Below, piece by piece: positions 1 through 64,000 of a DNA stretch of 64,000 nt. The translations under genes were made by a program, and so were the position numbers. Positions within the stretch are counted from its first letter, which is position 1. Every line of letters begins with the position of its first letter. The notes under the pieces are model-generated. The model was not told the origin of the DNA. It ran no database searches and saw only the letters and a list, made by a program, of their open reading frames with translations. The stretch is from Patescibacteria group bacterium (lineage in GTDB: Bacteria; Patescibacteriota; Minisyncoccia; Phycocordibacterales; CAIZLB01). The stretch lies in contig JAZKJG010000001.1 in NCBI GenBank assembly GCA_040384445.1, positions 71,650-135,649 on the forward strand, in the 5' to 3' direction.

Positions 1-1019
1 AAATTTTCATGAGTTGGGACTTCTGGAGAAAATGCTTCAAGTGAAAGCATATAAAGAAGAAGAATAACAATTGCTGTTATTAAATATCGAAATACTTTCG
101 CAGGATAAAAATTAAGAAAATGAACAACAAGAAGATAGAGTGAAGGAAGAATAATAATCAGATATCGAGAAAGGAACAAAGGTTTAAATGTTATACTCAC
201 AACGAACGCGAGTGTTGCCGGTACAAAAAAAGTAATGAGGAAATATTTAGTTTGAGGGAGTACTGTGTGTTTCTTTGTTAAAAACGTAAATCCAAACAAT
301 ACAACAATCGGCCACAGGGCAAGAAAAAATGTGTTCACTGTATCAGATTGGAATCCAATCATAAAATTCGAAAAGAGGTTAAAGATATCAATACTTGTTG
401 GTGCAGTAAGATTTGGTGCGGAGTTTGTGGATCCTACTATATGTCGCACCACAAACCAAAGTCCTAAAGTTGTAAGCGCTCCAGAGGCAGTGAATATAAA
501 TTTCTTAAATGAACCTTCAGGGAATAAATCTCTGTTCATCAAGAAAAATAAAGCTTGTGCAATAAGTAATAGTGCAAAGAAAAAGTGAGTATATACACCA
601 ATTATTACTGTAAGTGCATATAAGAACCAAGATCTTTTTTCTGAATTATTCCAAAGTCGAACAAAGAATAATTGGTTTAAAATTGTGATTAAAAATAACA
701 CTGTATACATTCGTGTTTCCGCACCAAACCATTGAAGAAAAGGTGATAGGGCACACAACATAACAGTAATCATCCCAACCTTCTTTCCATATGTTTCTTT
801 TCCAAGTAGATATATGAATGGAAGTGAACACAATAAAAATACGAGTGAAAGGGAACGAATAGCAAGAAGTGAATCACCAAATAGAGATTGCCATACTTGT
901 AGAGAAATGAAATACACAGGTAAGTGGATATCTCCCGCAATAATTCGAATTGTTCCTAGAAATGTTCCGTTGGTTTGAAAAAGACTTTGAGCCTCATCTA
1001 GTCTCAAACTTTTTCCCAT
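1..1019 (-). CDS. GT-C fold glycosyltransferase (PMT_2/ArnT-like, GT39/GT83-type), 5'-partial: the gene continues beyond the window start
   Basis: Not in the ORF track. I translated the minus strand by hand from the ATG at 1019-1017; it reads without a stop to position 1. The protein starts MGKSLRLDEAQSLFQTNGTFLG..., then has 8 or more hydrophobic helices and an N-terminal 'DE' loop motif typical of ArnT/PMT-type GT-C enzymes. It sits directly downstream of a polyprenol-P-sugar synthase (GT2+GtrA), the classic partner. Confidence 0.55.
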   Translation of the reverse strand, partial: MGKSLRLDEAQSLFQTNGTFLGTIRIIAGDIHLPVYFISLQVWQSLFGDSLLAIRSLSLVFLLCSLPFIYLLGKETYGKKVGMITVMLCALSPFLQWFGAETRMYTVLFLITILNQLFFVRLWNNSEKRSWFLYALTVIIGVYTHFFFALLLIAQALFFLMNRDLFPEGSFKKFIFTASGALTTLGLWFVVRHIVGSTNSAPNLTAPTSIDIFNLFSNFMIGFQSDTVNTFFLALWPIVVLFGFTFLTKKHTVLPQTKYFLITFFVPATLAFVVSITFKPLFLSRYLIIILPSLYLLVVHFLNFYPAKVFRYLITAIVILLLYMLSLEAFSPEVPTHEN

Positions 1020-1119
1020 GAAAAAAGAAATACTGACAACACACGCGAAAAGCATCGCAAGGGCGATTGCACATTGTGTCTGATATTTTTTTATAAATTG
1101 GGAAATAAACATACAAGTG

Positions 1120-2217
1120 TTATCGAGTTTTTTTTGCAATGAAAACCCATGTCTTCAAGAAGATAAATGTAAAGACGAAACAAAGCCCTGTTGCAAGAAT
1201 CACACTCGCGATATCATATATTCCAAATATTGATGTAAACACATATGTCAGTGATACGTTTACCAAAAGACTTGCAATCGTCACAGTGTAGAATTTTGCC
1301 ATTTCTTGTACCCCCACTTTTCTTTGCTTAAATGTAAACATAGAGTTTAAGATAAAGCCTGAAACCGTTCCAAGTAGATATGTAGAAGCTTTCACAAGTA
1401 CATAGTGTGAAGCGAATGTAGGATTAATTCGAGTGAGGAACACATAGGCAGCAACATCTACGATTGTATTGAATACTCCAATGAGTGCGAAAGTAAAAAA
1501 TTGTCGCTTTACTTGTTTTCCCAAATCTCCAACAAAAAGATTGAATACCTCCTTAAGCGCACGCATGATTACTTTGATATTTGCCCCTGTTGCATTTCCT
1601 TGTGTTCTAGGAAGGTGAGTAACTGGTACTTCCTTTATATCAACACCACGTTGTGTTAATGCAATAAGTACTTCCGCACTAATCATTGCCCCCTGACTTG
1701 TAATCTTTATATCTTTAATTGTATCTCGTTTAAAGAGCTTGAACGCACAGTCGATATCAATTACTCGTAAACCAAACAAAATTCTGTTTAGGATGTTCCA
1801 TCCTTTTGCATTTAACAATCTCATTTTTGAATCTTGTCTATCGTGTCTATATCCAATTACAACATCATGAGTTGCTGTGTGAGGTGTGAGGAGGGTGAGT
1901 TCTTGTAAATCAAACTGCAAATCAGCATCACTAAAAAAGATGTAATCGTGTTTTGCATTTGTAAATCCAGTAATCAATGCTCCACCGTATCCTTTATTTG
2001 CCTCATGAGAAATGAGAATAAGATTATCACCATATGTTGATTTCAAATTCTGTACTACTTCAGCAGTCTTGTCTTTACTTGCGTCATTTACGATAATAAT
2101 TTCGTATGTATCAGTAACGAGCTTTGCAGCTGTAACTGCTTGATGAATTGTTTCTTCGATATTTAATTCTTCGTTATATGCCGGAAAAAATATTGAGAGT
2201 GATGAAAGTGTAGTCAT
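1120..2217 (-). CDS. GT2 family polyprenol-phosphate glycosyltransferase (DPM1/ArnC-like) with a C-terminal GtrA-like membrane domain
   Basis: IIIVNDASKDKT and FFSDADLQ (DXD) motifs. The C-terminal 120 aa is hydrophobic and GtrA-like. Confidence 0.85.
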   Translation of the reverse strand: MTTLSSLSIFFPAYNEELNIEETIHQAVTAAKLVTDTYEIIIVNDASKDKTAEVVQNLKSTYGDNLILISHEANKGYGGALITGFTNAKHDYIFFSDADLQFDLQELTLLTPHTATHDVVIGYRHDRQDSKMRLLNAKGWNILNRILFGLRVIDIDCAFKLFKRDTIKDIKITSQGAMISAEVLIALTQRGVDIKEVPVTHLPRTQGNATGANIKVIMRALKEVFNLFVGDLGKQVKRQFFTFALIGVFNTIVDVAAYVFLTRINPTFASHYVLVKASTYLLGTVSGFILNSMFTFKQRKVGVQEMAKFYTVTIASLLVNVSLTYVFTSIFGIYDIASVILATGLCFVFTFIFLKTWVFIAKKTR

Positions 2218-2222
2218 AAATG

Positions 2223-3455
2223 TTAGTTAGTTTTTGGTAATGGATATAATTGAGGGAGCAAATCGTTGTATAGCGCTAATCCGAACCATGCCCAATTTTT
2301 ATCATAATATCCAAGTTCTCGTGTCCAGTTAAATGTATCTACGTTGTATAATGATTCTAGCTTTTTGTAATATACTTCTTTAGCGATCTCTGGATCAGTA
2401 ATCATGAAATATCCAATTAATCCTCCATACATTGCTGGAGTTTCTGACCATTCTGCAATTTGTCCATCATGTGTATAGTTTGCATACACTCGCTTTCGTG
2501 AATGCCATTCTTCAGTAAAGAACGCCATGTCTTGTAAAAGTTTTGTGGCTCTCGGTTCATTGAACCATTTTGCATCAAGAGCGAGTCTCCATGGAAGTCG
2601 AAGAGCGTCATAACTGAAGTTTGTTTTTAATGTCGTTGTTCCTGTGATCGCCGCGATTTTTCCTGTTTTTTTATCTACCGTAATCCAATCGGATGGAATT
2701 CCTGCACTCGTGTCTGTGTCGAGCGGAAGTACCATGTTGTCTTCAATTAGATCGTAACTTGAATCTACTAGCCCCATCCAATCATGTCTTGGATCTACCT
2801 CTTCAAAAATTCTGTATGCATATGGTGCGAGATAAGATGGATTTACAATAATAGTTTTTTTCTTTTTATCACTTTTCTCTAGATCGTTTGCCGCTAAGAA
2901 AGGTCTCCCATTAATAACAACAACTTCTTTATCCCAAATATCATTGATGATTGTCATGGCATCCCCAAAGTATGTGTCATCGTTCCATCGTTCTGAAGCA
3001 AATAGGAGAGCGAGTGCAATATCAACATCAGCATCTGTTGCTGAATTATTTCCACCTTCTTGAGTTAAGATTCCATATGTACCATTTTTTCTTTGCCCAA
3101 ATTTCCATGCAAATAGACTATCGTTCGAATGCTGTAAGTTATCTTTAGTCCATTGCCATGCTGTATCAAATGTTTCTCTGTCATTAACCCAAACTGCACG
3201 AAGGAGGGTATAACTCTGACCTTCTGATGTTGTAATAAAATTTTGCTCTTTATCAAGTGCTCGAAGTGACTCCGGTTCAAGATTCTCTCCTTTATATCGA
3301 TGCCACAAAGATTCGATCATATCTCGAGGTGAGAATACGGGCTGATTCGCTTCTGCTCGTCGTTTGATAATGATTGCGGTAGAGGCTGCGATCAGGATCA
3401 CAATCACAAGAATAAGCAGGTTTCGTAATGAGATTTTAGGTAGGGTTATTTGCAT
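2223..3455 (-). CDS. Glycoside hydrolase family 8 (endoglucanase/chitosanase-like), N-terminally membrane-anchored
   Basis: Exact match to the GH8 signature A-[ST]-D-[AG]-D-x2-[IM]-A-x-[SA]-...-[FW] in ATDADVDIALALLFASERW. A TSEGQSY motif is present. There is an N-terminal TM helix. Confidence 0.85.
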   Translation of the reverse strand: MQITLPKISLRNLLILVIVILIAASTAIIIKRRAEANQPVFSPRDMIESLWHRYKGENLEPESLRALDKEQNFITTSEGQSYTLLRAVWVNDRETFDTAWQWTKDNLQHSNDSLFAWKFGQRKNGTYGILTQEGGNNSATDADVDIALALLFASERWNDDTYFGDAMTIINDIWDKEVVVINGRPFLAANDLEKSDKKKKTIIVNPSYLAPYAYRIFEEVDPRHDWMGLVDSSYDLIEDNMVLPLDTDTSAGIPSDWITVDKKTGKIAAITGTTTLKTNFSYDALRLPWRLALDAKWFNEPRATKLLQDMAFFTEEWHSRKRVYANYTHDGQIAEWSETPAMYGGLIGYFMITDPEIAKEVYYKKLESLYNVDTFNWTRELGYYDKNWAWFGLALYNDLLPQLYPLPKTN

Positions 3456-3646
3456 TTGGTTAGGGAAGTAAATAGACTATCCGACTCTTTAATAATAAAG
3501 CAGGTAATACAATGTAAGGGTTAATGGATGTCGTTCAAGTGAGAAAATAGAATAGGTTGCCTTACAATTTTCAGAGTATCACACAAGATAGATTTGTCAA
3601 ATAATTCTACCGAGGTTCTGAAAGGGTTTTTTGGGGTTGTGGTACG

Positions 3647-3677
3647 AAAAACAGAGCAGGGTGAGTGCTCTGTTTTC
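3647..3677. terminator. Bidirectional rho-independent terminator hairpin (acagagca/tgctctgt stem)
   Basis: Perfect 8-bp stem with a 7-nt loop, flanked by A/T runs on both sides. It lies downstream of the minus-strand tRNA pair. Confidence 0.6.
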
Positions 3678-3682
3678 ATGTT

Positions 3683-3767
3683 TGGTGGGCAAGGAGGGAC
3701 TCGAACCCTCAATCCGTGAAGAACTAGTTCCTAAGACTAGCGCGTATACCAATTCCGCCACTTGCCC
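3683..3767 (-). tRNA. tRNA-Leu (anticodon TAG), type II with a long variable arm and encoded CCA
   Basis: Reverse complement is GGGCAAGTGGCGGAATTGGTA...CTTAGGA...GGGTTCGAGTCCCTCCTTGCCCACCA. It has a 7-bp acceptor stem and a TPsiC arm. Confidence 0.9.
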
Positions 3768-3791
3768 AAATATTTCTGTAACTTCTACAGG

Positions 3792-3864
3792 TGCGTCCAG
3801 TAGGATTCGAACCTACGACCAATTGCTTAAGAGGCAACTGCTCTACCAACTGAGCTATGGACGC
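3792..3864 (-). tRNA. tRNA-Lys (anticodon CTT)
   Basis: Reverse complement is GCGTCCATAGCTCAGTTGGTAGAGCAGTTGCCTCTTAAGCAATTGGTCGTAGGTTCGAATCCTACTGGACGCA. The cloverleaf is complete. Confidence 0.9.
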
Positions 3865-3972
3865 AGAATTTCTGCTCAATCAGCATCGACTTGTATTATA
3901 GTATATTACTTTTTGATATAAATCAATTGTAATAAAAAACACCGTGCAGATCTATAAAATCATACACGGCGG

Positions 3973-4347
3973 TTAAAGTTTAATTTTTTGCCCAAATGTC
4001 TCTCGAACTTTAGTGTACGTACTTCCATCAGGTCTTTGTAGTACATCAATAGTATTCATGACATGTACTTTATGGTTTAGCTTTACACTTAGGTAATCTT
4101 CGATTCGAATTACGTTGGGGTGGTACTTAAATGATCCATTGTCTGGTAATTCTTCTCTAACCCATGCAAGTTCTCCGTGCTTAGGGAGTGGATAAAATTG
4201 CCAGACAATCATAGGGTTTGGATATTCTTTTGACACTTCCGTTGAAGAGTGAATTATCCGATCGAGCACTTGTCCTTGTTCCTTCTTTTGAAAAAGGATG
4301 AGGATGGGTGAGAATGTGAGACATATAAAAAGAAACATGAGTTTCAT
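3973..4347 (-). CDS. Hypothetical secreted/membrane-anchored protein (signal peptide)
   Basis: ORF with a hydrophobic N-terminus, MKLMFLFICLTFSPILILF. No recognisable domain. Confidence 0.4.
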   Translation of the reverse strand: MKLMFLFICLTFSPILILFQKKEQGQVLDRIIHSSTEVSKEYPNPMIVWQFYPLPKHGELAWVREELPDNGSFKYHPNVIRIEDYLSVKLNHKVHVMNTIDVLQRPDGSTYTKVRETFGQKIKL

Positions 4348-4424
4348 CTTTAATTAATCATAGTACGTTTGGAAATAAAAAACACCCCACCGAGACGGGG
4401 GGTGTCTCGTGGGGTGGCTGAATA

Positions 4425-4895
4425 TTAGCCGAAGAGGATCTTTCTGAGTGCTTTCGGTACCTCAGCTCTCACTGACCCGTTTTTGATTACGGGGCATGTG
4501 ATGATTGCCTCCTTTTCGGTGATCTTGAGGACTGCACCAGACCCAACTATGGCCGCAGCTATGATTTGTTCATGGCTGATGGTTGTAAGTTCCCAGATTG
4601 AAACTGGAAGTACGAAGCCTGGATCCTTGTCTTTAAACGAAAGGAGTCCGTCAAAGATGATTTTGTACCAGGTCCTCCTAGACTTACTGAAAGGGTGAAA
4701 TCTGACAGTACATTCATAGGACTTACCTCTGCGATTGTCGGGTCCAAAGGGCTTGAGTTCGATTGTAGCCAAACCTTTAGTGCAATGCACGGGGATGTGG
4801 ACTTCTTGGGTGGTGATTGTTGGGATAAGGGGGATTTTCTTTAGTTTACTCATGATGGAAGTACGGTACGCTACCGTCAGAGTAATATATAACAT
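4425..4895 (-). CDS. Hypothetical protein. The true start is probably the internal MSKLKK, near 4853
   Basis: ORF followed by a strong GC-rich hairpin at 4386-4424. No recognisable domain. Confidence 0.4.
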   Translation of the reverse strand: MLYITLTVAYRTSIMSKLKKIPLIPTITTQEVHIPVHCTKGLATIELKPFGPDNRRGKSYECTVRFHPFSKSRRTWYKIIFDGLLSFKDKDPGFVLPVSIWELTTISHEQIIAAAIVGSGAVLKITEKEAIITCPVIKNGSVRAEVPKALRKILFG

Positions 4896-4973
4896 TTAAG
4901 CTAATGTGTCAAATATGAAAAGGGTAAATAAAAAACACGCAGAGGTCTCGGATGAGACATGCGTGGATGGTTT

Positions 4974-5183
4974 TTAGAGATTCCGAGGGTAACTAAACTC
5001 ACCTAAAGGAATTTTTAGTATTACTACTATATGGTCCATTGTTACCGCAAGAAGAGATAGGAGTAAGGTTATGAAAACCATAATGATATGTGCTGCAGCT
5101 TGAATCGTCCATCCCAAGAACTTAACGAGCACAGATAGGAAGGAGATGCACAGAACTAAAAGTTTTAAATAGTAGTATTTCAT
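4974..5183 (-). CDS. Small hypothetical membrane protein (2 TM)
   Basis: 69-aa hydrophobic ORF with a downstream hairpin at 4935-4970. Confidence 0.3.
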   Translation of the reverse strand: MKYYYLKLLVLCISFLSVLVKFLGWTIQAAAHIIMVFITLLLSLLAVTMDHIVVILKIPLGEFSYPRNL

Positions 5184-5374
5184 TTTTAAGTTTGGTTAGA
5201 AAAATTACAATCCCTCAGCTTATGCTGAAACTGAAATTGAGATCTTTCTTCCAAACTCAAATAATGTAAAAGTTCTTAAAATACTATATCACAGAACAGT
5301 AAATTGTCAATATTCAAAACCCACAATAGAAAAAAGCCTCCGAAGAGACTTATTTCTAAAATAATAAATTATTT

Positions 5375-5448
5375 GTGGACCCGAGGGGATTCGAACTCCT
5401 GACCTCCTCAGTGCAAATGAGGCGCTCTACCAACTAAGCTACGGGCCC
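5375..5448 (-). tRNA. tRNA-Ala (anticodon TGC)
   Basis: Reverse complement is GGGCCCGTAGCTTAGTTGGTAGAGCGCCTCATTTGCACTGAGGAGGTCAGGAGTTCGAATCCCCTCGGGTCCA. The G3:U70 alanine identity pair is present. Confidence 0.9.
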
Positions 5449-5533
5449 GTGCATCCAAGTATAGTACAAAACTTTAGGAAAAGCAAAGCATTTATTTATC
5501 AAATATACAGGCCTAAGATGTCACATTCTAGGT

Positions 5534-5878
5534 ATGACTATATATAACAGAGGGTTTGTAGCCCTATTTTTCACACTTGGGGTATCAAGCATTTTACTCA
5601 CATATGTAAGTTTAAGCTCTACAAATTTATTTAGGTTTATCCGTGCGCGAGAGGATTTTAAGGGTGTAAGAGCTACAATTCAAAATACTCTTCAATGCGC
5701 AGATCAGTACGTTAATGCTCTGGTCCGAACCTATTCAGTACCATCCCTATGTAATGCTACCAATAAACAATTAACCAGAACCGGGCCAGACACTCTCATA
5801 TTTTCATTCAAAATTAACACAATAACATTCACAGGAACCATACAAAACGGGCGTATTTCAGAACTTGGCTCCTATTAA
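5534..5878 (+). CDS. Hypothetical protein with an N-terminal hydrophobic, degenerate prepilin-like segment
   Basis: N-terminus reads NRGFVALFFTLGVSSILL. It is immediately upstream of a bona fide type IV pilin gene. Confidence 0.35.
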   Translation: MTIYNRGFVALFFTLGVSSILLTYVSLSSTNLFRFIRAREDFKGVRATIQNTLQCADQYVNALVRTYSVPSLCNATNKQLTRTGPDTLIFSFKINTITFTGTIQNGRISELGSY

Positions 5879-5959
5879 ATTTCTTTATATTTATTTTCAA
5901 ATTACATAACCACCCGGATGTCATCATATGTTCATTATCAATTAATTTAACAAATATAT

Positions 5960-6430
5960 ATGAAATACAAAAAACAACACAAAAAAGGATTCACACTCAT
6001 CGAGGTATTGGTAGTTATTGGAATTATCGCCATACTAGCAACCGTGGTTCTTGTGGCAGTAAGTCCTGGAAAACAGTTTAGACAAGCACGAGATACTCAA
6101 CGAGTTGCGAATGTGAACACAATTCTCAATGCAATCGGTCAAAACATTTCAGATCACCAGGGAGTATTCTTCTGTGCAGGCTCACCTGTTACTCTTCCTG
6201 CGGCTCTAACAAACATGACAAGTAATACAGCAAGTGGAGGAGTTGATATTGGAGAATGTCTCGTGCCTGAGTACGTTCCTAAGCTCCCGTATGATCCGCT
6301 TGCAGGAAAAGGGTATTATATTGATGAAGATGATTATGATCTTGGATACAAGGTTATGGCTGACTCATCAGGTAGAATCACGGTTGAAGCAGACGGTGAA
6401 CAACAGGCTTTAATCGCAGTAACTCGATGA
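5960..6430 (+). CDS. Type IV pilin / pseudopilin (prepilin-type N-terminal cleavage/methylation domain)
   Basis: KKGFTLIEVLVVIGIIAILATVV is the canonical G-F-T-L-I-E prepilin motif. Confidence 0.85.
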   Translation: MKYKKQHKKGFTLIEVLVVIGIIAILATVVLVAVSPGKQFRQARDTQRVANVNTILNAIGQNISDHQGVFFCAGSPVTLPAALTNMTSNTASGGVDIGECLVPEYVPKLPYDPLAGKGYYIDEDDYDLGYKVMADSSGRITVEADGEQQALIAVTR

Positions 6431-6468
6431 GGTTGATATTATTTTCTAATATGCTATAGTATTTCAAT

Positions 6469-6591
6469 ATGAAATTGCTATCATCATTAAAAAAGAAAGA
6501 CCTTCGTCAGGGAGAGTTTATTGTTCGAAGAGGAAAACACCTTTATCGAATCAACAAGAAGATTCGAAAACGAAACGCAAAACAAGGGTAA
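6469..6591 (+). CDS. rpmJ: Ribosomal protein bL36, zinc-independent (Cys-free, YkgO/RpmJ2-like) form
   Basis: 40-aa ORF, below the ORF-track cutoff: MKLLSSLKKKDLRQGEFIVRRGKHLYRINKKIRKRNAKQG. It aligns with E. coli YkgO [41 protein letters not shown] and lacks the Zn-ribbon cysteines. Confidence 0.7.
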   Translation: MKLLSSLKKKDLRQGEFIVRRGKHLYRINKKIRKRNAKQG

Positions 6592-6625
6592 AACCTTGTT
6601 TTTTGTTTAATGGTATTATTGAGTT

Positions 6626-8023
6626 ATGAAAAAGCTCACAATACTCTTGGCTTGCTGCTTAGCTCTAGTGCTCTATATATATGTAGAAGCGCCTACTAAA
6701 ATTACGCCCAAAAATGAGACGAAGACTATATCTCTAAACTTCGTAGGAGACATACTCGCTGCGAGAACCATAGAAACGGCAATGCGTAAGAATGGCTATG
6801 ATTATCCATTTGCAAAGATCTCGAAGGAACTAGCAGATGCTGATATTACGTTTGCTAACCTGGAAACACCGCTCATCGCAGGTAATACTACTCCAGGTGG
6901 GAATACTGTGTTCCGAGCCGATACTGCCTTTGCAGACGCATTAAAGAGAACTGGAATTGATATTGTATCTCTGGCCAATAACCACATGAAGGATCAAGGT
7001 GAGAAAGGTATTGTAAGTACTAAGGAAGCATTGGACAAAGCGGGAGTAGTATACGCAGGGGCTGGATTAAGTCTTGATGAAGCGAGATCTTTGAGGATAG
7101 TCGAAGCTAATGGAATTAAAGTTGGATATCTTGCATATAACGACACTGATGTGGTTCCACAAAGTACCTATGCAAATGACTCTCCTCAATCTGGTACGAA
7201 TACTATGGATACAAGACGACTTAAAGAGGATATTGAGAAAGCTCGTTCTCAAGTAAATGTTGTGATTATATCAATGCACTCTGGTACAGAGTATGTGACA
7301 GAAAAGCCTAATACACGTCAAACTACCTTTGCTCGAGCCGCGATCGACTATGGGGCAGACATGGTAATCGGGCATCATCCTCATGTATTACAGCCAATGG
7401 AAATATATAAAAATAAATACATTTTCTATAGTCTCGGAAACTTTGTATTTGATCAAATCATTGCCCCGACTAAAGAAAGTGCATTATTAAAAATGTGGAT
7501 AACTTTCTCAAAGACGGATTCTGGGGTGTGGAAAATTGATAATGCAAAACCTGAAATATTACCACTCGTAATTCAAAATTTTCAACCTCAAAAAACTACC
7601 GATATTTCAAAGAAAAAACTTATTATGAGTCGGTTTAATTCTAGTCCAGCTATTCTTACTTTAGGAGAAGAAATCATATTTGCAGAATTGGCAACAACTA
7701 CCGAAGCTCGGACCCTTGGTCTATCTGGAAGAAAAAAATTACCAGATCGGACAGGTTTGCTGTTTGTCTTTGAGGCTCAAGGGATGCATGGAATATGGAT
7801 GAAGGATATGTTGTTCCCAATTGATATCTATTGGTTCGACCAATCATTTAAGCTTATAGATAAAAGACTTTCTGTCAGTCCTGAAACATATCCAGATGTC
7901 TTTTATCCAAAGCTCAAGGCCACCTATGTCCTTGAGACAAAAGCAGGTCTCTTAGACCCTATGTCCTTGACACAGGACTTGACGGGGGAGTTGACGTTAC
8001 TCGAGTCATATGATAAAAGATAA
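6626..8023 (+). CDS. CapA/PGA_cap family metallophosphatase fused to a C-terminal DUF192 (COG1430) domain, signal-anchored
   Basis: N-terminal NFVGDILAART...GAGLSLDEARS matches CapA. C-terminal GLLFVFEAQGMHGIWMKDMLFPIDIYWFD...YVLETKAG is a strong DUF192 pattern. Confidence 0.75.
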   Translation: MKKLTILLACCLALVLYIYVEAPTKITPKNETKTISLNFVGDILAARTIETAMRKNGYDYPFAKISKELADADITFANLETPLIAGNTTPGGNTVFRADTAFADALKRTGIDIVSLANNHMKDQGEKGIVSTKEALDKAGVVYAGAGLSLDEARSLRIVEANGIKVGYLAYNDTDVVPQSTYANDSPQSGTNTMDTRRLKEDIEKARSQVNVVIISMHSGTEYVTEKPNTRQTTFARAAIDYGADMVIGHHPHVLQPMEIYKNKYIFYSLGNFVFDQIIAPTKESALLKMWITFSKTDSGVWKIDNAKPEILPLVIQNFQPQKTTDISKKKLIMSRFNSSPAILTLGEEIIFAELATTTEARTLGLSGRKKLPDRTGLLFVFEAQGMHGIWMKDMLFPIDIYWFDQSFKLIDKRLSVSPETYPDVFYPKLKATYVLETKAGLLDPMSLTQDLTGELTLLESYDKR

Positions 8024-9080
8024 TACATATATGGCAAATACAACACCAACATTTTCTTTCAAAGTTAAGGTTGTGACAAAAAAACTTTTGACAGCTATAC
8101 CAGAGAGATCAAGGATTATTATTGCACGACGTTTTGGACTTGATAAAGATACAGAGAAAATGACCCTAGAGGCTATTGGAGAGACATATGATATTACTCG
8201 AGAACGAGTACGACAGATTGAGGCAAACTCGATCGCGTCTATTCGAAAGTCGGACGTATTCAAGGAGGAAGCTGCTGTATTTGCTGAACTTGCATTATGC
8301 GTAAAAAGTATGGGAGGAGTTGTGAGCGAACATGATTTGCTTAACCACTTATCAAAAGATACTTCGACTCAAAACCACTTTCACTTCTTGCTTATTATTG
8401 GGGACCAATTTAAGAAAGAAAAAGAAACTGAAGATTTCCATCACCGATGGCATGTTGATGCAGAGCTTTCAAAGAAGATTCATGACGCTTTGAAGAAACT
8501 GTATGGAAACCTTGACGATGATGCCCTTATCCCTGAGACAGAGATGATTAAGTCATTTATGGACAATGTAAAGGATGTGTCTGAAGAACTTAAAAATGAA
8601 GAGGTGGCAAAACGATGGCTTCGTATTTCAAAGCATATCGATAAAAACCCACTAGGAGAATGGGGAAAGACTGGTTCAACAAACATTCGAGTTAAGGGTA
8701 TTCGAGACTATGCATATCTAGCAATGAGAAAGCACGGGTCGCCTGTTCACTTCAAGGAGATTGCAAAACTGATTCAGACAGTCTTCGGAAAGCGAGCTCA
8801 TGAAGCAACAACACACAACGAATTGATCAAAGATACTCGGTTTGTACTTGTAGGACGAGGTCTATACGCTCTTGCAGAGTGGGGGTATGTAAGTGGTGTT
8901 GTTAGAGACGTAATTCGAAAGGTGTTGAACAAGTACGGTCCAATGACTCGAGAGGAGATATTTAACAAGGTTATGAAGGAGAGATATGTGAAAGAAAACA
9001 CCATATTGGTGAACCTTCAGAACAGTATTCATTTCAAAAAAGATGCTCAAGGCAAGTATCATGTGACTGATGAAAAATAA
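8010..9080 (+). CDS. Sigma-70 region 4 domain protein with a C-terminal winged-helix (HARE-HTH-like) domain
   Basis: ARRFGLDKDTEKMTLEAIGETYDITRERVRQIEANSI is an RpoD region-4 HTH. The C-terminus GIRDYAYLAMRKHGSPVHFKEIAKL...LVGRGLYALAEW is HARE-HTH-like. It overlaps the upstream gene by 14 nt. Confidence 0.6.
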   Translation: MIKDNTYMANTTPTFSFKVKVVTKKLLTAIPERSRIIIARRFGLDKDTEKMTLEAIGETYDITRERVRQIEANSIASIRKSDVFKEEAAVFAELALCVKSMGGVVSEHDLLNHLSKDTSTQNHFHFLLIIGDQFKKEKETEDFHHRWHVDAELSKKIHDALKKLYGNLDDDALIPETEMIKSFMDNVKDVSEELKNEEVAKRWLRISKHIDKNPLGEWGKTGSTNIRVKGIRDYAYLAMRKHGSPVHFKEIAKLIQTVFGKRAHEATTHNELIKDTRFVLVGRGLYALAEWGYVSGVVRDVIRKVLNKYGPMTREEIFNKVMKERYVKENTILVNLQNSIHFKKDAQGKYHVTDEK

Positions 9081-9207
9081 AGTTGCATGTACGTTTTCTT
9101 CGTGCTATACTATTCAAAATATGCGCCCGCCGTCTTTTGACGACTCAGATGGCGCTTATGTGTTTTATCATCATTATATAAATAACCAATAATTCTAAGC
9201 AAACTTC

Positions 9208-9585
9208 ATGCGTATACTCGGTATAAATCTTAAAGACGATCAGAGAATAGAGATGGCCCTAACTGGTGTGTACGGTATCGGACGACCACGAGCTCACACA
9301 ATTTTAGATGAAGCAGGTGTTGAGTACGGTATCAAATCTAAAGATCTTTCAGCAGATCAAGAAAATAAAATTCGACTTGCAGTTGAAGTGTATAAACTTG
9401 AAGCTGATTTGAAACGAGAAATCGGAACTAACATTAAACGATTAAAAGATATTAAATCTTATCGTGGAGTGCGACATATAAAAAGACTTCCTGTACGAGG
9501 ACAGCGAACTAAGACAAACTCTCGAACATTGAAGGGTGTGAAGAAGACTATGGGTTCAGGAAAGAAAAAAGAAACAAAGAAGTAA
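9208..9585 (+). CDS. rpsM: 30S ribosomal protein S13
   Basis: MRILGINLKDDQRIEMALTGVYGIGRPRAHTIL is the S13 signature. It is in the rpsM-rpsK-rpsD-rpoA-rplQ synteny block. Confidence 0.95.
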   Translation: MRILGINLKDDQRIEMALTGVYGIGRPRAHTILDEAGVEYGIKSKDLSADQENKIRLAVEVYKLEADLKREIGTNIKRLKDIKSYRGVRHIKRLPVRGQRTKTNSRTLKGVKKTMGSGKKKETKK

Positions 9586-9614
9586 TTCTTTTTAATAACT
9601 ACTAATATATCCTT

Positions 9615-10034
9615 ATGGCAACAAAACCAGTTAAAAAAACAACAACTAAAACAGAAACGAAGACAGCAAAATCTGCATCTAAGCGAAAGCTTACATATGC
9701 AATGTTGCATATTCAATCTACATACAACAACACAAAGGTTGTACTTACAGATGAAAAAGGTAACTCAGTTGCTCTTTCTTCATCAGGAGCGCTTGGATTC
9801 CGAGGGGCTAAAAAAGGTACACCTTTTGCAGCTGCAAAGATTGGAGAGGTTCTTGCAGATAAGGCAATCCTTATGGGAGTTAAAGAAGTTGGTGTTGTTG
9901 TAAAAGGAACAGGTTCAGGACGAGAGTCTGTTGTACGTTCTTTTATTTCAAAAGGAATTAACATTGATTCTATTAAAGATCGAACTCCAGTTCCTCATAA
10001 CGGTCCAAAGCCTAAGAAGCCAAGAAGAATATAG
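9615..10034 (+). CDS. rpsK: 30S ribosomal protein S11
   Basis: LHIQSTYNNTKVVLTDEKGNSVALSSSGALGFRGAKKGTPFAA. Confidence 0.95.
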   Translation: MATKPVKKTTTKTETKTAKSASKRKLTYAMLHIQSTYNNTKVVLTDEKGNSVALSSSGALGFRGAKKGTPFAAAKIGEVLADKAILMGVKEVGVVVKGTGSGRESVVRSFISKGINIDSIKDRTPVPHNGPKPKKPRRI

Positions 10035-10077
10035 TCTTCATTTATTTACAATTACTTACTCTATATAAACACTACAT

Positions 10078-10683
10078 ATGATAATAGGTCCAAAATACAA
10101 GATTGCAAAAAGACTCGGAGCTCCAATTTTTGAAAAAACTCAAACTCAAAAGTTTCGACTAAAGCTTGAAAATGCTCCACGGGCAAAGCGAGGAAAAACT
10201 AAAAGTTCATACGGACTACAGCTTATTGAAAAACAAAAAGCTCGATTTACATACGGAATTACTGCAAAGCAATTTGGCCGATATATTAAAGAGGTGATTG
10301 ATTCAAAAACAATTCATGCTCCAGAAGAATTGTATAAGAAACTAGAAACTCGTCTTGATAACGTTGTGTATCGAATGGGTCTTGCAAGTACAAGACGATT
10401 TGCACGACAGCTTGTATCACACGGACATGTTCTGTTAAACGGAAAGAAAAATACTATTCCTTCAGCTCAGACATATGACGGAGATGTTGTTTCTATTCGA
10501 GAAGGAAGTAAAAACACTAAAGCGTTTGCAGAGGCTATCGAAAGAAGTAAGAACTATGCAATGCCTACATGGGTTACATTTGATATTGATAAGATGACAG
10601 GGAAGATTACAAAACTTCCAACTCTAGCCGGACAAGATGTTTTGTTTGATCTTGGACAGGTAATCGAATTCTCAAAACGATAG
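10078..10683 (+). CDS. rpsD: 30S ribosomal protein S4
   Basis: S4 N-terminal domain plus an S4 RNA-binding domain (RRFARQLVSHGHVLLNGKK). Confidence 0.93.
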   Translation: MIIGPKYKIAKRLGAPIFEKTQTQKFRLKLENAPRAKRGKTKSSYGLQLIEKQKARFTYGITAKQFGRYIKEVIDSKTIHAPEELYKKLETRLDNVVYRMGLASTRRFARQLVSHGHVLLNGKKNTIPSAQTYDGDVVSIREGSKNTKAFAEAIERSKNYAMPTWVTFDIDKMTGKITKLPTLAGQDVLFDLGQVIEFSKR

Positions 10684-10719
10684 ACACACTGATTTATTTA
10701 ATTAATTTAAAACAATATT

Positions 10720-11697
10720 ATGATACATACATCAATTGTACTTCCATCAAAACCAAAAGTTATCCGAGAAAAAGGAAACACAGGTAGTTATGAAGTAGAA
10801 GGACTATATCCTGGATATGGACATACTCTTGGAAACTCACTCCGAAGAATTATTCTCTCATCTCTTACAGGATTTGCAATCACTTCAGTGAAAATTGCTG
10901 GTATTCCACATGAATTTTCAACAATTAAGGGTATTAGTGAAGATGTTATTCAAATTATTTTAAATCTTAAGAAGATTAAGTTTTCTGTTGTAGGAAATGA
11001 AGAAATCGTTCTACACCTTAAATCAAAAGGAATTGGAGAAGTAAAAGCTAAAGATATTGAAGTAAGTGGACAGGTTGAAATACTAACTCCAGATGCACAT
11101 ATTGCAACTATTACAGAAAAAGATGCGATCCTAGATATGGAAATCACACTTACTCAAGGTGTAGGATATGTTGCGAAGGAAATGCTCCAGAAAGATCGAG
11201 TTGCAGTAGGAACTATCGCACTTGATGCTTCATTTTCACCAATCGTACACGTAAGTTACGAAGTTGAACAAATGCGAGTTGGAGAGAGAACAGATTTCAA
11301 TAAACTTATTGTTTCAATTGAGACTGATGGAGCAATTGCTCCAAAAGAAGCATTTGAGAAAGCGGTTGAGATCATGATCGTACAGCTTAAGGCTATTATC
11401 AACTTTGTTGATGTAGAGCCTGAGATTCATGCATCAGTTAAAGAGGTTGATGCAAAAAACACTTCTGAAAATGAAGTAGATAAAGATGTATTGGATGATG
11501 TTCTAAAGACTCGAATTGAATCTTTAGAGATTGGTCAACGAACAATTAACGCTCTTATTGAGGCAAACATCCGAACTATCGGAGGTCTGATTCGAAAAAA
11601 AGAACAAGATATCCTAGACATCGACGGAATCGGTTCAAAGGGTCTTGATGAGCTTAAAGAGGTTCTTGGAGGCTTTAATCTTTCAATGAAAGAATAA
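10720..11697 (+). CDS. rpoA: DNA-directed RNA polymerase subunit alpha
   Basis: NTD (GYGHTLGNSLRRILLSS) and a CTD with a helix-hairpin-helix (LEIGQRTINALIEANIRTIGGL). Confidence 0.95.
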   Translation: MIHTSIVLPSKPKVIREKGNTGSYEVEGLYPGYGHTLGNSLRRIILSSLTGFAITSVKIAGIPHEFSTIKGISEDVIQIILNLKKIKFSVVGNEEIVLHLKSKGIGEVKAKDIEVSGQVEILTPDAHIATITEKDAILDMEITLTQGVGYVAKEMLQKDRVAVGTIALDASFSPIVHVSYEVEQMRVGERTDFNKLIVSIETDGAIAPKEAFEKAVEIMIVQLKAIINFVDVEPEIHASVKEVDAKNTSENEVDKDVLDDVLKTRIESLEIGQRTINALIEANIRTIGGLIRKKEQDILDIDGIGSKGLDELKEVLGGFNLSMKE

Positions 11698-11738
11698 GTG
11701 TTGATTTATTCAGGAAAATAAGCTATATTTACACAACT

Positions 11739-12089
11739 ATGAGACACCACAACGGCAACAGAAAATTCGGAAGAGGAAGAGATCAGCGAAAAGCTCTCCT
11801 ACGTTCACTTATGCGTGAGCTTTTTGTACATGGAAAAATTACTACAACTCTAGCAAAAGCTAAAGAAGTTCGACCATATGCAGAAGATCTTATTACAAAA
11901 GCACGAGTTAACACTGTTGCCTCACGACGTGACGTTCTTAAGAGAATGGCAAACAATGACATCGTTGGAAAACTATTCAGTGAAATTGCTCCAAAGTATC
12001 TTGATCGAAACGGTGGATATACTCGAATCCTAAAAACTGGTCCTCGATACACTGACTCTGCAGAGATGGCAATTATCGAGCTGGTATAA
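11739..12089 (+). CDS. rplQ: 50S ribosomal protein L17
   Basis: MRHHNGNRKFGRGRDQRKALLRSL is the L17 N-terminus. Confidence 0.93.
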   Translation: MRHHNGNRKFGRGRDQRKALLRSLMRELFVHGKITTTLAKAKEVRPYAEDLITKARVNTVASRRDVLKRMANNDIVGKLFSEIAPKYLDRNGGYTRILKTGPRYTDSAEMAIIELV

Positions 12090-12100
12090 TAATTATTTAT

Positions 12101-12445
12101 ATGAAATACACAATAGACGCAAAAAATAAAAGATTAGGAACAGTTGCACAAGAAGCTGCGGCATTTCTAATGGGGAAAAATTCAGTTGATTTCGCACGAA
12201 ACGTAGTTCCAGAAGTTACAGTTGTTATTGCAAATGCATCACAAATGGATATTACTGACAAACGAAAAGCAGAAAAATACTATTTAACATACTCAGGATT
12301 TCCAGGAGGACAAACAAAAGAATTTTTGGGAGACCTAGAAAAAAGACGAGGTATTGCAGAAGTTCTAAAAAGAGCTGTTATCCGAATGCTTCCAAAAAAT
12401 AAGCTACAGTCACGAATGATTGCTAACCTACAAGTTACAGAATAA
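12101..12445 (+). CDS. rplM: 50S ribosomal protein L13 (short form)
   Basis: L13-like sequence in the canonical rplM-rpsI pair. Confidence 0.8.
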   Translation: MKYTIDAKNKRLGTVAQEAAAFLMGKNSVDFARNVVPEVTVVIANASQMDITDKRKAEKYYLTYSGFPGGQTKEFLGDLEKRRGIAEVLKRAVIRMLPKNKLQSRMIANLQVTE

Positions 12446-12468
12446 ATTTACATACATAATATATACAT

Positions 12469-12876
12469 ATGGCAACAAAATCAGACGCAAAATACTACGA
12501 AGCAGTAGGACGAAGAAAAACATCAGGTGCACGAGTTCGAATCACTCCATCAACTAAAACTACAGTTGTTGTAAATGGTATTCCTCACACTGAATATTTT
12601 AAAACTGTTGAACTACAGAATACTGCAATTGAATCTCTAACAAAAATCCTTCCTGAGAAATCATTTGAAATCACAGTTAAGGCTACTGGAGGGGGAATCA
12701 ACGGACAAGCTGAGTCAACTCGACTTGGTATTGCACGAGCGCTAGAGGTATTTGATGCAGATCTACGAGCCCCACTTAAGAAAGAAGGATTTCTAACTCG
12801 AGATGGACGAGCTAAAGAGCGAAGAAAGTTCGGATTGAAGAAAGCCCGAAAATCACCACAGTGGAGTAAACGATAA
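12469..12876 (+). CDS. rpsI: 30S ribosomal protein S9
   Basis: YEAVGRRKTSGARVRI...KKARKSPQWSKR is the S9 signature with its C-terminal basic tail. Confidence 0.95.
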   Translation: MATKSDAKYYEAVGRRKTSGARVRITPSTKTTVVVNGIPHTEYFKTVELQNTAIESLTKILPEKSFEITVKATGGGINGQAESTRLGIARALEVFDADLRAPLKKEGFLTRDGRAKERRKFGLKKARKSPQWSKR

Positions 12877-12884
12877 TACTTGCA

Positions 12885-12915
12885 AAAACTCACCTTATGG
12901 TGGGTTTTTGTTTTA
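12885..12915 (+). terminator. Rho-independent terminator after rpsI
   Basis: aaaactcacc-ttat-ggtgggttttt hairpin followed by a T-run. Confidence 0.55.
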
Positions 12916-12948
12916 TGTGGTAGTGTATGCGAAGGTAAGTGATCATAT

Positions 12949-13275
12949 TTGCCTGAACCTTCTAAAAATATGAATCAAAGAGTATATGACTGTACTATAA
13001 GATTTATTCGTAAAAAAACTCCAGAAAAATTACTGAATTTCCTTATGGAGATCCGAGATGGTTCTAATGCTGTAAGAAGCACCAAGATAGGGTCTATACT
13101 GTTAGGTGTTTCTGTTTCTCTCAGTGTTTCTGCTAAAAAAGATACTTTCCCTGAATCCTATTGTTCCTCGGTAGAAATAGAACATATTCTCGGCAGAATC
13201 CCTACAGAATTCGCTTCTGAAATGCTTCTGCTTCCTCATCCAATTCGAACAATGGATGATCTTATTCTCGCTTAA
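12949..13275 (+). CDS. Hypothetical protein (GC-elevated island between rpsI and grpE)
   Basis: ORF only, with no domain. It is followed by the hairpin ccctagccctacgg...ccgtttggttaggg plus a T-run. Confidence 0.3.
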   Translation: MPEPSKNMNQRVYDCTIRFIRKKTPEKLLNFLMEIRDGSNAVRSTKIGSILLGVSVSLSVSAKKDTFPESYCSSVEIEHILGRIPTEFASEMLLLPHPIRTMDDLILA

Positions 13276-13411
13276 ACTCATCCCTAGCCCTACGGTTTCA
13301 TTCCGTTTGGTTAGGGTTTTTCTTTTATCAAATATTTTACATTCCTACAATCATGTGGTAAGGTAAATTTGGGTGCATAATGAAATGTACCTAAACCCAC
13401 CTTGAAAAACC

Positions 13412-13837
13412 ATGAAAAGTTACATCTTGAATCTTTTTCGGTGTATCACTGGCTCAAAAACGCAAGAAAGAAACATTTGGGACGGAGGATTCTTCCTGTT
13501 TATCGTCCAAGGGATTGTTGATTATTACCCTGAAAAAGTGGAAAGTAAGGAAGAGGAAGATCCTGCTATACCATCAATGAACAGCTTCCTCCGGGAACTT
13601 CGTGATGAACCAGAGAGTTTGACGCAAACACTCATTCGTTCTGAGGCATTGTACGTTGAACTTGCCAGGTATATGTACCTGGAGAAGAAAAACAGAGATC
13701 ATCCTCTTGGAAAAGGGGAAATTGAAGTCTTTCTTATTTCGGATACATGTGAACTTGTTCGTCGTCTCAGAATTCACTTCACCAAGGAAATGGCAAACCT
13801 CCCCAAGGAAAAGAAGTTTGCTGATATTCCTGATTAA
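13412..13837 (+). CDS. Hypothetical protein
   Basis: ORF only. Codon composition differs from the flanking core genes. Confidence 0.35.
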   Translation: MKSYILNLFRCITGSKTQERNIWDGGFFLFIVQGIVDYYPEKVESKEEEDPAIPSMNSFLRELRDEPESLTQTLIRSEALYVELARYMYLEKKNRDHPLGKGEIEVFLISDTCELVRRLRIHFTKEMANLPKEKKFADIPD

Positions 13838-13856
13838 CCTCAACCAAACTTGAGCC

Positions 13857-14237
13857 ATGGAACCAAAATACGTTATTCTGTGTTCGGTCATTTATGTCCT
13901 TACAGGTCTCTACATTGCCCTTAAATCCATAGCGATTTGGTCAAAGGATCATAATTCCCGCCGATGGGCAGTAATTCTGTATCCATTTACCACCTTAGTA
14001 TGCCATCAGTTCGATAGGTATTGGGGCAGAATGTGGTTTCATAAAGGTCGTATTACCGCCATGGATAAAACTCCCATCTTCGATTTTTTTATCGATGAGG
14101 GATTCAAGCCATGCTGGACCGGAAAGATCTACGTGCTCTTGCATGTACTCTTCTGGCCAATCCGACTGCTCGTGAACTTGGGTGTATATCTCAAGTACTG
14201 CAAACCTCACCCCGCCCCACAAGTTGTCAGATCTTAA
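13857..14237 (+). CDS. Hypothetical membrane-anchored protein
   Basis: ORF with one N-terminal TM. It is followed by a strong terminator hairpin. Confidence 0.35.
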   Translation: MEPKYVILCSVIYVLTGLYIALKSIAIWSKDHNSRRWAVILYPFTTLVCHQFDRYWGRMWFHKGRITAMDKTPIFDFFIDEGFKPCWTGKIYVLLHVLFWPIRLLVNLGVYLKYCKPHPAPQVVRS

Positions 14238-14248
14238 ACTGAGCATAC

Positions 14249-14292
14249 GCCCGAACCCTACGTTCCATACGTTAGGTTCGGGCCTTTTTTTA
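14249..14292 (+). terminator. Rho-independent terminator (gcccgaaccctacg / cgttaggttcgggc stem plus T7)
   Basis: 14-bp stem, 7-nt loop and a T-run. It is related in sequence to the hairpin at 13280-13320. Confidence 0.7.
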
Positions 14293-14326
14293 TTTACAAT
14301 ACACCACAAAAAATCTTTAAAACCTC

Positions 14327-15025
14327 TTGAAATTGAAGCAGAGACCATTTACAATACTATCTATGAATGACGAAATAAAAGACCAGAATTTACAGGATAT
14401 TCCTGACAAAAAAGAACCTGTTCCAATAGATCTTGATCATGAGGAGATAGATGACCATATTATAGAGATGCTTGGTGGAAAGAAAAAGAAAGCGGAAGTT
14501 GTGGAAGATGAAGATGATGTGGTGAGCGAAGAAGAGGCTGAAAATCCAAAATCAGTTATAAAAAAACTGCGAGAAGAATTAAAGACTGCAAAGCAAGAAA
14601 AGATGGACGTGATGACATCTTGGCAAAGAGACAAGGCAGATTTTCTTAATGCTCGAAAACGAGATCAAGAGACTCAAGCAGATGTAATTAGATTTGCAAA
14701 TCAAAATGTTGTACTCGATATGTTGCCAACGCTTGATGGGTATGAGCAGGCAAAAGCACAACCAAGTTGGGTAGCGGTTGATGAAACGTGGAGAAAAGGA
14801 GTTGAAGCACTTATGGATAAGATATATGCATCACTTCAAAAAATTGGTGTTGAAAAATTTGGAAAGATTGGAGATGTGTTTGATCCTAATCTTCATCAGG
14901 CTATTGGAAATGAAGAAACTACAGATAAAAGTAAAGATCACACTATTTCATCAGTAATGCAAACAGGGTATACGCTTCACGATAAAGTGATTCGGCCAGC
15001 TATGGTAAAAGTATTTCAGGCATAG
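14327..15025 (+). CDS. grpE: Nucleotide exchange factor GrpE. The start is possibly at 14364 (MNDEIK)
   Basis: Coiled-coil N-terminus and a GrpE core (DFLNARKRDQETQAD...LDMLPTLDGYEQA...TGYTLHDKVIRPAMVKV). It lies upstream of dnaK. Confidence 0.85.
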   Translation: MKLKQRPFTILSMNDEIKDQNLQDIPDKKEPVPIDLDHEEIDDHIIEMLGGKKKKAEVVEDEDDVVSEEEAENPKSVIKKLREELKTAKQEKMDVMTSWQRDKADFLNARKRDQETQADVIRFANQNVVLDMLPTLDGYEQAKAQPSWVAVDETWRKGVEALMDKIYASLQKIGVEKFGKIGDVFDPNLHQAIGNEETTDKSKDHTISSVMQTGYTLHDKVIRPAMVKVFQA

Positions 15026-15110
15026 TGAAAGAAAACTTGACAAGCACTGTATAATGGGTATATGGGCTGACAAATAATATCAGTTAATTAATTTAAAATA
15101 CACAATCATT

Positions 15111-17018
15111 ATGACAAAAATCATCGGAATCGATCTTGGAACAACAAACTCAGCTGTAGCTGTGATGGAGGTTGGTGAGCCAAAAATATTAGACAACGCA
15201 GAAGGTGCACGAACTACACCGTCTATTGTTGCTATTTCAAAAACAAATGAGAGACTTGTTGGTCTTCTTGCAAAGCGACAAGGGGTAACAAATCCTAAGA
15301 ACACTGTGTTTGGTGTGAAGCGATTTATTGGTCACTCATACGACGAATCAGATGTACAGAAAGATAAAGGAACTGTGCCTTTTGATATTTCAAAAACTGC
15401 TACAGGAGGTATTGCGATCAGGATTGGAGATAAAGACTATACTCCGGAGGAAGTTTCTGCGATGATTCTAACTAAGCTTAAAAATGACGCAGAAGCAAGA
15501 ATTGGAGAGAAGATAACAGAAGCGGTGATCACAGTGCCTGCGTATTTTAACGATGCACAGCGACAAGCTACAAAAGATGCAGGACGAATTGCAGGTCTTG
15601 ATGTAAAGCGAATTATCAACGAGCCTACTGCTGCTGCACTTGCATATGGATTTAATAAAAAGAAAGATGAGAAAGTGGCAGTGTTCGACTTCGGAGGGGG
15701 AACATTTGATATCTCTATTCTAGAGGTTGGAGCAGAAATCGTTGAAGTAAAATCAACTGATGGAGATGCTCACCTTGGAGGAAAAGATATTGACCAGAAA
15801 ATTATCCACTGGATTGCAGATGAATTTAAAAAAGAATCTGGAATCGATGTGCGAAATGATGCACTTGCTCTACAGCGACTAGATGAGGCTGCAGAAAAAG
15901 CAAAAATCGAATTGTCATCAGCTGTCGATACAGAAATCAACATTCCATTTATTACATCAGATGCAAATGGACCACGTCACCTTGTGCTCAAGATGACTCG
16001 AGCAAAACTGGAGGAACTTGCAGATGAGTTTATTACTCGAGCAATTCAGATTTCAAAACGAGCGATCGAAGCATCAGGATTTCCAATTGGAGATATTCAC
16101 GAAGTTATTCTTGTTGGAGGACAAACTCGAATGCCAAAGATTAAAGAAGCAGTAAAAGCACTTTTTGGAAAAGAACCAAATCAGTCTATTAACCCAGATG
16201 AAGTGGTTGCACTTGGAGCTGCGATTCAAGGAGGAATTCTTTCAGGAGATTCTTCTGTAAAAGATATTCTTCTTCTTGATGTAATTCCGCTTTCGCTTGG
16301 TATTGAAACTATGGGAGGAGTTGCAACACATCTTGTAGAAAAAAATACAACAATTCCAACATCACGATCACAAGTGTTTTCAACTGCAGCAGACAATCAG
16401 ACTTCGACAGAAATTCATATTGTACAAGGAGAACGAGCAATGGCGGCAGATAACAAATCACTTGGACGATTTATTCTTGATGGAATTCCACCAGCACCAC
16501 GAGGGGTTCCACAAGTTGAAGTTACATTTGATGTTGATGCGAACGGTATTCTAAATGTGAAAGCAAAAGATAAAGCTTCAGGAAAAGAAAATACAATTCG
16601 AATCGAAGCATCTTCTGGACTTTCAAAAGATGATATTGAAAGAATGAAACAAGAAGCTGAAATGCATGATGGGGAAGATAAGAAAAAGAAAGAACTTATT
16701 GAAATTCGAAACACTGCAGATCAGGCTATTTATACAGCAGAGAAAGCTCTCCGAGAGGAGAAAGAAAAGTTATCAGCTGAGCTTGTAACAGCAGTTGAAG
16801 CGAAAGTAACAACACTTCGATCTTCTAAAGATAAAGACGATATGGCGGCTATAAAGGCTGATACAGAGGCGTTATCTATGGAACTTGCAAAGGTTCATGA
16901 TGAGGTTGCGAAAGCGACTGCAGGCGCTCAGGCGGCTCCAGGAGCTGATGCTGGAACTCCTCCAACAGGTGAGAATCCTGCAGGAGAAGGGGAAGTGAGA
17001 GATGCAGAGGTTAAGTAA
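15111..17018 (+). CDS. dnaK: Chaperone DnaK (Hsp70)
   Basis: [18 protein letters not shown] and [11 protein letters not shown] signatures. 635 aa. Confidence 0.98.
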
Positions 17019-17046
17019 ATAAATGAAAAAACCGATACTGTATATC
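17016..17046 (+). terminator. dnaK terminator hairpin (aaaaccgata...tatcggtttttt)
   Basis: Inverted repeat followed by a T-run, immediately after the dnaK stop. Confidence 0.65.
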
Positions 17047-17085
17047 GGTTTTTTCATTTATATAATCGTGCTATAATCAGTAAAT

Positions 17086-18990
17086 ATGTGTGGCATCGCA
17101 GGATTCATCAACTACAGCAATCAACAAGACCCAACACTTCTCAACAAGGCGTTAAACTGCATCGTACACCGAGGACCGGATGATGATGGAATGTTTCGCC
17201 AAGATGCATTTCAAATGGGAATGCGACGACTCTCAATCATCGATATTGCACACGGAAAGCAACCCATAGCAAATGAAGACGGAACAGTAACAGTTGTGTT
17301 CAATGGGGAGATATATAACTACTTAGAACTTAAAATAAAACTTGTAACGCTCGGTCATGTATTTAAAACAGAAAGTGATACAGAATGCCTTGTGCATGGA
17401 TTTGAAGAATGGGGGAAAGATTTGCCAAAACATTTACGGGGAATGTTTGCCTTTTCAATTCATGACAGTAAAACAAATACACTTTTGATAGCGAGAGATC
17501 AATTTGGAATTAAACCTTTGTATTATCGATTAGAAAATAATTCTATTGTAAGTTATGCATCAGAAATAAAATCTCTGCTCGTAGATGCATCATACAAAAA
17601 ACAGATTAACATTCCCGCAGTTCATGCATATGCAACATTTCAGTACAATCCATTTCCAGAAACATTCTTTAAAGATATCTCTAAGTTATCTCCAGGACAC
17701 TCACTCACCATTAACCTAACCGATGGAATATTTAAAATAGAAAAATACTGGCAATTTTCGCTCGCTCCAAAAGAAGGTGATTTTGAGCAAAAAAAGAAAG
17801 ATATAGAGAAAACTATTATCGATTCTGTAAACCACCACATGATTGCAGATGTTCCTGTTGCTTCATTCCTTTCAAGTGGAGTTGATAGTTCTATTATTGC
17901 ATCGCTTGCACATAAGCATATTCAATCTAAAAATCCTGATCAAAAACTGACAACATATACGATAGGATTTGGAACTGATAGATCTGAGATTGATGATGCG
18001 CGAGAATTTGCAAAATATCTTGGAACTGACCACAAAGAAATTCAAGTATCTTTCGATGACTATTTTTCAGTACTTAAGAAATGTGCTTGGCATTTTGATG
18101 AACCTGTAGCTGACCCTTCTGCAATCTCTATGTATCTTATGGCACGAGAGGTAGCGAAGCATCATAAAGTAGTTCTTTCAGGAGAAGGAGCAGACGAACT
18201 TTTTGGAGGATACGGAATATATGCAGAGCCTCACAATCCATGGATTCAACTCATATCATTACAACCTGCGTGGTTTAAAAAATACGTGTTAAAACCTGCT
18301 GATTTTGTTACTCAAGAGATTGTAGATATGTTTCCTGTTCTTGCAAAAACTCCTGGGGTAAGTTTCTTGCATCGTGCATTGCAGCCTGTCCGAGAGCGAT
18401 ATATTGGGAATGCAAAATTATTTTCTGAACAAGAGAAGGATGTGTTATTTAAAAAATATACAGCAGTGAATCCTGTAACGCTACTTGATACTCAAAAAGA
18501 GAATATTGATGGATATACAGAATCTGAATATATGCAGTATATCGACGTGTTGAACTGGATGAGAGGGGATATATTGGCGAAGGCAGACAAGATGACGATG
18601 GCACACTCGTTAGAGCTCCGGGTGCCGTTTCTTGATATGGAAGTATACAACGTGAGTCGAGATATTCCAGATGCATGGAAATATAAAAACAATACTACAA
18701 AATTTGCTCTTCGAGATGCATTTGCATCATACATGCCTGCGAAAACTAATCATCGACCAAAGCTCGGATTTCCAACACCGTGGCATACATGGTTACAGAG
18801 AGATTGCGGTACTGTGAAGAAAACTATTTTGAGTTCTCCAATCATTCAGGAGCTTTGTCATGAGCATGCAGTAGAAAAATTATTTACAAAAAAAGCATTA
18901 GCAGATAAATTTATCGGACGAAGAATTTTTGTTCTCCTCCAGTTATCATTATGGTATGATGTATATATAGATGAAAATAAACCAGCATAA
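17086..18990 (+). CDS. asnB: Asparagine synthetase (glutamine-hydrolysing)
   Basis: The N-terminal MCGIAGF class-II glutamine amidotransferase nucleophile and an AsnB synthetase domain (SGGVDSS). Confidence 0.92.
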   Translation: MCGIAGFINYSNQQDPTLLNKALNCIVHRGPDDDGMFRQDAFQMGMRRLSIIDIAHGKQPIANEDGTVTVVFNGEIYNYLELKIKLVTLGHVFKTESDTECLVHGFEEWGKDLPKHLRGMFAFSIHDSKTNTLLIARDQFGIKPLYYRLENNSIVSYASEIKSLLVDASYKKQINIPAVHAYATFQYNPFPETFFKDISKLSPGHSLTINLTDGIFKIEKYWQFSLAPKEGDFEQKKKDIEKTIIDSVNHHMIADVPVASFLSSGVDSSIIASLAHKHIQSKNPDQKLTTYTIGFGTDRSEIDDAREFAKYLGTDHKEIQVSFDDYFSVLKKCAWHFDEPVADPSAISMYLMAREVAKHHKVVLSGEGADELFGGYGIYAEPHNPWIQLISLQPAWFKKYVLKPADFVTQEIVDMFPVLAKTPGVSFLHRALQPVRERYIGNAKLFSEQEKDVLFKKYTAVNPVTLLDTQKENIDGYTESEYMQYIDVLNWMRGDILAKADKMTMAHSLELRVPFLDMEVYNVSRDIPDAWKYKNNTTKFALRDAFASYMPAKTNHRPKLGFPTPWHTWLQRDCGTVKKTILSSPIIQELCHEHAVEKLFTKKALADKFIGRRIFVLLQLSLWYDVYIDENKPA

Positions 18991-19180
18991 ATCAAATCAA
19001 AAAGGTTTTCTCGAGGTGCTTGTAATTATTTTGATTGCACTCATCCTCCTTCGATTTTTAGGGATAGATATTGATGCAATTTTAGCGAAAGAGGGAGTAC
19101 AGAGTTTTTTTGCATATGTGAAAGACATGCTGGTTCTTGTATGGGGTGATTTTATGAAAATTATTAACGCGTTTAAGTAG
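18971..19180 (+). CDS. Small hypothetical membrane protein with a degenerate prepilin-like N-terminus
   Basis: QKGFLEVLVIILIALILL resembles KGFTLIEVLV with a 2-3 residue deletion. It is followed by a hairpin terminator at 19199-19245. Confidence 0.35.
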   Translation: MKINQHKSNQKGFLEVLVIILIALILLRFLGIDIDAILAKEGVQSFFAYVKDMLVLVWGDFMKIINAFK

Positions 19181-19249
19181 GGAAGTATAAATAGAAAAGA
19201 AAACCCCTTAGCCTACGGGGGGATAGGCTGGGGTTTATTTTTGTGGTTG

Positions 19250-19465
19250 TTAGTCCCACTGTCCTTTTCCGGACGACGCACAGAGTTGATTGAGCTGCTG
19301 TGTTGTCATTGGAGGTGAACCTTTCAGTACTCGAGGAGCAGAAGGTTGTGAAGATGTTTGCCGAGTAAGATTTCGGGCAGTTTCTCCATTAACGGTTATA
19401 ACCCCAAAGCGGGATTGGCCGTCTGCATTGATCCATTGGGCTACACGGGCACGACTCTTTGACAT
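19250..19465 (-). CDS. Small GC-rich ORF with a cold-shock-domain-like N-terminal half (possibly degenerate or acquired)
   Basis: RVAQWINADGQSRFGVITVNGETA resembles the CspA region [22 protein letters not shown]. The C-terminal half does not fit a CSD. Local GC is about 50% against about 36% background. Confidence 0.3.
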   Translation of the reverse strand: MSKSRARVAQWINADGQSRFGVITVNGETARNLTRQTSSQPSAPRVLKGSPPMTTQQLNQLCASSGKGQWD

Positions 19466-19566
19466 GATATTAAAGATGTGTGGCGGGTTATGGAATCACA
19501 AAATGTTCTTCCTAGTTCTGTATTATACTATTACTCTACAGAAAAAGCAAGTTTACACCACAGGTA

Positions 19567-20298
19567 CTACAGAGCGTCAATATATCGCTCAAAGTATTCA
19601 AACGGAACTCCGCCAGTAATCAGAGTGGAGTTGTTGATAATAAATGAAGGTGTGGCTCGTACATTTAAATCAAGCGCAGCAGCCTTATCTGCATCAATCT
19701 GTGCTGCATATTTATTTTTTCCATCTGCTACGAGTTTGTCATAATCCAACCCAAGATCTTTTGTCAGATTTCTAAAGAATCCAACTCGTTCTTGAGTTCC
19801 GTATCGAGACCATGTACTTTGAGTCTCGAGAACTTTAGTATGTAAATTTTGATATGCCTCGTTACTTGTTTCTTGTGCAGCAAGAACCATTCGTGCCACT
19901 TCAATAGCAGGTGCACCATGAACTGGGAAAACTCTTCGTGTTACCGTGATTCTATTTCCATATGTTTCTATGAGCATCTTAACAAGAGCTTCACCTTGTA
20001 CGGCACAAGCTGGACATTCATAATCCATAAATTCAGTTACAACAATAGGAGTTGTAGAAGTACTTACTTTTGTAGCCGTTGTGCCTGTGATTTTAGGATT
20101 TACAGCTGGAGCAACAACGTTTGGGTCGAGTGTTAATCCTGTACTGATATTTTTCATAACAGTATCTTCAGAAAGAGTTCCTCCTGTTGATACTCCTTTA
20201 AACATGGTAAGTCCTATGGTGATAATAATAGCCGTCACAGCTAGTATTCCTAAAGCGACCTTAGTTTCTGTTGTAATGGGTGTTGATGTATTTTGCAT
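19567..20298 (-). CDS. DsbA-like thiol:disulfide oxidoreductase (thioredoxin fold, CPAC active site), membrane-anchored
   Basis: EFMDYECPACAVQGEALV and one N-terminal TM. The ORF could start at 20367, but then it overlaps dsbB. Confidence 0.8.
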   Translation of the reverse strand: MQNTSTPITTETKVALGILAVTAIIITIGLTMFKGVSTGGTLSEDTVMKNISTGLTLDPNVVAPAVNPKITGTTATKVSTSTTPIVVTEFMDYECPACAVQGEALVKMLIETYGNRITVTRRVFPVHGAPAIEVARMVLAAQETSNEAYQNLHTKVLETQSTWSRYGTQERVGFFRNLTKDLGLDYDKLVADGKNKYAAQIDADKAAALDLNVRATPSFIINNSTLITGGVPFEYFERYIDAL

Positions 20299-20323
20299 AC
20301 TCCCCAGTATATCAAATATCGAC

Positions 20324-20764
20324 CTATTTTGCAGAGTTCTTTTGAAGCCATTCTCGATATACCACACATCCTAAAAGAACGATAGAAAAGGCTGTAAATG
20401 ACATAAGTGGGATCGTAATAAATCCAAAGTATTCTACGTATTTAGTTGTACATGAGATACCATAACTACATGATTCACCCGGGTCGATAATGCCACTATA
20501 CAGTAGGTTGTGATATAGGGCGAATAGCCAGCCGATAATGGCAAGAGGAAACACGTAGTGATACACCTTTTTGTCACCTCTAAACATTCCAACAAAAAGA
20601 ATAGGAATAAGAGAATACATACAGATTCGCTGATACCAACATAGTACACACGGAGCATATCCTTTAATATCACTGAGATACAAACTGCCGAGCGTGGCCA
20701 CGATTGCCTGGATAAGAACTAGAATAAGGGCGTTTTTCTGGAGCCATTGGGTTGCTGTTTTCAT
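20324..20764 (-). CDS. Disulfide bond formation protein B (DsbB/BdbC family)
   Basis: A 4-TM protein with the CVLCWYQR motif and a second Cys pair (CSYGISC) in the periplasmic loop. It is paired with the DsbA-like gene. Confidence 0.8.
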   Translation of the reverse strand: MKTATQWLQKNALILVLIQAIVATLGSLYLSDIKGYAPCVLCWYQRICMYSLIPILFVGMFRGDKKVYHYVFPLAIIGWLFALYHNLLYSGIIDPGESCSYGISCTTKYVEYFGFITIPLMSFTAFSIVLLGCVVYREWLQKNSAK

Positions 20765-20812
20765 ATATAGTAGTATACCCACAAGTCTATATATCTATGC
20801 TAGTATACAATT

Positions 20813-21529
20813 ATGACATTATATTTTATTATGCTGGCCACAGTAGTTTCAACACTTTTGGGTGGTTTAGTGGCGTTTCGATATAAAAAGTTTGCCCATA
20901 TCTTTACAGGACTTACTGCCGGAACACTTCTAGCAGTTATCTTCCTTGAGATTCTTCCAGAAATCATAGAAATGCAAGAAGGATCCTCAATGCCTCTTTT
21001 GTTTGTTCTTTTTGGATTTATTTTGTTCCATGTAGTTGAGAAAATATTTTCACTACATCATTCGCACGAAGACGGACATCATGGACATCATCATGTTGCC
21101 TCAAAAAAAGTTGGAGCCATCGCACTGATTATTCACTCATTTTTTGATGGATTAAGTATTGCAGTTGCGTATAAAGTATCTCCTGAGTTTGGGTTTTTAC
21201 TCGCACTCGCTGTGATTGCACATGATTTTAGTGATGGGTTTAATACAGTATCTTTGACTGACCGAAGTTCAAAATCAAAGTTTTATTTAGCTATTGATGC
21301 AATTGCACCAGTGCTCGGAGTACTAATCGGAACATTGATATTTATTCCAGATGCATTTCTTGCACCTATACTAGGTATCTGCGCCGGAATTCTGTTGTAC
21401 GTATGTACAGGAGACGTGTTGCCTGAAGCGCATTGTGATAAGCCAAGACATACTGTAGAACACTTATTCGCATTGTGTGCCGGTGTTGCATATATCGTGT
21501 TGATTATTACGCTACTTCCAGTATTATAG
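20813..21529 (+). CDS. ZIP family divalent metal (zinc) transporter (ZupT-like)
   Basis: His-rich loop HHSHEDGHHGHHH and the conserved ZIP TM signature HSFFDGLSIAVAY...HDFSDG. Confidence 0.85.
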   Translation: MTLYFIMLATVVSTLLGGLVAFRYKKFAHIFTGLTAGTLLAVIFLEILPEIIEMQEGSSMPLLFVLFGFILFHVVEKIFSLHHSHEDGHHGHHHVASKKVGAIALIIHSFFDGLSIAVAYKVSPEFGFLLALAVIAHDFSDGFNTVSLTDRSSKSKFYLAIDAIAPVLGVLIGTLIFIPDAFLAPILGICAGILLYVCTGDVLPEAHCDKPRHTVEHLFALCAGVAYIVLIITLLPVL

Positions 21530-21533
21530 AGGT

Positions 21534-21875
21534 ATGAAAGTGTCAGTATACAAAGATAAAATAATTCAGGTGCTGAAAAAGAACCATCTTCTTTCTATTG
21601 CTGATATCCACGCTAAGATTCCAGAATCAAATTTTTCAACTATTTTTAGAAATATTGAAATTCTCAAAACAGAAGGGTTGGTAAAACAGGTTGTTGCAAA
21701 TAAAGATACTATTTTATATGAATTAATTCAGGCAGGGCACGAGCATGATCATTTTATTTGTACTGATTGTGGTGATGTGCAGAGTATACAAATTGACAAA
21801 AAAGCCTTACATCTAAAGGGTAAAACAAAGGTGACAGACACTGTGGTTCATGGATTTTGTACAAAGTGTTGTTAG
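21534..21875 (+). CDS. Fur family transcriptional regulator (Zur-like)
   Basis: EHDHFICTDCGDV...HGFCTKCC metal-site motifs and a winged-helix N-terminus. It lies 5 nt after the ZIP gene. Confidence 0.85.
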   Translation: MKVSVYKDKIIQVLKKNHLLSIADIHAKIPESNFSTIFRNIEILKTEGLVKQVVANKDTILYELIQAGHEHDHFICTDCGDVQSIQIDKKALHLKGKTKVTDTVVHGFCTKCC

Positions 21876-21884
21876 TGTTTTCTA

Positions 21885-21924
21885 AATGCAAACGACTTGC
21901 ATTATAATTTGTATTATGTATAAT
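21885..21924 (+). promoter_or_regulatory. Candidate sigma70-like promoter (TTGCAT-16-TATAAT) overlapped by a 7-5-7 inverted repeat, aatgcaa-acgac-ttgcatt. This is a candidate metalloregulator operator.
   Basis: Inverted repeat at 21885-21903. The -35 element is at 21897-21902 and the -10 at 21919-21924. It sits directly between the zur stop and a Cys-rich micro-ORF. Confidence 0.3.
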
Positions 21925-21974
21925 AGAGGATAACCAACGATGATGTTGGGGATAGGAAGGAACATAATCACAAT

Positions 21975-22034
21975 ATGAAAATTTGTTTCGGAGAAGATGA
22001 TGGCTGCTGTGGCGGTGGTTGTGGATGTGGTTAG
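21975..22034 (+). CDS. Cys/Gly-rich 19-aa peptide (MKICFGEDDGCCGGGCGCG), a putative metal-binding or RiPP-like peptide
   Basis: I translated this by hand. There is an aggaagga RBS-like sequence 13 nt upstream and 7 Cys in the last 9 residues. It lies between zur and yibE/F. Confidence 0.35.
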   Translation: MKICFGEDDGCCGGGCGCG

Positions 22035-22136
22035 CCCCCCCACCTTAATTCCTCCAAGGGGAATATTAAATAATCTTGGCTCGAGAGTCTGGCACATCTG
22101 TGTCGGACTCTTTTTTAACAATGGTATAATACATAT

Positions 22137-23252
22137 ATGAAATTCATCAAATTATTTTTACTTACGTTTGCGGTACTTACCGTCACATCATTATCTGCAC
22201 AAGAGATTGTTCCTGACACGCTTGAATATCTTAAAGCAGAAGTTGTGTCAGTAGAGTTTTTGGAAGAGCGATTGCTTGTAGGTACAACAACGCGAAATGT
22301 ATACACTGTTTCAGCCCGTCTTGAAAATGGAAATATAGAAGAATTTGAAAGTGACCACTATGAAGTGGAACCTGGAGATAAAATGTATGTGCTCAAACGA
22401 ACTGACTTAGATGGAAATGTGACATACAGACTCGATGAACCAGTGAGACTTCCTATACTGTTAATCCTTACGTTTGTTTTTGTTGTTTTAAGTATTTGGA
22501 TTGGAGGAAAACAAGGTGTGAAAGGATTACTTACATTAATTGGAAGTATGTTTTTATTATTTCTATTTCTTGTTCCAAGTATCATCAAAGGGTATTCGCC
22601 AGTACTTATAAGTTTACTGGTCGCTTCATTTATAATCATCTTAGGATCATATGTTACGCATGGGTTCAATAGAACAACAAGTACAGCCATAGCAGGAATG
22701 ATCACAACAGTACTAGGGGCTGGATTGGCAACATTTGTAAGTATGTACTTGATGAAGCTGACTGGATTGTATAGTGAAGACGTTGTGTATCTTATGTTTA
22801 ATACTTCAGGGACACTCGATGTGAAAGGTTTATTGTTTGCAGGAATTATGATTGGATTACTTGGAATTTTATATGATGTGGCAATTGGACAAGCTATTGC
22901 AGTTGAGGAGTTGATACGTGCAGATGGAACGATGACGCCACGAAAACTTATTGAGCGAGGGCTTCGTATTGGACGTGAACATATTGGTGCGCTCGTTGAT
23001 ACATTGGCATTAGCATACGTTGGAGCATCACTTCCACTTCTTCTTTTATTTGCAACATCTGATGCGCCTATCTTATATATTTTAAATAGAGAAGACATCT
23101 CAACTGAACTTGTTCGAATTTTGGTAGGTAGTGCAAGTATTATAATTGCTGTTCCTATTACGACATATATTGCGGTATATGTACTTAAAAAATACGGAAT
23201 TCCGTCTCATAAAACTGAAGGTGGTTGCGGACATGTCCATCACGAGCATTAG
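22137..23252 (+). CDS. YibE/F family membrane protein with a His/Cys-rich C-terminus (GGCGHVHHEH)
   Basis: Signal peptide, soluble N-terminal domain and a multi-TM YibE/F-like core. The C-terminal metal-binding-like tail fits the zinc locus. Confidence 0.6.
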   Translation: MKFIKLFLLTFAVLTVTSLSAQEIVPDTLEYLKAEVVSVEFLEERLLVGTTTRNVYTVSARLENGNIEEFESDHYEVEPGDKMYVLKRTDLDGNVTYRLDEPVRLPILLILTFVFVVLSIWIGGKQGVKGLLTLIGSMFLLFLFLVPSIIKGYSPVLISLLVASFIIILGSYVTHGFNRTTSTAIAGMITTVLGAGLATFVSMYLMKLTGLYSEDVVYLMFNTSGTLDVKGLLFAGIMIGLLGILYDVAIGQAIAVEELIRADGTMTPRKLIERGLRIGREHIGALVDTLALAYVGASLPLLLLFATSDAPILYILNREDISTELVRILVGSASIIIAVPITTYIAVYVLKKYGIPSHKTEGGCGHVHHEH

Positions 23253-23277
23253 TATAAAAACATGATATGATATACGC

Positions 23278-24258
23278 ATGTCAGAATACTATAGCGACTC
23301 TATCTTCTGGATAGATGTAGATAAAATAAATCCAAACCCATATCAACCACGACGAGAATTTGATCCTGTCGCACTTCAGGACTTGTCGGACTCTATTCGT
23401 ATGTATGGTCTGCTGCAGCCGATAACGGTGACTCGAAAAGAGCACATGAAAGAAGATGGCGGTCTTGCTGTACAATATGAACTTATTTCTGGAGAGCGAC
23501 GAACACGAGCGGCAAAGCTTGCAGGTCTCGCACAAATCCCTGCAATCATCCGAGCCAAAGAAGAAGACGCACGAACAAAACTAGAACTTGCGATTATTGA
23601 AAATATTCAACGAGAAGATTTAAACGTGATTGATCGAGCGCGAGCTTTTCAACAGCTTGTACAAGAGTTCGGATTTAAGCATATCCAAGTTGCAGAGAAA
23701 ATGGGTAAGAGTCGAGAGTATGTTACAAACAGTATGCGACTTTTGAATCTTCCATCGCACATGCTTGATGCACTCGGGCAGAAAAAAATTATGGAAGGTC
23801 ATACTCGACCACTTCTGATGCTTACAGATCGGCCAGAAGAACAGGAAGCTTTGTTTCAAGATATAATTCTTCGAAAATTAAACGTTCGAGAATCTGAGAT
23901 GATTGCACGAAAGATTGCGAAAGATAGAGCGCGAAAGAAAGAAAAAGATTTAAATCCTGAGATTATTGAGTTTGAACAAAGATTAAACGAAGCACTTGGA
24001 ACTAGAGTTCATATTGAATCAAAAGAACAAGGAGGAAAAATTGTGATTGACTATTATGACCTTGTAGATCTTAAAAAGTTACTTGAGAAGTTGCATAACG
24101 AAGGTCCAGTGTCGATTGGTGAGGTGATGGATGAAAATATTTTGGTAAATGATAATGGTGATACGATTGTGCTTGAACCGATTTCAAATGATACATCGAG
24201 TGTGACGGATGTAGATGAGGATCCAGATATATATAGTGTGATGAAGTTTAGTGTGTAG
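23278..24258 (+). CDS. parB: ParB/Spo0J chromosome partitioning protein
   Basis: ParB box LISGERRTRAAKLAGL, an HTH, and a C-terminal dimerisation region. Confidence 0.88.
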   Translation: MSEYYSDSIFWIDVDKINPNPYQPRREFDPVALQDLSDSIRMYGLLQPITVTRKEHMKEDGGLAVQYELISGERRTRAAKLAGLAQIPAIIRAKEEDARTKLELAIIENIQREDLNVIDRARAFQQLVQEFGFKHIQVAEKMGKSREYVTNSMRLLNLPSHMLDALGQKKIMEGHTRPLLMLTDRPEEQEALFQDIILRKLNVRESEMIARKIAKDRARKKEKDLNPEIIEFEQRLNEALGTRVHIESKEQGGKIVIDYYDLVDLKKLLEKLHNEGPVSIGEVMDENILVNDNGDTIVLEPISNDTSSVTDVDEDPDIYSVMKFSV

Positions 24259-24309
24259 TAAGAAAAAGCCCCAAGACCTGTGAAGGTCGAGGGGTTTTTG
24301 GGTGGGGGT

Positions 24310-24735
24310 TTAGGGTACTGGTACATGTACAGGAATGTATTTTTTTATCATTTCCTCAACTTCTTTTTGACCGTTCAGTAACGCCAGAATTTTTTGATTT
24401 CTACTTGTGAGAATCAGACTGCAGACTTTTGGGGGTGTGAGTCCGGCTTTTAGGAATTGTGTGAACCACTCGAAGTCTTCGTCGTCAACCAAAGCAAAGT
24501 TCAATGTATCCGAGACAGAAATTCTGACTACGAATGGGAGTGATACACATCCTTCAGGTTGGTCGGGAATTAATTCGCAATCAAATTTCCACGCTAAACT
24601 AAACTTTAAAGATGATTGTCGGTCAGCTAAAACTCTGTAGCCAGATTTCAAAAGTGCATCAATGAGTGTGATGCAGGAATCAGTAAGTCTTTTTCTGTTT
24701 TCAGTATCGTTGCTTGTTAAAACTACTTTCTTCAT
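24310..24735 (-). CDS. Hypothetical protein. The ORF extends to 24834, but the start is probably MKKVVL.
   Basis: ORF only. It is downstream of topA on the same strand. Confidence 0.4.
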   Translation of the reverse strand: MKKVVLTSNDTENRKRLTDSCITLIDALLKSGYRVLADRQSSLKFSLAWKFDCELIPDQPEGCVSLPFVVRISVSDTLNFALVDDEDFEWFTQFLKAGLTPPKVCSLILTSRNQKILALLNGQKEVEEMIKKYIPVHVPVP

Positions 24736-24852
24736 AAAGATCGTGGGTGAAGGTTTGAATGACGCTACGTTGCGTGACCATAGTAGAATACCTTTGGAGT
24801 ATGAGATTGTCAAACTAAAACCCCGCACCAACAAGTGGTGCGAGGAGTTTGC

Positions 24853-25167
24853 TCAGAGGTCTTCTGTGAAGACAATGTGATGATATCCGAGGTTTGCTGC
24901 CAACTCATTGAATTGATCATTTTTGAAAGCAGAGCCACGATACCCGGCGTTCGCCAACACGAGCTCGAGTTGGTTCACCGTTTCCTCGTCAGGTTTTTCG
25001 TTTGTAATTGAGGTGAAGTAGATCACATGAATCTTTGCAAGGGGTAAAAATAATTTTTTCCTTTTAAAGCCATGTTCCTCCAAATTACCAACTCTCATAC
25101 GAGCTGCAAAATAGAGGAGAACAAAGAGAATGGTGATAATGAAAATGAAATATTTGGACTCAAACAT
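24853..25167 (-). CDS. Hypothetical membrane-anchored protein
   Basis: N-terminal TM followed by a soluble domain. No known motif. Confidence 0.4.
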   Translation of the reverse strand: MFESKYFIFIITILFVLLYFAARMRVGNLEEHGFKRKKLFLPLAKIHVIYFTSITNEKPDEETVNQLELVLANAGYRGSAFKNDQFNELAANLGYHHIVFTEDL

Positions 25168-25248
25168 AAGTTATAAAGTGCTAAGGGTGAATTGCTACGA
25201 AAAAGTAGCTTGTACACAACATAACACAAATACAGTACACATCAAACC

Positions 25249-27453
25249 CTACTCCGCCTTTTTCTTCTTCGCGAAACCTCTCGGTTTCTTTGGGGTATTA
25301 AGTAACTCCATCGCCTCATCAAACGTTACCTTGAACACATCCACATTTTTAAGTGATCTGAAATCACCATCACATCCAACATATGGACCAAATCGTCCTT
25401 TATTTGCAATCACATCTTTATCATTCGCTGGATTTTTTCCAAGAACTCGAGGAAGTGATAAATAGAGTAATGCTTGCTCAACAGTAACTTCTGAAGGGTT
25501 TACTTCTTTTGGGATACTTGCCATACGAGGTTTCTTTACCTTTGGAGTTTTTTCACCAAGCTGTACAAAAGGACCAAAACGCCCATTCTTTACATAAATA
25601 GACATGCCTGTTTCTGGATCTGTACCAATTGGTTCATCAGCTTTAATTTCAACACCATCAATCGTGAGCGAACCAAGGCATTCTGGAAACTTTGAACAAG
25701 ATAGAAATTTACCACCACGTGAAAGTTTAATATCCATGGCTGATCCACAGAGTGGGCATACGAATTCAGTTGATTGCCCCATGTTTGTAATTTTCGCATC
25801 CGTACTTTTCAGCTTAACTTCTTTGAGAAATGGTTTATAGAAATCTCCAAGTACTTTTTCGTACGTAGTTTTTCCTTCAGCAATAAGGTCGAGCTTGTCT
25901 TCCATCTCAGCGGTAAAAGAATCACTAATATAGTGTTCAAAGTTTTCTTCTAGAAATGTACTTACCACATCTCCAACATCAGTAGGCTTCAATGCTCGTC
26001 CAAGTTTTTCTACATACTCTCGTTCCTCAAGGGTTCTCATAATACTTGCATATGTTGACGGACGTCCGATACCTCGTTTCTCGAGTTCTTTCACTAGTCC
26101 TGCCTCTGTATATCTACCCGGCGGTTCTGTGAACTTTTCTGTTGATTCAATTCCAAGAAAATCAAATGCATTTCCAACTGTGAGTGCAGGAACTTCAACA
26201 TCTTCACCTCGTGCAACCGGATCTGCTTTTAGCCAGCCATCAAAAAGAATTCGTGATCCATTAATTGTAAAGTCTGGAAATGAAATTTTTTCTCCACCCT
26301 TAACATTCGCAACAATCTTTGTTCGCAAAGTTTTTGCATCACTCATTTGTGAAGAAATTGTTCGTGCTAAAATCAAATCATACAAACGCTTTTCATCATC
26401 TGTATTTCCAGCTGAAGCTTTTGCGATATTAGTTGGTCGTATTGCTTCGTGGGCCTCTTGTGCGTTTTTTACTTTTGAACTAAAAGATCTTGCTTCAACA
26501 TATTCTGCACCATATACTTTTTTAATATATCCAAGAATACTTTCTTGGGCAGCTTTTCCTAAGTTTGTACTATCAGTTCGCATGTATGTAATATGTCCAT
26601 GCTCGTACAGCTTTTGTGCAGCTCGCATCGTTCGTGAAGGGGAGAATCCAAGTCGAGTTGAGGCAACTTGTTGAATTGTTGATGTGATAAATGGTGCTTT
26701 AGGAGATCGTTTTACTTCACCTGATTCAATATCTTTTACATACCAATTTTTTGCATTGTCGTGAGCTTGTTTTACAATCTCTTCTGCTCTCTCAACTTTT
26801 CTAACATCTTCTACACATGTGTATCCTAATGCCGTTGTTTTCGTTCCAGACGGAGTTAAAGATGCAATAAGGGTATAATATGCTTCCGGTACAAACGCAC
26901 GAATCTCACGCTCACGTTCCATAATAATTCGGAGCGCTGGTGACTGAACTCGACCTGCTGAAAGCCCGTATCGAACTTTTTTCCAGATCAATCCTGACAA
27001 ATCATATCCTACGAGTCTATCAAGTACACGTCGCGCCTCCTGAGCATGTCGAAGTTCCTGATCAATTTTTCTGGGATGTGCAATTGCTTCTAGAATTGCT
27101 TCTTTTGTAATCTCAGTATATGTAATTCGTTTCGCATCTTTCAACTTTAATGTTTGCTGAACATGCCACGCAATAGCTTCTCCTTCTCGGTCGTGGTCGG
27201 CTGCAAGATATACTGAATCAACTTTTTTTACTGCCGCTTCAAGCTCTCGAACAACTTTTTCTTTTCCGGCTGAGATTTCATAGTTCGGCTTAAAATCATT
27301 TTCAATATCAATAGCTTTTTTGTTATTTTTAGGAAGATCTCTGATGTGTCCAACAGATGACATTACAATATATTCATCGCCAAGATACTTGCCGATAGTT
27401 TTAGCTTTTGAAGGAGACTCAACAATAATTAAATGTTTTAAAGCTTTAGTCAT
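25249..27453 (-). CDS. topA: DNA topoisomerase I with C-terminal zinc-ribbon domains
   Basis: TOPRIM (LIIVESPSKAKTI), the active-site Tyr region and C4 zinc fingers (CPLCGS...CSKFPEC). Confidence 0.95.
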   Translation of the reverse strand: MTKALKHLIIVESPSKAKTIGKYLGDEYIVMSSVGHIRDLPKNNKKAIDIENDFKPNYEISAGKEKVVRELEAAVKKVDSVYLAADHDREGEAIAWHVQQTLKLKDAKRITYTEITKEAILEAIAHPRKIDQELRHAQEARRVLDRLVGYDLSGLIWKKVRYGLSAGRVQSPALRIIMEREREIRAFVPEAYYTLIASLTPSGTKTTALGYTCVEDVRKVERAEEIVKQAHDNAKNWYVKDIESGEVKRSPKAPFITSTIQQVASTRLGFSPSRTMRAAQKLYEHGHITYMRTDSTNLGKAAQESILGYIKKVYGAEYVEARSFSSKVKNAQEAHEAIRPTNIAKASAGNTDDEKRLYDLILARTISSQMSDAKTLRTKIVANVKGGEKISFPDFTINGSRILFDGWLKADPVARGEDVEVPALTVGNAFDFLGIESTEKFTEPPGRYTEAGLVKELEKRGIGRPSTYASIMRTLEEREYVEKLGRALKPTDVGDVVSTFLEENFEHYISDSFTAEMEDKLDLIAEGKTTYEKVLGDFYKPFLKEVKLKSTDAKITNMGQSTEFVCPLCGSAMDIKLSRGGKFLSCSKFPECLGSLTIDGVEIKADEPIGTDPETGMSIYVKNGRFGPFVQLGEKTPKVKKPRMASIPKEVNPSEVTVEQALLYLSLPRVLGKNPANDKDVIANKGRFGPYVGCDGDFRSLKNVDVFKVTFDEAMELLNTPKKPRGFAKKKKAE

Positions 27454-27491
27454 TGTAGTAGTAATACCATATATATATAGAGTGTGGCAAA

Positions 27492-28400
27492 TTAACGCTT
27501 TATACACACCCTCCCTAAACTCATCTTCACTAACCCGTGAAGTTCCAAAATTGTCACATAAATTGACACATCCATACTACTCATAGAAAGAAGTTCGGAA
27601 ATATATTCTTTTGTTACTCCATCCGCAAAACTTTTCACACATTCGAGAATTTGTTTTTCTTTTTCACCAAGAGTTGGTGCAAATTCGTGAGTACTTAGTG
27701 TTTCCTCCGGAATCTCCACCCCATCTTTCCAAAGTTCTACACCATGTATCAAAGCCAAGTTCGTCAATACCTCTGTCAATGTTTCGAGAGATATAAAAAT
27801 TCTTGCTCCTTTATTGATAAGTTCATGTGTACCACGGGATGTTGCTGAATATATGGATCCAGGAATTGCAATAACTTCACGACCATAGTCAGTTGCTAAA
27901 TGCGCGGTGATGAGAGTTCCAGAACTTTGCTCAGCCTCGATCACAATAGTGAGATGTGACATACCAGCCATCAAACGATTGCGAATAGGAAAAGTCCACG
28001 GAGCGGCACGAACAAGAGGTTTGAATTCATTTACAATAAGCCCACCATTTTCAATAATCTTTTGTTTCAAATCAAGATGTGCTCGCGGATAAAAAACTTC
28101 GTCATCAATTCCTGATCCAGGGATAGCAATAGTTGGAATGCCATGCCCGATCGATAATTCGTGTACAATTCCATCAATACCATATGCTGCACCTGAGACT
28201 GTGATGATATTCATCCGTTTTAAATGCTCCATAATATGTCGAACACAATCTTGACCGTACGAACTGGCTTTTCGAGGCCCTACAATACACACATACAGAT
28301 GCGTTTTTGACTGCAGAAGTTGAACATTACCCTCACTATAAAGCTCCTTGGGTGGATCGGGGATATGGGCAAGTAAACCATGTATGGAAGTGTGATGCAT
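27492..28400 (-). CDS. dprA: DNA processing protein DprA (Smf)
   Basis: Rossmann-like DprA core GAAYGIDGIVHELSI plus a C-terminal winged-helix domain. Confidence 0.85.
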   Translation of the reverse strand: MHHTSIHGLLAHIPDPPKELYSEGNVQLLQSKTHLYVCIVGPRKASSYGQDCVRHIMEHLKRMNIITVSGAAYGIDGIVHELSIGHGIPTIAIPGSGIDDEVFYPRAHLDLKQKIIENGGLIVNEFKPLVRAAPWTFPIRNRLMAGMSHLTIVIEAEQSSGTLITAHLATDYGREVIAIPGSIYSATSRGTHELINKGARIFISLETLTEVLTNLALIHGVELWKDGVEIPEETLSTHEFAPTLGEKEKQILECVKSFADGVTKEYISELLSMSSMDVSIYVTILELHGLVKMSLGRVCIKR

Positions 28401-28465
28401 GGAAATAGTGTGACTTTTCTGATATCATGTTTTTATAAAGGATTTATCCATAAAATATAAATAAT

Positions 28466-29740
28466 ATGCTCGATATCAAATTCATCCGGGAACACAAAGA
28501 CATAATTAAAGAAGCTTCACGAAAGAAAAGAATACCATTTGATGTAGATGCGCTTATTTCCTTAGATGATACACGACGGACTCTTTTGACAAATATGGAA
28601 AACAAAAAGGCTGAGCAAAACAAGCTAGGTCTTTTTATTGCCAATCCACAACACCTTGGATCAAACTATCAGAAAGAAGAAGTGATGGAGAAACTGAAAG
28701 GATTAAAAGAGGAGATGAAAAAAGAGGAAGAAGAATTAAACACTGTCATGAAATCATGGCAAGAAATGATGCTTGGAGTTCCGAACGTTCCAGACATGTC
28801 AGTGCCAGAAGGGGCGAGCGAGGATGATAACCAGGAACTACGAGTATGGGGGGATGTTCCTAAATTCGACTTCGAAGTTAAGAATCATATTGAACTATGT
28901 GAATCTCTGGGGATGGCAGATTTTGAACGAGGAGCAAAGATCTCAGGATTTAGAGGATATGTATTAAAAGGAGCAGGGGCTCGACTTGAATTTGCGATCT
29001 GGCAATACGTGATGGATTTTCTAATCAAGCGTGGATACGATCCTATGATCGTTCCATCACTCGTTCGACGTGAATCACTTCTTGGAACTGGATACATTCC
29101 ACAAGGTGAAGATGATTTATATAAAACACAGGACGGAGATTATCTTGCAGGAACTGCAGAAGTTGCAACAATGAGTTTTCATGCAGGAGAAGTGTTAGAC
29201 CAAAAAGAATTACCAAAAAAGATTATTGCATTCTCACCATGTTTTAGACGAGAGGCAGGAAGCCACAGTAAAGATACAAAAGGACTTATTCGAGTACACG
29301 AATTTTTCAAACTGGAGCAAGTGATTTTGTGTGAAGCAAGTCATGAGCAATCTGTGAATTTCCATGAAGAACTTTTGAAAAATACAGAAGACATTATGCA
29401 AGAGCTTGAGATTCCATATCGAGTACTCCTTATGTGTACAGCAGATATTGGACTTGGACATGTGAAAAAATATGACGTAGAAGCCTGGGTACCAAGTCAG
29501 AACACATATAGAGAAACACACAGCGCATCGTATTTCCACGATTTCCAAGCACGACGACTAAACATCCGATACCGAGATGCTGAAGGTAAAATGAAATTCG
29601 TTCACTCTTTGAACAACACTGCAATCGCAACTCCTCGAATTCTTGTAAGTATTATTGAAAATAATCAGCAAGCTGACGGAAGTATAAAGATTCCAAAAGC
29701 TCTGCTTCCATACATGCATGGTAGTGAAATCATTAACTAG
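28466..29740 (+). CDS. serS: Seryl-tRNA synthetase
   Basis: N-terminal coiled coil plus class II motifs (FRRE, GLIRVHEF, YNTAIATPR). Confidence 0.95.
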   Translation: MLDIKFIREHKDIIKEASRKKRIPFDVDALISLDDTRRTLLTNMENKKAEQNKLGLFIANPQHLGSNYQKEEVMEKLKGLKEEMKKEEEELNTVMKSWQEMMLGVPNVPDMSVPEGASEDDNQELRVWGDVPKFDFEVKNHIELCESLGMADFERGAKISGFRGYVLKGAGARLEFAIWQYVMDFLIKRGYDPMIVPSLVRRESLLGTGYIPQGEDDLYKTQDGDYLAGTAEVATMSFHAGEVLDQKELPKKIIAFSPCFRREAGSHSKDTKGLIRVHEFFKLEQVILCEASHEQSVNFHEELLKNTEDIMQELEIPYRVLLMCTADIGLGHVKKYDVEAWVPSQNTYRETHSASYFHDFQARRLNIRYRDAEGKMKFVHSLNNTAIATPRILVSIIENNQQADGSIKIPKALLPYMHGSEIIN

Positions 29741-30470
29741 GCGAGAGAGACGAAGAAAAAAACTGCTCTTGTATGTTGCGGTGGTTTTTTGCATTGCGAT
29801 ATTTTTCTATCTTATATATTCATCACTATTTAAAATTGCTGATGTAGAGGTAACGGGTGCAAAGCATACAGATATTGTAGCTTTGAAAAATGATGTACAA
29901 GGCATACTTCAAGGAAATAGATTTTTGATCATCCCAAACTGGCACACCTTTTTATATCCAAAAGGAAATATCGAAGAATACATTTTAAAAACATACCCAA
30001 GTGTTGAGACTGTTGATGTGGGGGTTAGTGTAAAGAAAGTTGTGAAGATTGAGATTAAAGATAGATTACCACTTGGAGTGTGGTGTGGAGATGAATGTTA
30101 CTTCTATGATGACGAGGGAATTATTTTCAAGAAAAGTTTTAAATACACTGGACCTATCTTTACTGCGTGGGAAAGAAATCCAAAAACATCAGTGAGTTTT
30201 TTGGAGAAGGTGTCTTGTGAAGATTTGTGTACTAATCTCGTGTTTTCAAAATTTTTGGGAGATAACCAGATTGAACGAGCGGTGATTTCTGAAGAGATGG
30301 TTGAGTTTTATAGTGCAAATGGATACATGATTAAGGCTGGGTTTAATGCAAGTACGACGATGAGTCATATTAGGACAATAGGTGAGCAGAAGCCTGATTT
30401 TTTGAATGGGTTGGAATATGTGGATGTGCGGTTTCCAACGAAGATTTTTTATAAGGAAAAAGCTATATAG
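29718..30470 (+). CDS. FtsQ/DivIB-like cell division protein (POTRA domain), single-pass membrane
   Basis: Basic N-terminus, then a TM, then IADVEVTGAKHTDIVALKNDVQ...PNWHTFLYP, which is POTRA-like. Confidence 0.55.
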   Translation: MVVKSLTRRERRRKKLLLYVAVVFCIAIFFYLIYSSLFKIADVEVTGAKHTDIVALKNDVQGILQGNRFLIIPNWHTFLYPKGNIEEYILKTYPSVETVDVGVSVKKVVKIEIKDRLPLGVWCGDECYFYDDEGIIFKKSFKYTGPIFTAWERNPKTSVSFLEKVSCEDLCTNLVFSKFLGDNQIERAVISEEMVEFYSANGYMIKAGFNASTTMSHIRTIGEQKPDFLNGLEYVDVRFPTKIFYKEKAI

Positions 30471-30814
30471 GAAAAAGCCACCATACCTGAGTAGGTGGCT
30501 TAAGAGATTCTCAGGCAACTGAGTTTCTCCGTTTGAATATTGTGTGCAGATTATAAACACATATCGTGTGAGAGCTTGCTGTGCCGTCAGACCAAGTGGT
30601 TGTAATCTGAAGAAGGACACCGCCAGAAAGCATGCGGTTTCCTGGCTGAGGTTCAACAATTTTTGATGTTGTGGAAAGTGCCTTCTTCTTCGGTTTTCTC
30701 TGGAAGAATTTGAACATGGTATTTGGTGTAACTGAGTTAAGAGATCCTTTACGGATTATAGCATGTAAACATCTTCTTGATTTAGAGAGGAATTTTGTGG
30801 TATATATGTTGCAT

Positions 30815-30886
30815 GGCCCTATCGTCTAACGGTTAGGACGGAGCGTTCTCAATGCTCAAATCAGAGTTCGATTCTCTGTAGGGTCA
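30815..30886 (+). tRNA. tRNA-Glu (anticodon CTC)
   Basis: GGCCCTATCGTCTAACGGTTAGGACGGAGCGTTCTCAATGCTCAAATCAGAGTTCGATTCTCTGTAGGGTCA. The anticodon loop is TTCTCAA. Confidence 0.8.
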
Positions 30887-30890
30887 CAAA

Positions 30891-31304
30891 ATGAAAATAT
30901 TATTTCTATGTCGCGGAAATGTTGGAAGAAGTCAAATGGCAGAATTTTTAATGAAGAAAAATTTTGGAGATACATATGATGTTATATCTGCTGGGACAAA
31001 ATTAAGTGGTCCAGAAGAAGAGATCGGGAATTTAACTCCTGCAATAAATGAAGTGCTTGAAGTTATGAATGAAGAGGGGATTGATGTTTCTAAAGCTATT
31101 AGAAATCAGGTTACAGAAGAAATGGTAAATAGTTCTGATAAGGTTATTGCTTTGCTTGAAGATGAAGAACTTCCTGAATATTTGGTAGATTCTCCAAAAG
31201 TTATAAGGTGGTATGTTGTTGATCCAAAGGGTAAGGACTTAGATGAGACAAGAAAGATTAAGGATGAGATTAAGGAATTGATTTTAAATATGGATTTTAA
31301 GTAA
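30891..31304 (+). CDS. Low-molecular-weight phosphotyrosine phosphatase / ArsC-type arsenate reductase family protein
   Basis: CX5R P-loop in LFLCRGNVGRSQMAEF, close to the ArsC-type CTGNSCRSQMAE motif. Confidence 0.8.
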   Translation: MKILFLCRGNVGRSQMAEFLMKKNFGDTYDVISAGTKLSGPEEEIGNLTPAINEVLEVMNEEGIDVSKAIRNQVTEEMVNSSDKVIALLEDEELPEYLVDSPKVIRWYVVDPKGKDLDETRKIKDEIKELILNMDFK

Positions 31305-31309
31305 TCAAT

Positions 31310-31837
31310 ATGTTTCTATTTATCATGGAAAAAATTTTTGATTTAGTAGCAAAACTACTTTGGATAATTTCTAAAAAAACTTTTAACTTTTTGTCTCCAT
31401 TAATAATTTACCCAAAAAAAACCTTAGTAGGAGATTTTACAAGTATCCAAACGCTGCAAATCATCAATAGAAGCGGGCAAAATTTATATGATATTTATGT
31501 TGCAGGAATGTCTCGTGAAATAAAAGGTGGGTTCGATATAAAAATTGTTTCGAGTAATATCCCTAATGCAAAAACAGTTGAATATACAAAAATAAATACA
31601 AATGCTTTTGTTGTAATAGCTCAAGACCCTAAAACAAAAATACAACTATGGATCTATAGAATTCATCATATGGAACCGAGAGCTAAAATTGAGATTAAAC
31701 TAAAGATAAAAAGTAGTAAACCAGTATATTTTAAAAATCTAGGTTTTTCTTATAAAGAAATTTTTATTAAAGAATGGAGTAATGGGTCGCTAAATATTCC
31801 ATTTACAATAAAAAAACTACCTAATATAAAAGAATAA
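31310..31837 (+). CDS. Hypothetical protein (N-terminal hydrophobic, very AT-rich)
   Basis: ORF only. Confidence 0.35.
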   Translation: MFLFIMEKIFDLVAKLLWIISKKTFNFLSPLIIYPKKTLVGDFTSIQTLQIINRSGQNLYDIYVAGMSREIKGGFDIKIVSSNIPNAKTVEYTKINTNAFVVIAQDPKTKIQLWIYRIHHMEPRAKIEIKLKIKSSKPVYFKNLGFSYKEIFIKEWSNGSLNIPFTIKKLPNIKE

Positions 31838-31841
31838 ATTT

Positions 31842-32216
31842 TTAATTTGAAATTTTTCTCCCCTCCGGTCTAAACTTCCACGACACGACCGTCAACACTG
31901 TTAACAATATCGCAGGCAACATCGTCGTAAACGCATCTCCATTTCCAAAGTGAGAAAACACAGCGCCTGACATACAAAAGAAAAATCCTGCATACGCCCA
32001 CTCCTTAACCAACGGATATTTCGGAACAAGAATCGCAATCGTTCCTAAAATTTTCCATACACCAATTATCATAAGAAAATAAACAGGATACCCAAGTTGT
32101 GTAATAAATTCTACTTCTGTAGGAGTTTGCATTATTTGTATGATTCCACTTGAGACCATTCCAAGTGCAAGCCATACTGTTGAGATCCAATAGATGATTT
32201 TGTTTCGTTTTGACAT
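31842..32216 (-). CDS. DoxX family membrane protein
   Basis: 124 aa with a 4-TM DoxX-like topology (WKILGTIAILVPKYP...AYAGFFF). Confidence 0.55.
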   Translation of the reverse strand: MSKRNKIIYWISTVWLALGMVSSGIIQIMQTPTEVEFITQLGYPVYFLMIIGVWKILGTIAILVPKYPLVKEWAYAGFFFCMSGAVFSHFGNGDAFTTMLPAILLTVLTVVSWKFRPEGRKISN

Positions 32217-32337
32217 GGTTTAATTGTATACCAGAACTATATTTGACCCTAACCCTCTAATCCTGTACTCTAACCCCAGAGTCGAATCATCGACAACGCC
32301 TCGTTTACGGCTCTGTAAACACTTCCTAAACATTCCC

Positions 32338-33021
32338 ATGTCCTTTCCTCCGTATAAAACAAAAACTTCAGAACAGTGGATCAAAGAATACGAAAAAAGA
32401 GATGCACTTTGGATCCATGATGGTAACCCGCGTCGCCCACACGTTAAGCTTCGCAGTGGTGAGCACTCAAACGGATTCTTCAACAGTGAACTTGTGTTAC
32501 AAGACCCGATGTTGATGGATGAAGTCTGTTGCGCAATTTTAACTTCAATTATGGCCATGGGCCAGCATCTTTCAAATATTAAAAGAATCGTTGGTCCTGC
32601 AATGGGTGCAATTACGATTGCACACGATGTTGCCCGTCACGTTACTCTTCGAACGGGTGGTGTTTGTTTTAGGGCTTACACCCAGAAAGCACCGGATGGA
32701 ACTATGATGTTTGAGAGGACTGAAATTGATCCTAAGGATCGCATCATTCTTGTTGAAGATGTGATCACAAAAGGAGGATCGGTTATGAGTACGGCCGCTG
32801 CTGTAGAAAAAGCAGGCGGGATAATTCTTCCTTATGTCGGTGCGATCGTGAACAGGTCAGGGCTTCATGCAGTCGGTGGAAAAGCTATTGTTGCCCTTAT
32901 TACTCATCATATGCCAAAGTGGAGTGCGGAAGAATGCCCACTTTGTGCAGTGGGTTCAGGAGTTGTATCTGATCCCAAGAAAAATGAAAACTGGGCACGA
33001 CTCAATATGCCTTACGATTGA
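32338..33021 (+). CDS. pyrE: Orotate phosphoribosyltransferase-like PRTase. The ORF extends to 32224, but the start is probably MSFPPYK.
   Basis: PRPP-binding motif ILVEDVITKGGSV. The N-terminal LRSGEHSNGFFNSELV resembles OPRT. It is clustered with pyrD and pyrC. Confidence 0.65.
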   Translation: MSFPPYKTKTSEQWIKEYEKRDALWIHDGNPRRPHVKLRSGEHSNGFFNSELVLQDPMLMDEVCCAILTSIMAMGQHLSNIKRIVGPAMGAITIAHDVARHVTLRTGGVCFRAYTQKAPDGTMMFERTEIDPKDRIILVEDVITKGGSVMSTAAAVEKAGGIILPYVGAIVNRSGLHAVGGKAIVALITHHMPKWSAEECPLCAVGSGVVSDPKKNENWARLNMPYD

Positions 33022-33034
33022 TCAATCTCGAATT

Positions 33035-33068
33035 CCCGGCACCTCACAGAGGTGACCGGGTTTTTTAT
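33035..33068 (+). terminator. Terminator hairpin cccggcacctc-aca-gaggtgaccggg plus T6, copy 1 of a near-identical 38-bp repeat
   Basis: Strong GC stem followed by ttttttattt. Essentially the same sequence recurs at 35065-35099. Confidence 0.7.
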
Positions 33069-33147
33069 TTGATTTACCGCCCAAATTCCTGTACTCTTCT
33101 CTCAGGATCTCAGACTTTAACATTCAACAAGAAAGGAAAAAACCAAC

Positions 33148-34014
33148 ATGATATTACTTTCAAACGGTCACGTACTTAAGTATGTAGTAGCAAGCGGTGC
33201 TCTCGCATTTGATGCGAAAGGATGGTGGTGGGAACAACCACTTCGGTGGCGTAGACGCATTAAACCTGAACTCTTCTCAGTAGTGATTAAAACACTTACC
33301 TACGAAGAGACAAAGGGAAATTTGAAAATGTGGAAGCCGTGGGATTGTGTTCGTCTATTAAAAAATGGAGGAGTGCTTAATAAAATCGGTCTGACAAATA
33401 AAGGGATCGAATGGTGGCTCAAAAAAATTGCTCCGAAGATTAATTTCCACGAGCAAGCCGTTATTGTTTCGATCTCTGGATCCCGGGAGCATATCCTCAT
33501 CATGATTAAACAACTGAACCATCTCCCGATCAAAGCAATCGAAATCAATGGATCATGCCCCAATACTGTTAGTGGGGTTACTGATTCTGGTTACGTAATT
33601 GAAACATTCAAGCAAGCTAAAGTTGTCTCAAAGCATCCACTCATTGTAAAAGTGGGAGTTACTCAAGATTACATGGCAATTGCAGAAGGGGTCAGAGGGT
33701 ATGCCGAAGCTATTGCATTAAACAGTGTGCCTTGGCACGTTGTCAATCCAGATAAAAAATCACCATTGGCAAAACTCAAAGGAGCTGGCGGAGGAGGTGT
33801 GTCAGGGAAACCTGCACAAGAATTTAATTGGCCGGCAGCAAAAGAGCTTGCTGAAAAAAATTATCTCCCCGTCATCTGCCCAAGCATCATGGAATACGAA
33901 GATTTGGAAAAAGTCGATGAGCTGGGTGCGAAAGCATACAGCTTCGGAGCTGTCCATGTTCGTACACCATCAAAACCAACCTCAATCGTAGAAAGACACC
34001 AAAATGGAAACTAA
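33148..34014 (+). CDS. pyrD: Dihydroorotate dehydrogenase family protein (class 1-like TIM barrel, catalytic Cys)
   Basis: IEINGSCPNT, GGGGVSGKP and LNKIGLTNKG match DHOD/PF01180 motifs. The N-terminus is atypical and Trp-rich. Confidence 0.65.
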   Translation: MILLSNGHVLKYVVASGALAFDAKGWWWEQPLRWRRRIKPELFSVVIKTLTYEETKGNLKMWKPWDCVRLLKNGGVLNKIGLTNKGIEWWLKKIAPKINFHEQAVIVSISGSREHILIMIKQLNHLPIKAIEINGSCPNTVSGVTDSGYVIETFKQAKVVSKHPLIVKVGVTQDYMAIAEGVRGYAEAIALNSVPWHVVNPDKKSPLAKLKGAGGGGVSGKPAQEFNWPAAKELAEKNYLPVICPSIMEYEDLEKVDELGAKAYSFGAVHVRTPSKPTSIVERHQNGN

Positions 34015-35050
34015 TAGGATTCAAATTAATCGCTGGTTCGATCGACATCTTCATCTTCGTGATGGAGAAATGCTCAAAACAGTGCTTCCTTGTACACTTG
34101 CTCAGCGCCCGACTGGAGCACTTATCATGCCAAACTTGGTTCCTCCGATTACCACCATCGAAAGAGCGGTGGCATACAAGAAGAGAATTCAAGCTCTCAT
34201 TCCAGATGGTTGTGATTTCAACCCTTGTATGTCAGTGTACCTTACCGATAATACAGATCCTGAAGAAGTGAAACGAGGATATGAAGAAGGTGTATGGGTT
34301 GCCGCAAAGCTCTACATGGCAGATATAAATGGTAAGGGTGGGACAACAAATTCAGAAGGTGCAGTAAGAAATTTGCGAAATCTGAATAAGGTTTTTGCAA
34401 CCATGGAAAAAATTGGCATGCCATTACTTGGCCATTTCGAAGTTGCGGAGAAAAACGTCGATCCGTACGATCGTGAAGTAAGGTCATTAAAGCGAGATCT
34501 AAAGCCACTACTGAAATCATTCCCTGAATTACAAGTGGTTGCAGAACATGTGACTGATGGTCGGATGGCAGATTTCGTTGCTGAAGCGAACTATAAAATA
34601 TTCGCAACAGTGACTGCTCATCACTTGCTGTTCAGTCGAAATGCACTTTACGATGGTGGCATGAATCCGATCAATTACTGCAGACCGATCCTTAAGAGGG
34701 AAAAGCATCAGTTAAAACTTCGTAAGTATGTTACCTCAGGCAACCCTCGATTCGGAGCAGGTACAGATTCAGCGCCTCATCCCCGAGAGGAAAAAGAAAA
34801 GTGTTGCGGTTGTGCTGCTGGTGTATTTCCAGTAAATTCAGCCGCACTATATGCAATAGTATTTGATGAAGAGAATAAACATGAGCACATGAATGGCTTC
34901 ATGTCTCAAAATTTTCTCCATCTATATGGCATTCGTCCATCTAAGGAATTCATGACGATTAAGCGCCAACCCTCGATTATTCCAAAAATGGTTGGATCAG
35001 TCCACGTATTCAAGGGTGGAGAAACTCTTGAATGGACAGTAGAAGATTGA
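34004..35050 (+). CDS. pyrC: Dihydroorotase, class II (PyrC-like)
   Basis: DRHLHLRDG (compare E. coli DWHVHLRDG) and GTDSAPH (E. coli FLGTDSAPH). Length is about 348 aa. Confidence 0.75.
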   Translation: METNRIQINRWFDRHLHLRDGEMLKTVLPCTLAQRPTGALIMPNLVPPITTIERAVAYKKRIQALIPDGCDFNPCMSVYLTDNTDPEEVKRGYEEGVWVAAKLYMADINGKGGTTNSEGAVRNLRNLNKVFATMEKIGMPLLGHFEVAEKNVDPYDREVRSLKRDLKPLLKSFPELQVVAEHVTDGRMADFVAEANYKIFATVTAHHLLFSRNALYDGGMNPINYCRPILKREKHQLKLRKYVTSGNPRFGAGTDSAPHPREEKEKCCGCAAGVFPVNSAALYAIVFDEENKHEHMNGFMSQNFLHLYGIRPSKEFMTIKRQPSIIPKMVGSVHVFKGGETLEWTVED

Positions 35051-35064
35051 TATCAAAATTACTC

Positions 35065-35099
35065 CCCGGCACCTCACAGAGGTGACCGGGGTTTTTTAT
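35065..35099. terminator. Terminator hairpin, copy 2 of the 38-bp repeat. It is bidirectional between pyrC and the minus-strand Nudix gene.
   Basis: ccccggcacctcacagaggtgaccgggg plus T6. Nearly identical to 33035-33068. Confidence 0.7.
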
Positions 35100-35611
35100 T
35101 TAAACCCTATCATCTCAAGTGCTTTTCGAACTGGCTCAACCCAACTCGGATCAATTGATGTAAACCATTCAATCTTTGCATTTTCTGCATTAGGTGTAAT
35201 TAGTGTATCCATATCTACTGGAACCTCATACAAATTCCAAATTGAATTCCATGTCGGTCGTTCATTGTGACCAGGATTTATGACACTTAGATTTCCTATA
35301 AAATTAATTGCAACATTTTCAATACTAAGTTCACGTTTCAAATGTCGTTTACAAGCATCTACTGGTAACTCTCCCCAATTTAATCTACCACCTGGAACAA
35401 ACCATTTATGTTGAAATGAGGGTTCAAAACGATATCCTAGTAAAAATTCTTTTGTACCATTATTAATCCGTGTGAGTACGAAATCTGCAGTGGGTACTGG
35501 GAGCCATTTTAAAACTTCATAAAAAATCTCGTCGGGAATTCTTTTTCGATTTGCAACAAATTCAGCAATCTCAGCTTCTGATACAAGATCTGTGTCTGTG
35601 TAAATATTCAT
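35096..35611 (-). CDS. Nudix hydrolase, GDP-mannose mannosyl hydrolase-like (paralog B). The ORF extends to 35752, but the start is probably MNIYTD.
   Basis: WFVPGGRLNWGELPVDACKRHLKRELSI matches the GDPMH/NudD motif (WFVPGGR...E...R...EELG). It is about 55% identical to the adjacent paralog. Confidence 0.7.
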   Translation of the reverse strand: MNIYTDTDLVSEAEIAEFVANRKRIPDEIFYEVLKWLPVPTADFVLTRINNGTKEFLLGYRFEPSFQHKWFVPGGRLNWGELPVDACKRHLKRELSIENVAINFIGNLSVINPGHNERPTWNSIWNLYEVPVDMDTLITPNAENAKIEWFTSIDPSWVEPVRKALEMIGFK

Positions 35612-35673
35612 GATGGGATTATAACATAAAACCTCTGGAGCAATTGCTTGCTCCAGAGGAGTGGGGAGGAGGG

Positions 35674-36183
35674 TTATTCCCAGAGGAATCCAAGACTGCG
35701 CAGTGCGTTTTGTACTGGTTCTGGCCACGATGAATCGATGTGGGTGAACCATTCAACCTTCGCATTCTCCTTGTTGGGAGTCACAATGGTATCGAATGGT
35801 ACTGGAACCTCGTAAAGGTGCCAAATCGAGTGCCAAAGAGGACGGTCGTCACTTTCGGGATTAATGACACTAAAGTGACCTTGAAACTCGATGGCAGGAT
35901 ATTGAATCCCAAGCTCCCGTTGGAGGTGCCTGTAGCATGCTTCATCAGGAGTCTCTCCCCAATTGAGTCGTCCACCTGGCACAAACCAAGTGTCTTTGAA
36001 TGGTGCCTCGGTACGGTACCCGAGGAGGAATTCCTTTTTGCCACCCTCATTCTTCCGAGTGAGGATAAAATCGGAGGTCGAAATCGGAACCCATTTGAGT
36101 ACTTCACGAAATACGTCATCGGGGATCCTTTTTCTGTCAAACATCAATTTCTCGATCTCTTCTTTTGTAGGGAAATAATCCAT
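35674..36183 (-). CDS. Nudix hydrolase, GDP-mannose mannosyl hydrolase-like (paralog A)
   Basis: WFVPGGRLNWGETPDEACYRHLQRELGI. It is a tandem duplicate of the downstream gene. Confidence 0.7.
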   Translation of the reverse strand: MDYFPTKEEIEKLMFDRKRIPDDVFREVLKWVPISTSDFILTRKNEGGKKEFLLGYRTEAPFKDTWFVPGGRLNWGETPDEACYRHLQRELGIQYPAIEFQGHFSVINPESDDRPLWHSIWHLYEVPVPFDTIVTPNKENAKVEWFTHIDSSWPEPVQNALRSLGFLWE

Positions 36184-36250
36184 TTTTTATCAGTCTTTCT
36201 ATCAGTTAAGGTGCTTACGTATTATAGCACAATCCACCCTTAAAGTCAAA

Positions 36251-37579
36251 CTACATCACCACACTCACCGTCGTACCCACACCCTCTTCACTCTCAACCA
36301 ACAACTTTCCGCCAAGATACTGCTCAACTGCATACTTAGAAGACGACAATCCGATTCCGCAGTTTGTTCCATTTTTCTTCGTACTATAAAATGTATCAAA
36401 AATCTTTTCTAAATCACTTTCTGCAATTCCTTGTCCAGTATCAACAACAGAAATACATGTCTTGCCTCCAGTTGGTACAACATGAATATAAATACTATTA
36501 TCTTTTCCTTCACACGCTTCGCATGCATTTGAAATCAAATTCAGGAGCACATGATTCAAAATAACTTTTTTTGTTTCAAGTCCGTATGATATGGGTCCAT
36601 GCACTTCAACGATGATTCCTTTTTGCATGTATAAATGTTTTGTAATCAAAAGTATATCTTGGATTTCTTGTATCACATCAAAACTTTCTGTCTCAAGATT
36701 AAATCGAATTTGTTTTCGCATCGTTTCAAGCATATGCTCAATTTTGTTTGAAACGTTTTGCATGTTTTTTAGTTGAAGCAGCGGTTCAGATCCAAGTGTC
36801 TCATCTGGAAATGATTCAAGGTAGAGCTTCAGTGTTTGAATAGGTGACATGAGATCGTGAAAAAGTCCGCTGGATAATCTACCAAACTCCACAAATCTAT
36901 ACACGGTTGCTAAATGTTCTGCTTGTAATGCTTTTGCCTCATCAATCTTTTCTTTTACTCGCACCTCAAGAGCGTCACGTTCATTTTTTAAAATCTTCTC
37001 TGTACGCTTTGCACGATCAAGTAATGTATCCTTAGATCTTTCTGAAAACATTAAAAGCGCAGTAATGATTCCAAACACGATCGATATCTCGACAATATCG
37101 TTTAAAGCAAATACGTCCCCGTGCCACGTTTCTGTTATTTCAAAAAATCCTCTATACCAATAGCCAACACACATCATACTGATCACTGCGAGTAGGTGAG
37201 TCTTGTTTCGTGATTCATCTCCAACGATTGCAACGATGAGAATTGAAAGAATGTATCCAAGGAGAACAGAAGGTAAATCAAAACCCCACCAAATTCCAGC
37301 TAGGGTACAAATGGTAATTATGGTTGTACTTAAAATAGTCAGGGAGAGCTCTGTGTGTTTACGATAATTTGCAATATATGCGCCGAAAAATAATACAACC
37401 GCAACAATACCAGTCCACAGAGAGAATCCGACATACGTTTCTTGTTGCTGTATTTGACTCCATACAAGTAAGCTCAAATACAAAAGAGAAAACCCAAAAG
37501 CAAAGATACTACAGCACGATAAGATATATTCTGTACGGGATGTTTCCACAATCAGTACTATAGCATATACTATATGCAT
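36251..37579 (-). CDS. Sensor histidine kinase (multi-TM N-terminal sensor, HisKA and HATPase_c). There is no cognate response regulator in the window.
   Basis: H-box SSGLFHDLMSPIQTL and G2 box GIGLSSSKYAVEQYLGGKL. The N-terminal 170 aa has about 5 TM helices. Confidence 0.88.
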   Translation of the reverse strand: MHIVYAIVLIVETSRTEYILSCCSIFAFGFSLLYLSLLVWSQIQQQETYVGFSLWTGIVAVVLFFGAYIANYRKHTELSLTILSTTIITICTLAGIWWGFDLPSVLLGYILSILIVAIVGDESRNKTHLLAVISMMCVGYWYRGFFEITETWHGDVFALNDIVEISIVFGIITALLMFSERSKDTLLDRAKRTEKILKNERDALEVRVKEKIDEAKALQAEHLATVYRFVEFGRLSSGLFHDLMSPIQTLKLYLESFPDETLGSEPLLQLKNMQNVSNKIEHMLETMRKQIRFNLETESFDVIQEIQDILLITKHLYMQKGIIVEVHGPISYGLETKKVILNHVLLNLISNACEACEGKDNSIYIHVVPTGGKTCISVVDTGQGIAESDLEKIFDTFYSTKKNGTNCGIGLSSSKYAVEQYLGGKLLVESEEGVGTTVSVVM

Positions 37580-38042
37580 GGCTCACACGCATCAACCAAC
37601 CGTCGAAGAGATGGATAGGGATATTATTCATTTCTTTAGAAAGATTTCAGACCCTCTGGCTCGATTCGGATTATTCATAGTCTTTTTCTGGTTTGGAGCC
37701 TTAAAGGTGTTTGGATTAAGTCCAGCAAGTGAAATGGTTCATGAACTGTTTAATAAAACTATACCAATCATGTCGTTTTCGACTTTCATTATCTTATTTG
37801 GATTATTTGAAATGTTGATTGGATTGATGTTTGTTAAAAAAGGATTTGAGAGAGAGGTGATTCCACTGCTTTTCTTTCATATGGTGACCACTGGTCTTCC
37901 TCTTTTGCTTATGACACATGCGACATGGTCTTCGATTCTGATTCCGACTCTCGAGGGTCAGTATATTATTAAAAATATTGTGATCGTTGCAACAGCAATA
38001 GCGGTTGCGGCACACATTCACCCATTACCAAGAAAACGATGA
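37578..38042 (+). CDS. Small 4-TM membrane protein (DUF417/YkgB-like)
   Basis: 154 aa, hydrophobic profile. It is divergent from the HK gene. Confidence 0.4.
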   Translation: MAHTHQPTVEEMDRDIIHFFRKISDPLARFGLFIVFFWFGALKVFGLSPASEMVHELFNKTIPIMSFSTFIILFGLFEMLIGLMFVKKGFEREVIPLLFFHMVTTGLPLLLMTHATWSSILIPTLEGQYIIKNIVIVATAIAVAAHIHPLPRKR

Positions 38043-38515
38043 TTACAACACAAAAAATATTAACAATATGTATTATATTCGCAACAATTTTTGTTGTGTA
38101 TATGCTGCAAGAAAAAAAACCAGTTGAGAATAATGTTCCTATTCCTGTTTCTACATCTACGAATGCAACAAGTACAGAAACAATGGTACTTACTGTATAT
38201 CTACAAGATAAGGAGGTGGCACGAGTGTCGGATTGTAGAGTTACAAAAAAAGCTACATTTGAAATTCCAAAAACAACTGGAGTGGCAGATGCATCTCTAA
38301 AATATCTATTTGGAGAAGAGCTTAAAAAGTTCGGTGTTTATAAATCAGTATCTATTGAAAATGGAGTGGCAAAAGTGCTTTTGGCAGATGAAATTGGATC
38401 GCTCAGTAGTTGTGAATCAGGTCATATCATGGGTGTTCTTACTGATACACTTACCCAATATCCAACAATTCAAAAAGTTGAACTATATGGACCACTTGGA
38501 AAAATTGAATTTTAG
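38039..38515 (+). CDS. GerMN domain-containing lipoprotein-like protein
   Basis: The TM/signal and the MVLTVYLQDKEVARV...GVAKVLLADEIGSL...TLTQYPTIQKVELYG pattern fit a GerMN domain. Confidence 0.45.
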   Translation: MITTQKILTICIIFATIFVVYMLQEKKPVENNVPIPVSTSTNATSTETMVLTVYLQDKEVARVSDCRVTKKATFEIPKTTGVADASLKYLFGEELKKFGVYKSVSIENGVAKVLLADEIGSLSSCESGHIMGVLTDTLTQYPTIQKVELYGPLGKIEF

Positions 38516-38532
38516 TATGGTATAATTGGTGT

Positions 38533-38961
38533 ATGAATAATACACCAATGGCACGAGCGTCAATACTTATACATGCAACCATCGAAGAAGTATGGGATGC
38601 AGTTACTAAGCCTGAAATTGTAAAACAATACTTTTTTGGGACTGATTTAGATACAACATGGGAAGTTGGATCTCCGATATATTTTAGAGGATCGTGGGAA
38701 GGAAAAGAATATGAAGATAAAGGAGTTGTGCAATCATTTGTACCATTGAAAACACTGTCATATACATACAGAAGTAGTACAGAAGAAGGACCAGATGTTC
38801 CTGAAAATTATAAATTGATTACGTATGAAGTGACTCCGAAAGATGTTGGGGTTGAGTTATCTATTTTTCAAACAGCTGATACTGAGGAGAAAGCAAAACA
38901 TTCAGAGGACAATTGGTGCACTGTGCTTGTAGGGATGAAAAAACTTTTGGAGGATAAGTAA
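38533..38961 (+). CDS. SRPBCC superfamily protein (AHSA1/activator of Hsp90 ATPase homolog-like)
   Basis: ARASILIHATIEEVWDAVTKPEIVKQYFFG fits the AHSA1 domain. Confidence 0.6.
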   Translation: MNNTPMARASILIHATIEEVWDAVTKPEIVKQYFFGTDLDTTWEVGSPIYFRGSWEGKEYEDKGVVQSFVPLKTLSYTYRSSTEEGPDVPENYKLITYEVTPKDVGVELSIFQTADTEEKAKHSEDNWCTVLVGMKKLLEDK

Positions 38962-38975
38962 AAAACCGACCCTTT

Positions 38976-39233
38976 TTACGGGGTGCGGTTTGAGAGATAC
39001 AGTTTTCCTTTGGGATAGGAGGATGTGAGTTCTCCGTATCGATCGACTGTTTTTAGGGTGATAAAGATTGAATAATTGGGTTTCAGGATAATGTTGTCTA
39101 CTGTTCCAATAATGTGACCTCCGTTATGTTCAAGAATAAGAATTTCTTGCGTATTCAATCTTCCTTCCAATTCGTGTAAAGAAAGAAAAATTTCGACTTT
39201 AAATTTACGTTTTGCAGCTTCATGAAAGAGCAT
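38976..39233 (-). CDS. Hypothetical protein
   Basis: ORF only. Confidence 0.3.
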   Translation of the reverse strand: MLFHEAAKRKFKVEIFLSLHELEGRLNTQEILILEHNGGHIIGTVDNIILKPNYSIFITLKTVDRYGELTSSYPKGKLYLSNRTP

Positions 39234-39334
39234 TGTACCTCCTTTGGTTACGGACCACTATACAGTATAATAAGAATATTACCAATAATCATTCAAAAAC
39301 ATATATGCTCAACAAAAGAATAAAAACAACTGGA

Positions 39335-39670
39335 ATGGAAATAACTCCTGCAATATCTGAGTATGTGCATAAAAAAATTGATGTGCTTGAAAAGTTTATT
39401 GAAGCAGATCGTGTAGCTCTTGCAGAAGTTGAGATCGGAAGAACAACAAACCATCACCATAAAGGGGATGTGTATAAAGCAGAAATCAATTTCACACTAG
39501 AGAAGGATACATTTCGAGCAGTTGCAATACAGTCTGACCTGTATGTTGCAATAGATGTGATGAAAGATAATGTGGTTCAAGAAGTGACAAAAGCTAAAAA
39601 GAAGAGATTTGTGCTCTTCCGAAAAGGACAGCAAAAGATCAAGGATGCTCTGAAGAAAATTCGGGGGTAG
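39335..39670 (+). CDS. hpf: Ribosome hibernation promoting factor / RaiA (short form). The ORF extends upstream to 39212.
   Basis: MEITPAISEYVHKKIDVLEKF...EVEIGRTTNHHHKGDVYKAEINFTL...RAVAIQSDLYVAIDVMKDNVVQEV is the sigma-54 modulation/HPF fold. Confidence 0.8.
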   Translation: MEITPAISEYVHKKIDVLEKFIEADRVALAEVEIGRTTNHHHKGDVYKAEINFTLEKDTFRAVAIQSDLYVAIDVMKDNVVQEVTKAKKKRFVLFRKGQQKIKDALKKIRG

Positions 39671-39772
39671 TCTTTTAGTTGACATCCTCTAGGTGATATG
39701 GCTATGATATAGGAAGCACCTTTACATAAGCCTAGATGATTCTTCGAGAAGGGGTTTCTCGAGCATTTAGAA

Positions 39773-40321
39773 ATGCGGAGGTGTGTTTTATATATACAGA
39801 AAGAAATACCTACCATGTGCCTCATAACCGTTCCAAAGGCCGCTGATATTGAACAACAAGCACGTTACCGGCATGACTATCAATTCGGTCGCCCGACTGG
39901 TGGTCATCGCCTTGACGTGGATAAAGTCGCAGCTTGTTCACAACCTGTGCCCAGTGTTGGTCTCGAGTTCCTCTCTCGACCCACAATGGCAGCACTTGTG
40001 AAAGCAGAAGAGAAGGATATCAAGGAGCACCTGTGCCACTTTGATCTCCTTGCCCTTCGGGATCAGTTTGATGATTTGCCGATGTCGTTCAGGCAGCGGT
40101 TACATACCTGTGAGCTCTATGCGGCTCGTGGTATCGCTCTTGTTGGTTCAACTTTGGTCATTCCGTACATTACCGCGACCAACCTCAAACCGTTTGTTGG
40201 TTTTGCCAGCGTTCTGCAGATTCTCGAAAATCGGCACATCCTTGGTAGAATCAGTCCTCGCCGTGAGGGGACACGCATGCAGAGTTCACATCTCCATCTT
40301 GTGAACAGCAGTCGAAATTAA
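39773..40321 (+). CDS. Hypothetical protein (GC-rich islet)
   Basis: ORF with about 50% GC and no known motif. Confidence 0.35.
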   Translation: MRRCVLYIQKEIPTMCLITVPKAADIEQQARYRHDYQFGRPTGGHRLDVDKVAACSQPVPSVGLEFLSRPTMAALVKAEEKDIKEHLCHFDLLALRDQFDDLPMSFRQRLHTCELYAARGIALVGSTLVIPYITATNLKPFVGFASVLQILENRHILGRISPRREGTRMQSSHLHLVNSSRN

Positions 40322-40383
40322 ACTCCATCAACCCATCGAAATTTCGCCCGTCCCTCGAGTCCAACTCGGGTGGCGGGCATTTC

Positions 40384-40617
40384 TTATTGAATCTCAAGCG
40401 CCTTTGCAATGTCCTCAACCCCTGCATCACACACCCATTTCCCATCTATATTTAGTGTAGGGCTTTTATTTTGACCAGTTGCTTCTTCAACTTCTTTTTT
40501 AAACTCAGGATTTTTCAAAATATCTCGTTCCTCGAAAGCTATGTTGTGTTTTTTTAGGTATAACATTGCTTCTACGGCCCAAGGACAGAGTGTTTTTGTA
40601 TACATAATTATTTTCAT
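40384..40617 (-). CDS. Glutaredoxin-like protein (NrdH/Grx fold, monothiol CPWA variant)
   Basis: MKIIMYTKTLCPWAVEAMLYLKKHNIAFEERDI...TLNIDGKWV is the Grx fold, but the second active-site Cys is replaced by Ala. Confidence 0.6.
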   Translation of the reverse strand: MKIIMYTKTLCPWAVEAMLYLKKHNIAFEERDILKNPEFKKEVEEATGQNKSPTLNIDGKWVCDAGVEDIAKALEIQ

Positions 40618-40763
40618 AATACATAGATTATACCATAGGTTTGACTATATGTTGTAAACCGTGGTATATATTACTCTGGATGTACCTTGTCAAATACCTC
40701 TGTTTTCTCGTTCGCGGGTGCGGGCGAGAATTCTTTCATTATGACTATTTATCAATACTTGTT

Positions 40764-41429
40764 ATGGGGAAACAAAATAAAATGTTAGTGCTGAAAATCG
40801 GACCTCCATGTTCCGGTAAAGGCGCATTAGGAAAAGCCATTGCCCATCTGCATGGCAAAACCACAACCGTAGTCACGATGCGTGATCTGATCCTGGAAGA
40901 AAAGAAACGTAATTCCGAGTTCATGAGGGTTTCAACTGAATTCCAGGCGGCTGGAAACTTGCTGCCCTCACTATACATCAAGCAGATTCTGAAACGACTT
41001 GCTTCCACGACCTGCAATGCTCCAGTTTTATTCTTGGACGGCGCTCCTCGGAACGCCGATCAGATCATTATGCTGAAGCACCTCTTCAATCAACGTGAGA
41101 TCTGTATCTTCGAAAGTTTGGCTACTGATGAGCACCTGCTCTCAGTTTTCAAGCAAACATTGGAGGCTACCGATCGTACGGGCCGTGAAGATGCAAAAGA
41201 TTCTGTTCACAATGAACGAGTCCAAATCTACCGACACAATTTGCCAGCTATTCATGCTGCATGCAAAACTGTAGGATGGTATCGCTACCATACACAAGCT
41301 GCTGCAACACTGAAGGCAAAAGTTCGGAGATTCGAAGACATTGCGAACAGGAAACCTGTCAAACCGGGTTCTTTTGAAAACCTCGAAGAAATTCTTGGTC
41401 TTCCTAAGCTCAACCTGGCCGCAGCCTAA
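40764..41429 (+). CDS. Adenylate kinase-family nucleoside monophosphate kinase. The ORF extends to 40641, but the start is probably MGKQNK.
   Basis: P-loop GPPCSGKGA (AK consensus GPPGSGKGT), the LDGAPRNADQ (LDGFPR) motif and a lid-like R..R..D region. Confidence 0.65.
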   Translation: MGKQNKMLVLKIGPPCSGKGALGKAIAHLHGKTTTVVTMRDLILEEKKRNSEFMRVSTEFQAAGNLLPSLYIKQILKRLASTTCNAPVLFLDGAPRNADQIIMLKHLFNQREICIFESLATDEHLLSVFKQTLEATDRTGREDAKDSVHNERVQIYRHNLPAIHAACKTVGWYRYHTQAAATLKAKVRRFEDIANRKPVKPGSFENLEEILGLPKLNLAAA

Positions 41430-41515
41430 ACACCCCACGCATCAACCCTCTCTCAGGTTCTAATCCGAAAGAGAGCGGTTGGTGTTTTTTAATATATGCT
41501 ACAATATCACTACCT

Positions 41516-42142
41516 ATGTTCAGTCACTATTTTAATATTATCCTGAATTACGCAGAATCAGGATCTTCAGTTCTCGTTGATTATTTATATCCAATTGTTT
41601 TTTTGTCCGCTCTTTCAGAATCCACCCCGATACTTGGTACCTTTACACCGGGAACTCTATTTTTACTTTTCTTTGGATATACCGCTTCTGTAAATGCTAT
41701 TAATCTCGCTCTAGTAGTACTTGTTGCAACACTTGGAGCAATAGTTGGGGATGTGCTTGGATATTTACTTGGTCGTCATGCTACGGGTTGGATGTTACGA
41801 CATAAAAAGATTTTAAAAGAAGCGCATATTGAACAAGGACGTGCATTTTTCAGTAAACATGGAGGGAAGAGTATTTTGATTGGAAGATTCGTTGGTCCGA
41901 TTCGACCTATTGTGCCACTGATTGCTGGAAGTATTGGAATGAGTATGAGAAAGTTTTTGTTCTGGAATATTCTTGGAGCGTTTTTGTGGGCGACATTGTA
42001 TGTCACAATTGGATTTTTCTTTGGCGCGTATGCGAGAGATATTGAAAAAGTTGTGTCTGATACTGGATTAGTGATTTCTGTAATTATTTTTATTGGTGCG
42101 GTTGTGTATTATTTTAAATATATGAAAAACCAGACGAAGTAG
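41516..42142 (+). CDS. DedA family membrane protein
   Basis: DedA/SNARE-associated signature GAIVGDVLGYLLGRH...GRFVGPIRPIVPLIAG. Confidence 0.85.
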   Translation: MFSHYFNIILNYAESGSSVLVDYLYPIVFLSALSESTPILGTFTPGTLFLLFFGYTASVNAINLALVVLVATLGAIVGDVLGYLLGRHATGWMLRHKKILKEAHIEQGRAFFSKHGGKSILIGRFVGPIRPIVPLIAGSIGMSMRKFLFWNILGAFLWATLYVTIGFFFGAYARDIEKVVSDTGLVISVIIFIGAVVYYFKYMKNQTK

Positions 42143-42143
42143 G
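42122..42143 (+). repeat. 22-bp direct repeat, copy 1 (atgaaaaaccagacgaagtagg). It covers the last 6 codons and stop of DedA.
   Basis: An exact second copy lies at 46651-46672, immediately after the stop of the 4.4-kb giant gene. Confidence 0.9.
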
Positions 42144-42211
42144 TGATACCACTTATGCCTTGTTATTGTCAAACAAGAATTTTGTAGATACGTGATAGAA
42201 TTGGTGTTAAT

Positions 42212-45200
42212 ATGTCTATAAAAAATTTAAAGAAATGCGCATTTATTTTTGTTGGAATAGTGCTTGTGTTTTACGGAGAAAAAACTTTTGCCGCATACCC
42301 ACTTGGTAACGAAGCTGTATTTTATCATTTTGAAGAAGCTGCAACTGCAACATCAACAAACAGTGGAAGTGGTGGTTCTGCATATGATGGAACTTTTGCT
42401 GGAGCAGCAAGTACAACTGCACTTGTTAAGCGTTTTGGTGCGCAAAGTGCATCATTTGGAGAAACAGGTGATTACATGAAAACGTATTTTGCAAGTGGTA
42501 CAAATCCTACTGCACAATCATTATCAGTAAGTATGTGGGTATATAAAAAAGAGGCATCAAATGGCTGTCCTGCTGGTGGTGATGATCATTTTTTCGGATC
42601 TAGTGGACAACCGTCAGGATCACGGTTTTATTTACGATGTACTGGAGGATTTTGGGGTAGTCGTTTTGGAGCAGCTGCAGCTGCAAACTCAACAGTGACT
42701 GGTGTGACACACCAGGGGTGGGACCATATTGTGCTCGTGTTTGATGCAACAAATGACACACCAAAATTATATGTAAACAATGTTCTCAGGGCAACATCAC
42801 CGCTCGTGAGCTCATACACAATCACAAATGCATTTTTTGTCGGAGGTGTGAATGATACCATTACAACTCCAGGTGTCCTCAGTTCATCTGAAAATGCGGG
42901 TGCAAATATTGATGAAGTTGCAATATATACAACAGCACTTTCTTTAAGTGATATTACAACTTTATATAAAGCAGGTGATCTCGTTGCTCCTGTAATTTCG
43001 TCTATTGCAACATCAACCGTTTCTGCAACATCAACAACGATTTCGTGGACTACAGATGAATCTGGATCAACACAGGTTGAATATGGATTAACAGGATCAT
43101 ACGGAAGTCTAACGACAGAAACTGATACAACAACATTTGTGACAAGTCACTCAGCAACATTGTCAGGGTTAGCTGAAAATACGTTATATTATTATCGTGT
43201 TATTTCACGAGACCCAACAGGTGCAACTGCAACTTCATCACAAGGAACATTTACTTCCGGATCAATGACTGCCCCTGGTCAACCTTCTGCATTGAGTGTG
43301 ATTCCTTATGAAGGTAGAGCACATCTTACCTGGACAGCAGCGACCGGTGATCTGACTGACTACTTGGTAGAATACAAATTATCAAGTGATGGTGGATGGA
43401 CCACTTTTACAGATGGTGTATCTATCGCAACTACTACCATGGTTACAGGTTTGGTAAATAATTTCGCATATGATTTTAGAGTCACAGCAAGTAATCAATC
43501 TACTCCAGGCCCAGTATCAAGTACAGTGTCAACAACTCCTGTATATAGAGTGACTTTTGCAGGTTCTACTCCCGCTCACTTGTCTGTGATCACGGGATCA
43601 TCTGTAACAGTATCTGCATCTACTACACTCCCTTCGTTTTCATTTGCTTCAAGTACTCAAACTCTTCGACTAGAAACAGCCGGAGGATCTTTGGTGAGTC
43701 AAGTTTCTACAACTACGCGGTACGGAGATTATAATCTTACGCATCTTATAAATACGCTGGCCGATTCTGATCTTTCACTGGCAGGCAACTCTTCGGGTAT
43801 GGCATACGTTGGAACAACTGATACATTGTTTATAGTGCATAATGCAGCGGTTGGCTCAAATTCAACAATTGATGAAGTTGATAAAAATGGAACGCTCATT
43901 CGATCAATTACATGTACACTGTGTGGGGACATTGAAAGTATCGTATTGCTATCATCTGTTGCTTCAACAACCGCTGGTGGGTTTGATCATACGTTCATGA
44001 TTGGAACTGAAAATAATACATCGAGCGCTGAAATATTTAGAGTAGTTATTTATTCAACAGGAACAACTGCAGTTAATCGTTTAGATTATTTTAATATAGG
44101 AGTCTCGCACGCTGCAAACGGAGGACTTGAGGGTATTGCATATAATTCAACATCAGGAGTGTTCTATGTTGCTCGAGAACTTACGACACCTGCGTTATAT
44201 GAAGTAACACTGGGTGCAGGGCATGCTGCATCTGCGGTTCAAATATGTTCAAACTTGACACTCGGAGCTACAATTAGTGATTTCTCTGACCTTTCATTTA
44301 AAAATAATATTTTGTATGCCTTAAGTGAGAATACAAATCCAAGTAAGCTGGTGCCGATAAATATTACGAGCACAAGTACATGTACACTTGTTGACAGTAA
44401 TGAAAATGGGACTGCAAGTAGTAGTGATACAGGAGACTGGTTAACTTCAGTTCCTGTAGGAGTTACTGATCAAGCAGAGGGTGTGGTATGGGATGCTACA
44501 GGAGATGTTTTGTATGTTTTAGGTGAAGCTGATTTTTTAGCAAAATATAGAACTACTGCATTTAATGCTCAACACACATTTACAGGATTAGCAGACGGAA
44601 ACTATGTTTTAAAAGCATCCTTTACTGATACGAATGGAATCACATCATCATCAACAGATAGATTATTTACAATTAGTAATGATAGTATTTCACCTGTAAT
44701 TTCATCTATTGCGTCATCATCTATCACATCAACATCAGCTACTCTAACTTGGGGGACAAATGAATCAACCGTTTCTTCTGTGTCTTATGGAACAACAACT
44801 GGTTACGGTATGACGGCTACGTCATCTGCAACATCCACGCATCAAGTCTTGTTAACAGGTTTGGTACCGGAAACAGCATATCATTTTAGAGTATTTGCTG
44901 CAGATCAATCTTCAAACACTTCGCTCTCAGCTGATTATACGTTTACAACATCTGTAGCTCCAGATGTAACTGCTCCAAGTATTTCTAATATTGCATCAAG
45001 CACGACCGATACAAGCGTAACAATTGCATGGACAACTGATGAAAACTCAGACAGTCAGGTTGAGTACGGATTAACATCTTCATATACTTCGTCTTCAACT
45101 CTTGATACCAATGCAACAACTTCACACTCAGTTGTAATCACGAGTTTAGCACCAGCTACCGTGTACCATTTTAGAATCATATCAAAGGATACAGCACTTA

Positions 45201-46648
45201 ACCTTGCAACAACATCTGATTATAACGTGACAACATCTGCTGACAGTGTTGCTCCTGTTATTTCTTTACCTTCTGCTTCAATCAATTCTGGAACATCTGC
45301 AATTATTTCTTGGAATACAAATGAGAATGCAACAAGCTTGGTAAGATATGGTTTGACGGCAACATACACAGCAACAACAAGTTTAGGCGTTGCAACAACG
45401 GCAACACATAGTGTAAGTTTGTCTGATTTGAAAGCGTGTACACAATATCATTATCAGATTTTAACAACCGACGCCGTGGGAAATAGTTCGACTACAACGG
45501 ACTCTCTGTTTACAACATCTGGCTGTGCAGGAGGTACTTCGGTTCAGGAGGTCAATACTGTTGCAATAAGTAATTCAACTGGAGATATAGCAACGACTAC
45601 ATCAGCGTCGACAGGTAATACTGTTGTCTTGGATATTCCTGCAGGATACTCAACTTCATCAAGTGTTATTTTTCAGATCAAACAAGTTGAGGATCTTGCT
45701 GTGATTTCTGGAACAGGCGGGGTGAGTGGTAAGAGTATTGTAGGAGATCAGATGTATGATCTACAGGCGTATCTGAATGCCTCAACAAGTATGACTGCAT
45801 TTAATGCAACTCTTACAATCAATATGAGTTACCGAACTATTGATGCGTCTGGATATGACGAGTCATCATTTAAGATATATAGATATGATGGGGTATCGTG
45901 GACTGAATTGCCAAGCTGTGTAGTTGATGTAACACAGAACACGGTAACATGTGAGACTACTTATTTTTCAACTTTTGGATTGTTTGGAATACCAAACTCT
46001 GTAGTGGCCCCGACGGTAATCAACTCTTCAACAGGGGGTAGTGGTGTAATGTATTCGCATGTTGCTCAAAATTTGCCAACATTAACAAGTACAACCTCAA
46101 CAAGATATGTTTTCATAAGAGATTTAAAGGTGGGAAGTGTAGGAGATGATGTTCGGTTGTTGCAACAATTTCTAAACAATAGCGGATATATCGTTGCAAA
46201 AGTTGGGGTACCAGGATCATCAGGAAAAGAAACAAATGTATTTGGAAGTGCAACAAAAGCTGCCCTTATGCGATTTCAATTTTCACAGATAGGGATTAAT
46301 AGAAATGGTGTGGTTGATGTTAAAACAAGAGCCATATTGAACACTGGAGTGTTTGCATGGACTCCTATAAGTACGTCTGGAACATCTCAATTTGTGAAAA
46401 CATTATCTTTTGGTAATGTATCGTCTGATGTAAAAAGATTGCAACAATTCCTAAACTCAAGTGGGTATACAGTTTCTGCTTTTGGAGCAGGATCTGTTGG
46501 CAAAGAGACTACGTTGTTTGGATCTGCAACTCGAGCTGCTGTTATTAAATTTCAGTTAACTAATGGACTTGTGCAGACCGCTAAAGATAAGGAGTATGGA
46601 AAATTTGGTCCTCAAACAATATTGAAAATAAATGAATTGATAAAGTAG
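42212..46648 (+). CDS. Giant secreted, cell-wall-associated protein: signal peptide, LamG/ConA-like lectin domain, 2x FN3, a beta-propeller-like central region, 3x FN3, then 2x peptidoglycan-binding (PG_binding_1) domains
   Basis: Signal peptide MSIKNLKKCAFIFVGIVLVFYGEKTFA. A LamG-like block is at aa 30-240. The FN3 repeats follow the pattern PVISSIA...ISWTT.E...QVEYGLT..Y.......T.HS..L..L...T.Y.YR. The C-terminal pair of LQQFLN..GY......G..GKET..FGSAT.AA...FQ PG-binding motifs is clear. Confidence 0.85.
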   Translation: MSIKNLKKCAFIFVGIVLVFYGEKTFAAYPLGNEAVFYHFEEAATATSTNSGSGGSAYDGTFAGAASTTALVKRFGAQSASFGETGDYMKTYFASGTNPTAQSLSVSMWVYKKEASNGCPAGGDDHFFGSSGQPSGSRFYLRCTGGFWGSRFGAAAAANSTVTGVTHQGWDHIVLVFDATNDTPKLYVNNVLRATSPLVSSYTITNAFFVGGVNDTITTPGVLSSSENAGANIDEVAIYTTALSLSDITTLYKAGDLVAPVISSIATSTVSATSTTISWTTDESGSTQVEYGLTGSYGSLTTETDTTTFVTSHSATLSGLAENTLYYYRVISRDPTGATATSSQGTFTSGSMTAPGQPSALSVIPYEGRAHLTWTAATGDLTDYLVEYKLSSDGGWTTFTDGVSIATTTMVTGLVNNFAYDFRVTASNQSTPGPVSSTVSTTPVYRVTFAGSTPAHLSVITGSSVTVSASTTLPSFSFASSTQTLRLETAGGSLVSQVSTTTRYGDYNLTHLINTLADSDLSLAGNSSGMAYVGTTDTLFIVHNAAVGSNSTIDEVDKNGTLIRSITCTLCGDIESIVLLSSVASTTAGGFDHTFMIGTENNTSSAEIFRVVIYSTGTTAVNRLDYFNIGVSHAANGGLEGIAYNSTSGVFYVARELTTPALYEVTLGAGHAASAVQICSNLTLGATISDFSDLSFKNNILYALSENTNPSKLVPINITSTSTCTLVDSNENGTASSSDTGDWLTSVPVGVTDQAEGVVWDATGDVLYVLGEADFLAKYRTTAFNAQHTFTGLADGNYVLKASFTDTNGITSSSTDRLFTISNDSISPVISSIASSSITSTSATLTWGTNESTVSSVSYGTTTGYGMTATSSATSTHQVLLTGLVPETAYHFRVFAADQSSNTSLSADYTFTTSVAPDVTAPSISNIASSTTDTSVTIAWTTDENSDSQVEYGLTSSYTSSSTLDTNATTSHSVVITSLAPATVYHFRIISKDTALNLATTSDYNVTTSADSVAPVISLPSASINSGTSAIISWNTNENATSLVRYGLTATYTATTSLGVATTATHSVSLSDLKACTQYHYQILTTDAVGNSSTTTDSLFTTSGCAGGTSVQEVNTVAISNSTGDIATTTSASTGNTVVLDIPAGYSTSSSVIFQIKQVEDLAVISGTGGVSGKSIVGDQMYDLQAYLNASTSMTAFNATLTINMSYRTIDASGYDESSFKIYRYDGVSWTELPSCVVDVTQNTVTCETTYFSTFGLFGIPNSVVAPTVINSSTGGSGVMYSHVAQNLPTLTSTTSTRYVFIRDLKVGSVGDDVRLLQQFLNNSGYIVAKVGVPGSSGKETNVFGSATKAALMRFQFSQIGINRNGVVDVKTRAILNTGVFAWTPISTSGTSQFVKTLSFGNVSSDVKRLQQFLNSSGYTVSAFGAGSVGKETTLFGSATRAAVIKFQLTNGLVQTAKDKEYGKFGPQTILKINELIK

Positions 46649-46650
46649 TT

Positions 46651-46672
46651 ATGAAAAACCAGACGAAGTAGG
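46651..46672 (+). repeat. 22-bp direct repeat, copy 2. It is embedded in a hairpin, ccagacgaagtag-ggtcgaa-ctacttgtctgg.
   Basis: Identical to 42122-42143, and forms a stem-loop across 46659-46690. Confidence 0.9.
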
Positions 46673-46696
46673 GTCGAACTACTTGTCTGGTCGGGG

Positions 46697-47494
46697 TTAG
46701 GGACGATATAACTGTCGATACTCGACAGAATCAATTGAGAAAATATTAAAGAATGCTTCCAAAGCACGTCTTTGTGTACTCAGGTCTTTGATTAAATCTT
46801 CAATTGAGTTGAAACTAAAATCTGGATCCTTAAACAGTTGAGGCAAAATTTCCTGTCGAACACCTGCTTTGATTTGCATAATCCTGCAATACGAATCTAA
46901 CTCCTCCCATTTGTGATGCAAAATTAACTCTTCAAATGCTGAGGCGTTTCGATATGAGACATTTAGATTATCAAACGTTGTCAGAATCATCTTATTACGA
47001 ATTAATGCTCTGAATGCTTTATCGATGCCAAAATGTGTAATTCCTAAGAGTTCAGAAATATTTCGTTTCCACCTTTTATCTTTCATCCAGCCTAAGGCCA
47101 TGAAAATATGGATAGCTTCAATAGGTGGAGTTATTTTAGCTGTCCCTTCTAGAGCATCGACAATAAACAAATGACTTACTTTCTCAGCATAATTGAAAAG
47201 AGTGTGAACCAGTTTTGTTGCTGGGAGTCGTGTCCCACAGAGTAGTTTATCAGTTTCGGTCGGCTCATCTTCTCGATAATAACTCTGCATTAAAAACCGT
47301 TGTACGTACTCACCTGGATCAGATCTCAGAAAGGAACAGGCAGTTCTTTCTGAACCCGCTTCTTTTGTAGCGAGTGCTCTAAGGATTGAAATGAACAAGT
47401 TGATTAACGTAATCGACTTAAAATTTGGTCCTACGTTGAGAGGTATAATTGTGAGAGCAGAACCAATCACAGGGCTAAAGTGAAATTTTTTCAT
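46697..47494 (-). CDS. Hypothetical protein
   Basis: 265-aa ORF with no recognised domain. Confidence 0.4.
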   Translation of the reverse strand: MKKFHFSPVIGSALTIIPLNVGPNFKSITLINLFISILRALATKEAGSERTACSFLRSDPGEYVQRFLMQSYYREDEPTETDKLLCGTRLPATKLVHTLFNYAEKVSHLFIVDALEGTAKITPPIEAIHIFMALGWMKDKRWKRNISELLGITHFGIDKAFRALIRNKMILTTFDNLNVSYRNASAFEELILHHKWEELDSYCRIMQIKAGVRQEILPQLFKDPDFSFNSIEDLIKDLSTQRRALEAFFNIFSIDSVEYRQLYRP

Positions 47495-47598
47495 AAGCTA
47501 AAAATTGTAAAGAACAAACTCTTGCAAACCCCAGAAGTGGGGTACGAAAGACTGTGGTATTGATACCACTCGTATGCTATAATTGTCAAATTAACAAT

Positions 47599-49848
47599 AT
47601 GCGTTCATCCAAACCATTCATCATTAAACATACGCACAAGCCAGCAGGGGACCAACCAGCAGCTATTAAGAAGATTATTGAAGGTCTTAGGTCTGGCATG
47701 CAAAAACAAACTCTTCTTGGAGCGACAGGAACGGGTAAGACTTTTACGATGGCAAATGTGATCGCAGATGTACAAAGACCAACATTGGTTGTAGCACATA
47801 ACAAAACGCTTGCAGCTCAGCTCGCACAAGAGTTTAAGGAATTTTTTCCAGACAATGCAGTACATTATTTTGTATCGTATTATGACTACTATCAGCCTGA
47901 AGCATATATTTCAACGAGTGATACATACATTGAAAAAGAAGCGCAGATAAACGAAGAGATTGATCGCCTAAGACATGCAACAACACAGGCTCTATTAACG
48001 CGAAATGATGTGATTATTGTTGCATCTGTTTCTTGTATTTATGGTTTAGGATCTCCTGTTGAATATGAGAAGGTAAACTTTCTACTTCGACGAGATGAAA
48101 AAATGGACAGAGGAGAAGTTGTACGAAAACTCGTGCACATGTATTTTACACGGACAATTGCGGATGTAACACCTGCAACGTTTCGTGCACTTGGGAATAC
48201 TCTTGAAGTGATGCCAACACATGAGCGAATGATTTGGAGATTAATTTTTACAGGAGATAGATTAACGCGTATTGAAGAGATAGATCATATTACTCGACAA
48301 ATTATAAATCCAGATGTTGAGTCAATTCTTATTTTCCCAGCAAAACACTTTGTGACTCCAGAAGACGAAAGGGTTCGAGCAATTGAAGATATTAAAGCAG
48401 AGTTAACCGATCGTTTGAAAGTTTTAGAAGAAGGTGGAAAAGTAATTGAACATGAGAGATTAAAAAGACGAACAAATTACGACTTAGCTCTTTTACGAGA
48501 AGTTGGGTATTGTAATGGAATCGAAAACTACTCACGACATTTTTCAGGAAAAAAACCAGGTGAACCTGCTGATACACTTTTGTCATATTTTCCAGAGGGA
48601 TTTTTAACAATGATTGATGAGTCCCATGTGACGGTCCCTCAGTTAAATGGAATGTATGCCGGAGATGCTTCACGAAAAAAGAATCTTATTGATTTCGGAT
48701 TTCGACTTCCATCTGCTGCAGATAACCGACCGTTGCGATTTGCTGAGTTTGAAGAACGTACAGGACAGACAGTATATGTGTCTGCAACCCCAGGACCATA
48801 CGAATTAGAACAATCAAAAACAACACAAGTAGTACAACAAATTATTCGACCAACAGGTCTTGTTGATCCCGAACTGATTATTCGTCCAGTAGTGGGGACT
48901 GATACGTATGTCGGACAGATTTATGATTTTATTGCAGAAGTGGAAAAGAATACTGCAGCAGGAGAGCGAACACTTGCAACTACTTTGACCAAAAAGATGG
49001 CTGAAGATCTGTCTGAATTTTTAATTGCAAAAGGGATAAAGACTCGATACTTGCATAGTGATGTAGAAACCATGGAACGAATTCAAATACTTACAGAATT
49101 ACGTAAGGGTGCTTTTGATGTGCTTGTTGGAGTAAACCTGCTTCGAGAAGGACTGGATCTTCCTGAGGTATCTCTCATTGGAATTTTGGATGCAGATAAA
49201 GAAGGATTTCTTCGATCAAAAACTGCACTTATTCAAACCATTGGTCGTGCAGCTCGAAACGTAAACGGTAGAGTTATTTTGTACGCTGATAAAGTTACAA
49301 ACTCATTGACTGGTGCAATAGAGGAAACATTGCGTAGAAGAAATATTCAGCTTGCGTATAACAAAGAACATGGAATTACTCCACAGACTATTAAGAAAAC
49401 AATTCATGATATTACTGAAGCTATAGAAAATGAACATGAGAAAAGTGTGCGAGAAATGTTGACACTTGACCTCGGTATTGACAGTTTAGATGATATTGAA
49501 AAACAAACAGGGGCAGATAGTAAAAAAACCCTCAAGAAAATTTCTGTTTTAATTAAACAAAAGGAAAAAGAAATGAATGCTGCAGTTAAGGAGTTGGATT
49601 TTGAAACTGCTGCACTTCTACGAGATGAGATGCTTGCACTTGCAAAGATTCAAGAAACTGCAGGACAACCGAAGAAAGAGAAGAAAACAGCTTTTAAAGA
49701 TATGGAGAAGAAGGGTGATAAACGAGCACTCAATTTTTTACCCGAAGTTGAAAGTAAACATGTGGTAAATGTGAAATTTGGGAAGAAAGGTGCTGTGAAG
49801 AAAATCAAAGAACAGGATAAAAGACTAGGAAAAAAGAAAGCAGAGTAG
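47599..49848 (+). CDS. uvrB: Excinuclease ABC subunit B with a lysine-rich C-terminal extension
   Basis: Walker A GATGTGKT, helicase motifs and the UVR domain (LDFETAALLRDEMLAL). About 80 extra K-rich residues follow the UVR domain. Confidence 0.93.
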   Translation: MRSSKPFIIKHTHKPAGDQPAAIKKIIEGLRSGMQKQTLLGATGTGKTFTMANVIADVQRPTLVVAHNKTLAAQLAQEFKEFFPDNAVHYFVSYYDYYQPEAYISTSDTYIEKEAQINEEIDRLRHATTQALLTRNDVIIVASVSCIYGLGSPVEYEKVNFLLRRDEKMDRGEVVRKLVHMYFTRTIADVTPATFRALGNTLEVMPTHERMIWRLIFTGDRLTRIEEIDHITRQIINPDVESILIFPAKHFVTPEDERVRAIEDIKAELTDRLKVLEEGGKVIEHERLKRRTNYDLALLREVGYCNGIENYSRHFSGKKPGEPADTLLSYFPEGFLTMIDESHVTVPQLNGMYAGDASRKKNLIDFGFRLPSAADNRPLRFAEFEERTGQTVYVSATPGPYELEQSKTTQVVQQIIRPTGLVDPELIIRPVVGTDTYVGQIYDFIAEVEKNTAAGERTLATTLTKKMAEDLSEFLIAKGIKTRYLHSDVETMERIQILTELRKGAFDVLVGVNLLREGLDLPEVSLIGILDADKEGFLRSKTALIQTIGRAARNVNGRVILYADKVTNSLTGAIEETLRRRNIQLAYNKEHGITPQTIKKTIHDITEAIENEHEKSVREMLTLDLGIDSLDDIEKQTGADSKKTLKKISVLIKQKEKEMNAAVKELDFETAALLRDEMLALAKIQETAGQPKKEKKTAFKDMEKKGDKRALNFLPEVESKHVVNVKFGKKGAVKKIKEQDKRLGKKKAE

Positions 49849-49930
49849 GGTTGTAAAAGATTTGGAAAAAGAGTATGTTTTAAAGTATGGAGACTGTGTA
49901 GTTTCCTAGAACCTTCAACCCCTTGACTAT

Positions 49931-50473
49931 ATGATAGTGATACTCAGTTTTGGTCCCAGGTATTTGCCGGACACACTTAGCGAAAAACTAGTTCCTCAAC
50001 TAGAAGAAACATTCCACGGTTTGGACATCCTTGTGTTTAATCCAGATTATGTGATCAAACATCTGGATGCAACATACAAGGATCTCAGACAAAGAGTCCA
50101 GGTAATGAGAGACGGAGGAAAAGCTTTGTTCCGAAGAGATTTTGTCCAAATTAGAAAAATATTTAGGCTCGCTCTTCATTCTGAAAGGGATATGCTCATT
50201 GTGGAAGGGTTCATAGTGGGAATACGAACTCTTCGTGAGTGGGAGGGAATTCGCTGGCGACGAGCTACACAATTCTCCTTCTTTGATTACATCGATAACC
50301 CTCCGAAAGCAACTCCTCAAAAGGAAAGATATCACAAGAAGATGACAAGTTACCTTAAGAACAGGAGGACAGACAGAATACAGGGCATTGTCTCATTTCG
50401 TAATCTACACAGCAACGTAGTTAGTATCTTACGAGCAAAAGGCGCTCGTGAGCTGACCGCTGTGTATGCATGA
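49931..50473 (+). CDS. Hypothetical protein (GC-elevated)
   Basis: ORF only. A hairpin at about 50480-50515 follows. Confidence 0.35.
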   Translation: MIVILSFGPRYLPDTLSEKLVPQLEETFHGLDILVFNPDYVIKHLDATYKDLRQRVQVMRDGGKALFRRDFVQIRKIFRLALHSERDMLIVEGFIVGIRTLREWEGIRWRRATQFSFFDYIDNPPKATPQKERYHKKMTSYLKNRRTDRIQGIVSFRNLHSNVVSILRAKGARELTAVYA

Positions 50474-50544
50474 TCAATTTGGCCACCATCTCCACCTGGA
50501 GCTCTGGTGGTTTTATTATTCTTTAAAAATGCTACAATCCCACA

Positions 50545-52332
50545 ATGACTACAATCAAAACTGAATGGGACCATTCTGATTTATATAAAGGAATTACTGA
50601 TCCTAAACTGGATAAGGATATAAAAGCTATAGAGAAACTATATGCTGATTTCGCGAAGAAATATTCTGATCGGAAGTTTGTGCAGAATGCGAAAAGTTTG
50701 AAGAAGGCTTTGGATGATTGGAATGTGCTCACTGAAAAAGGGAGTGCTGTTCCAATATGGTATTTAGGATTACAGAAGACAGTGATGAGTAGTCCAGAGC
50801 TTGAAGCGGCTTCTCGAAGATTTACAGACAGAATTGTATTAGCATACAAAAAAGCAATTTTCTTTACATTAACTTTAGCTAAGATTCCTGAAGCAAAACA
50901 AAAAGCATACTTAAAAGATAAATCTTTGTGTCAGTACACATATTTACTTCAAACCATCTTTAATGATGCGAAATTTATGTTGAGTGAACCAGAAGAAAAA
51001 ATTCTTGCGGAAAAATATGCTGTTGCTCACACAGCATGGAAACAAATGCAATCAACATACAAGGATTCTCAAAAAGTGAAATTTGGAAAGAAAACTATTT
51101 CTATCGGTGAAGCAATGAGTATTAAGACTGACTTACCTCGAAAAGAAAGAAGAATTTTGCATAAAGATGTAATGGAGTTATATAAAACAATCAGTTTTGT
51201 AGCAGAAGGAGAATTAAACGCTGTAATTAAAAACAAAGCAATTGATGACACCCTTCGAGGATATAAAACTCCATACGAAAGTACTGTGAGAGGATATCAA
51301 AATGATATGAAAAGTATTGAGGGTTTAGTTGATGCTGTAACAAAAACAAATTCTATTTCACACAGATTTTTTAAAGTAAAAGCAAAAGTATTAAATGAGA
51401 TAGAGCAAAGCACAGATACAAGACTCACGATAGCTGATCTTGCGACTGGTATCAACCGGACAGATGATCTTAAGAAAAAAATTCCTTTCGAGGATGTGGT
51501 TAAAATAGTGCGAAAATCATTCGAAGAAGTTGGTCCCGAGTTTGCAGAGATTTTAGATAATTATCTTGCAAATGGTCAAATTGATGTGTATCCAAGGCAA
51601 GGAAAAAGAACAGGTGCTTTTTGTTCGACAATGATTGGAAGTGATAAAACGTACGTGTTGTTGAACTATTCTGGAAAACTTCCAGACAGTAGCACATTTG
51701 CACACGAAATGGGTCACGCAATCCATAGTGATTATGCAAAAACACAGTCTCCTATTTATCAAGACTATACGATCTCAGTTGCAGAGGTTGCGAGTACATT
51801 TTTCGAACATGTACTTCTTGATTCATTAATGAAAGATGCAACACCAACAGAAAAGAAAGATTTATTATTCACTCAGGTTCAAGATCGAATATTTACAATC
51901 CACGCTCAAATCGCTTATTTTCAATTTGAGAAAAAACTCCATGCAAAAGTGAAAGAACAAGGATTTGTTGGAAAAGCAGAAATCGCAAAAATGTTTGCAG
52001 ACTGCAGACGATCATATGTAGGTGACGCAATTGAAGTAACAGAAGAAGATGGATATGCATATGTTTATATCAGCCACTTCAGATCATTCTTCTATGTATA
52101 TGCATACGCATACGGACAACTCATCGCTGACGCACTCTACGCAGAATACAAAAAAGACAAAACATTCATAGAAAAAATAAAAGTATTTCTCAAAGCGGGA
52201 GGAAGTATGTCACCTGAAGATATTTGGAAATCAATTGGAATTGATACAACAAAACCAGATTTCTTTAAAAAAGGATTAAAAGCTTTGGAAAAAGATTTGA
52301 TCGAGCTCGAAAAAATGGAAAACATGCGATAG
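50545..52332 (+). CDS. pepF: Oligoendopeptidase F (peptidase M3B)
   Basis: HEMGHAIH zinc motif in a PepF-length protein of 595 aa. Confidence 0.88.
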   Translation: MTTIKTEWDHSDLYKGITDPKLDKDIKAIEKLYADFAKKYSDRKFVQNAKSLKKALDDWNVLTEKGSAVPIWYLGLQKTVMSSPELEAASRRFTDRIVLAYKKAIFFTLTLAKIPEAKQKAYLKDKSLCQYTYLLQTIFNDAKFMLSEPEEKILAEKYAVAHTAWKQMQSTYKDSQKVKFGKKTISIGEAMSIKTDLPRKERRILHKDVMELYKTISFVAEGELNAVIKNKAIDDTLRGYKTPYESTVRGYQNDMKSIEGLVDAVTKTNSISHRFFKVKAKVLNEIEQSTDTRLTIADLATGINRTDDLKKKIPFEDVVKIVRKSFEEVGPEFAEILDNYLANGQIDVYPRQGKRTGAFCSTMIGSDKTYVLLNYSGKLPDSSTFAHEMGHAIHSDYAKTQSPIYQDYTISVAEVASTFFEHVLLDSLMKDATPTEKKDLLFTQVQDRIFTIHAQIAYFQFEKKLHAKVKEQGFVGKAEIAKMFADCRRSYVGDAIEVTEEDGYAYVYISHFRSFFYVYAYAYGQLIADALYAEYKKDKTFIEKIKVFLKAGGSMSPEDIWKSIGIDTTKPDFFKKGLKALEKDLIELEKMENMR

Positions 52333-52350
52333 TACTGGTATACTTTCTGT

Positions 52351-52827
52351 ATGAAATATCTTTTTGGAATTGTATTATTAGCAGCAGTTGGATACATGAC
52401 ATATAGTTATATGACTGCCGAAAATCCGAAGACAGATACAACTGAAGTTAAGCCTGATTTTAACGGTATGTGGAGTGTGAATCTGCTGCCACGAAGTGGT
52501 GCTTCATGTTCTCCTGCAACCGCACAGATTCGGATTATTCAAAATATTGGAAAAACAAATCTTGTCACAAAAGATGGAGTTTCTTCAGCATTTAGTATTA
52601 CAGTGACAAAAGATGGGATTATTAGAAATATTGGTTCTGCCAATATCCTTACATTTGAAGGTGAGGTGCTTGGTGGTATTGGTGAAGGTAAGTGGTCCGA
52701 TAAGTATGGTTGCGCCGGTTCATTTACAATGAAAAAATCTGAAGCTGATGAATCAAGCGCCCCATACGGTGCACCAAAAACACCTTCAAATGGTCAGGAA
52801 AATATCCAGATACGAGACATGGAATAA
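52351..52827 (+). CDS. Hypothetical secreted/membrane-anchored protein
   Basis: N-terminal TM/signal. No known motif. Confidence 0.4.
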   Translation: MKYLFGIVLLAAVGYMTYSYMTAENPKTDTTEVKPDFNGMWSVNLLPRSGASCSPATAQIRIIQNIGKTNLVTKDGVSSAFSITVTKDGIIRNIGSANILTFEGEVLGGIGEGKWSDKYGCAGSFTMKKSEADESSAPYGAPKTPSNGQENIQIRDME

Positions 52828-52856
52828 TAGTTACTTTCGTGTTACTGTATATAGAT

Positions 52857-54704
52857 ATGACTCTGACGAAACAATTGACATCAGCAGAAGTACGTGACAG
52901 GTTTCTTGCATTCTTTAAAGAACGAAAACATGCCATCCTTCCATCGAGCTCGCTTGTACCAGAAAATGACCCCTCAGTGCTTTTTAATACTGCTGGAATG
53001 CAACCGATTGTTCCATATTTACTAGGAGAAAAACATCCAGAAGGAACTCGACTTGCAAACATTCAAAAGTGTGTACGAACGGTTGATATTGAAGAGGTTG
53101 GAGATAGTCGACATCTTACGTTTTTTGAAATGATGGGAAATTGGTCCCTGGGTGACTATTTTAAAAAAGAAGCTATTGAATGGAGTTATGATTTACTTAC
53201 AAATGCAGAGTACGGATTTGGATTAGATCCAGAGCGGCTGTACGTGACGTGTTTTGAAGGAGATGAAAACGCACCAAAAGATACAGAGAGTGCAGAAATT
53301 TGGAAAGATATATTTACAAAAGCGGGTGTACACAAAAATGATGCTACAGGTAAAGAAAGGATTTTCTTTTTACCTGCAAAAAATAACTGGTGGAGTCCTG
53401 GAGAAAATGGGCCATGTGGACCTGATACAGAAATGTTTTATGATATTACAGGAACACTCACAACTGGTTTAACACATGATGAATATGTGAAAGCTGATGA
53501 TGAGGGGAAACTCGTAGAGATCTGGAATGATGTATTCATGGAGTATAAAAAGAAAGATGGAGTGGTAGTTGGAAAACTTGAAACGCAAAACGTAGATACA
53601 GGATCTGGATTTGAAAGAATTGTCATGATGGTGCAGGGAAAATCTTCAGTATATGAGACAGATGTTTTTACTCCTATTCTTGAAAAGATAGAGAGTTTAC
53701 GAACAACAGATGTGGAAAATCCAGAACAATCAAAGCGAGTGATTGCTGATCACTTAAGAACATCCGTAATGCTTTTCTCAGACGGAGTGCTTCCATCAAA
53801 CACCGATCAGGGATATATTCTCAGACGACTTCTTCGACGAGCCCTACGTCATGCTGATATTCTAGGATTACCAGAAAATTCTCTTTTCTTGATTGCAGAT
53901 ACTGTGACGGATTATTTTAAAGATGTATATGAACAAGTTTCTAAACAAAAAGAAACTATTAAAGTTGCTATTAGTGCAGAAGAAAAAAAGTTTAGAAAAG
54001 CACTTACATCTGGTTTAAAGGAGTTTAATAAAATTTCTGAAAAAACTATTGAGCAAAATAAAACAGAAATGGAAACAGAAGATGTGTTTATGCTTTTTGA
54101 GTCATATGGTTTCCCAATAGAACTTGTAGTTGAGCTTGCGCATGAAAAGAAACTCACACTCAATATGGATGAGTTTAAAAGAATGTATACTGAACACCAA
54201 GAAAAATCACGGGCAGGATCTGAGAAAAAATTTAAAGGAGGACTTGCGGGAGATGGAGTAATGGAAACTCGATATCATACAGCCACACACTTGCTTCACC
54301 AGGCCCTGCGTGAGGTTCTGGGCACAGATGTGTCTCAGAAAGGAAGTAATATCACAGAGGAAAGACTTCGATTTGATTTCGCACATACAACAAAAATGAC
54401 TGATGAAGAAAAGAAGTTGGTGGAAGAGAAGGTAAATACATGGATTTCACAAGATCTACCGGTGCAGCTTGTTGTTATGTCAAAAAAAGAAGCCGAACAA
54501 ACCGGAGCGTTGCATTTCTTTGGAGAAAAATATGCAGACCATGTACAAGTGTATTTCATTGGAAAAAATATGGACGATGCAATCTCAAAAGAATTTTGTG
54601 GAGGACCGCATGTGACGCGCACTGGAGAGCTTGGAACATTTAAAATACAAAAAGAAGAAGCGGTTTCGCAAGGAGTTCGAAGAATCAAAGCAGTTCTTTC
54701 ATAG
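52857..54704 (+). CDS. alaS: Alanyl-tRNA synthetase, short form lacking the C-terminal C-Ala domain
   Basis: Catalytic core (FLAFFKERKHAILPSSSLVP...GPCGPDTEMFYD) plus the editing-domain HTATHLLHQALREVLG...CGGPHV motif. It ends at about 615 aa, against about 870 aa for the canonical enzyme. Confidence 0.9.
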   Translation: MTLTKQLTSAEVRDRFLAFFKERKHAILPSSSLVPENDPSVLFNTAGMQPIVPYLLGEKHPEGTRLANIQKCVRTVDIEEVGDSRHLTFFEMMGNWSLGDYFKKEAIEWSYDLLTNAEYGFGLDPERLYVTCFEGDENAPKDTESAEIWKDIFTKAGVHKNDATGKERIFFLPAKNNWWSPGENGPCGPDTEMFYDITGTLTTGLTHDEYVKADDEGKLVEIWNDVFMEYKKKDGVVVGKLETQNVDTGSGFERIVMMVQGKSSVYETDVFTPILEKIESLRTTDVENPEQSKRVIADHLRTSVMLFSDGVLPSNTDQGYILRRLLRRALRHADILGLPENSLFLIADTVTDYFKDVYEQVSKQKETIKVAISAEEKKFRKALTSGLKEFNKISEKTIEQNKTEMETEDVFMLFESYGFPIELVVELAHEKKLTLNMDEFKRMYTEHQEKSRAGSEKKFKGGLAGDGVMETRYHTATHLLHQALREVLGTDVSQKGSNITEERLRFDFAHTTKMTDEEKKLVEEKVNTWISQDLPVQLVVMSKKEAEQTGALHFFGEKYADHVQVYFIGKNMDDAISKEFCGGPHVTRTGELGTFKIQKEEAVSQGVRRIKAVLS

Positions 54705-54735
54705 AAAATATTTTTCGTGATACAATAATAACCAC

Positions 54736-55821
54736 ATGAGAATTGTTCTTGTTCTAAAACCGTATGCAATTGAAGTGTATTCAGAAGAAAATTCTGTGTA
54801 CATGCTTGTTGGTATTGAACACAGTACTCGTATAGAAAATGAAAGTCTGACAGATTACGAGAAGCGTATGATTTTTATTGCAAAAGATTTATGTAGTGAT
54901 ATGCGTGCAAGTCCTTTTTTTAAAGCTGTTGCAAAAAAAGTAGAGAGTATACAAATTATCCTCTGCGCACCATGGTGTACGTATGATGTTGTACAAGTAG
55001 AAAAGGATTTTGGAAAGCCTGTAAAAATTGATGAAAAATTACTCGCTTCAATGAAAATAAAGAAAAGTGAGGACGAAGTGTTTGTTGTGGAGTCATATAC
55101 GTCGAATATGATGTTAAACGGATATACTGTAAAACATATGGCAGGTCATATGGCTCAGCATGTACATTTTCAGTATGTACATATTTATGCAAATGCATCT
55201 TTCGCCACATCTTTGATTAAATCCATGGAAAGTATTTTTCATACACATAAAGTTGTAGTTAAATCAGTGTACGGATTAGTTGAGGGAATGGCCTCAGCGG
55301 GCGATAAGGCATACACACATGAAATGAGAATTATTCTCGAAGAGGAAAGTGTAGATATTGCATATATCTCAGAAGGTTTGCATATTGTAAATACATTTGT
55401 ACCGCATAGTTATATGCATGTTGAAGATGATATTGCGATGAAATTATCTTCAAACCACGAAGTTGTAGGTAAAATACTACAATCACGATATGAATCATTT
55501 CTGACAAATACAGGAGTAAACGGAGTAGTTGATAAAAATGCTAAGAAACTTTGGCCTGATTTGGATGTTCAAACTCAAGCAATGATTAATGCATCAATAG
55601 AAGAAAGTATTGAAAAAGTTCTTGTATCTATTCGGAATTGTATTGATGGCATGGGTGCTGAATACACAAAAGATTTTATTTCTGTACGAATATTCTGCCT
55701 GCATAAGCGTCTGCTTGAGACATATGGGTTTGAACTAAGCCAGAAAATTCATAATGACCCTTATATTGCAATGAAAATTCATGTAACAGCGGAGACTATT
55801 ACAGTTAACAACATATTCTAG
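54736..55821 (+). CDS. Hypothetical protein, possibly a divergent actin/FtsA-like ATPase fold
   Basis: ORF only. The N-terminal beta-hairpin-like RIVLVLKPYAIEVY...YMLVG is a weak hint. Confidence 0.35.
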   Translation: MRIVLVLKPYAIEVYSEENSVYMLVGIEHSTRIENESLTDYEKRMIFIAKDLCSDMRASPFFKAVAKKVESIQIILCAPWCTYDVVQVEKDFGKPVKIDEKLLASMKIKKSEDEVFVVESYTSNMMLNGYTVKHMAGHMAQHVHFQYVHIYANASFATSLIKSMESIFHTHKVVVKSVYGLVEGMASAGDKAYTHEMRIILEEESVDIAYISEGLHIVNTFVPHSYMHVEDDIAMKLSSNHEVVGKILQSRYESFLTNTGVNGVVDKNAKKLWPDLDVQTQAMINASIEESIEKVLVSIRNCIDGMGAEYTKDFISVRIFCLHKRLLETYGFELSQKIHNDPYIAMKIHVTAETITVNNIF

Positions 55822-55836
55822 TATACTAATAGCTAT

Positions 55837-56979
55837 ATGTACGGAGACATAATTCCACCAAAAAAGAAATATTCTGAACCATCGGAGGCTTTGCTTCAAC
55901 ACGAAAGAGAGGAGATTCATTTTACGCCTATTAAAAGAGGAGCATATCAAGAACAAAAAAATAAAAAAATTCCTGCAATACTAACTGCTCTTGCGATTCT
56001 TGTTGTTGCGCTCGGTGTGTACCATAAGATTTTTAATGGAACTACAATTAGCTTAACTCCAGTTACGACTCGATTTGAAATTCAACAGAAAATTCCTTTG
56101 ATTCTACAAAATAGAGAAAAGGACTCTCTCACATATAGTTTGGTGTATGTTCCCTCAAGTACCTCAACACGTAATCCGTTTGCGGCGGAAGCAACTTCAT
56201 CAGCGCCTGTGATTACACAAGATGCTGGAGTATACACATTAACTTCGACTTCAACAGGTTTGACGAAGCGTGTTCGTCTTGTAAATAAAACAAGTGGCGC
56301 CGTAGCACTTCGTGCAACAACTCGATTTGATGTTGATGAAGTTGTGTATACACTTGATGCGGCAGCAAGTAATCCTCCTACACCAAAAGCAGAACTGGAT
56401 TTGATCACATCTTCAACAACATATAAAGTTGTAGGTTTTAAAGATACAGCATCATACAATTTAATTTACGCTATCCCAGATACAACAAACGCACCTACTG
56501 TTGCAGAAAACGCAGCTGTCTCAACAATGCCACCAGCAGATGTCTTGGCTTTGATGCCTGATGATGCAATTGCACTTCAGAAGAGTACTATATATGACAA
56601 ATTACTTGATCAGTCTGCAATTGTTGTGTTTGATGAAAGAACATTGGAAGAATTTTTAAATACTGCAAATATACAAGTGCAAGAATATTTCAAAGTTCTT
56701 AAACCTTTTGGCACAAGTATTTCGTATAATATTACTATTGTTGATTATACTCTTGTTACATCTCCAGAGTCAGGTAAACCAACTGCACTTACTGGTTTAA
56801 CACTTGAGATAACTCCAATAATTGAAAATAGTTTAGTCTCAGGACAGTTTGCTGGATTTAAAAAAGAAACAATGGAGAAGATTCAGAAACAGGTTGCAGA
56901 GTATATAGTGTCTGATGTGTCGTATACTCCATTCTGGTCTAAGTCTGTTGCGGTGGAGGAGAAGATCACAGTTAAGTAA
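55837..56979 (+). CDS. Hypothetical single-pass membrane protein with a Thr/Ser-rich extracytoplasmic domain
   Basis: TM at about aa 45-65 (IPAILTALAILVVALGVY). Confidence 0.4.
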   Translation: MYGDIIPPKKKYSEPSEALLQHEREEIHFTPIKRGAYQEQKNKKIPAILTALAILVVALGVYHKIFNGTTISLTPVTTRFEIQQKIPLILQNREKDSLTYSLVYVPSSTSTRNPFAAEATSSAPVITQDAGVYTLTSTSTGLTKRVRLVNKTSGAVALRATTRFDVDEVVYTLDAAASNPPTPKAELDLITSSTTYKVVGFKDTASYNLIYAIPDTTNAPTVAENAAVSTMPPADVLALMPDDAIALQKSTIYDKLLDQSAIVVFDERTLEEFLNTANIQVQEYFKVLKPFGTSISYNITIVDYTLVTSPESGKPTALTGLTLEITPIIENSLVSGQFAGFKKETMEKIQKQVAEYIVSDVSYTPFWSKSVAVEEKITVK

Positions 56980-57033
56980 TACATATGAACACATGTGTTC
57001 ATTTTCGTCTATCTATGATACACTCGATATATC

Positions 57034-58047
57034 ATGGCATTTATAGACGAAATGGAGGTACATATTAAGGCAGGTAAAGGAGGCAACGGAGTTGTTCGGT
57101 GGCTGCACGAATATGCTAAAGAATTTGGAGGACCATCAGGAGGTGATGGTGGACGTGGTGCGGACGTATACGTGAGAGCAATCGCGGATACATTTTATTT
57201 ACGGAAATATATGCATACAAAAGAGTTTTTTGCTGACGAAGGTGCATATGGAAGTGGAAATAGTAGTAAAGGGAAACAAGGTGAAGATTTTATTATTGAT
57301 ATCCCGGTAGGATCTATTATTACGCGTATTCAAGATATTAATGTTCACGACAACTTTACGATTTCAAATCCAGTAATTACACTTGATGAAGTTGGTCAGA
57401 TGGTTCGGATTCTGAAGGGAGGTATGGGAGGATATGGTAACGAACACTTTAAAGGACCAGCAAACCAAAAGCCTGAAGAGTGGACAGCTGGAAAACCAGG
57501 TGAAGAAGGACAGTTTCATATTGAAGTACGCATGATTGCAGATATTGGTCTTATTGGATTGCCTAATGCAGGTAAGTCTTCTCTTTTAAATGCGCTCACA
57601 AAAGCTGACGTTAAAGTTGGAAATTATGAATTTACAACTCTGGAACCAAACTTAGGGTCAATGTTTGGAACTATTATCGCTGATATCCCAGGATTGATTG
57701 AAGGAGCATCAGAAGGAAAGGGATTGGGTCATACATTTCTTCGACATATTCAACGAACAAAAGTTCTTGCCCACTGTGTTTCTTTGGACCAAACCCTCGC
57801 ACAGATGATCGATGTATATCATGTGATCCGAAAAGAATTAGAGCAATATTCGTTAGAGCTTTCTCAAAAGAAAGAAGTGATTATTCTTACAAAAAGTGAT
57901 ACATGTACTCCAGAAGAAGTGGAAGAAAAGAGAAAAGCATTTGCACAAAAACTAAAACTTGATCTGGAATCAATTCGAACAATTTCTGTATATGATCTAG
58001 ACGCGACAAAAATGTTACGAGAATGGTTGACAACTATAGTTAAGTAG
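57034..58047 (+). CDS. obg: GTPase Obg/CgtA
   Basis: Obg fold N-terminus (glycine-rich GGxGG repeats) and G-domain motifs G1 GLPNAGKS, DIPG and TKSD. Confidence 0.93.
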   Translation: MAFIDEMEVHIKAGKGGNGVVRWLHEYAKEFGGPSGGDGGRGADVYVRAIADTFYLRKYMHTKEFFADEGAYGSGNSSKGKQGEDFIIDIPVGSIITRIQDINVHDNFTISNPVITLDEVGQMVRILKGGMGGYGNEHFKGPANQKPEEWTAGKPGEEGQFHIEVRMIADIGLIGLPNAGKSSLLNALTKADVKVGNYEFTTLEPNLGSMFGTIIADIPGLIEGASEGKGLGHTFLRHIQRTKVLAHCVSLDQTLAQMIDVYHVIRKELEQYSLELSQKKEVIILTKSDTCTPEEVEEKRKAFAQKLKLDLESIRTISVYDLDATKMLREWLTTIVK

Positions 58048-58122
58048 TTTAATAATATATGTATAGGTACTTGGTGTTAAGTACTTCTTCTTGCTCTTTA
58101 ACCTTTAACAACCCAACAAAAA

Positions 58123-58698
58123 ATGAACCTCTACACTATTGTGGTGTCTAATGACCGAGCTGAAACTTGGCCTGGATTCTCGTTTTCTGTACTCAGGTCT
58201 CTCAAAACTTTTCTAGATGATGAGTTGCTTGCTCTTGAACTTGATCGAAAAGTACTTGAGGGAAGGCAGCTCGTTGTTGGAGAAGAATTTAATGTTCTTG
58301 ATGGATTTGTTGATGTGCACAAAAAAATCGTCAAGGAAGACAGTTATCCTCCAAACCGAATACAGTCTATAATCGTGCTCTTCAAAGTTCGAATTTCTCA
58401 TCCATACACCTGCGAAATTGAAACTGAGTCAAAGTCACATAAACCACTCCTCAGTGACGTTCTTGGTACACATAAATCTTTGATTTTTGAGATTCGCGAA
58501 GGAAGTCGGATAGTTGTGCAATGGAATGGGATCGAGTATTGCATTGCATGCAAAGATGGTTGTCTAGTATGGTGTCAGCTTGACTGGACCAAACCAGGGG
58601 AGGTTAATCATAATAAGCCCTCACGACTTACAACTCTTTTCCGAGGCCTTTTTAAGAGGAAACCAAAAAAAAGAGACACACAACCTAAAAACATTTAA
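58123..58698 (+). CDS. Hypothetical protein
   Basis: ORF only. Confidence 0.35.
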   Translation: MNLYTIVVSNDRAETWPGFSFSVLRSLKTFLDDELLALELDRKVLEGRQLVVGEEFNVLDGFVDVHKKIVKEDSYPPNRIQSIIVLFKVRISHPYTCEIETESKSHKPLLSDVLGTHKSLIFEIREGSRIVVQWNGIEYCIACKDGCLVWCQLDWTKPGEVNHNKPSRLTTLFRGLFKRKPKKRDTQPKNI

Positions 58699-58775
58699 CC
58701 ACGCCCCAACCTGCACATCACAGGGAGGGGTTATTTTATTTTCCCATTTACATAAAATATGCTACATATATATGC

Positions 58776-60242
58776 ATGAGTGCCTCTACATATCAGCCGG
58801 TGATTGGTCTTGAAATTCACGCAGAACTTCACACTAAAAGTAAGATGTTTTGTAGTTGTGCAAATGCACCTCTTGAACGAACTCCAAATATTCATATTTG
58901 TCCTATTTGCATGGCTCATCCAGGAACACTTCCTGCACTCAACAAAACCGCAATTGAGCATGTGTTAAAAGTTGGAACAGCATTAAAATCAGAAATTGCT
59001 GATTTTACAGAATGGGATAGAAAAAACTATTTTTACCCAGATATTCCAAAAGGGTATCAGATTAGTCAGTACGCATATCCACTAGTTCAGAAAGGAACAC
59101 TTACTGTAAAAAATGAAAAAGGTATTGATGTTGAAGTAGGTATTACTCGAATTCACCTAGAAGAAGATACGGCGAGATCGAGTCACGATAAAGGTGACTT
59201 TAGTCTTGTTGATTACAATCGTGCGGGTGTGCCGCTTATGGAGCTTGTGACGGAGCCTGTGATTCATGATGCGAAAACAGCAGGAAATTTTGGAAAAGAA
59301 TTGCAGCTTCTTTTGCAAACTCTTGGAGTATCAGAAGCAAACATGGAACTTGGACAAATGCGAGTTGAGGTAAATATTTCAATACATAAAGAAGGAGAAC
59401 CTTGGGGAACAAAAGTTGAGATTAAAAACTTGAACTCATTTAGATCAGCTGAGCGATCTATTGCGTATGAGATTGAGCGACAGGCAGCACTTCTTGATGC
59501 TGGTGAAAAGGTTGTACAGGAAACGAGAGGATTTGAAGATGCGACTGGAAAAACATTTTCACAAAGAAAAAAAGAAAACGCGAACGACTACAGATATTTT
59601 CCAGACCCAGATCTGCCAAAACTGTATATTTCAAAAGTTCCTGAATGGTCACATGAAAATTTGCTTGCCACTCTACCAAAACTTCCTTGGGTTCGAAGAG
59701 GAGAGTACCTTGCTGAAGGAATGAAAGCGGAAGATGCAGAGATGTTTATTTCTGATAAGTTTTATGGTGATTTCTACGAAGCAACCATTACATCACTATC
59801 AAAACCAGATCTTAAGAAACTAGCAATTAACTACATTGCAACTGATATTGCTGGTTTAGTTAAAAAGGAAAATGAACGAGCTGAAACGCTTGATGTATAT
59901 ATTGAGAAAAATCAGTTTGTTGAAATTATTGAAATGATTGATGCAGGGGAGTTGTCTTCTAGAGGGGCTAAAGATTTAATTGCGTTACTGTGGAAAAATG
60001 AAGAACTAAAAAACAAATCTGCTAAAAGTATTGCTGAAGAAAAAGGAATGATTCAGAAAAATGATCCTGAAGCTCTGAAACTTATGATTCAGGGTGTTAT
60101 AGATGCAAATCCAGCACAGGTTGAAGGATTTAAGGCAGGTAAGGAACCTCTTCTTATGTATCTTGTGGGTCAAGTAATGAAAGAGGGAAAGGGTGCTGTG
60201 AATCCTGCAAAAGCACAAGAGATGTTACGAGAGATGTTGTAA
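58776..60242 (+). CDS. gatB: Asp/Glu-tRNA(Asn/Gln) amidotransferase subunit B
   Basis: N-terminal YQPVIGLEIHAELHTKSKMFC signature and a C-terminal YqeY-like domain. Confidence 0.93.
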   Translation: MSASTYQPVIGLEIHAELHTKSKMFCSCANAPLERTPNIHICPICMAHPGTLPALNKTAIEHVLKVGTALKSEIADFTEWDRKNYFYPDIPKGYQISQYAYPLVQKGTLTVKNEKGIDVEVGITRIHLEEDTARSSHDKGDFSLVDYNRAGVPLMELVTEPVIHDAKTAGNFGKELQLLLQTLGVSEANMELGQMRVEVNISIHKEGEPWGTKVEIKNLNSFRSAERSIAYEIERQAALLDAGEKVVQETRGFEDATGKTFSQRKKENANDYRYFPDPDLPKLYISKVPEWSHENLLATLPKLPWVRRGEYLAEGMKAEDAEMFISDKFYGDFYEATITSLSKPDLKKLAINYIATDIAGLVKKENERAETLDVYIEKNQFVEIIEMIDAGELSSRGAKDLIALLWKNEELKNKSAKSIAEEKGMIQKNDPEALKLMIQGVIDANPAQVEGFKAGKEPLLMYLVGQVMKEGKGAVNPAKAQEMLREML

Positions 60243-60265
60243 TAGTATATGATATACTTTCTGTC

Positions 60266-61159
60266 ATGGAAGATCCTCTCGTAGTAATGCCACAAAGGTC
60301 AAAAAAATTCACCCAAATGGTGATGACATTTGTTTGTCTCTTTATTGCATATGTTGCCTGGTCTGAGTATCGTGCTTTTATGTTTCAAAGAACTATCAAT
60401 GCATTAGAAGAAGAGAGTCAAAAAAATATTAATAATTTAAAGGCAAGCTCAACCGAATCAACTGAGTCTTTAAATAGTTTATTTACTACTTTAGCACGTG
60501 TTATTGATCAAGAACGGATGAAAAGTAAAAGTCTAGAAGAAAAAGTTGGATCACTCGATAAGTTAAGTAAAAGTGACCCTCAACTTTTGAAAAAATATTC
60601 TAAAGTATATTTTCTAAATGAGAATTATGCTCCTTTAAGTTTGTCTACTATTCCAATAGAAAATGTGTTTAATAAGAAGCAAGAATATCAAGTACATAGT
60701 GATATATTATATTTCTTACAAAACATGTTTAATGCAGCACGAGTTGATGGGATAGATTTGCTTGTAACTTCAGCATATAGATCATTTACAAAACAAGTAG
60801 ACGTAAAAGCAATACACCGAGTGATTTATGGTGTAGGAACTGCAAATCAATTCTCAGCAGAGCAAGGGTTTTCTGAGCATCAACTTGGGACCACTATTGA
60901 TTTTACCACGCAAGAAACAGGCATAAACTTTTCAAAGTTTGAATCAACGAAAGAATTTGAGTGGCTCAAGCAAAATGCTCACAAGTTTGGATTTGTACTC
61001 TCATACCCAAAAGGTAATACATTTTATGCATACGAACCATGGCACTGGAGATTTGTTGGGGTCAATCTCGCAACTGAATTATACGCAAATGAGATGTATT
61101 TTTTTGCGTTAGATCAAAAAGCGATTGATGGATACCTAATCAACATGTTTGATAGATAA
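60266..61159 (+). CDS. D-alanyl-D-alanine carboxypeptidase (peptidase M15B, VanY-like), membrane-anchored
   Basis: SAYRSF...SEHQLGTTIDF...EPWHWRFVG metal-binding motifs and an N-terminal TM. Confidence 0.8.
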   Translation: MEDPLVVMPQRSKKFTQMVMTFVCLFIAYVAWSEYRAFMFQRTINALEEESQKNINNLKASSTESTESLNSLFTTLARVIDQERMKSKSLEEKVGSLDKLSKSDPQLLKKYSKVYFLNENYAPLSLSTIPIENVFNKKQEYQVHSDILYFLQNMFNAARVDGIDLLVTSAYRSFTKQVDVKAIHRVIYGVGTANQFSAEQGFSEHQLGTTIDFTTQETGINFSKFESTKEFEWLKQNAHKFGFVLSYPKGNTFYAYEPWHWRFVGVNLATELYANEMYFFALDQKAIDGYLINMFDR

Positions 61160-61215
61160 AGACTGTTTATGTCAATGTGTCTTCGAAGTAGTTGTGTGTG
61201 CTACAATCTGTACAT

Positions 61216-62247
61216 ATGACAAACATCGCAATCAACGGAGCCGGCCGAATCGGTCGAGCTTTTCTTAAATTAGCAGTACAAAATCCAAATCTTAAAGTTG
61301 TAGCGATCAACGATCTTGCAGATATTGAAAATATCGCATACTTGATGAAATATGACTCAGCATACGGACGAAGTAATCTTGACATCAAGGTTGACAAAGT
61401 GGCTTCTACATTTACAATCAACGGTCAAACAGTAAAATACGTTTCAGAAAAAGATCCACTAAACCTCCCTTGGAAAGAGCATAATGTTGATATCGTACTT
61501 GAGTCAACTGGTTTATTTACAAGTTACGAAAAAGCCGCAGCACACATCACAGCAGGAGCAAAGAGAGTTGTGCTTTCAGCACCTGCAAAAGATGATGGAA
61601 CACCAGAATTTCCTGGGGCAACTGTACTTATGGGTGCAAACGAGCAGGTATTTGGAGATAAGACTATTTGCATAACTTCAAATGCATCGTGCACAACGAA
61701 TGCAGCTTCACCTTTAATCCACATTCTTCATGAAGCAATTGGAATCGAGAAAGCTCTTTTAAATACTACTCACGCATACACTGCAAGTCAGTCGCTTGTT
61801 GATGGTCCAAATAAAAAAGATTGGCGAGAAGGACGAGCTGCGGCTATGAACATGGCTCCATCTTCAACAGGGGCTGCGATTGCAACAACAAAAGTTGTAA
61901 CAGATCTTGCTGGAAAGTTTGATGGTATTGCAGTTCGAGTACCGGTGATTGCTGGATCTATTGTTGATGTGACATTTATTTCAAAAAGACCTACAACAAA
62001 AGAAGAGGTGAACATGTTACTACGAGAAGCCGCAAAAGATGCACGATGGAAAAATGTGTTTGATGCATCAGATGAAAGTTTGGTGTCACGAGATATTATT
62101 GGAAATTCGCATGCTTCAATTGCTGATCTTCAGATGACGAGAGTGGTTGATGGAAACCTTGTGAAAGTACTTGCGTGGTATGACAACGAGGCTGGGTATA
62201 CAAATGCGTTGTTGCAGCATGTGGTGAAGGTGAGTGAGAATTTGTAA
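61216..62247 (+). CDS. gap: Glyceraldehyde-3-phosphate dehydrogenase
   Basis: INGAGRIGR NAD-binding motif and the active site SNASCTTN. Confidence 0.95.
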   Translation: MTNIAINGAGRIGRAFLKLAVQNPNLKVVAINDLADIENIAYLMKYDSAYGRSNLDIKVDKVASTFTINGQTVKYVSEKDPLNLPWKEHNVDIVLESTGLFTSYEKAAAHITAGAKRVVLSAPAKDDGTPEFPGATVLMGANEQVFGDKTICITSNASCTTNAASPLIHILHEAIGIEKALLNTTHAYTASQSLVDGPNKKDWREGRAAAMNMAPSSTGAAIATTKVVTDLAGKFDGIAVRVPVIAGSIVDVTFISKRPTTKEEVNMLLREAAKDARWKNVFDASDESLVSRDIIGNSHASIADLQMTRVVDGNLVKVLAWYDNEAGYTNALLQHVVKVSENL

Positions 62248-62394
62248 AAAATATGTCAGAACACTACCACAAACTAGTACGAGATAAAATTCCTGAAATA
62301 CTTGATGGTAAAGGTGTGGTGAGAAGGATTAATAAAACCTAGTTTGTGTGCTATATTACCCATAATGATACAACCACAACAAACAACCATCCAC

Positions 62395-62835
62395 ATGGCA
62401 ACAGACCATGCAGGTTACACTCTCAAAGAATGTATTAAAACTCACTTAGAAGCAGGGGGATATAAAGTAATTGATCACGGAGCATTTGAATTTGATCCAG
62501 CAGATGACTATCCAGTATTTGTGCAAAAAGCTGCTGAAGAGGTATCAAAAGCAAATGATGACGAAGTCCTTGGGATCGTACTCGGTGGATCAGGGCAAGG
62601 TGAAGCTATAGCTGCATCTCGATTTCCAAACATCAGAACAACAGTGTGTTATGGAACAGGAGACATTGTAAAAGAAGTTCTTGTTGCAGGACGAGCACAT
62701 AACAATGCAAATGTATTATCTATTGGAGCTCGATTCGTAGACAAATCTGAAGTAATTTCATTTGTTGATTTGTGGCTTACGACACCATTTACAAGAGAAG
62801 AGAGACATTTACGACGACTGTCGCAACTTAAATAA
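62395..62835 (+). CDS. rpiB: Ribose-5-phosphate isomerase B (RpiB/LacAB family)
   Basis: MATDHAGYTLKE...GIVLGGSGQGEAIAASRFPNIRTTVCY. Confidence 0.85.
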   Translation: MATDHAGYTLKECIKTHLEAGGYKVIDHGAFEFDPADDYPVFVQKAAEEVSKANDDEVLGIVLGGSGQGEAIAASRFPNIRTTVCYGTGDIVKEVLVAGRAHNNANVLSIGARFVDKSEVISFVDLWLTTPFTREERHLRRLSQLK

Positions 62836-62836
62836 T

Positions 62837-63553
62837 ATGGCAACAATACTCCCAGGAATTCTTGAATCATCTTTTGATGATATACAATCTGCAGTTGAAT
62901 CTGTTGCAAGTAGTGTAAAAAAAGTTCACGTTGATATATGTGACGGAGTTTTTGTGCAATCTAAAACATGGCCGTATAGTCATATTAAAACTGGAAGGGT
63001 TGAAGAAAATTATCATATTCAAAAGCTACAAACTGAAGATATGGGATTACCACTTTGGGAAAGGATTGAGTATCAGTTCGATCTCATGATTAAAGATCCT
63101 TGGAGAACTCTTCAACTATGGGCACAGGCAGGAGCAACTTCTGTTGTAATCCATCCAAGTTCAATAGACGGTACAGATAAAGTACAACAGTCTATTTCAA
63201 TTGCTCAAAGCTTACTTATGGATGTATATATTTCATATACATATGATGAATGGAAAGCGGCAGAAAATGTATCAGAAATTCTGACCACATCTGGAGTTGT
63301 CGGAATCCAATGCATGACAATTAAACACATTGGTGTTCAGGGTCAAGATTTTGATGAAAGATGGGACGGGGAACTTGCATCGATTAAAGAAACATACCCA
63401 AATCTTCTTATCCAACTTGATGGGGGAATAGATGAAGATGTTACAAAAAACATAAATATTACTCCAGTGGACAGCTTTGTGATTGGTTCAGCTATATTTA
63501 AAGAGGGGAATGCCGACGAGAATGTAAATTTCTTCAAGCAAATGCTATACTAG
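62837..63553 (+). CDS. rpe: Ribulose-phosphate 3-epimerase family protein
   Basis: ILPGILESSF...VHVDICDGVFV, DLMIKDP, GATSVVIHP and QLDGGI fit the Rpe TIM-barrel pattern, but the sequence is divergent. Confidence 0.6.
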   Translation: MATILPGILESSFDDIQSAVESVASSVKKVHVDICDGVFVQSKTWPYSHIKTGRVEENYHIQKLQTEDMGLPLWERIEYQFDLMIKDPWRTLQLWAQAGATSVVIHPSSIDGTDKVQQSISIAQSLLMDVYISYTYDEWKAAENVSEILTTSGVVGIQCMTIKHIGVQGQDFDERWDGELASIKETYPNLLIQLDGGIDEDVTKNINITPVDSFVIGSAIFKEGNADENVNFFKQMLY

Positions 63554-63557
63554 GAGT

Positions 63558-64000
63558 ATGAATGTTTTAGGAAAAATTATTGCAGTAATTGCATTTGTAT
63601 TAATTATCCTCATATTGGTCAACTACAGATCAATATTACCCCTTTTCGATAATCTTGCATTTGGAGGCGGGTCAAAGACTCCATTCCAGATAAGTGCCTC
63701 ATATATAGAACAAGCAAATCAACTTTCTCCATATAGTAATATGACTGGGACGAGTTCAACAGCTGTTACATATGGAGATTTCTTGGAACAACAACGATCA
63801 GCTAAAAATCCTGCAAAAACTACTATTGTAAAAAGAGGATCTATCACAGTGATCAAACAAGATGCGCTTCTAACGCTTACAACGGAAAATCTGAAACTCC
63901 CAAATTCAAATCCTAAAGTTCACATCTGGTTAACAAACACTCCGACGATTACAGATGACACACGATATATTGATTTTGGTTTAATGCGATCAGGATCACC
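63558..64000 (+). CDS. Hypothetical membrane-anchored protein, 3'-partial (runs off the window end)
   Basis: An ORF with an N-terminal TM, MNVLGKIIAVIAFVLIILILV, that stays open to position 64000. Confidence 0.4.
   Translation, partial: MNVLGKIIAVIAFVLIILILVNYRSILPLFDNLAFGGGSKTPFQISASYIEQANQLSPYSNMTGTSSTAVTYGDFLEQQRSAKNPAKTTIVKRGSITVIKQDALLTLTTENLKLPNSNPKVHIWLTNTPTITDDTRYIDFGLMRSGS

Follow-up and report, generated by a model that had tools for sequence, protein, structure and literature searches.

The closest described counterparts of the protein analysed here are the microbial 'MAIN' (GAIN-like) domain proteins, whose prototype is B. subtilis YfkN, and whose MAIN domains, located between ectodomain and wall anchor, self-cleave between the F and the S of an H-F-S motif (Brogan and Rudner, bioRxiv, May 2026; 10.64898/2026.05.12.724683). 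Further points of comparison are the GAIN domain (subdomain B with its GPS motif) of adhesion GPCRs and polycystins, the ZU5 domain, the archaeal PGF-pre-PGF proteins (NCBIfam TIGR04213) and YjiK (PDB 3QQZ; Pfam SdiA-regulated, PF06977), a short, membrane-associated, enterobacterial beta-propeller protein. With regard to Patescibacteria, the cultivated Southlakia epibionticum cannot grow as an epibiont without envelope proteins that contain glycan-binding, FN3 or VCBS domains, and its adhesin candidates have been proposed to target host glycans (PMC10633639).

The gene under study occupies positions 42212..46648, on the plus strand, of the window, namely the whole 64,000-nucleotide stretch of patescibacterial DNA that was analysed and to which all coordinates refer. 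This open reading frame is real and codes for 1478 residues, present in NCBI as MES2985601.1, 'MAG: fibronectin type III domain-containing protein [Patescibacteria group bacterium]'. A preliminary description had seen in it a secreted lectin and propeller protein with peptidoglycan-binding domains, from a small-genome, possibly episymbiotic bacterium. Profile and fold evidence supports this structural reading, for a protein of a CPR bacterium tethered through these domains: the Pfam profiles Laminin_G_3, fn3, SdiA-regulated and PG_binding_1 were all found, as predicted. The order of domains is a signal peptide, a LamG domain, two FN3 units, a YjiK-type beta-propeller between two half Ig-like segments, three FN3 units, a GAIN_B/ZU5-like beta-sandwich, a disordered linker and two PG_binding_1 domains. 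Residues 1-27 (MSIKNLKKCAFIFVGIVLVFYGEKTFA, followed by A; 42212..42292, plus strand), read from the translation, look like a Sec signal peptide, in which a basic KNLKK n-region is followed by 13 hydrophobic core residues and a T-F-A motif of the cleavage type (TFA/A, the slash here and below marking the cleaved bond), so that the 1478-residue protein is putatively exported by this route. The chromosomal neighbours are housekeeping genes, the GC content resembles that of the surroundings, and comparison of the gene neighbourhood across relatives revealed no conserved arrangement hinting at function. A search of the protein collection returned no variant with at least 90% identity to the protein.

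The preliminary description had assigned the last 300 residues to two PG_binding_1 domains. Both are present, but they fill only about the last 180 residues, and they are preceded by a Ser/Thr/Gly-rich linker and a 160-residue module that had been overlooked. This module (aa 1104-1263; 45521..46000, plus strand) gives no hit in a Pfam scan, and was delineated from a structural model (block-mean pLDDT of 78-95, except in the first ten residues, where it is 69) and a Foldseek search of the PDB, whose top eight matches are all GAIN (4dlo at E=2.9e-5, 8oek) or ZU5 domains. Sequence searches yielded no significant match to GPS or to any solved GAIN domain; GPS is the most recurrent weak Pfam match of the module members, at an E of 0.1 or weaker. 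The nearest sequence relatives outside CPR are the archaeal PGF-pre-PGF proteins: TIGR04213 matches 20 of 24 module members (best E=3.4e-6), all but the best falling under the curated cut-off of 28 bits, with 20.6 bits for the module studied here. In these archaeal proteins, the domain likewise adjoins a C-terminal anchor and carries an [H/G]-F-S-x-[FY] motif (for example 'TPHFSTY' and 'TDGFSSFAI' ahead of a PGF-type anchor), but they are anchored by a PGF-CTERM-type TM segment and their host lineage is another one. A profile search with the module retrieved 7136 representative proteins at E<=1e-3.

Eight residues of the module are invariant (C1105, W1230, C1236, C1247, F1252, S1253, F1258 and G1259). 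Among them, F1252 and S1253 (codons 45965..45970, plus strand; context C-E-T-T-Y-F/S-T-F-G-L-F-G), identical in 160 of 160 relatives, are in the model the only residues that separate the final two strands, in the last beta-turn. By description, a comparable turn between the final strands holds the F-S dipeptide of MAIN domains and, in kinked form, the scissile bond of GAIN domains. The twisted beta-sandwich with two small helices, and the invariant Trp and Cys pair upstream of F-S, as in the GPS motif, are further features shared with GAIN and ZU5 domains. By contrast with GAIN, the module lacks the helical subdomain A and a 7TM partner, has one conserved Cys pair instead of two disulfides, and carries x-F-S instead of H-L-T/S, in addition to a sequence similarity that stays below threshold. 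It matches MAIN domains by its GAIN/ZU5-type predicted fold with F-S in the last turn, and as judged from the published description of YfkN, the whole protein follows their blueprint of signal peptide, adhesion or enzymatic ectodomain, GAIN_B-like beta-sandwich and wall anchor. The partner domains of MAIN proteins include fn3, Laminin_G_3 and even SdiA-regulated propellers (Cohnella WP_120975393, Paenibacillaceae WP_129381595), and the structure-based tables of the preprint name the domain 'GPS' or 'ZU5', as did Foldseek for the present module. Differences concern the catalytic His, replaced by Tyr in our protein and a minority residue in its clade; the anchor, PG_binding_1, counted just 3 times in about 15,000 MAIN proteins, most of them anchored by sortase signals, SLH or CW_binding domains; and the host, a patescibacterium, a group missing from the RefSeq-based survey of the preprint.

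If the module acts like MAIN domains, it would cleave itself by an N-O acyl shift between F1252 and S1253, leaving an ectodomain of roughly 1225 residues held to a 226-residue anchor fragment solely by the embedded strand STFGLFGI, from which mechanical load could detach it. This putative cleavage, to which we would give somewhat less than an even chance, is the least certain step of the mechanism, because the -2 His of the H-x-S/T motif is here Tyr1251. The alternative that the module is a non-cleaving structural spacer joining stalk to anchor, in a surface adhesin or enzyme that stays tethered permanently, is a possibility to be taken seriously, though a doubtful one. It accommodates the loss of the catalytic residue, since His occupies the -2 position in just 31 of the 160 relatives (N in 50, A in 23, G in 18, S in 15, Q in 14) and the module alignment contains no further invariant His, Asp or Glu as an alternative base; uncleaved GAIN domains such as that of BAI3 can fold (PMC3321182), and short family members manage without the module. 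A purely structural turn would, however, tolerate substitution, whereas F-S is fixed in all 160 relatives, and the module always lies directly ahead of the anchor. Moreover, a study of ZU5/FIIND-type autoproteolysis gives the site as S-F/S, which has no His at -2 (PMC3210808).

The ectodomain begins with a LamG/concanavalin-A-like lectin domain (aa 29-258; 42296..42985, plus strand), matched by Laminin_G_3 at aa 86-248 in a scan confined to the N-terminus (E=9.9e-14; 52.2 bits, cut-off 27.6), the match being absent from a full-length scan. Its mean identity to homologues is 51%; conservation along the protein peaks, at 63%, in the YjiK/SdiA-regulated-type beta-propeller (aa 516-778; 43757..44545, plus strand). 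The latter matches Pfam SdiA-regulated at aa 523-709 (67-72 bits, cut-off 21), and 3QQZ both in a PDB search with the family profile (E=1e-14) and in Foldseek (E=4e-11, TM 0.78 on target). Of note, the name 'SdiA-regulated' carries no meaning for a CPR bacterium. An AlphaFold model of aa 445-826 (pLDDT 86.6, pTM 0.86), covering the aa 450-800 region for which structure prediction had been suggested, confirms the propeller core. In this model, five strands ahead of the propeller form the N-terminal half of an Ig-like sandwich ('IgA', aa 445-515; 43544..43756, plus strand), kept in 22 of 22 family members, and four strands after it the C-terminal half ('IgB', aa 779-826; 44546..44689, plus strand). 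'IgB' weakly matches the C-terminal halves only of the Y_Y_Y, Big_13 and SdrD_B profiles, and homologues bear a Big_7 call at this position; we infer a single Ig-like domain into which the propeller has been inserted. Both propellers share the repeated blade signature 'EG-x-x-[YW/D]...L[YF]V..E' and acidic motifs, blade by blade, but the propeller studied here differs from YjiK in its setting between half Ig-like segments of a long extracellular protein and in its four invariant cysteines.

The LamG and propeller head would bind, or act on, a glycan or another ligand on a host cell or substrate, and the invariant acidic cluster common to the propeller and E. coli YjiK suggests, at the level of sequence, that this action may be metal-dependent. 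An enzymatic, Ca-dependent role of the propeller is just as conceivable. A more specific proposal, that the cell displays the head on its surface as a metal-dependent hydrolase (phosphoesterase, phytase-like or lactonase-like) for scavenging nutrients, with LamG targeting the substrate, draws on the invariant acidic/His/Asn set of the propeller (H543, N544, E555, D573, E575, H593, E600, N636, E640, E656, D690, E756 and D761, between positions 99 and 317 of alignment A1), on weaker fold matches to the Bacillus beta-propeller phytase (1qlg and 1poo, E about 2e-5), and on a Phytase-like Pfam call in the homologue P0019. Furthermore, in paralogous proteins the same GAIN-like/PG_binding cassette carries enzymes, namely a purple acid phosphatase (P0042) and SASA/GDSL esterases (P0032, P0039, P0081), and MAIN proteins are frequently enzymes (10.64898/2026.05.12.724683). 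We nonetheless regard the hydrolase as unlikely: the phytase matches, with a TM of about 0.4, are at the level of generic propellers, the literature searched gives no established function or catalytic activity for any YjiK/SdiA-regulated-type propeller, and a composition of LamG, FN3 and Ig is typical of adhesins.

With regard to the C-terminus, the linker (aa 1264-1297; 46001..46102, plus strand) is disordered (pLDDT <50, model residues 161-194) and leads to the two PG_binding_1 domains (aa 1298-1385 and 1393-1478; 46103..46645, plus strand), which are three-helix bundles in the model and lie far above the Pfam cut-off of 23 (75-82 bits, E=2.4e-23, two stretches). They would hold the protein non-covalently to the peptidoglycan of its producer. 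As PG_binding_1 is a generic peptidoglycan-binding fold and CPR bacteria live attached to other cells, the pair might instead bind the wall of a host or prey, the protein being a secreted bridging or attack factor. This is improbable, since the segment after the module, PG_binding_1 in 100 of 160 relatives, is in the other 60 most frequently (about half) a C-terminal TM helix with a basic tail, the remainder including a few SLH-like sequences and about ten with a C-terminal Cys/Trp motif, and TM helices or SLH-like domains at this position can anchor only to the producer. In addition, ectodomain, GAIN-like module and anchor follow the order of the MAIN blueprint, and no lytic domain is among those found in the 1478-residue protein.

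The five FN3-like repeats anticipated from the translation correspond to five stretches with Pfam fn3 (87.8 bits); the Pur_ac_phosph_N-type FN3 profile gives four stretches (114.4 bits). Units 1 and 2 (aa 259-352 and 353-444; 42986..43543, plus strand), best matched by Pur_ac_phosph_N at aa 267-348 and by fn3 at aa 358-441, precede the Ig/propeller segment, while units 3-5 (aa 827-915, 916-1010 and 1011-1103; 44690..45520, plus strand), with stretches of both profiles, follow it; the FN3 units would form a stalk projecting the head. The idea that units 3-5 are also tandem repeats at the DNA level, a contingency locus whose recombination or slippage would vary stalk length between strains, is contradicted by the sequence itself and can be set aside as highly improbable: although homologues range from 0 to 4 FN3 units between propeller and anchor, Tandem Repeats Finder detects no array of roughly 280-bp period in 44690-45520, a repeat search returns only 79-nt stretches of about 70% identity, the units show pairwise identities of 43-49% (protein) and 62-67% (DNA) with a longest common exact word of 10-13 nt, and homologues with unlike FN3 counts are only 40-64% identical, a divergence of species and not of strains. 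Length variation driven by repeats is unsupported because the units are old and diverged; the FN3 number does vary, but among homologues of different species and not among strains.

Taken as a whole, we consider it fairly probable that the gene encodes a Sec-exported, modular patescibacterial surface protein, tethered to the wall and putatively releasable via its GAIN-like module. Compared by domain description, it resembles SEML1_0890/0891/0315 of S. epibionticum, which are large, belong to the envelope of a CPR epibiont and have FN3/lectin-type glycan-binding domains, but whose reported domains include VCBS or dockerin and not a propeller, GAIN-like module or PG_binding_1 (PMC10633639); by this analogy, a role in host-cell attachment is plausible. 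The core LamG-FN3-Ig/propeller module defines the family and was found in this analysis only in Patescibacteria. Nine family members lack the GAIN-like module, so release would not be essential to the family; its presence here makes a potentially releasable adhesin a likelier mode of action than a fixed one.

The open reading frame at 42212-46648 (+) runs without interruption and codes for a Thr- and Ser-rich protein (15% and 14%, respectively) of 1478 residues, the N-terminus of which, judged by eye from the translation, resembles a Sec signal peptide. An identical NCBI protein exists (MES2985601.1, 'MAG: fibronectin type III domain-containing protein [Patescibacteria group bacterium]', 314-kb contig) and is a singleton at 90% identity in the protein collection. 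The domains named in a preliminary description of this gene were recovered with Pfam profiles. The FN3 repeats were matched by fn3 (five stretches, 87.8 bits) and by the FN3 type of Pur_ac_phosph_N (four stretches, 114.4 bits), the putative propeller by SdiA-regulated (PF06977; residues 523-709, 67.1 bits in the full protein and 72.1 bits in the segment, cut-off 21), and the C-terminal part by PG_binding_1 (PF01471; two stretches, 75-82 bits, cut-off 23). The lectin domain corresponds to Laminin_G_3 (PF13385; residues 86-248, 52.2 bits, cut-off 27.6), which is seen only when the N-terminal 263 residues are scanned alone and is omitted from the full-length scan, a method artefact. The two PG_binding_1 domains were modelled as three-helix bundles (pLDDT 81-97), and their region weakly matches the peptidoglycan-binding domain of 4LPQ. 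The finding first described is real and mostly well described, but the description errs on the repeats and passes over the most interesting element.

With regard to the repeats, the three tandem FN3 units at 44690-45520 had also been presented as DNA-level tandem repeats that could drive length variation. Tandem Repeats Finder detected no array with a period of about 280 bp, and the DNA repeats found at best span 79 nt, with about 70% identity. Compared pairwise, the units share 43-49% identity in protein and 62-67% in DNA, with a longest common exact word of 10-13 nt. A contingency locus, which would require head-to-tail DNA copies alike enough to slip or recombine, was rejected on these grounds; to judge from their divergence, the units are old duplications, unfit for slippage or frequent recombination. 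The number of FN3 domains that separate the propeller from the C-terminal part does vary among homologues, from 0 to 4, and the homologues concerned are species-level relatives with 40-64% identity.

The GC content of the gene (0.39-0.40) equals that of the rest of the window, and its neighbours are chromosomal housekeeping genes (DedA/VTT, an adenylate-kinase-like protein, HPF, UvrB, oligopeptidase F, Topo I, DnaK, AsnB, SerRS, AlaRS, GatB, RpoA, ParB, DprA, Obg, and GAPDH, SerRS and AlaRS being tRNA synthetases); these two facts led to the rejection of a mobile element or phage as its source. No shared synteny surrounds the gene, the neighbours varying in every locus examined, save for a DedA/VTT-family membrane protein, the sole recurring neighbour (3 of about 19 distinct loci), which adjoins the gene at 41516-42142 (+) and, in two further genomes, is adjacent to homologues or not far from them (L003/L004, 12185-12829; L009, 6465-7091). 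Promoter and terminator scans at the gene gave results at chance level. Several ORFs of 180-380 residues without a Pfam match lie nearby, at 46697-47494 (-), 49931-50473 (+), 39773-40321 (+), and 54736-56979 (+), and a counterpart of the 265-residue ORF convergent with the gene was found in no homologous locus. Elsewhere in the window, 1120-3455 (-) and 6626-8023 (+) hold envelope- or glycan-related functions, namely, a GT2-GtrA glycosyltransferase, a GH8 glycoside hydrolase, and a PGA_cap-DUF192 fusion.

Mapping the query segments onto the 120 best homologues gave the order of the family: LamG (or DUF2341), FN3, a half Ig-like segment (IgA), propeller, a second half Ig-like segment (IgB), zero to four FN3, an optional module of about 160 residues, and one or two PG_binding_1. 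When one genome per GTDB species was scanned for the pattern, 18 loci emerged, every one labelled Patescibacteria (Saccharibacteria, Parcubacteria, and Peribacteria in the submitters' labels), with two paralogues each in three genomes. Mean identity is highest in the IgA-propeller-IgB block (61-63%), followed by LamG (51%), FN3 (45%), and the module (34%). The AlphaFold model of this block, based on an alignment of 19 sequences, has a pLDDT of 86.6 and a pTM of 0.86, and among solved structures it comes closest to 3QQZ, the C-terminal domain of YjiK from E. coli (Foldseek E=4e-11, TM 0.78 on the target, 20% identity). The family profile reaches the same structure by sequence (E=1e-14, chain residues 11-247), whereas PDB searches with single sequences, run for the propeller and for each terminus, returned nothing useful. 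Five repeats are visible in the propeller sequence, ECOD listing 3qqz as six-bladed, and the matches to Bacillus phytase (1qlg, 1poo) stay at the level of a generic propeller. The invariant columns of the alignment include four Cys together with a group of Glu, Asp, His, and Asn; since the latter recur blade by blade in the alignment to YjiK, the propeller probably carries a conserved, metal-dependent site. The literature searched yielded no function for YjiK/PF06977 propellers. Five strands precede the propeller in the model and four follow it, and Ig-like profiles match with their C-terminal halves only, which suggests that the propeller is inserted into a single Ig-like sandwich.

The overlooked element is the module itself, residues 1104-1263, which has no match in Pfam. 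The C-terminal 375 residues, modelled from an alignment of 16 sequences, are predicted to form a beta-sandwich over this segment (block-mean pLDDT 69 over the first ten residues and 78-95 over the rest), followed by a disordered linker (1264-1297) and the two helical peptidoglycan-binding bundles. The top eight Foldseek matches in the PDB are all GAIN domains of adhesion GPCRs (BAI3 4dlo, E=2.9e-5; BAI2 8oek) or ankyrin ZU5 domains; normalised to the query, the whole 375-residue model, the TM is 0.28-0.29, which would be about 0.6-0.7 over the 160-residue domain by our rough rescaling. The predicted fold is a twisted beta-sandwich of the GAIN_B type, and the protein has the order signal peptide, ectodomain, module, and surface anchor.

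In GAIN domains, cleavage falls in a loop with a sharp kink that joins the last two strands, and the canonical Cys and Trp residues precede the site (PMC3321182). In the patescibacterial module, the invariant residues are C1105, W1230, C1236, C1247, F1252, S1253, F1258, and G1259, and only F1252-S1253 separate the last two strands of the model (positions 141-148 and 151-158). A Ser thus follows a hydrophobic residue in the last turn, as expected of the nucleophile, and this F-S pair is kept in all 160 relatives. However, the catalytic His at position -2 (H-x-S/T) is replaced by Tyr1251, and the relatives have at this position Asn (50), His (31), Ala (23), Gly (18), Ser (15), Gln (14), or Tyr (1), so that the MAIN/GAIN motif lacks one of its defining features; elsewhere in the module alignment, too, no His, Asp, or Glu is invariant. 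The clade may be able to do without the His, or many of its members may not cleave. ZU5-type FIIND domains, described as cleaved at S-F/S, between F and S (PMC3210808), favour a dispensable His, while the GAIN domain of BAI3, which folds and does not cleave (PMC3321182), favours non-cleavage. That the module is a non-cleaving spacer is a serious possibility, if short of even chances.

GAIN_B-like domains, named MAIN, have been reported in bacteria and archaea by Brogan and Rudner (preprint, May 2026, 10.64898/2026.05.12.724683). According to these authors, MAIN domains cut themselves within a conserved H-F-S, between its F and its S, the fragments remain non-covalently associated, and the order is always signal peptide, adhesion or enzymatic domains, MAIN, and wall anchor; the partners include fn3, Laminin_G_3, and SdiA-regulated propellers, as in Cohnella WP_120975393. 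Their structure-based tables read 'GPS' or 'ZU5', which is the Foldseek outcome obtained here. The protein probably belongs to these recently described wall-tethered surface proteins, as a variant from a CPR lineage with a PG_binding_1 anchor and a His-less motif: no Patescibacteria are listed in their RefSeq Select survey, PG_binding_1 accounts for only 3 counts in about 15,000 proteins there but is the anchor here, and H-F-S is Y-F-S in our protein.

Pfam GPS (PF01825) is the most recurrent Pfam match of module members, at sub-threshold level (3 of 24, best E=0.1), and the module profile found only chance-level matches, and no GAIN, among PDB sequences. NCBIfam TIGR04213, a 'PGF-pre-PGF' domain located ahead of the PGF-CTERM anchor in archaea, matches 20 of the 24 members (best E=3.4e-6, all others below the 28-bit cut-off). 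A tblastn search of plasmids with the module returned archaeal proteins only, among them a Halorussus protein on NZ_CP119806.1 (L023, about 3001-3237; '...YRYNE...TAETPHFSTYTVL') and one of Methanomethylovorans pMETHO01 (L024, 1249-3330), annotated PGF-pre-PGF, in which '...QRYDGYGWEEL...TDGFSSFAITG' is followed by a C-terminal transmembrane anchor. The nearest sequence relatives of the module outside the CPR are the archaeal TIGR04213 domains, with H-F-S or G-F-S before a PGF-type anchor. These similarities suggest that TIGR04213 is an archaeal branch of the MAIN/GAIN-like superfamily.

A word-indexed protein search with the module profile gave only eight fragments, probably because Ser/Thr-rich words dominate, and was replaced by an exhaustive HMM search of 1.84 billion representative proteins, which yielded 7136 matches at E<=1e-3, 1441 at E<=1e-10, and at least 684 at E<=1e-30. 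Named carriers include Parcubacteria, Paceibacterota, Taylorbacteria, Falkowbacteria, and Daviesbacteria, and in the top 150 of the 7136 matches the module always lies a few hundred residues or fewer from the C-terminus. The cassette of module and anchor also bears other heads, such as purple acid phosphatase and SASA/GDSL esterases, as well as LamG alone. That the head of our protein is a surface enzyme and not an adhesin is somewhat unlikely. Among 160 module-bearing proteins, the tail after the module contains one PG_binding_1 in 81 and two in 19 (100 in total); in the other 60, a C-terminal transmembrane helix with a basic tail is commonest (about half), a few tails are SLH-like, and about ten end in a Cys/Trp motif. 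That transmembrane and SLH tails can take the position of PG_binding_1 is the strongest reason to think that the pair fixes the protein to the envelope of the producer itself. A pair aimed at the wall of the host is very improbable.

In other respects, the Cys/Trp-rich extreme C-termini (P0135, P0157, P0162, P0179, P0185, P0200, P0244, P0245, P0247, and P0267), with motifs such as 'KK.FCILWWCF', 'CFLWWCW', and 'CFWFICW', may be a patescibacterial signal for sorting or anchoring that has so far escaped recognition.

Starting from an established secreted multi-domain protein with the domain order as mapped, we can propose that the PG_binding_1 pair would tether it to the cell's own wall, with the FN3 domains as a stalk and LamG and the YjiK-type propeller as a head that engages a glycan or ligand outside the cell, plausibly on the host if the bacterium is an epibiont. 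Such a head fits the glycan-binding envelope proteins that are essential in Southlakia (PMC10633639). The GAIN-like module would then act as a pre-cut, force-sensitive joint at the putative scissile bond F1252/S1253. Release cannot be essential to the role of the head, since nine family members are devoid of the module. Short forms without it (P0008, P0010-P0013, P0015, P0016, and P0018; 865-1250 residues) consist of the propeller/Ig block and zero to two FN3, then PG_binding_1, and P0016 is not truncated, since it lies on a 762-kb contig. The wider reading, that a clade-specific, largely His-less GAIN/MAIN module serves Patescibacteria as a general 'display-and-release' cassette, mainly with PG_binding_1 anchors, and here forms a host adhesin of LamG and YjiK-type propeller that breaks at F1252/S1253 under load, is tentative and, taken as a whole, unlikely. 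If true, it would place host attachment and detachment under mechanical control, and would imply cleavage without the canonical catalytic histidine.

These observations would add Patescibacteria to the range of the GAIN-like release module (MAIN) of microbes, with another anchor, PG_binding_1, and with a motif in which the nucleophile is kept and the histidine usually absent. The His may be dispensable, or the fold may often be kept in a non-cleaving state, as in some adhesion GPCRs. The protein would also be one of the few contexts that could reveal the ligands of YjiK-type propellers. How ultrasmall CPR bacteria grip and release their hosts is known mainly from a few cultivated Saccharibacteria, and the family provides a concrete attachment candidate for Parcubacteria-type lineages, few of whose hosts have been identified.
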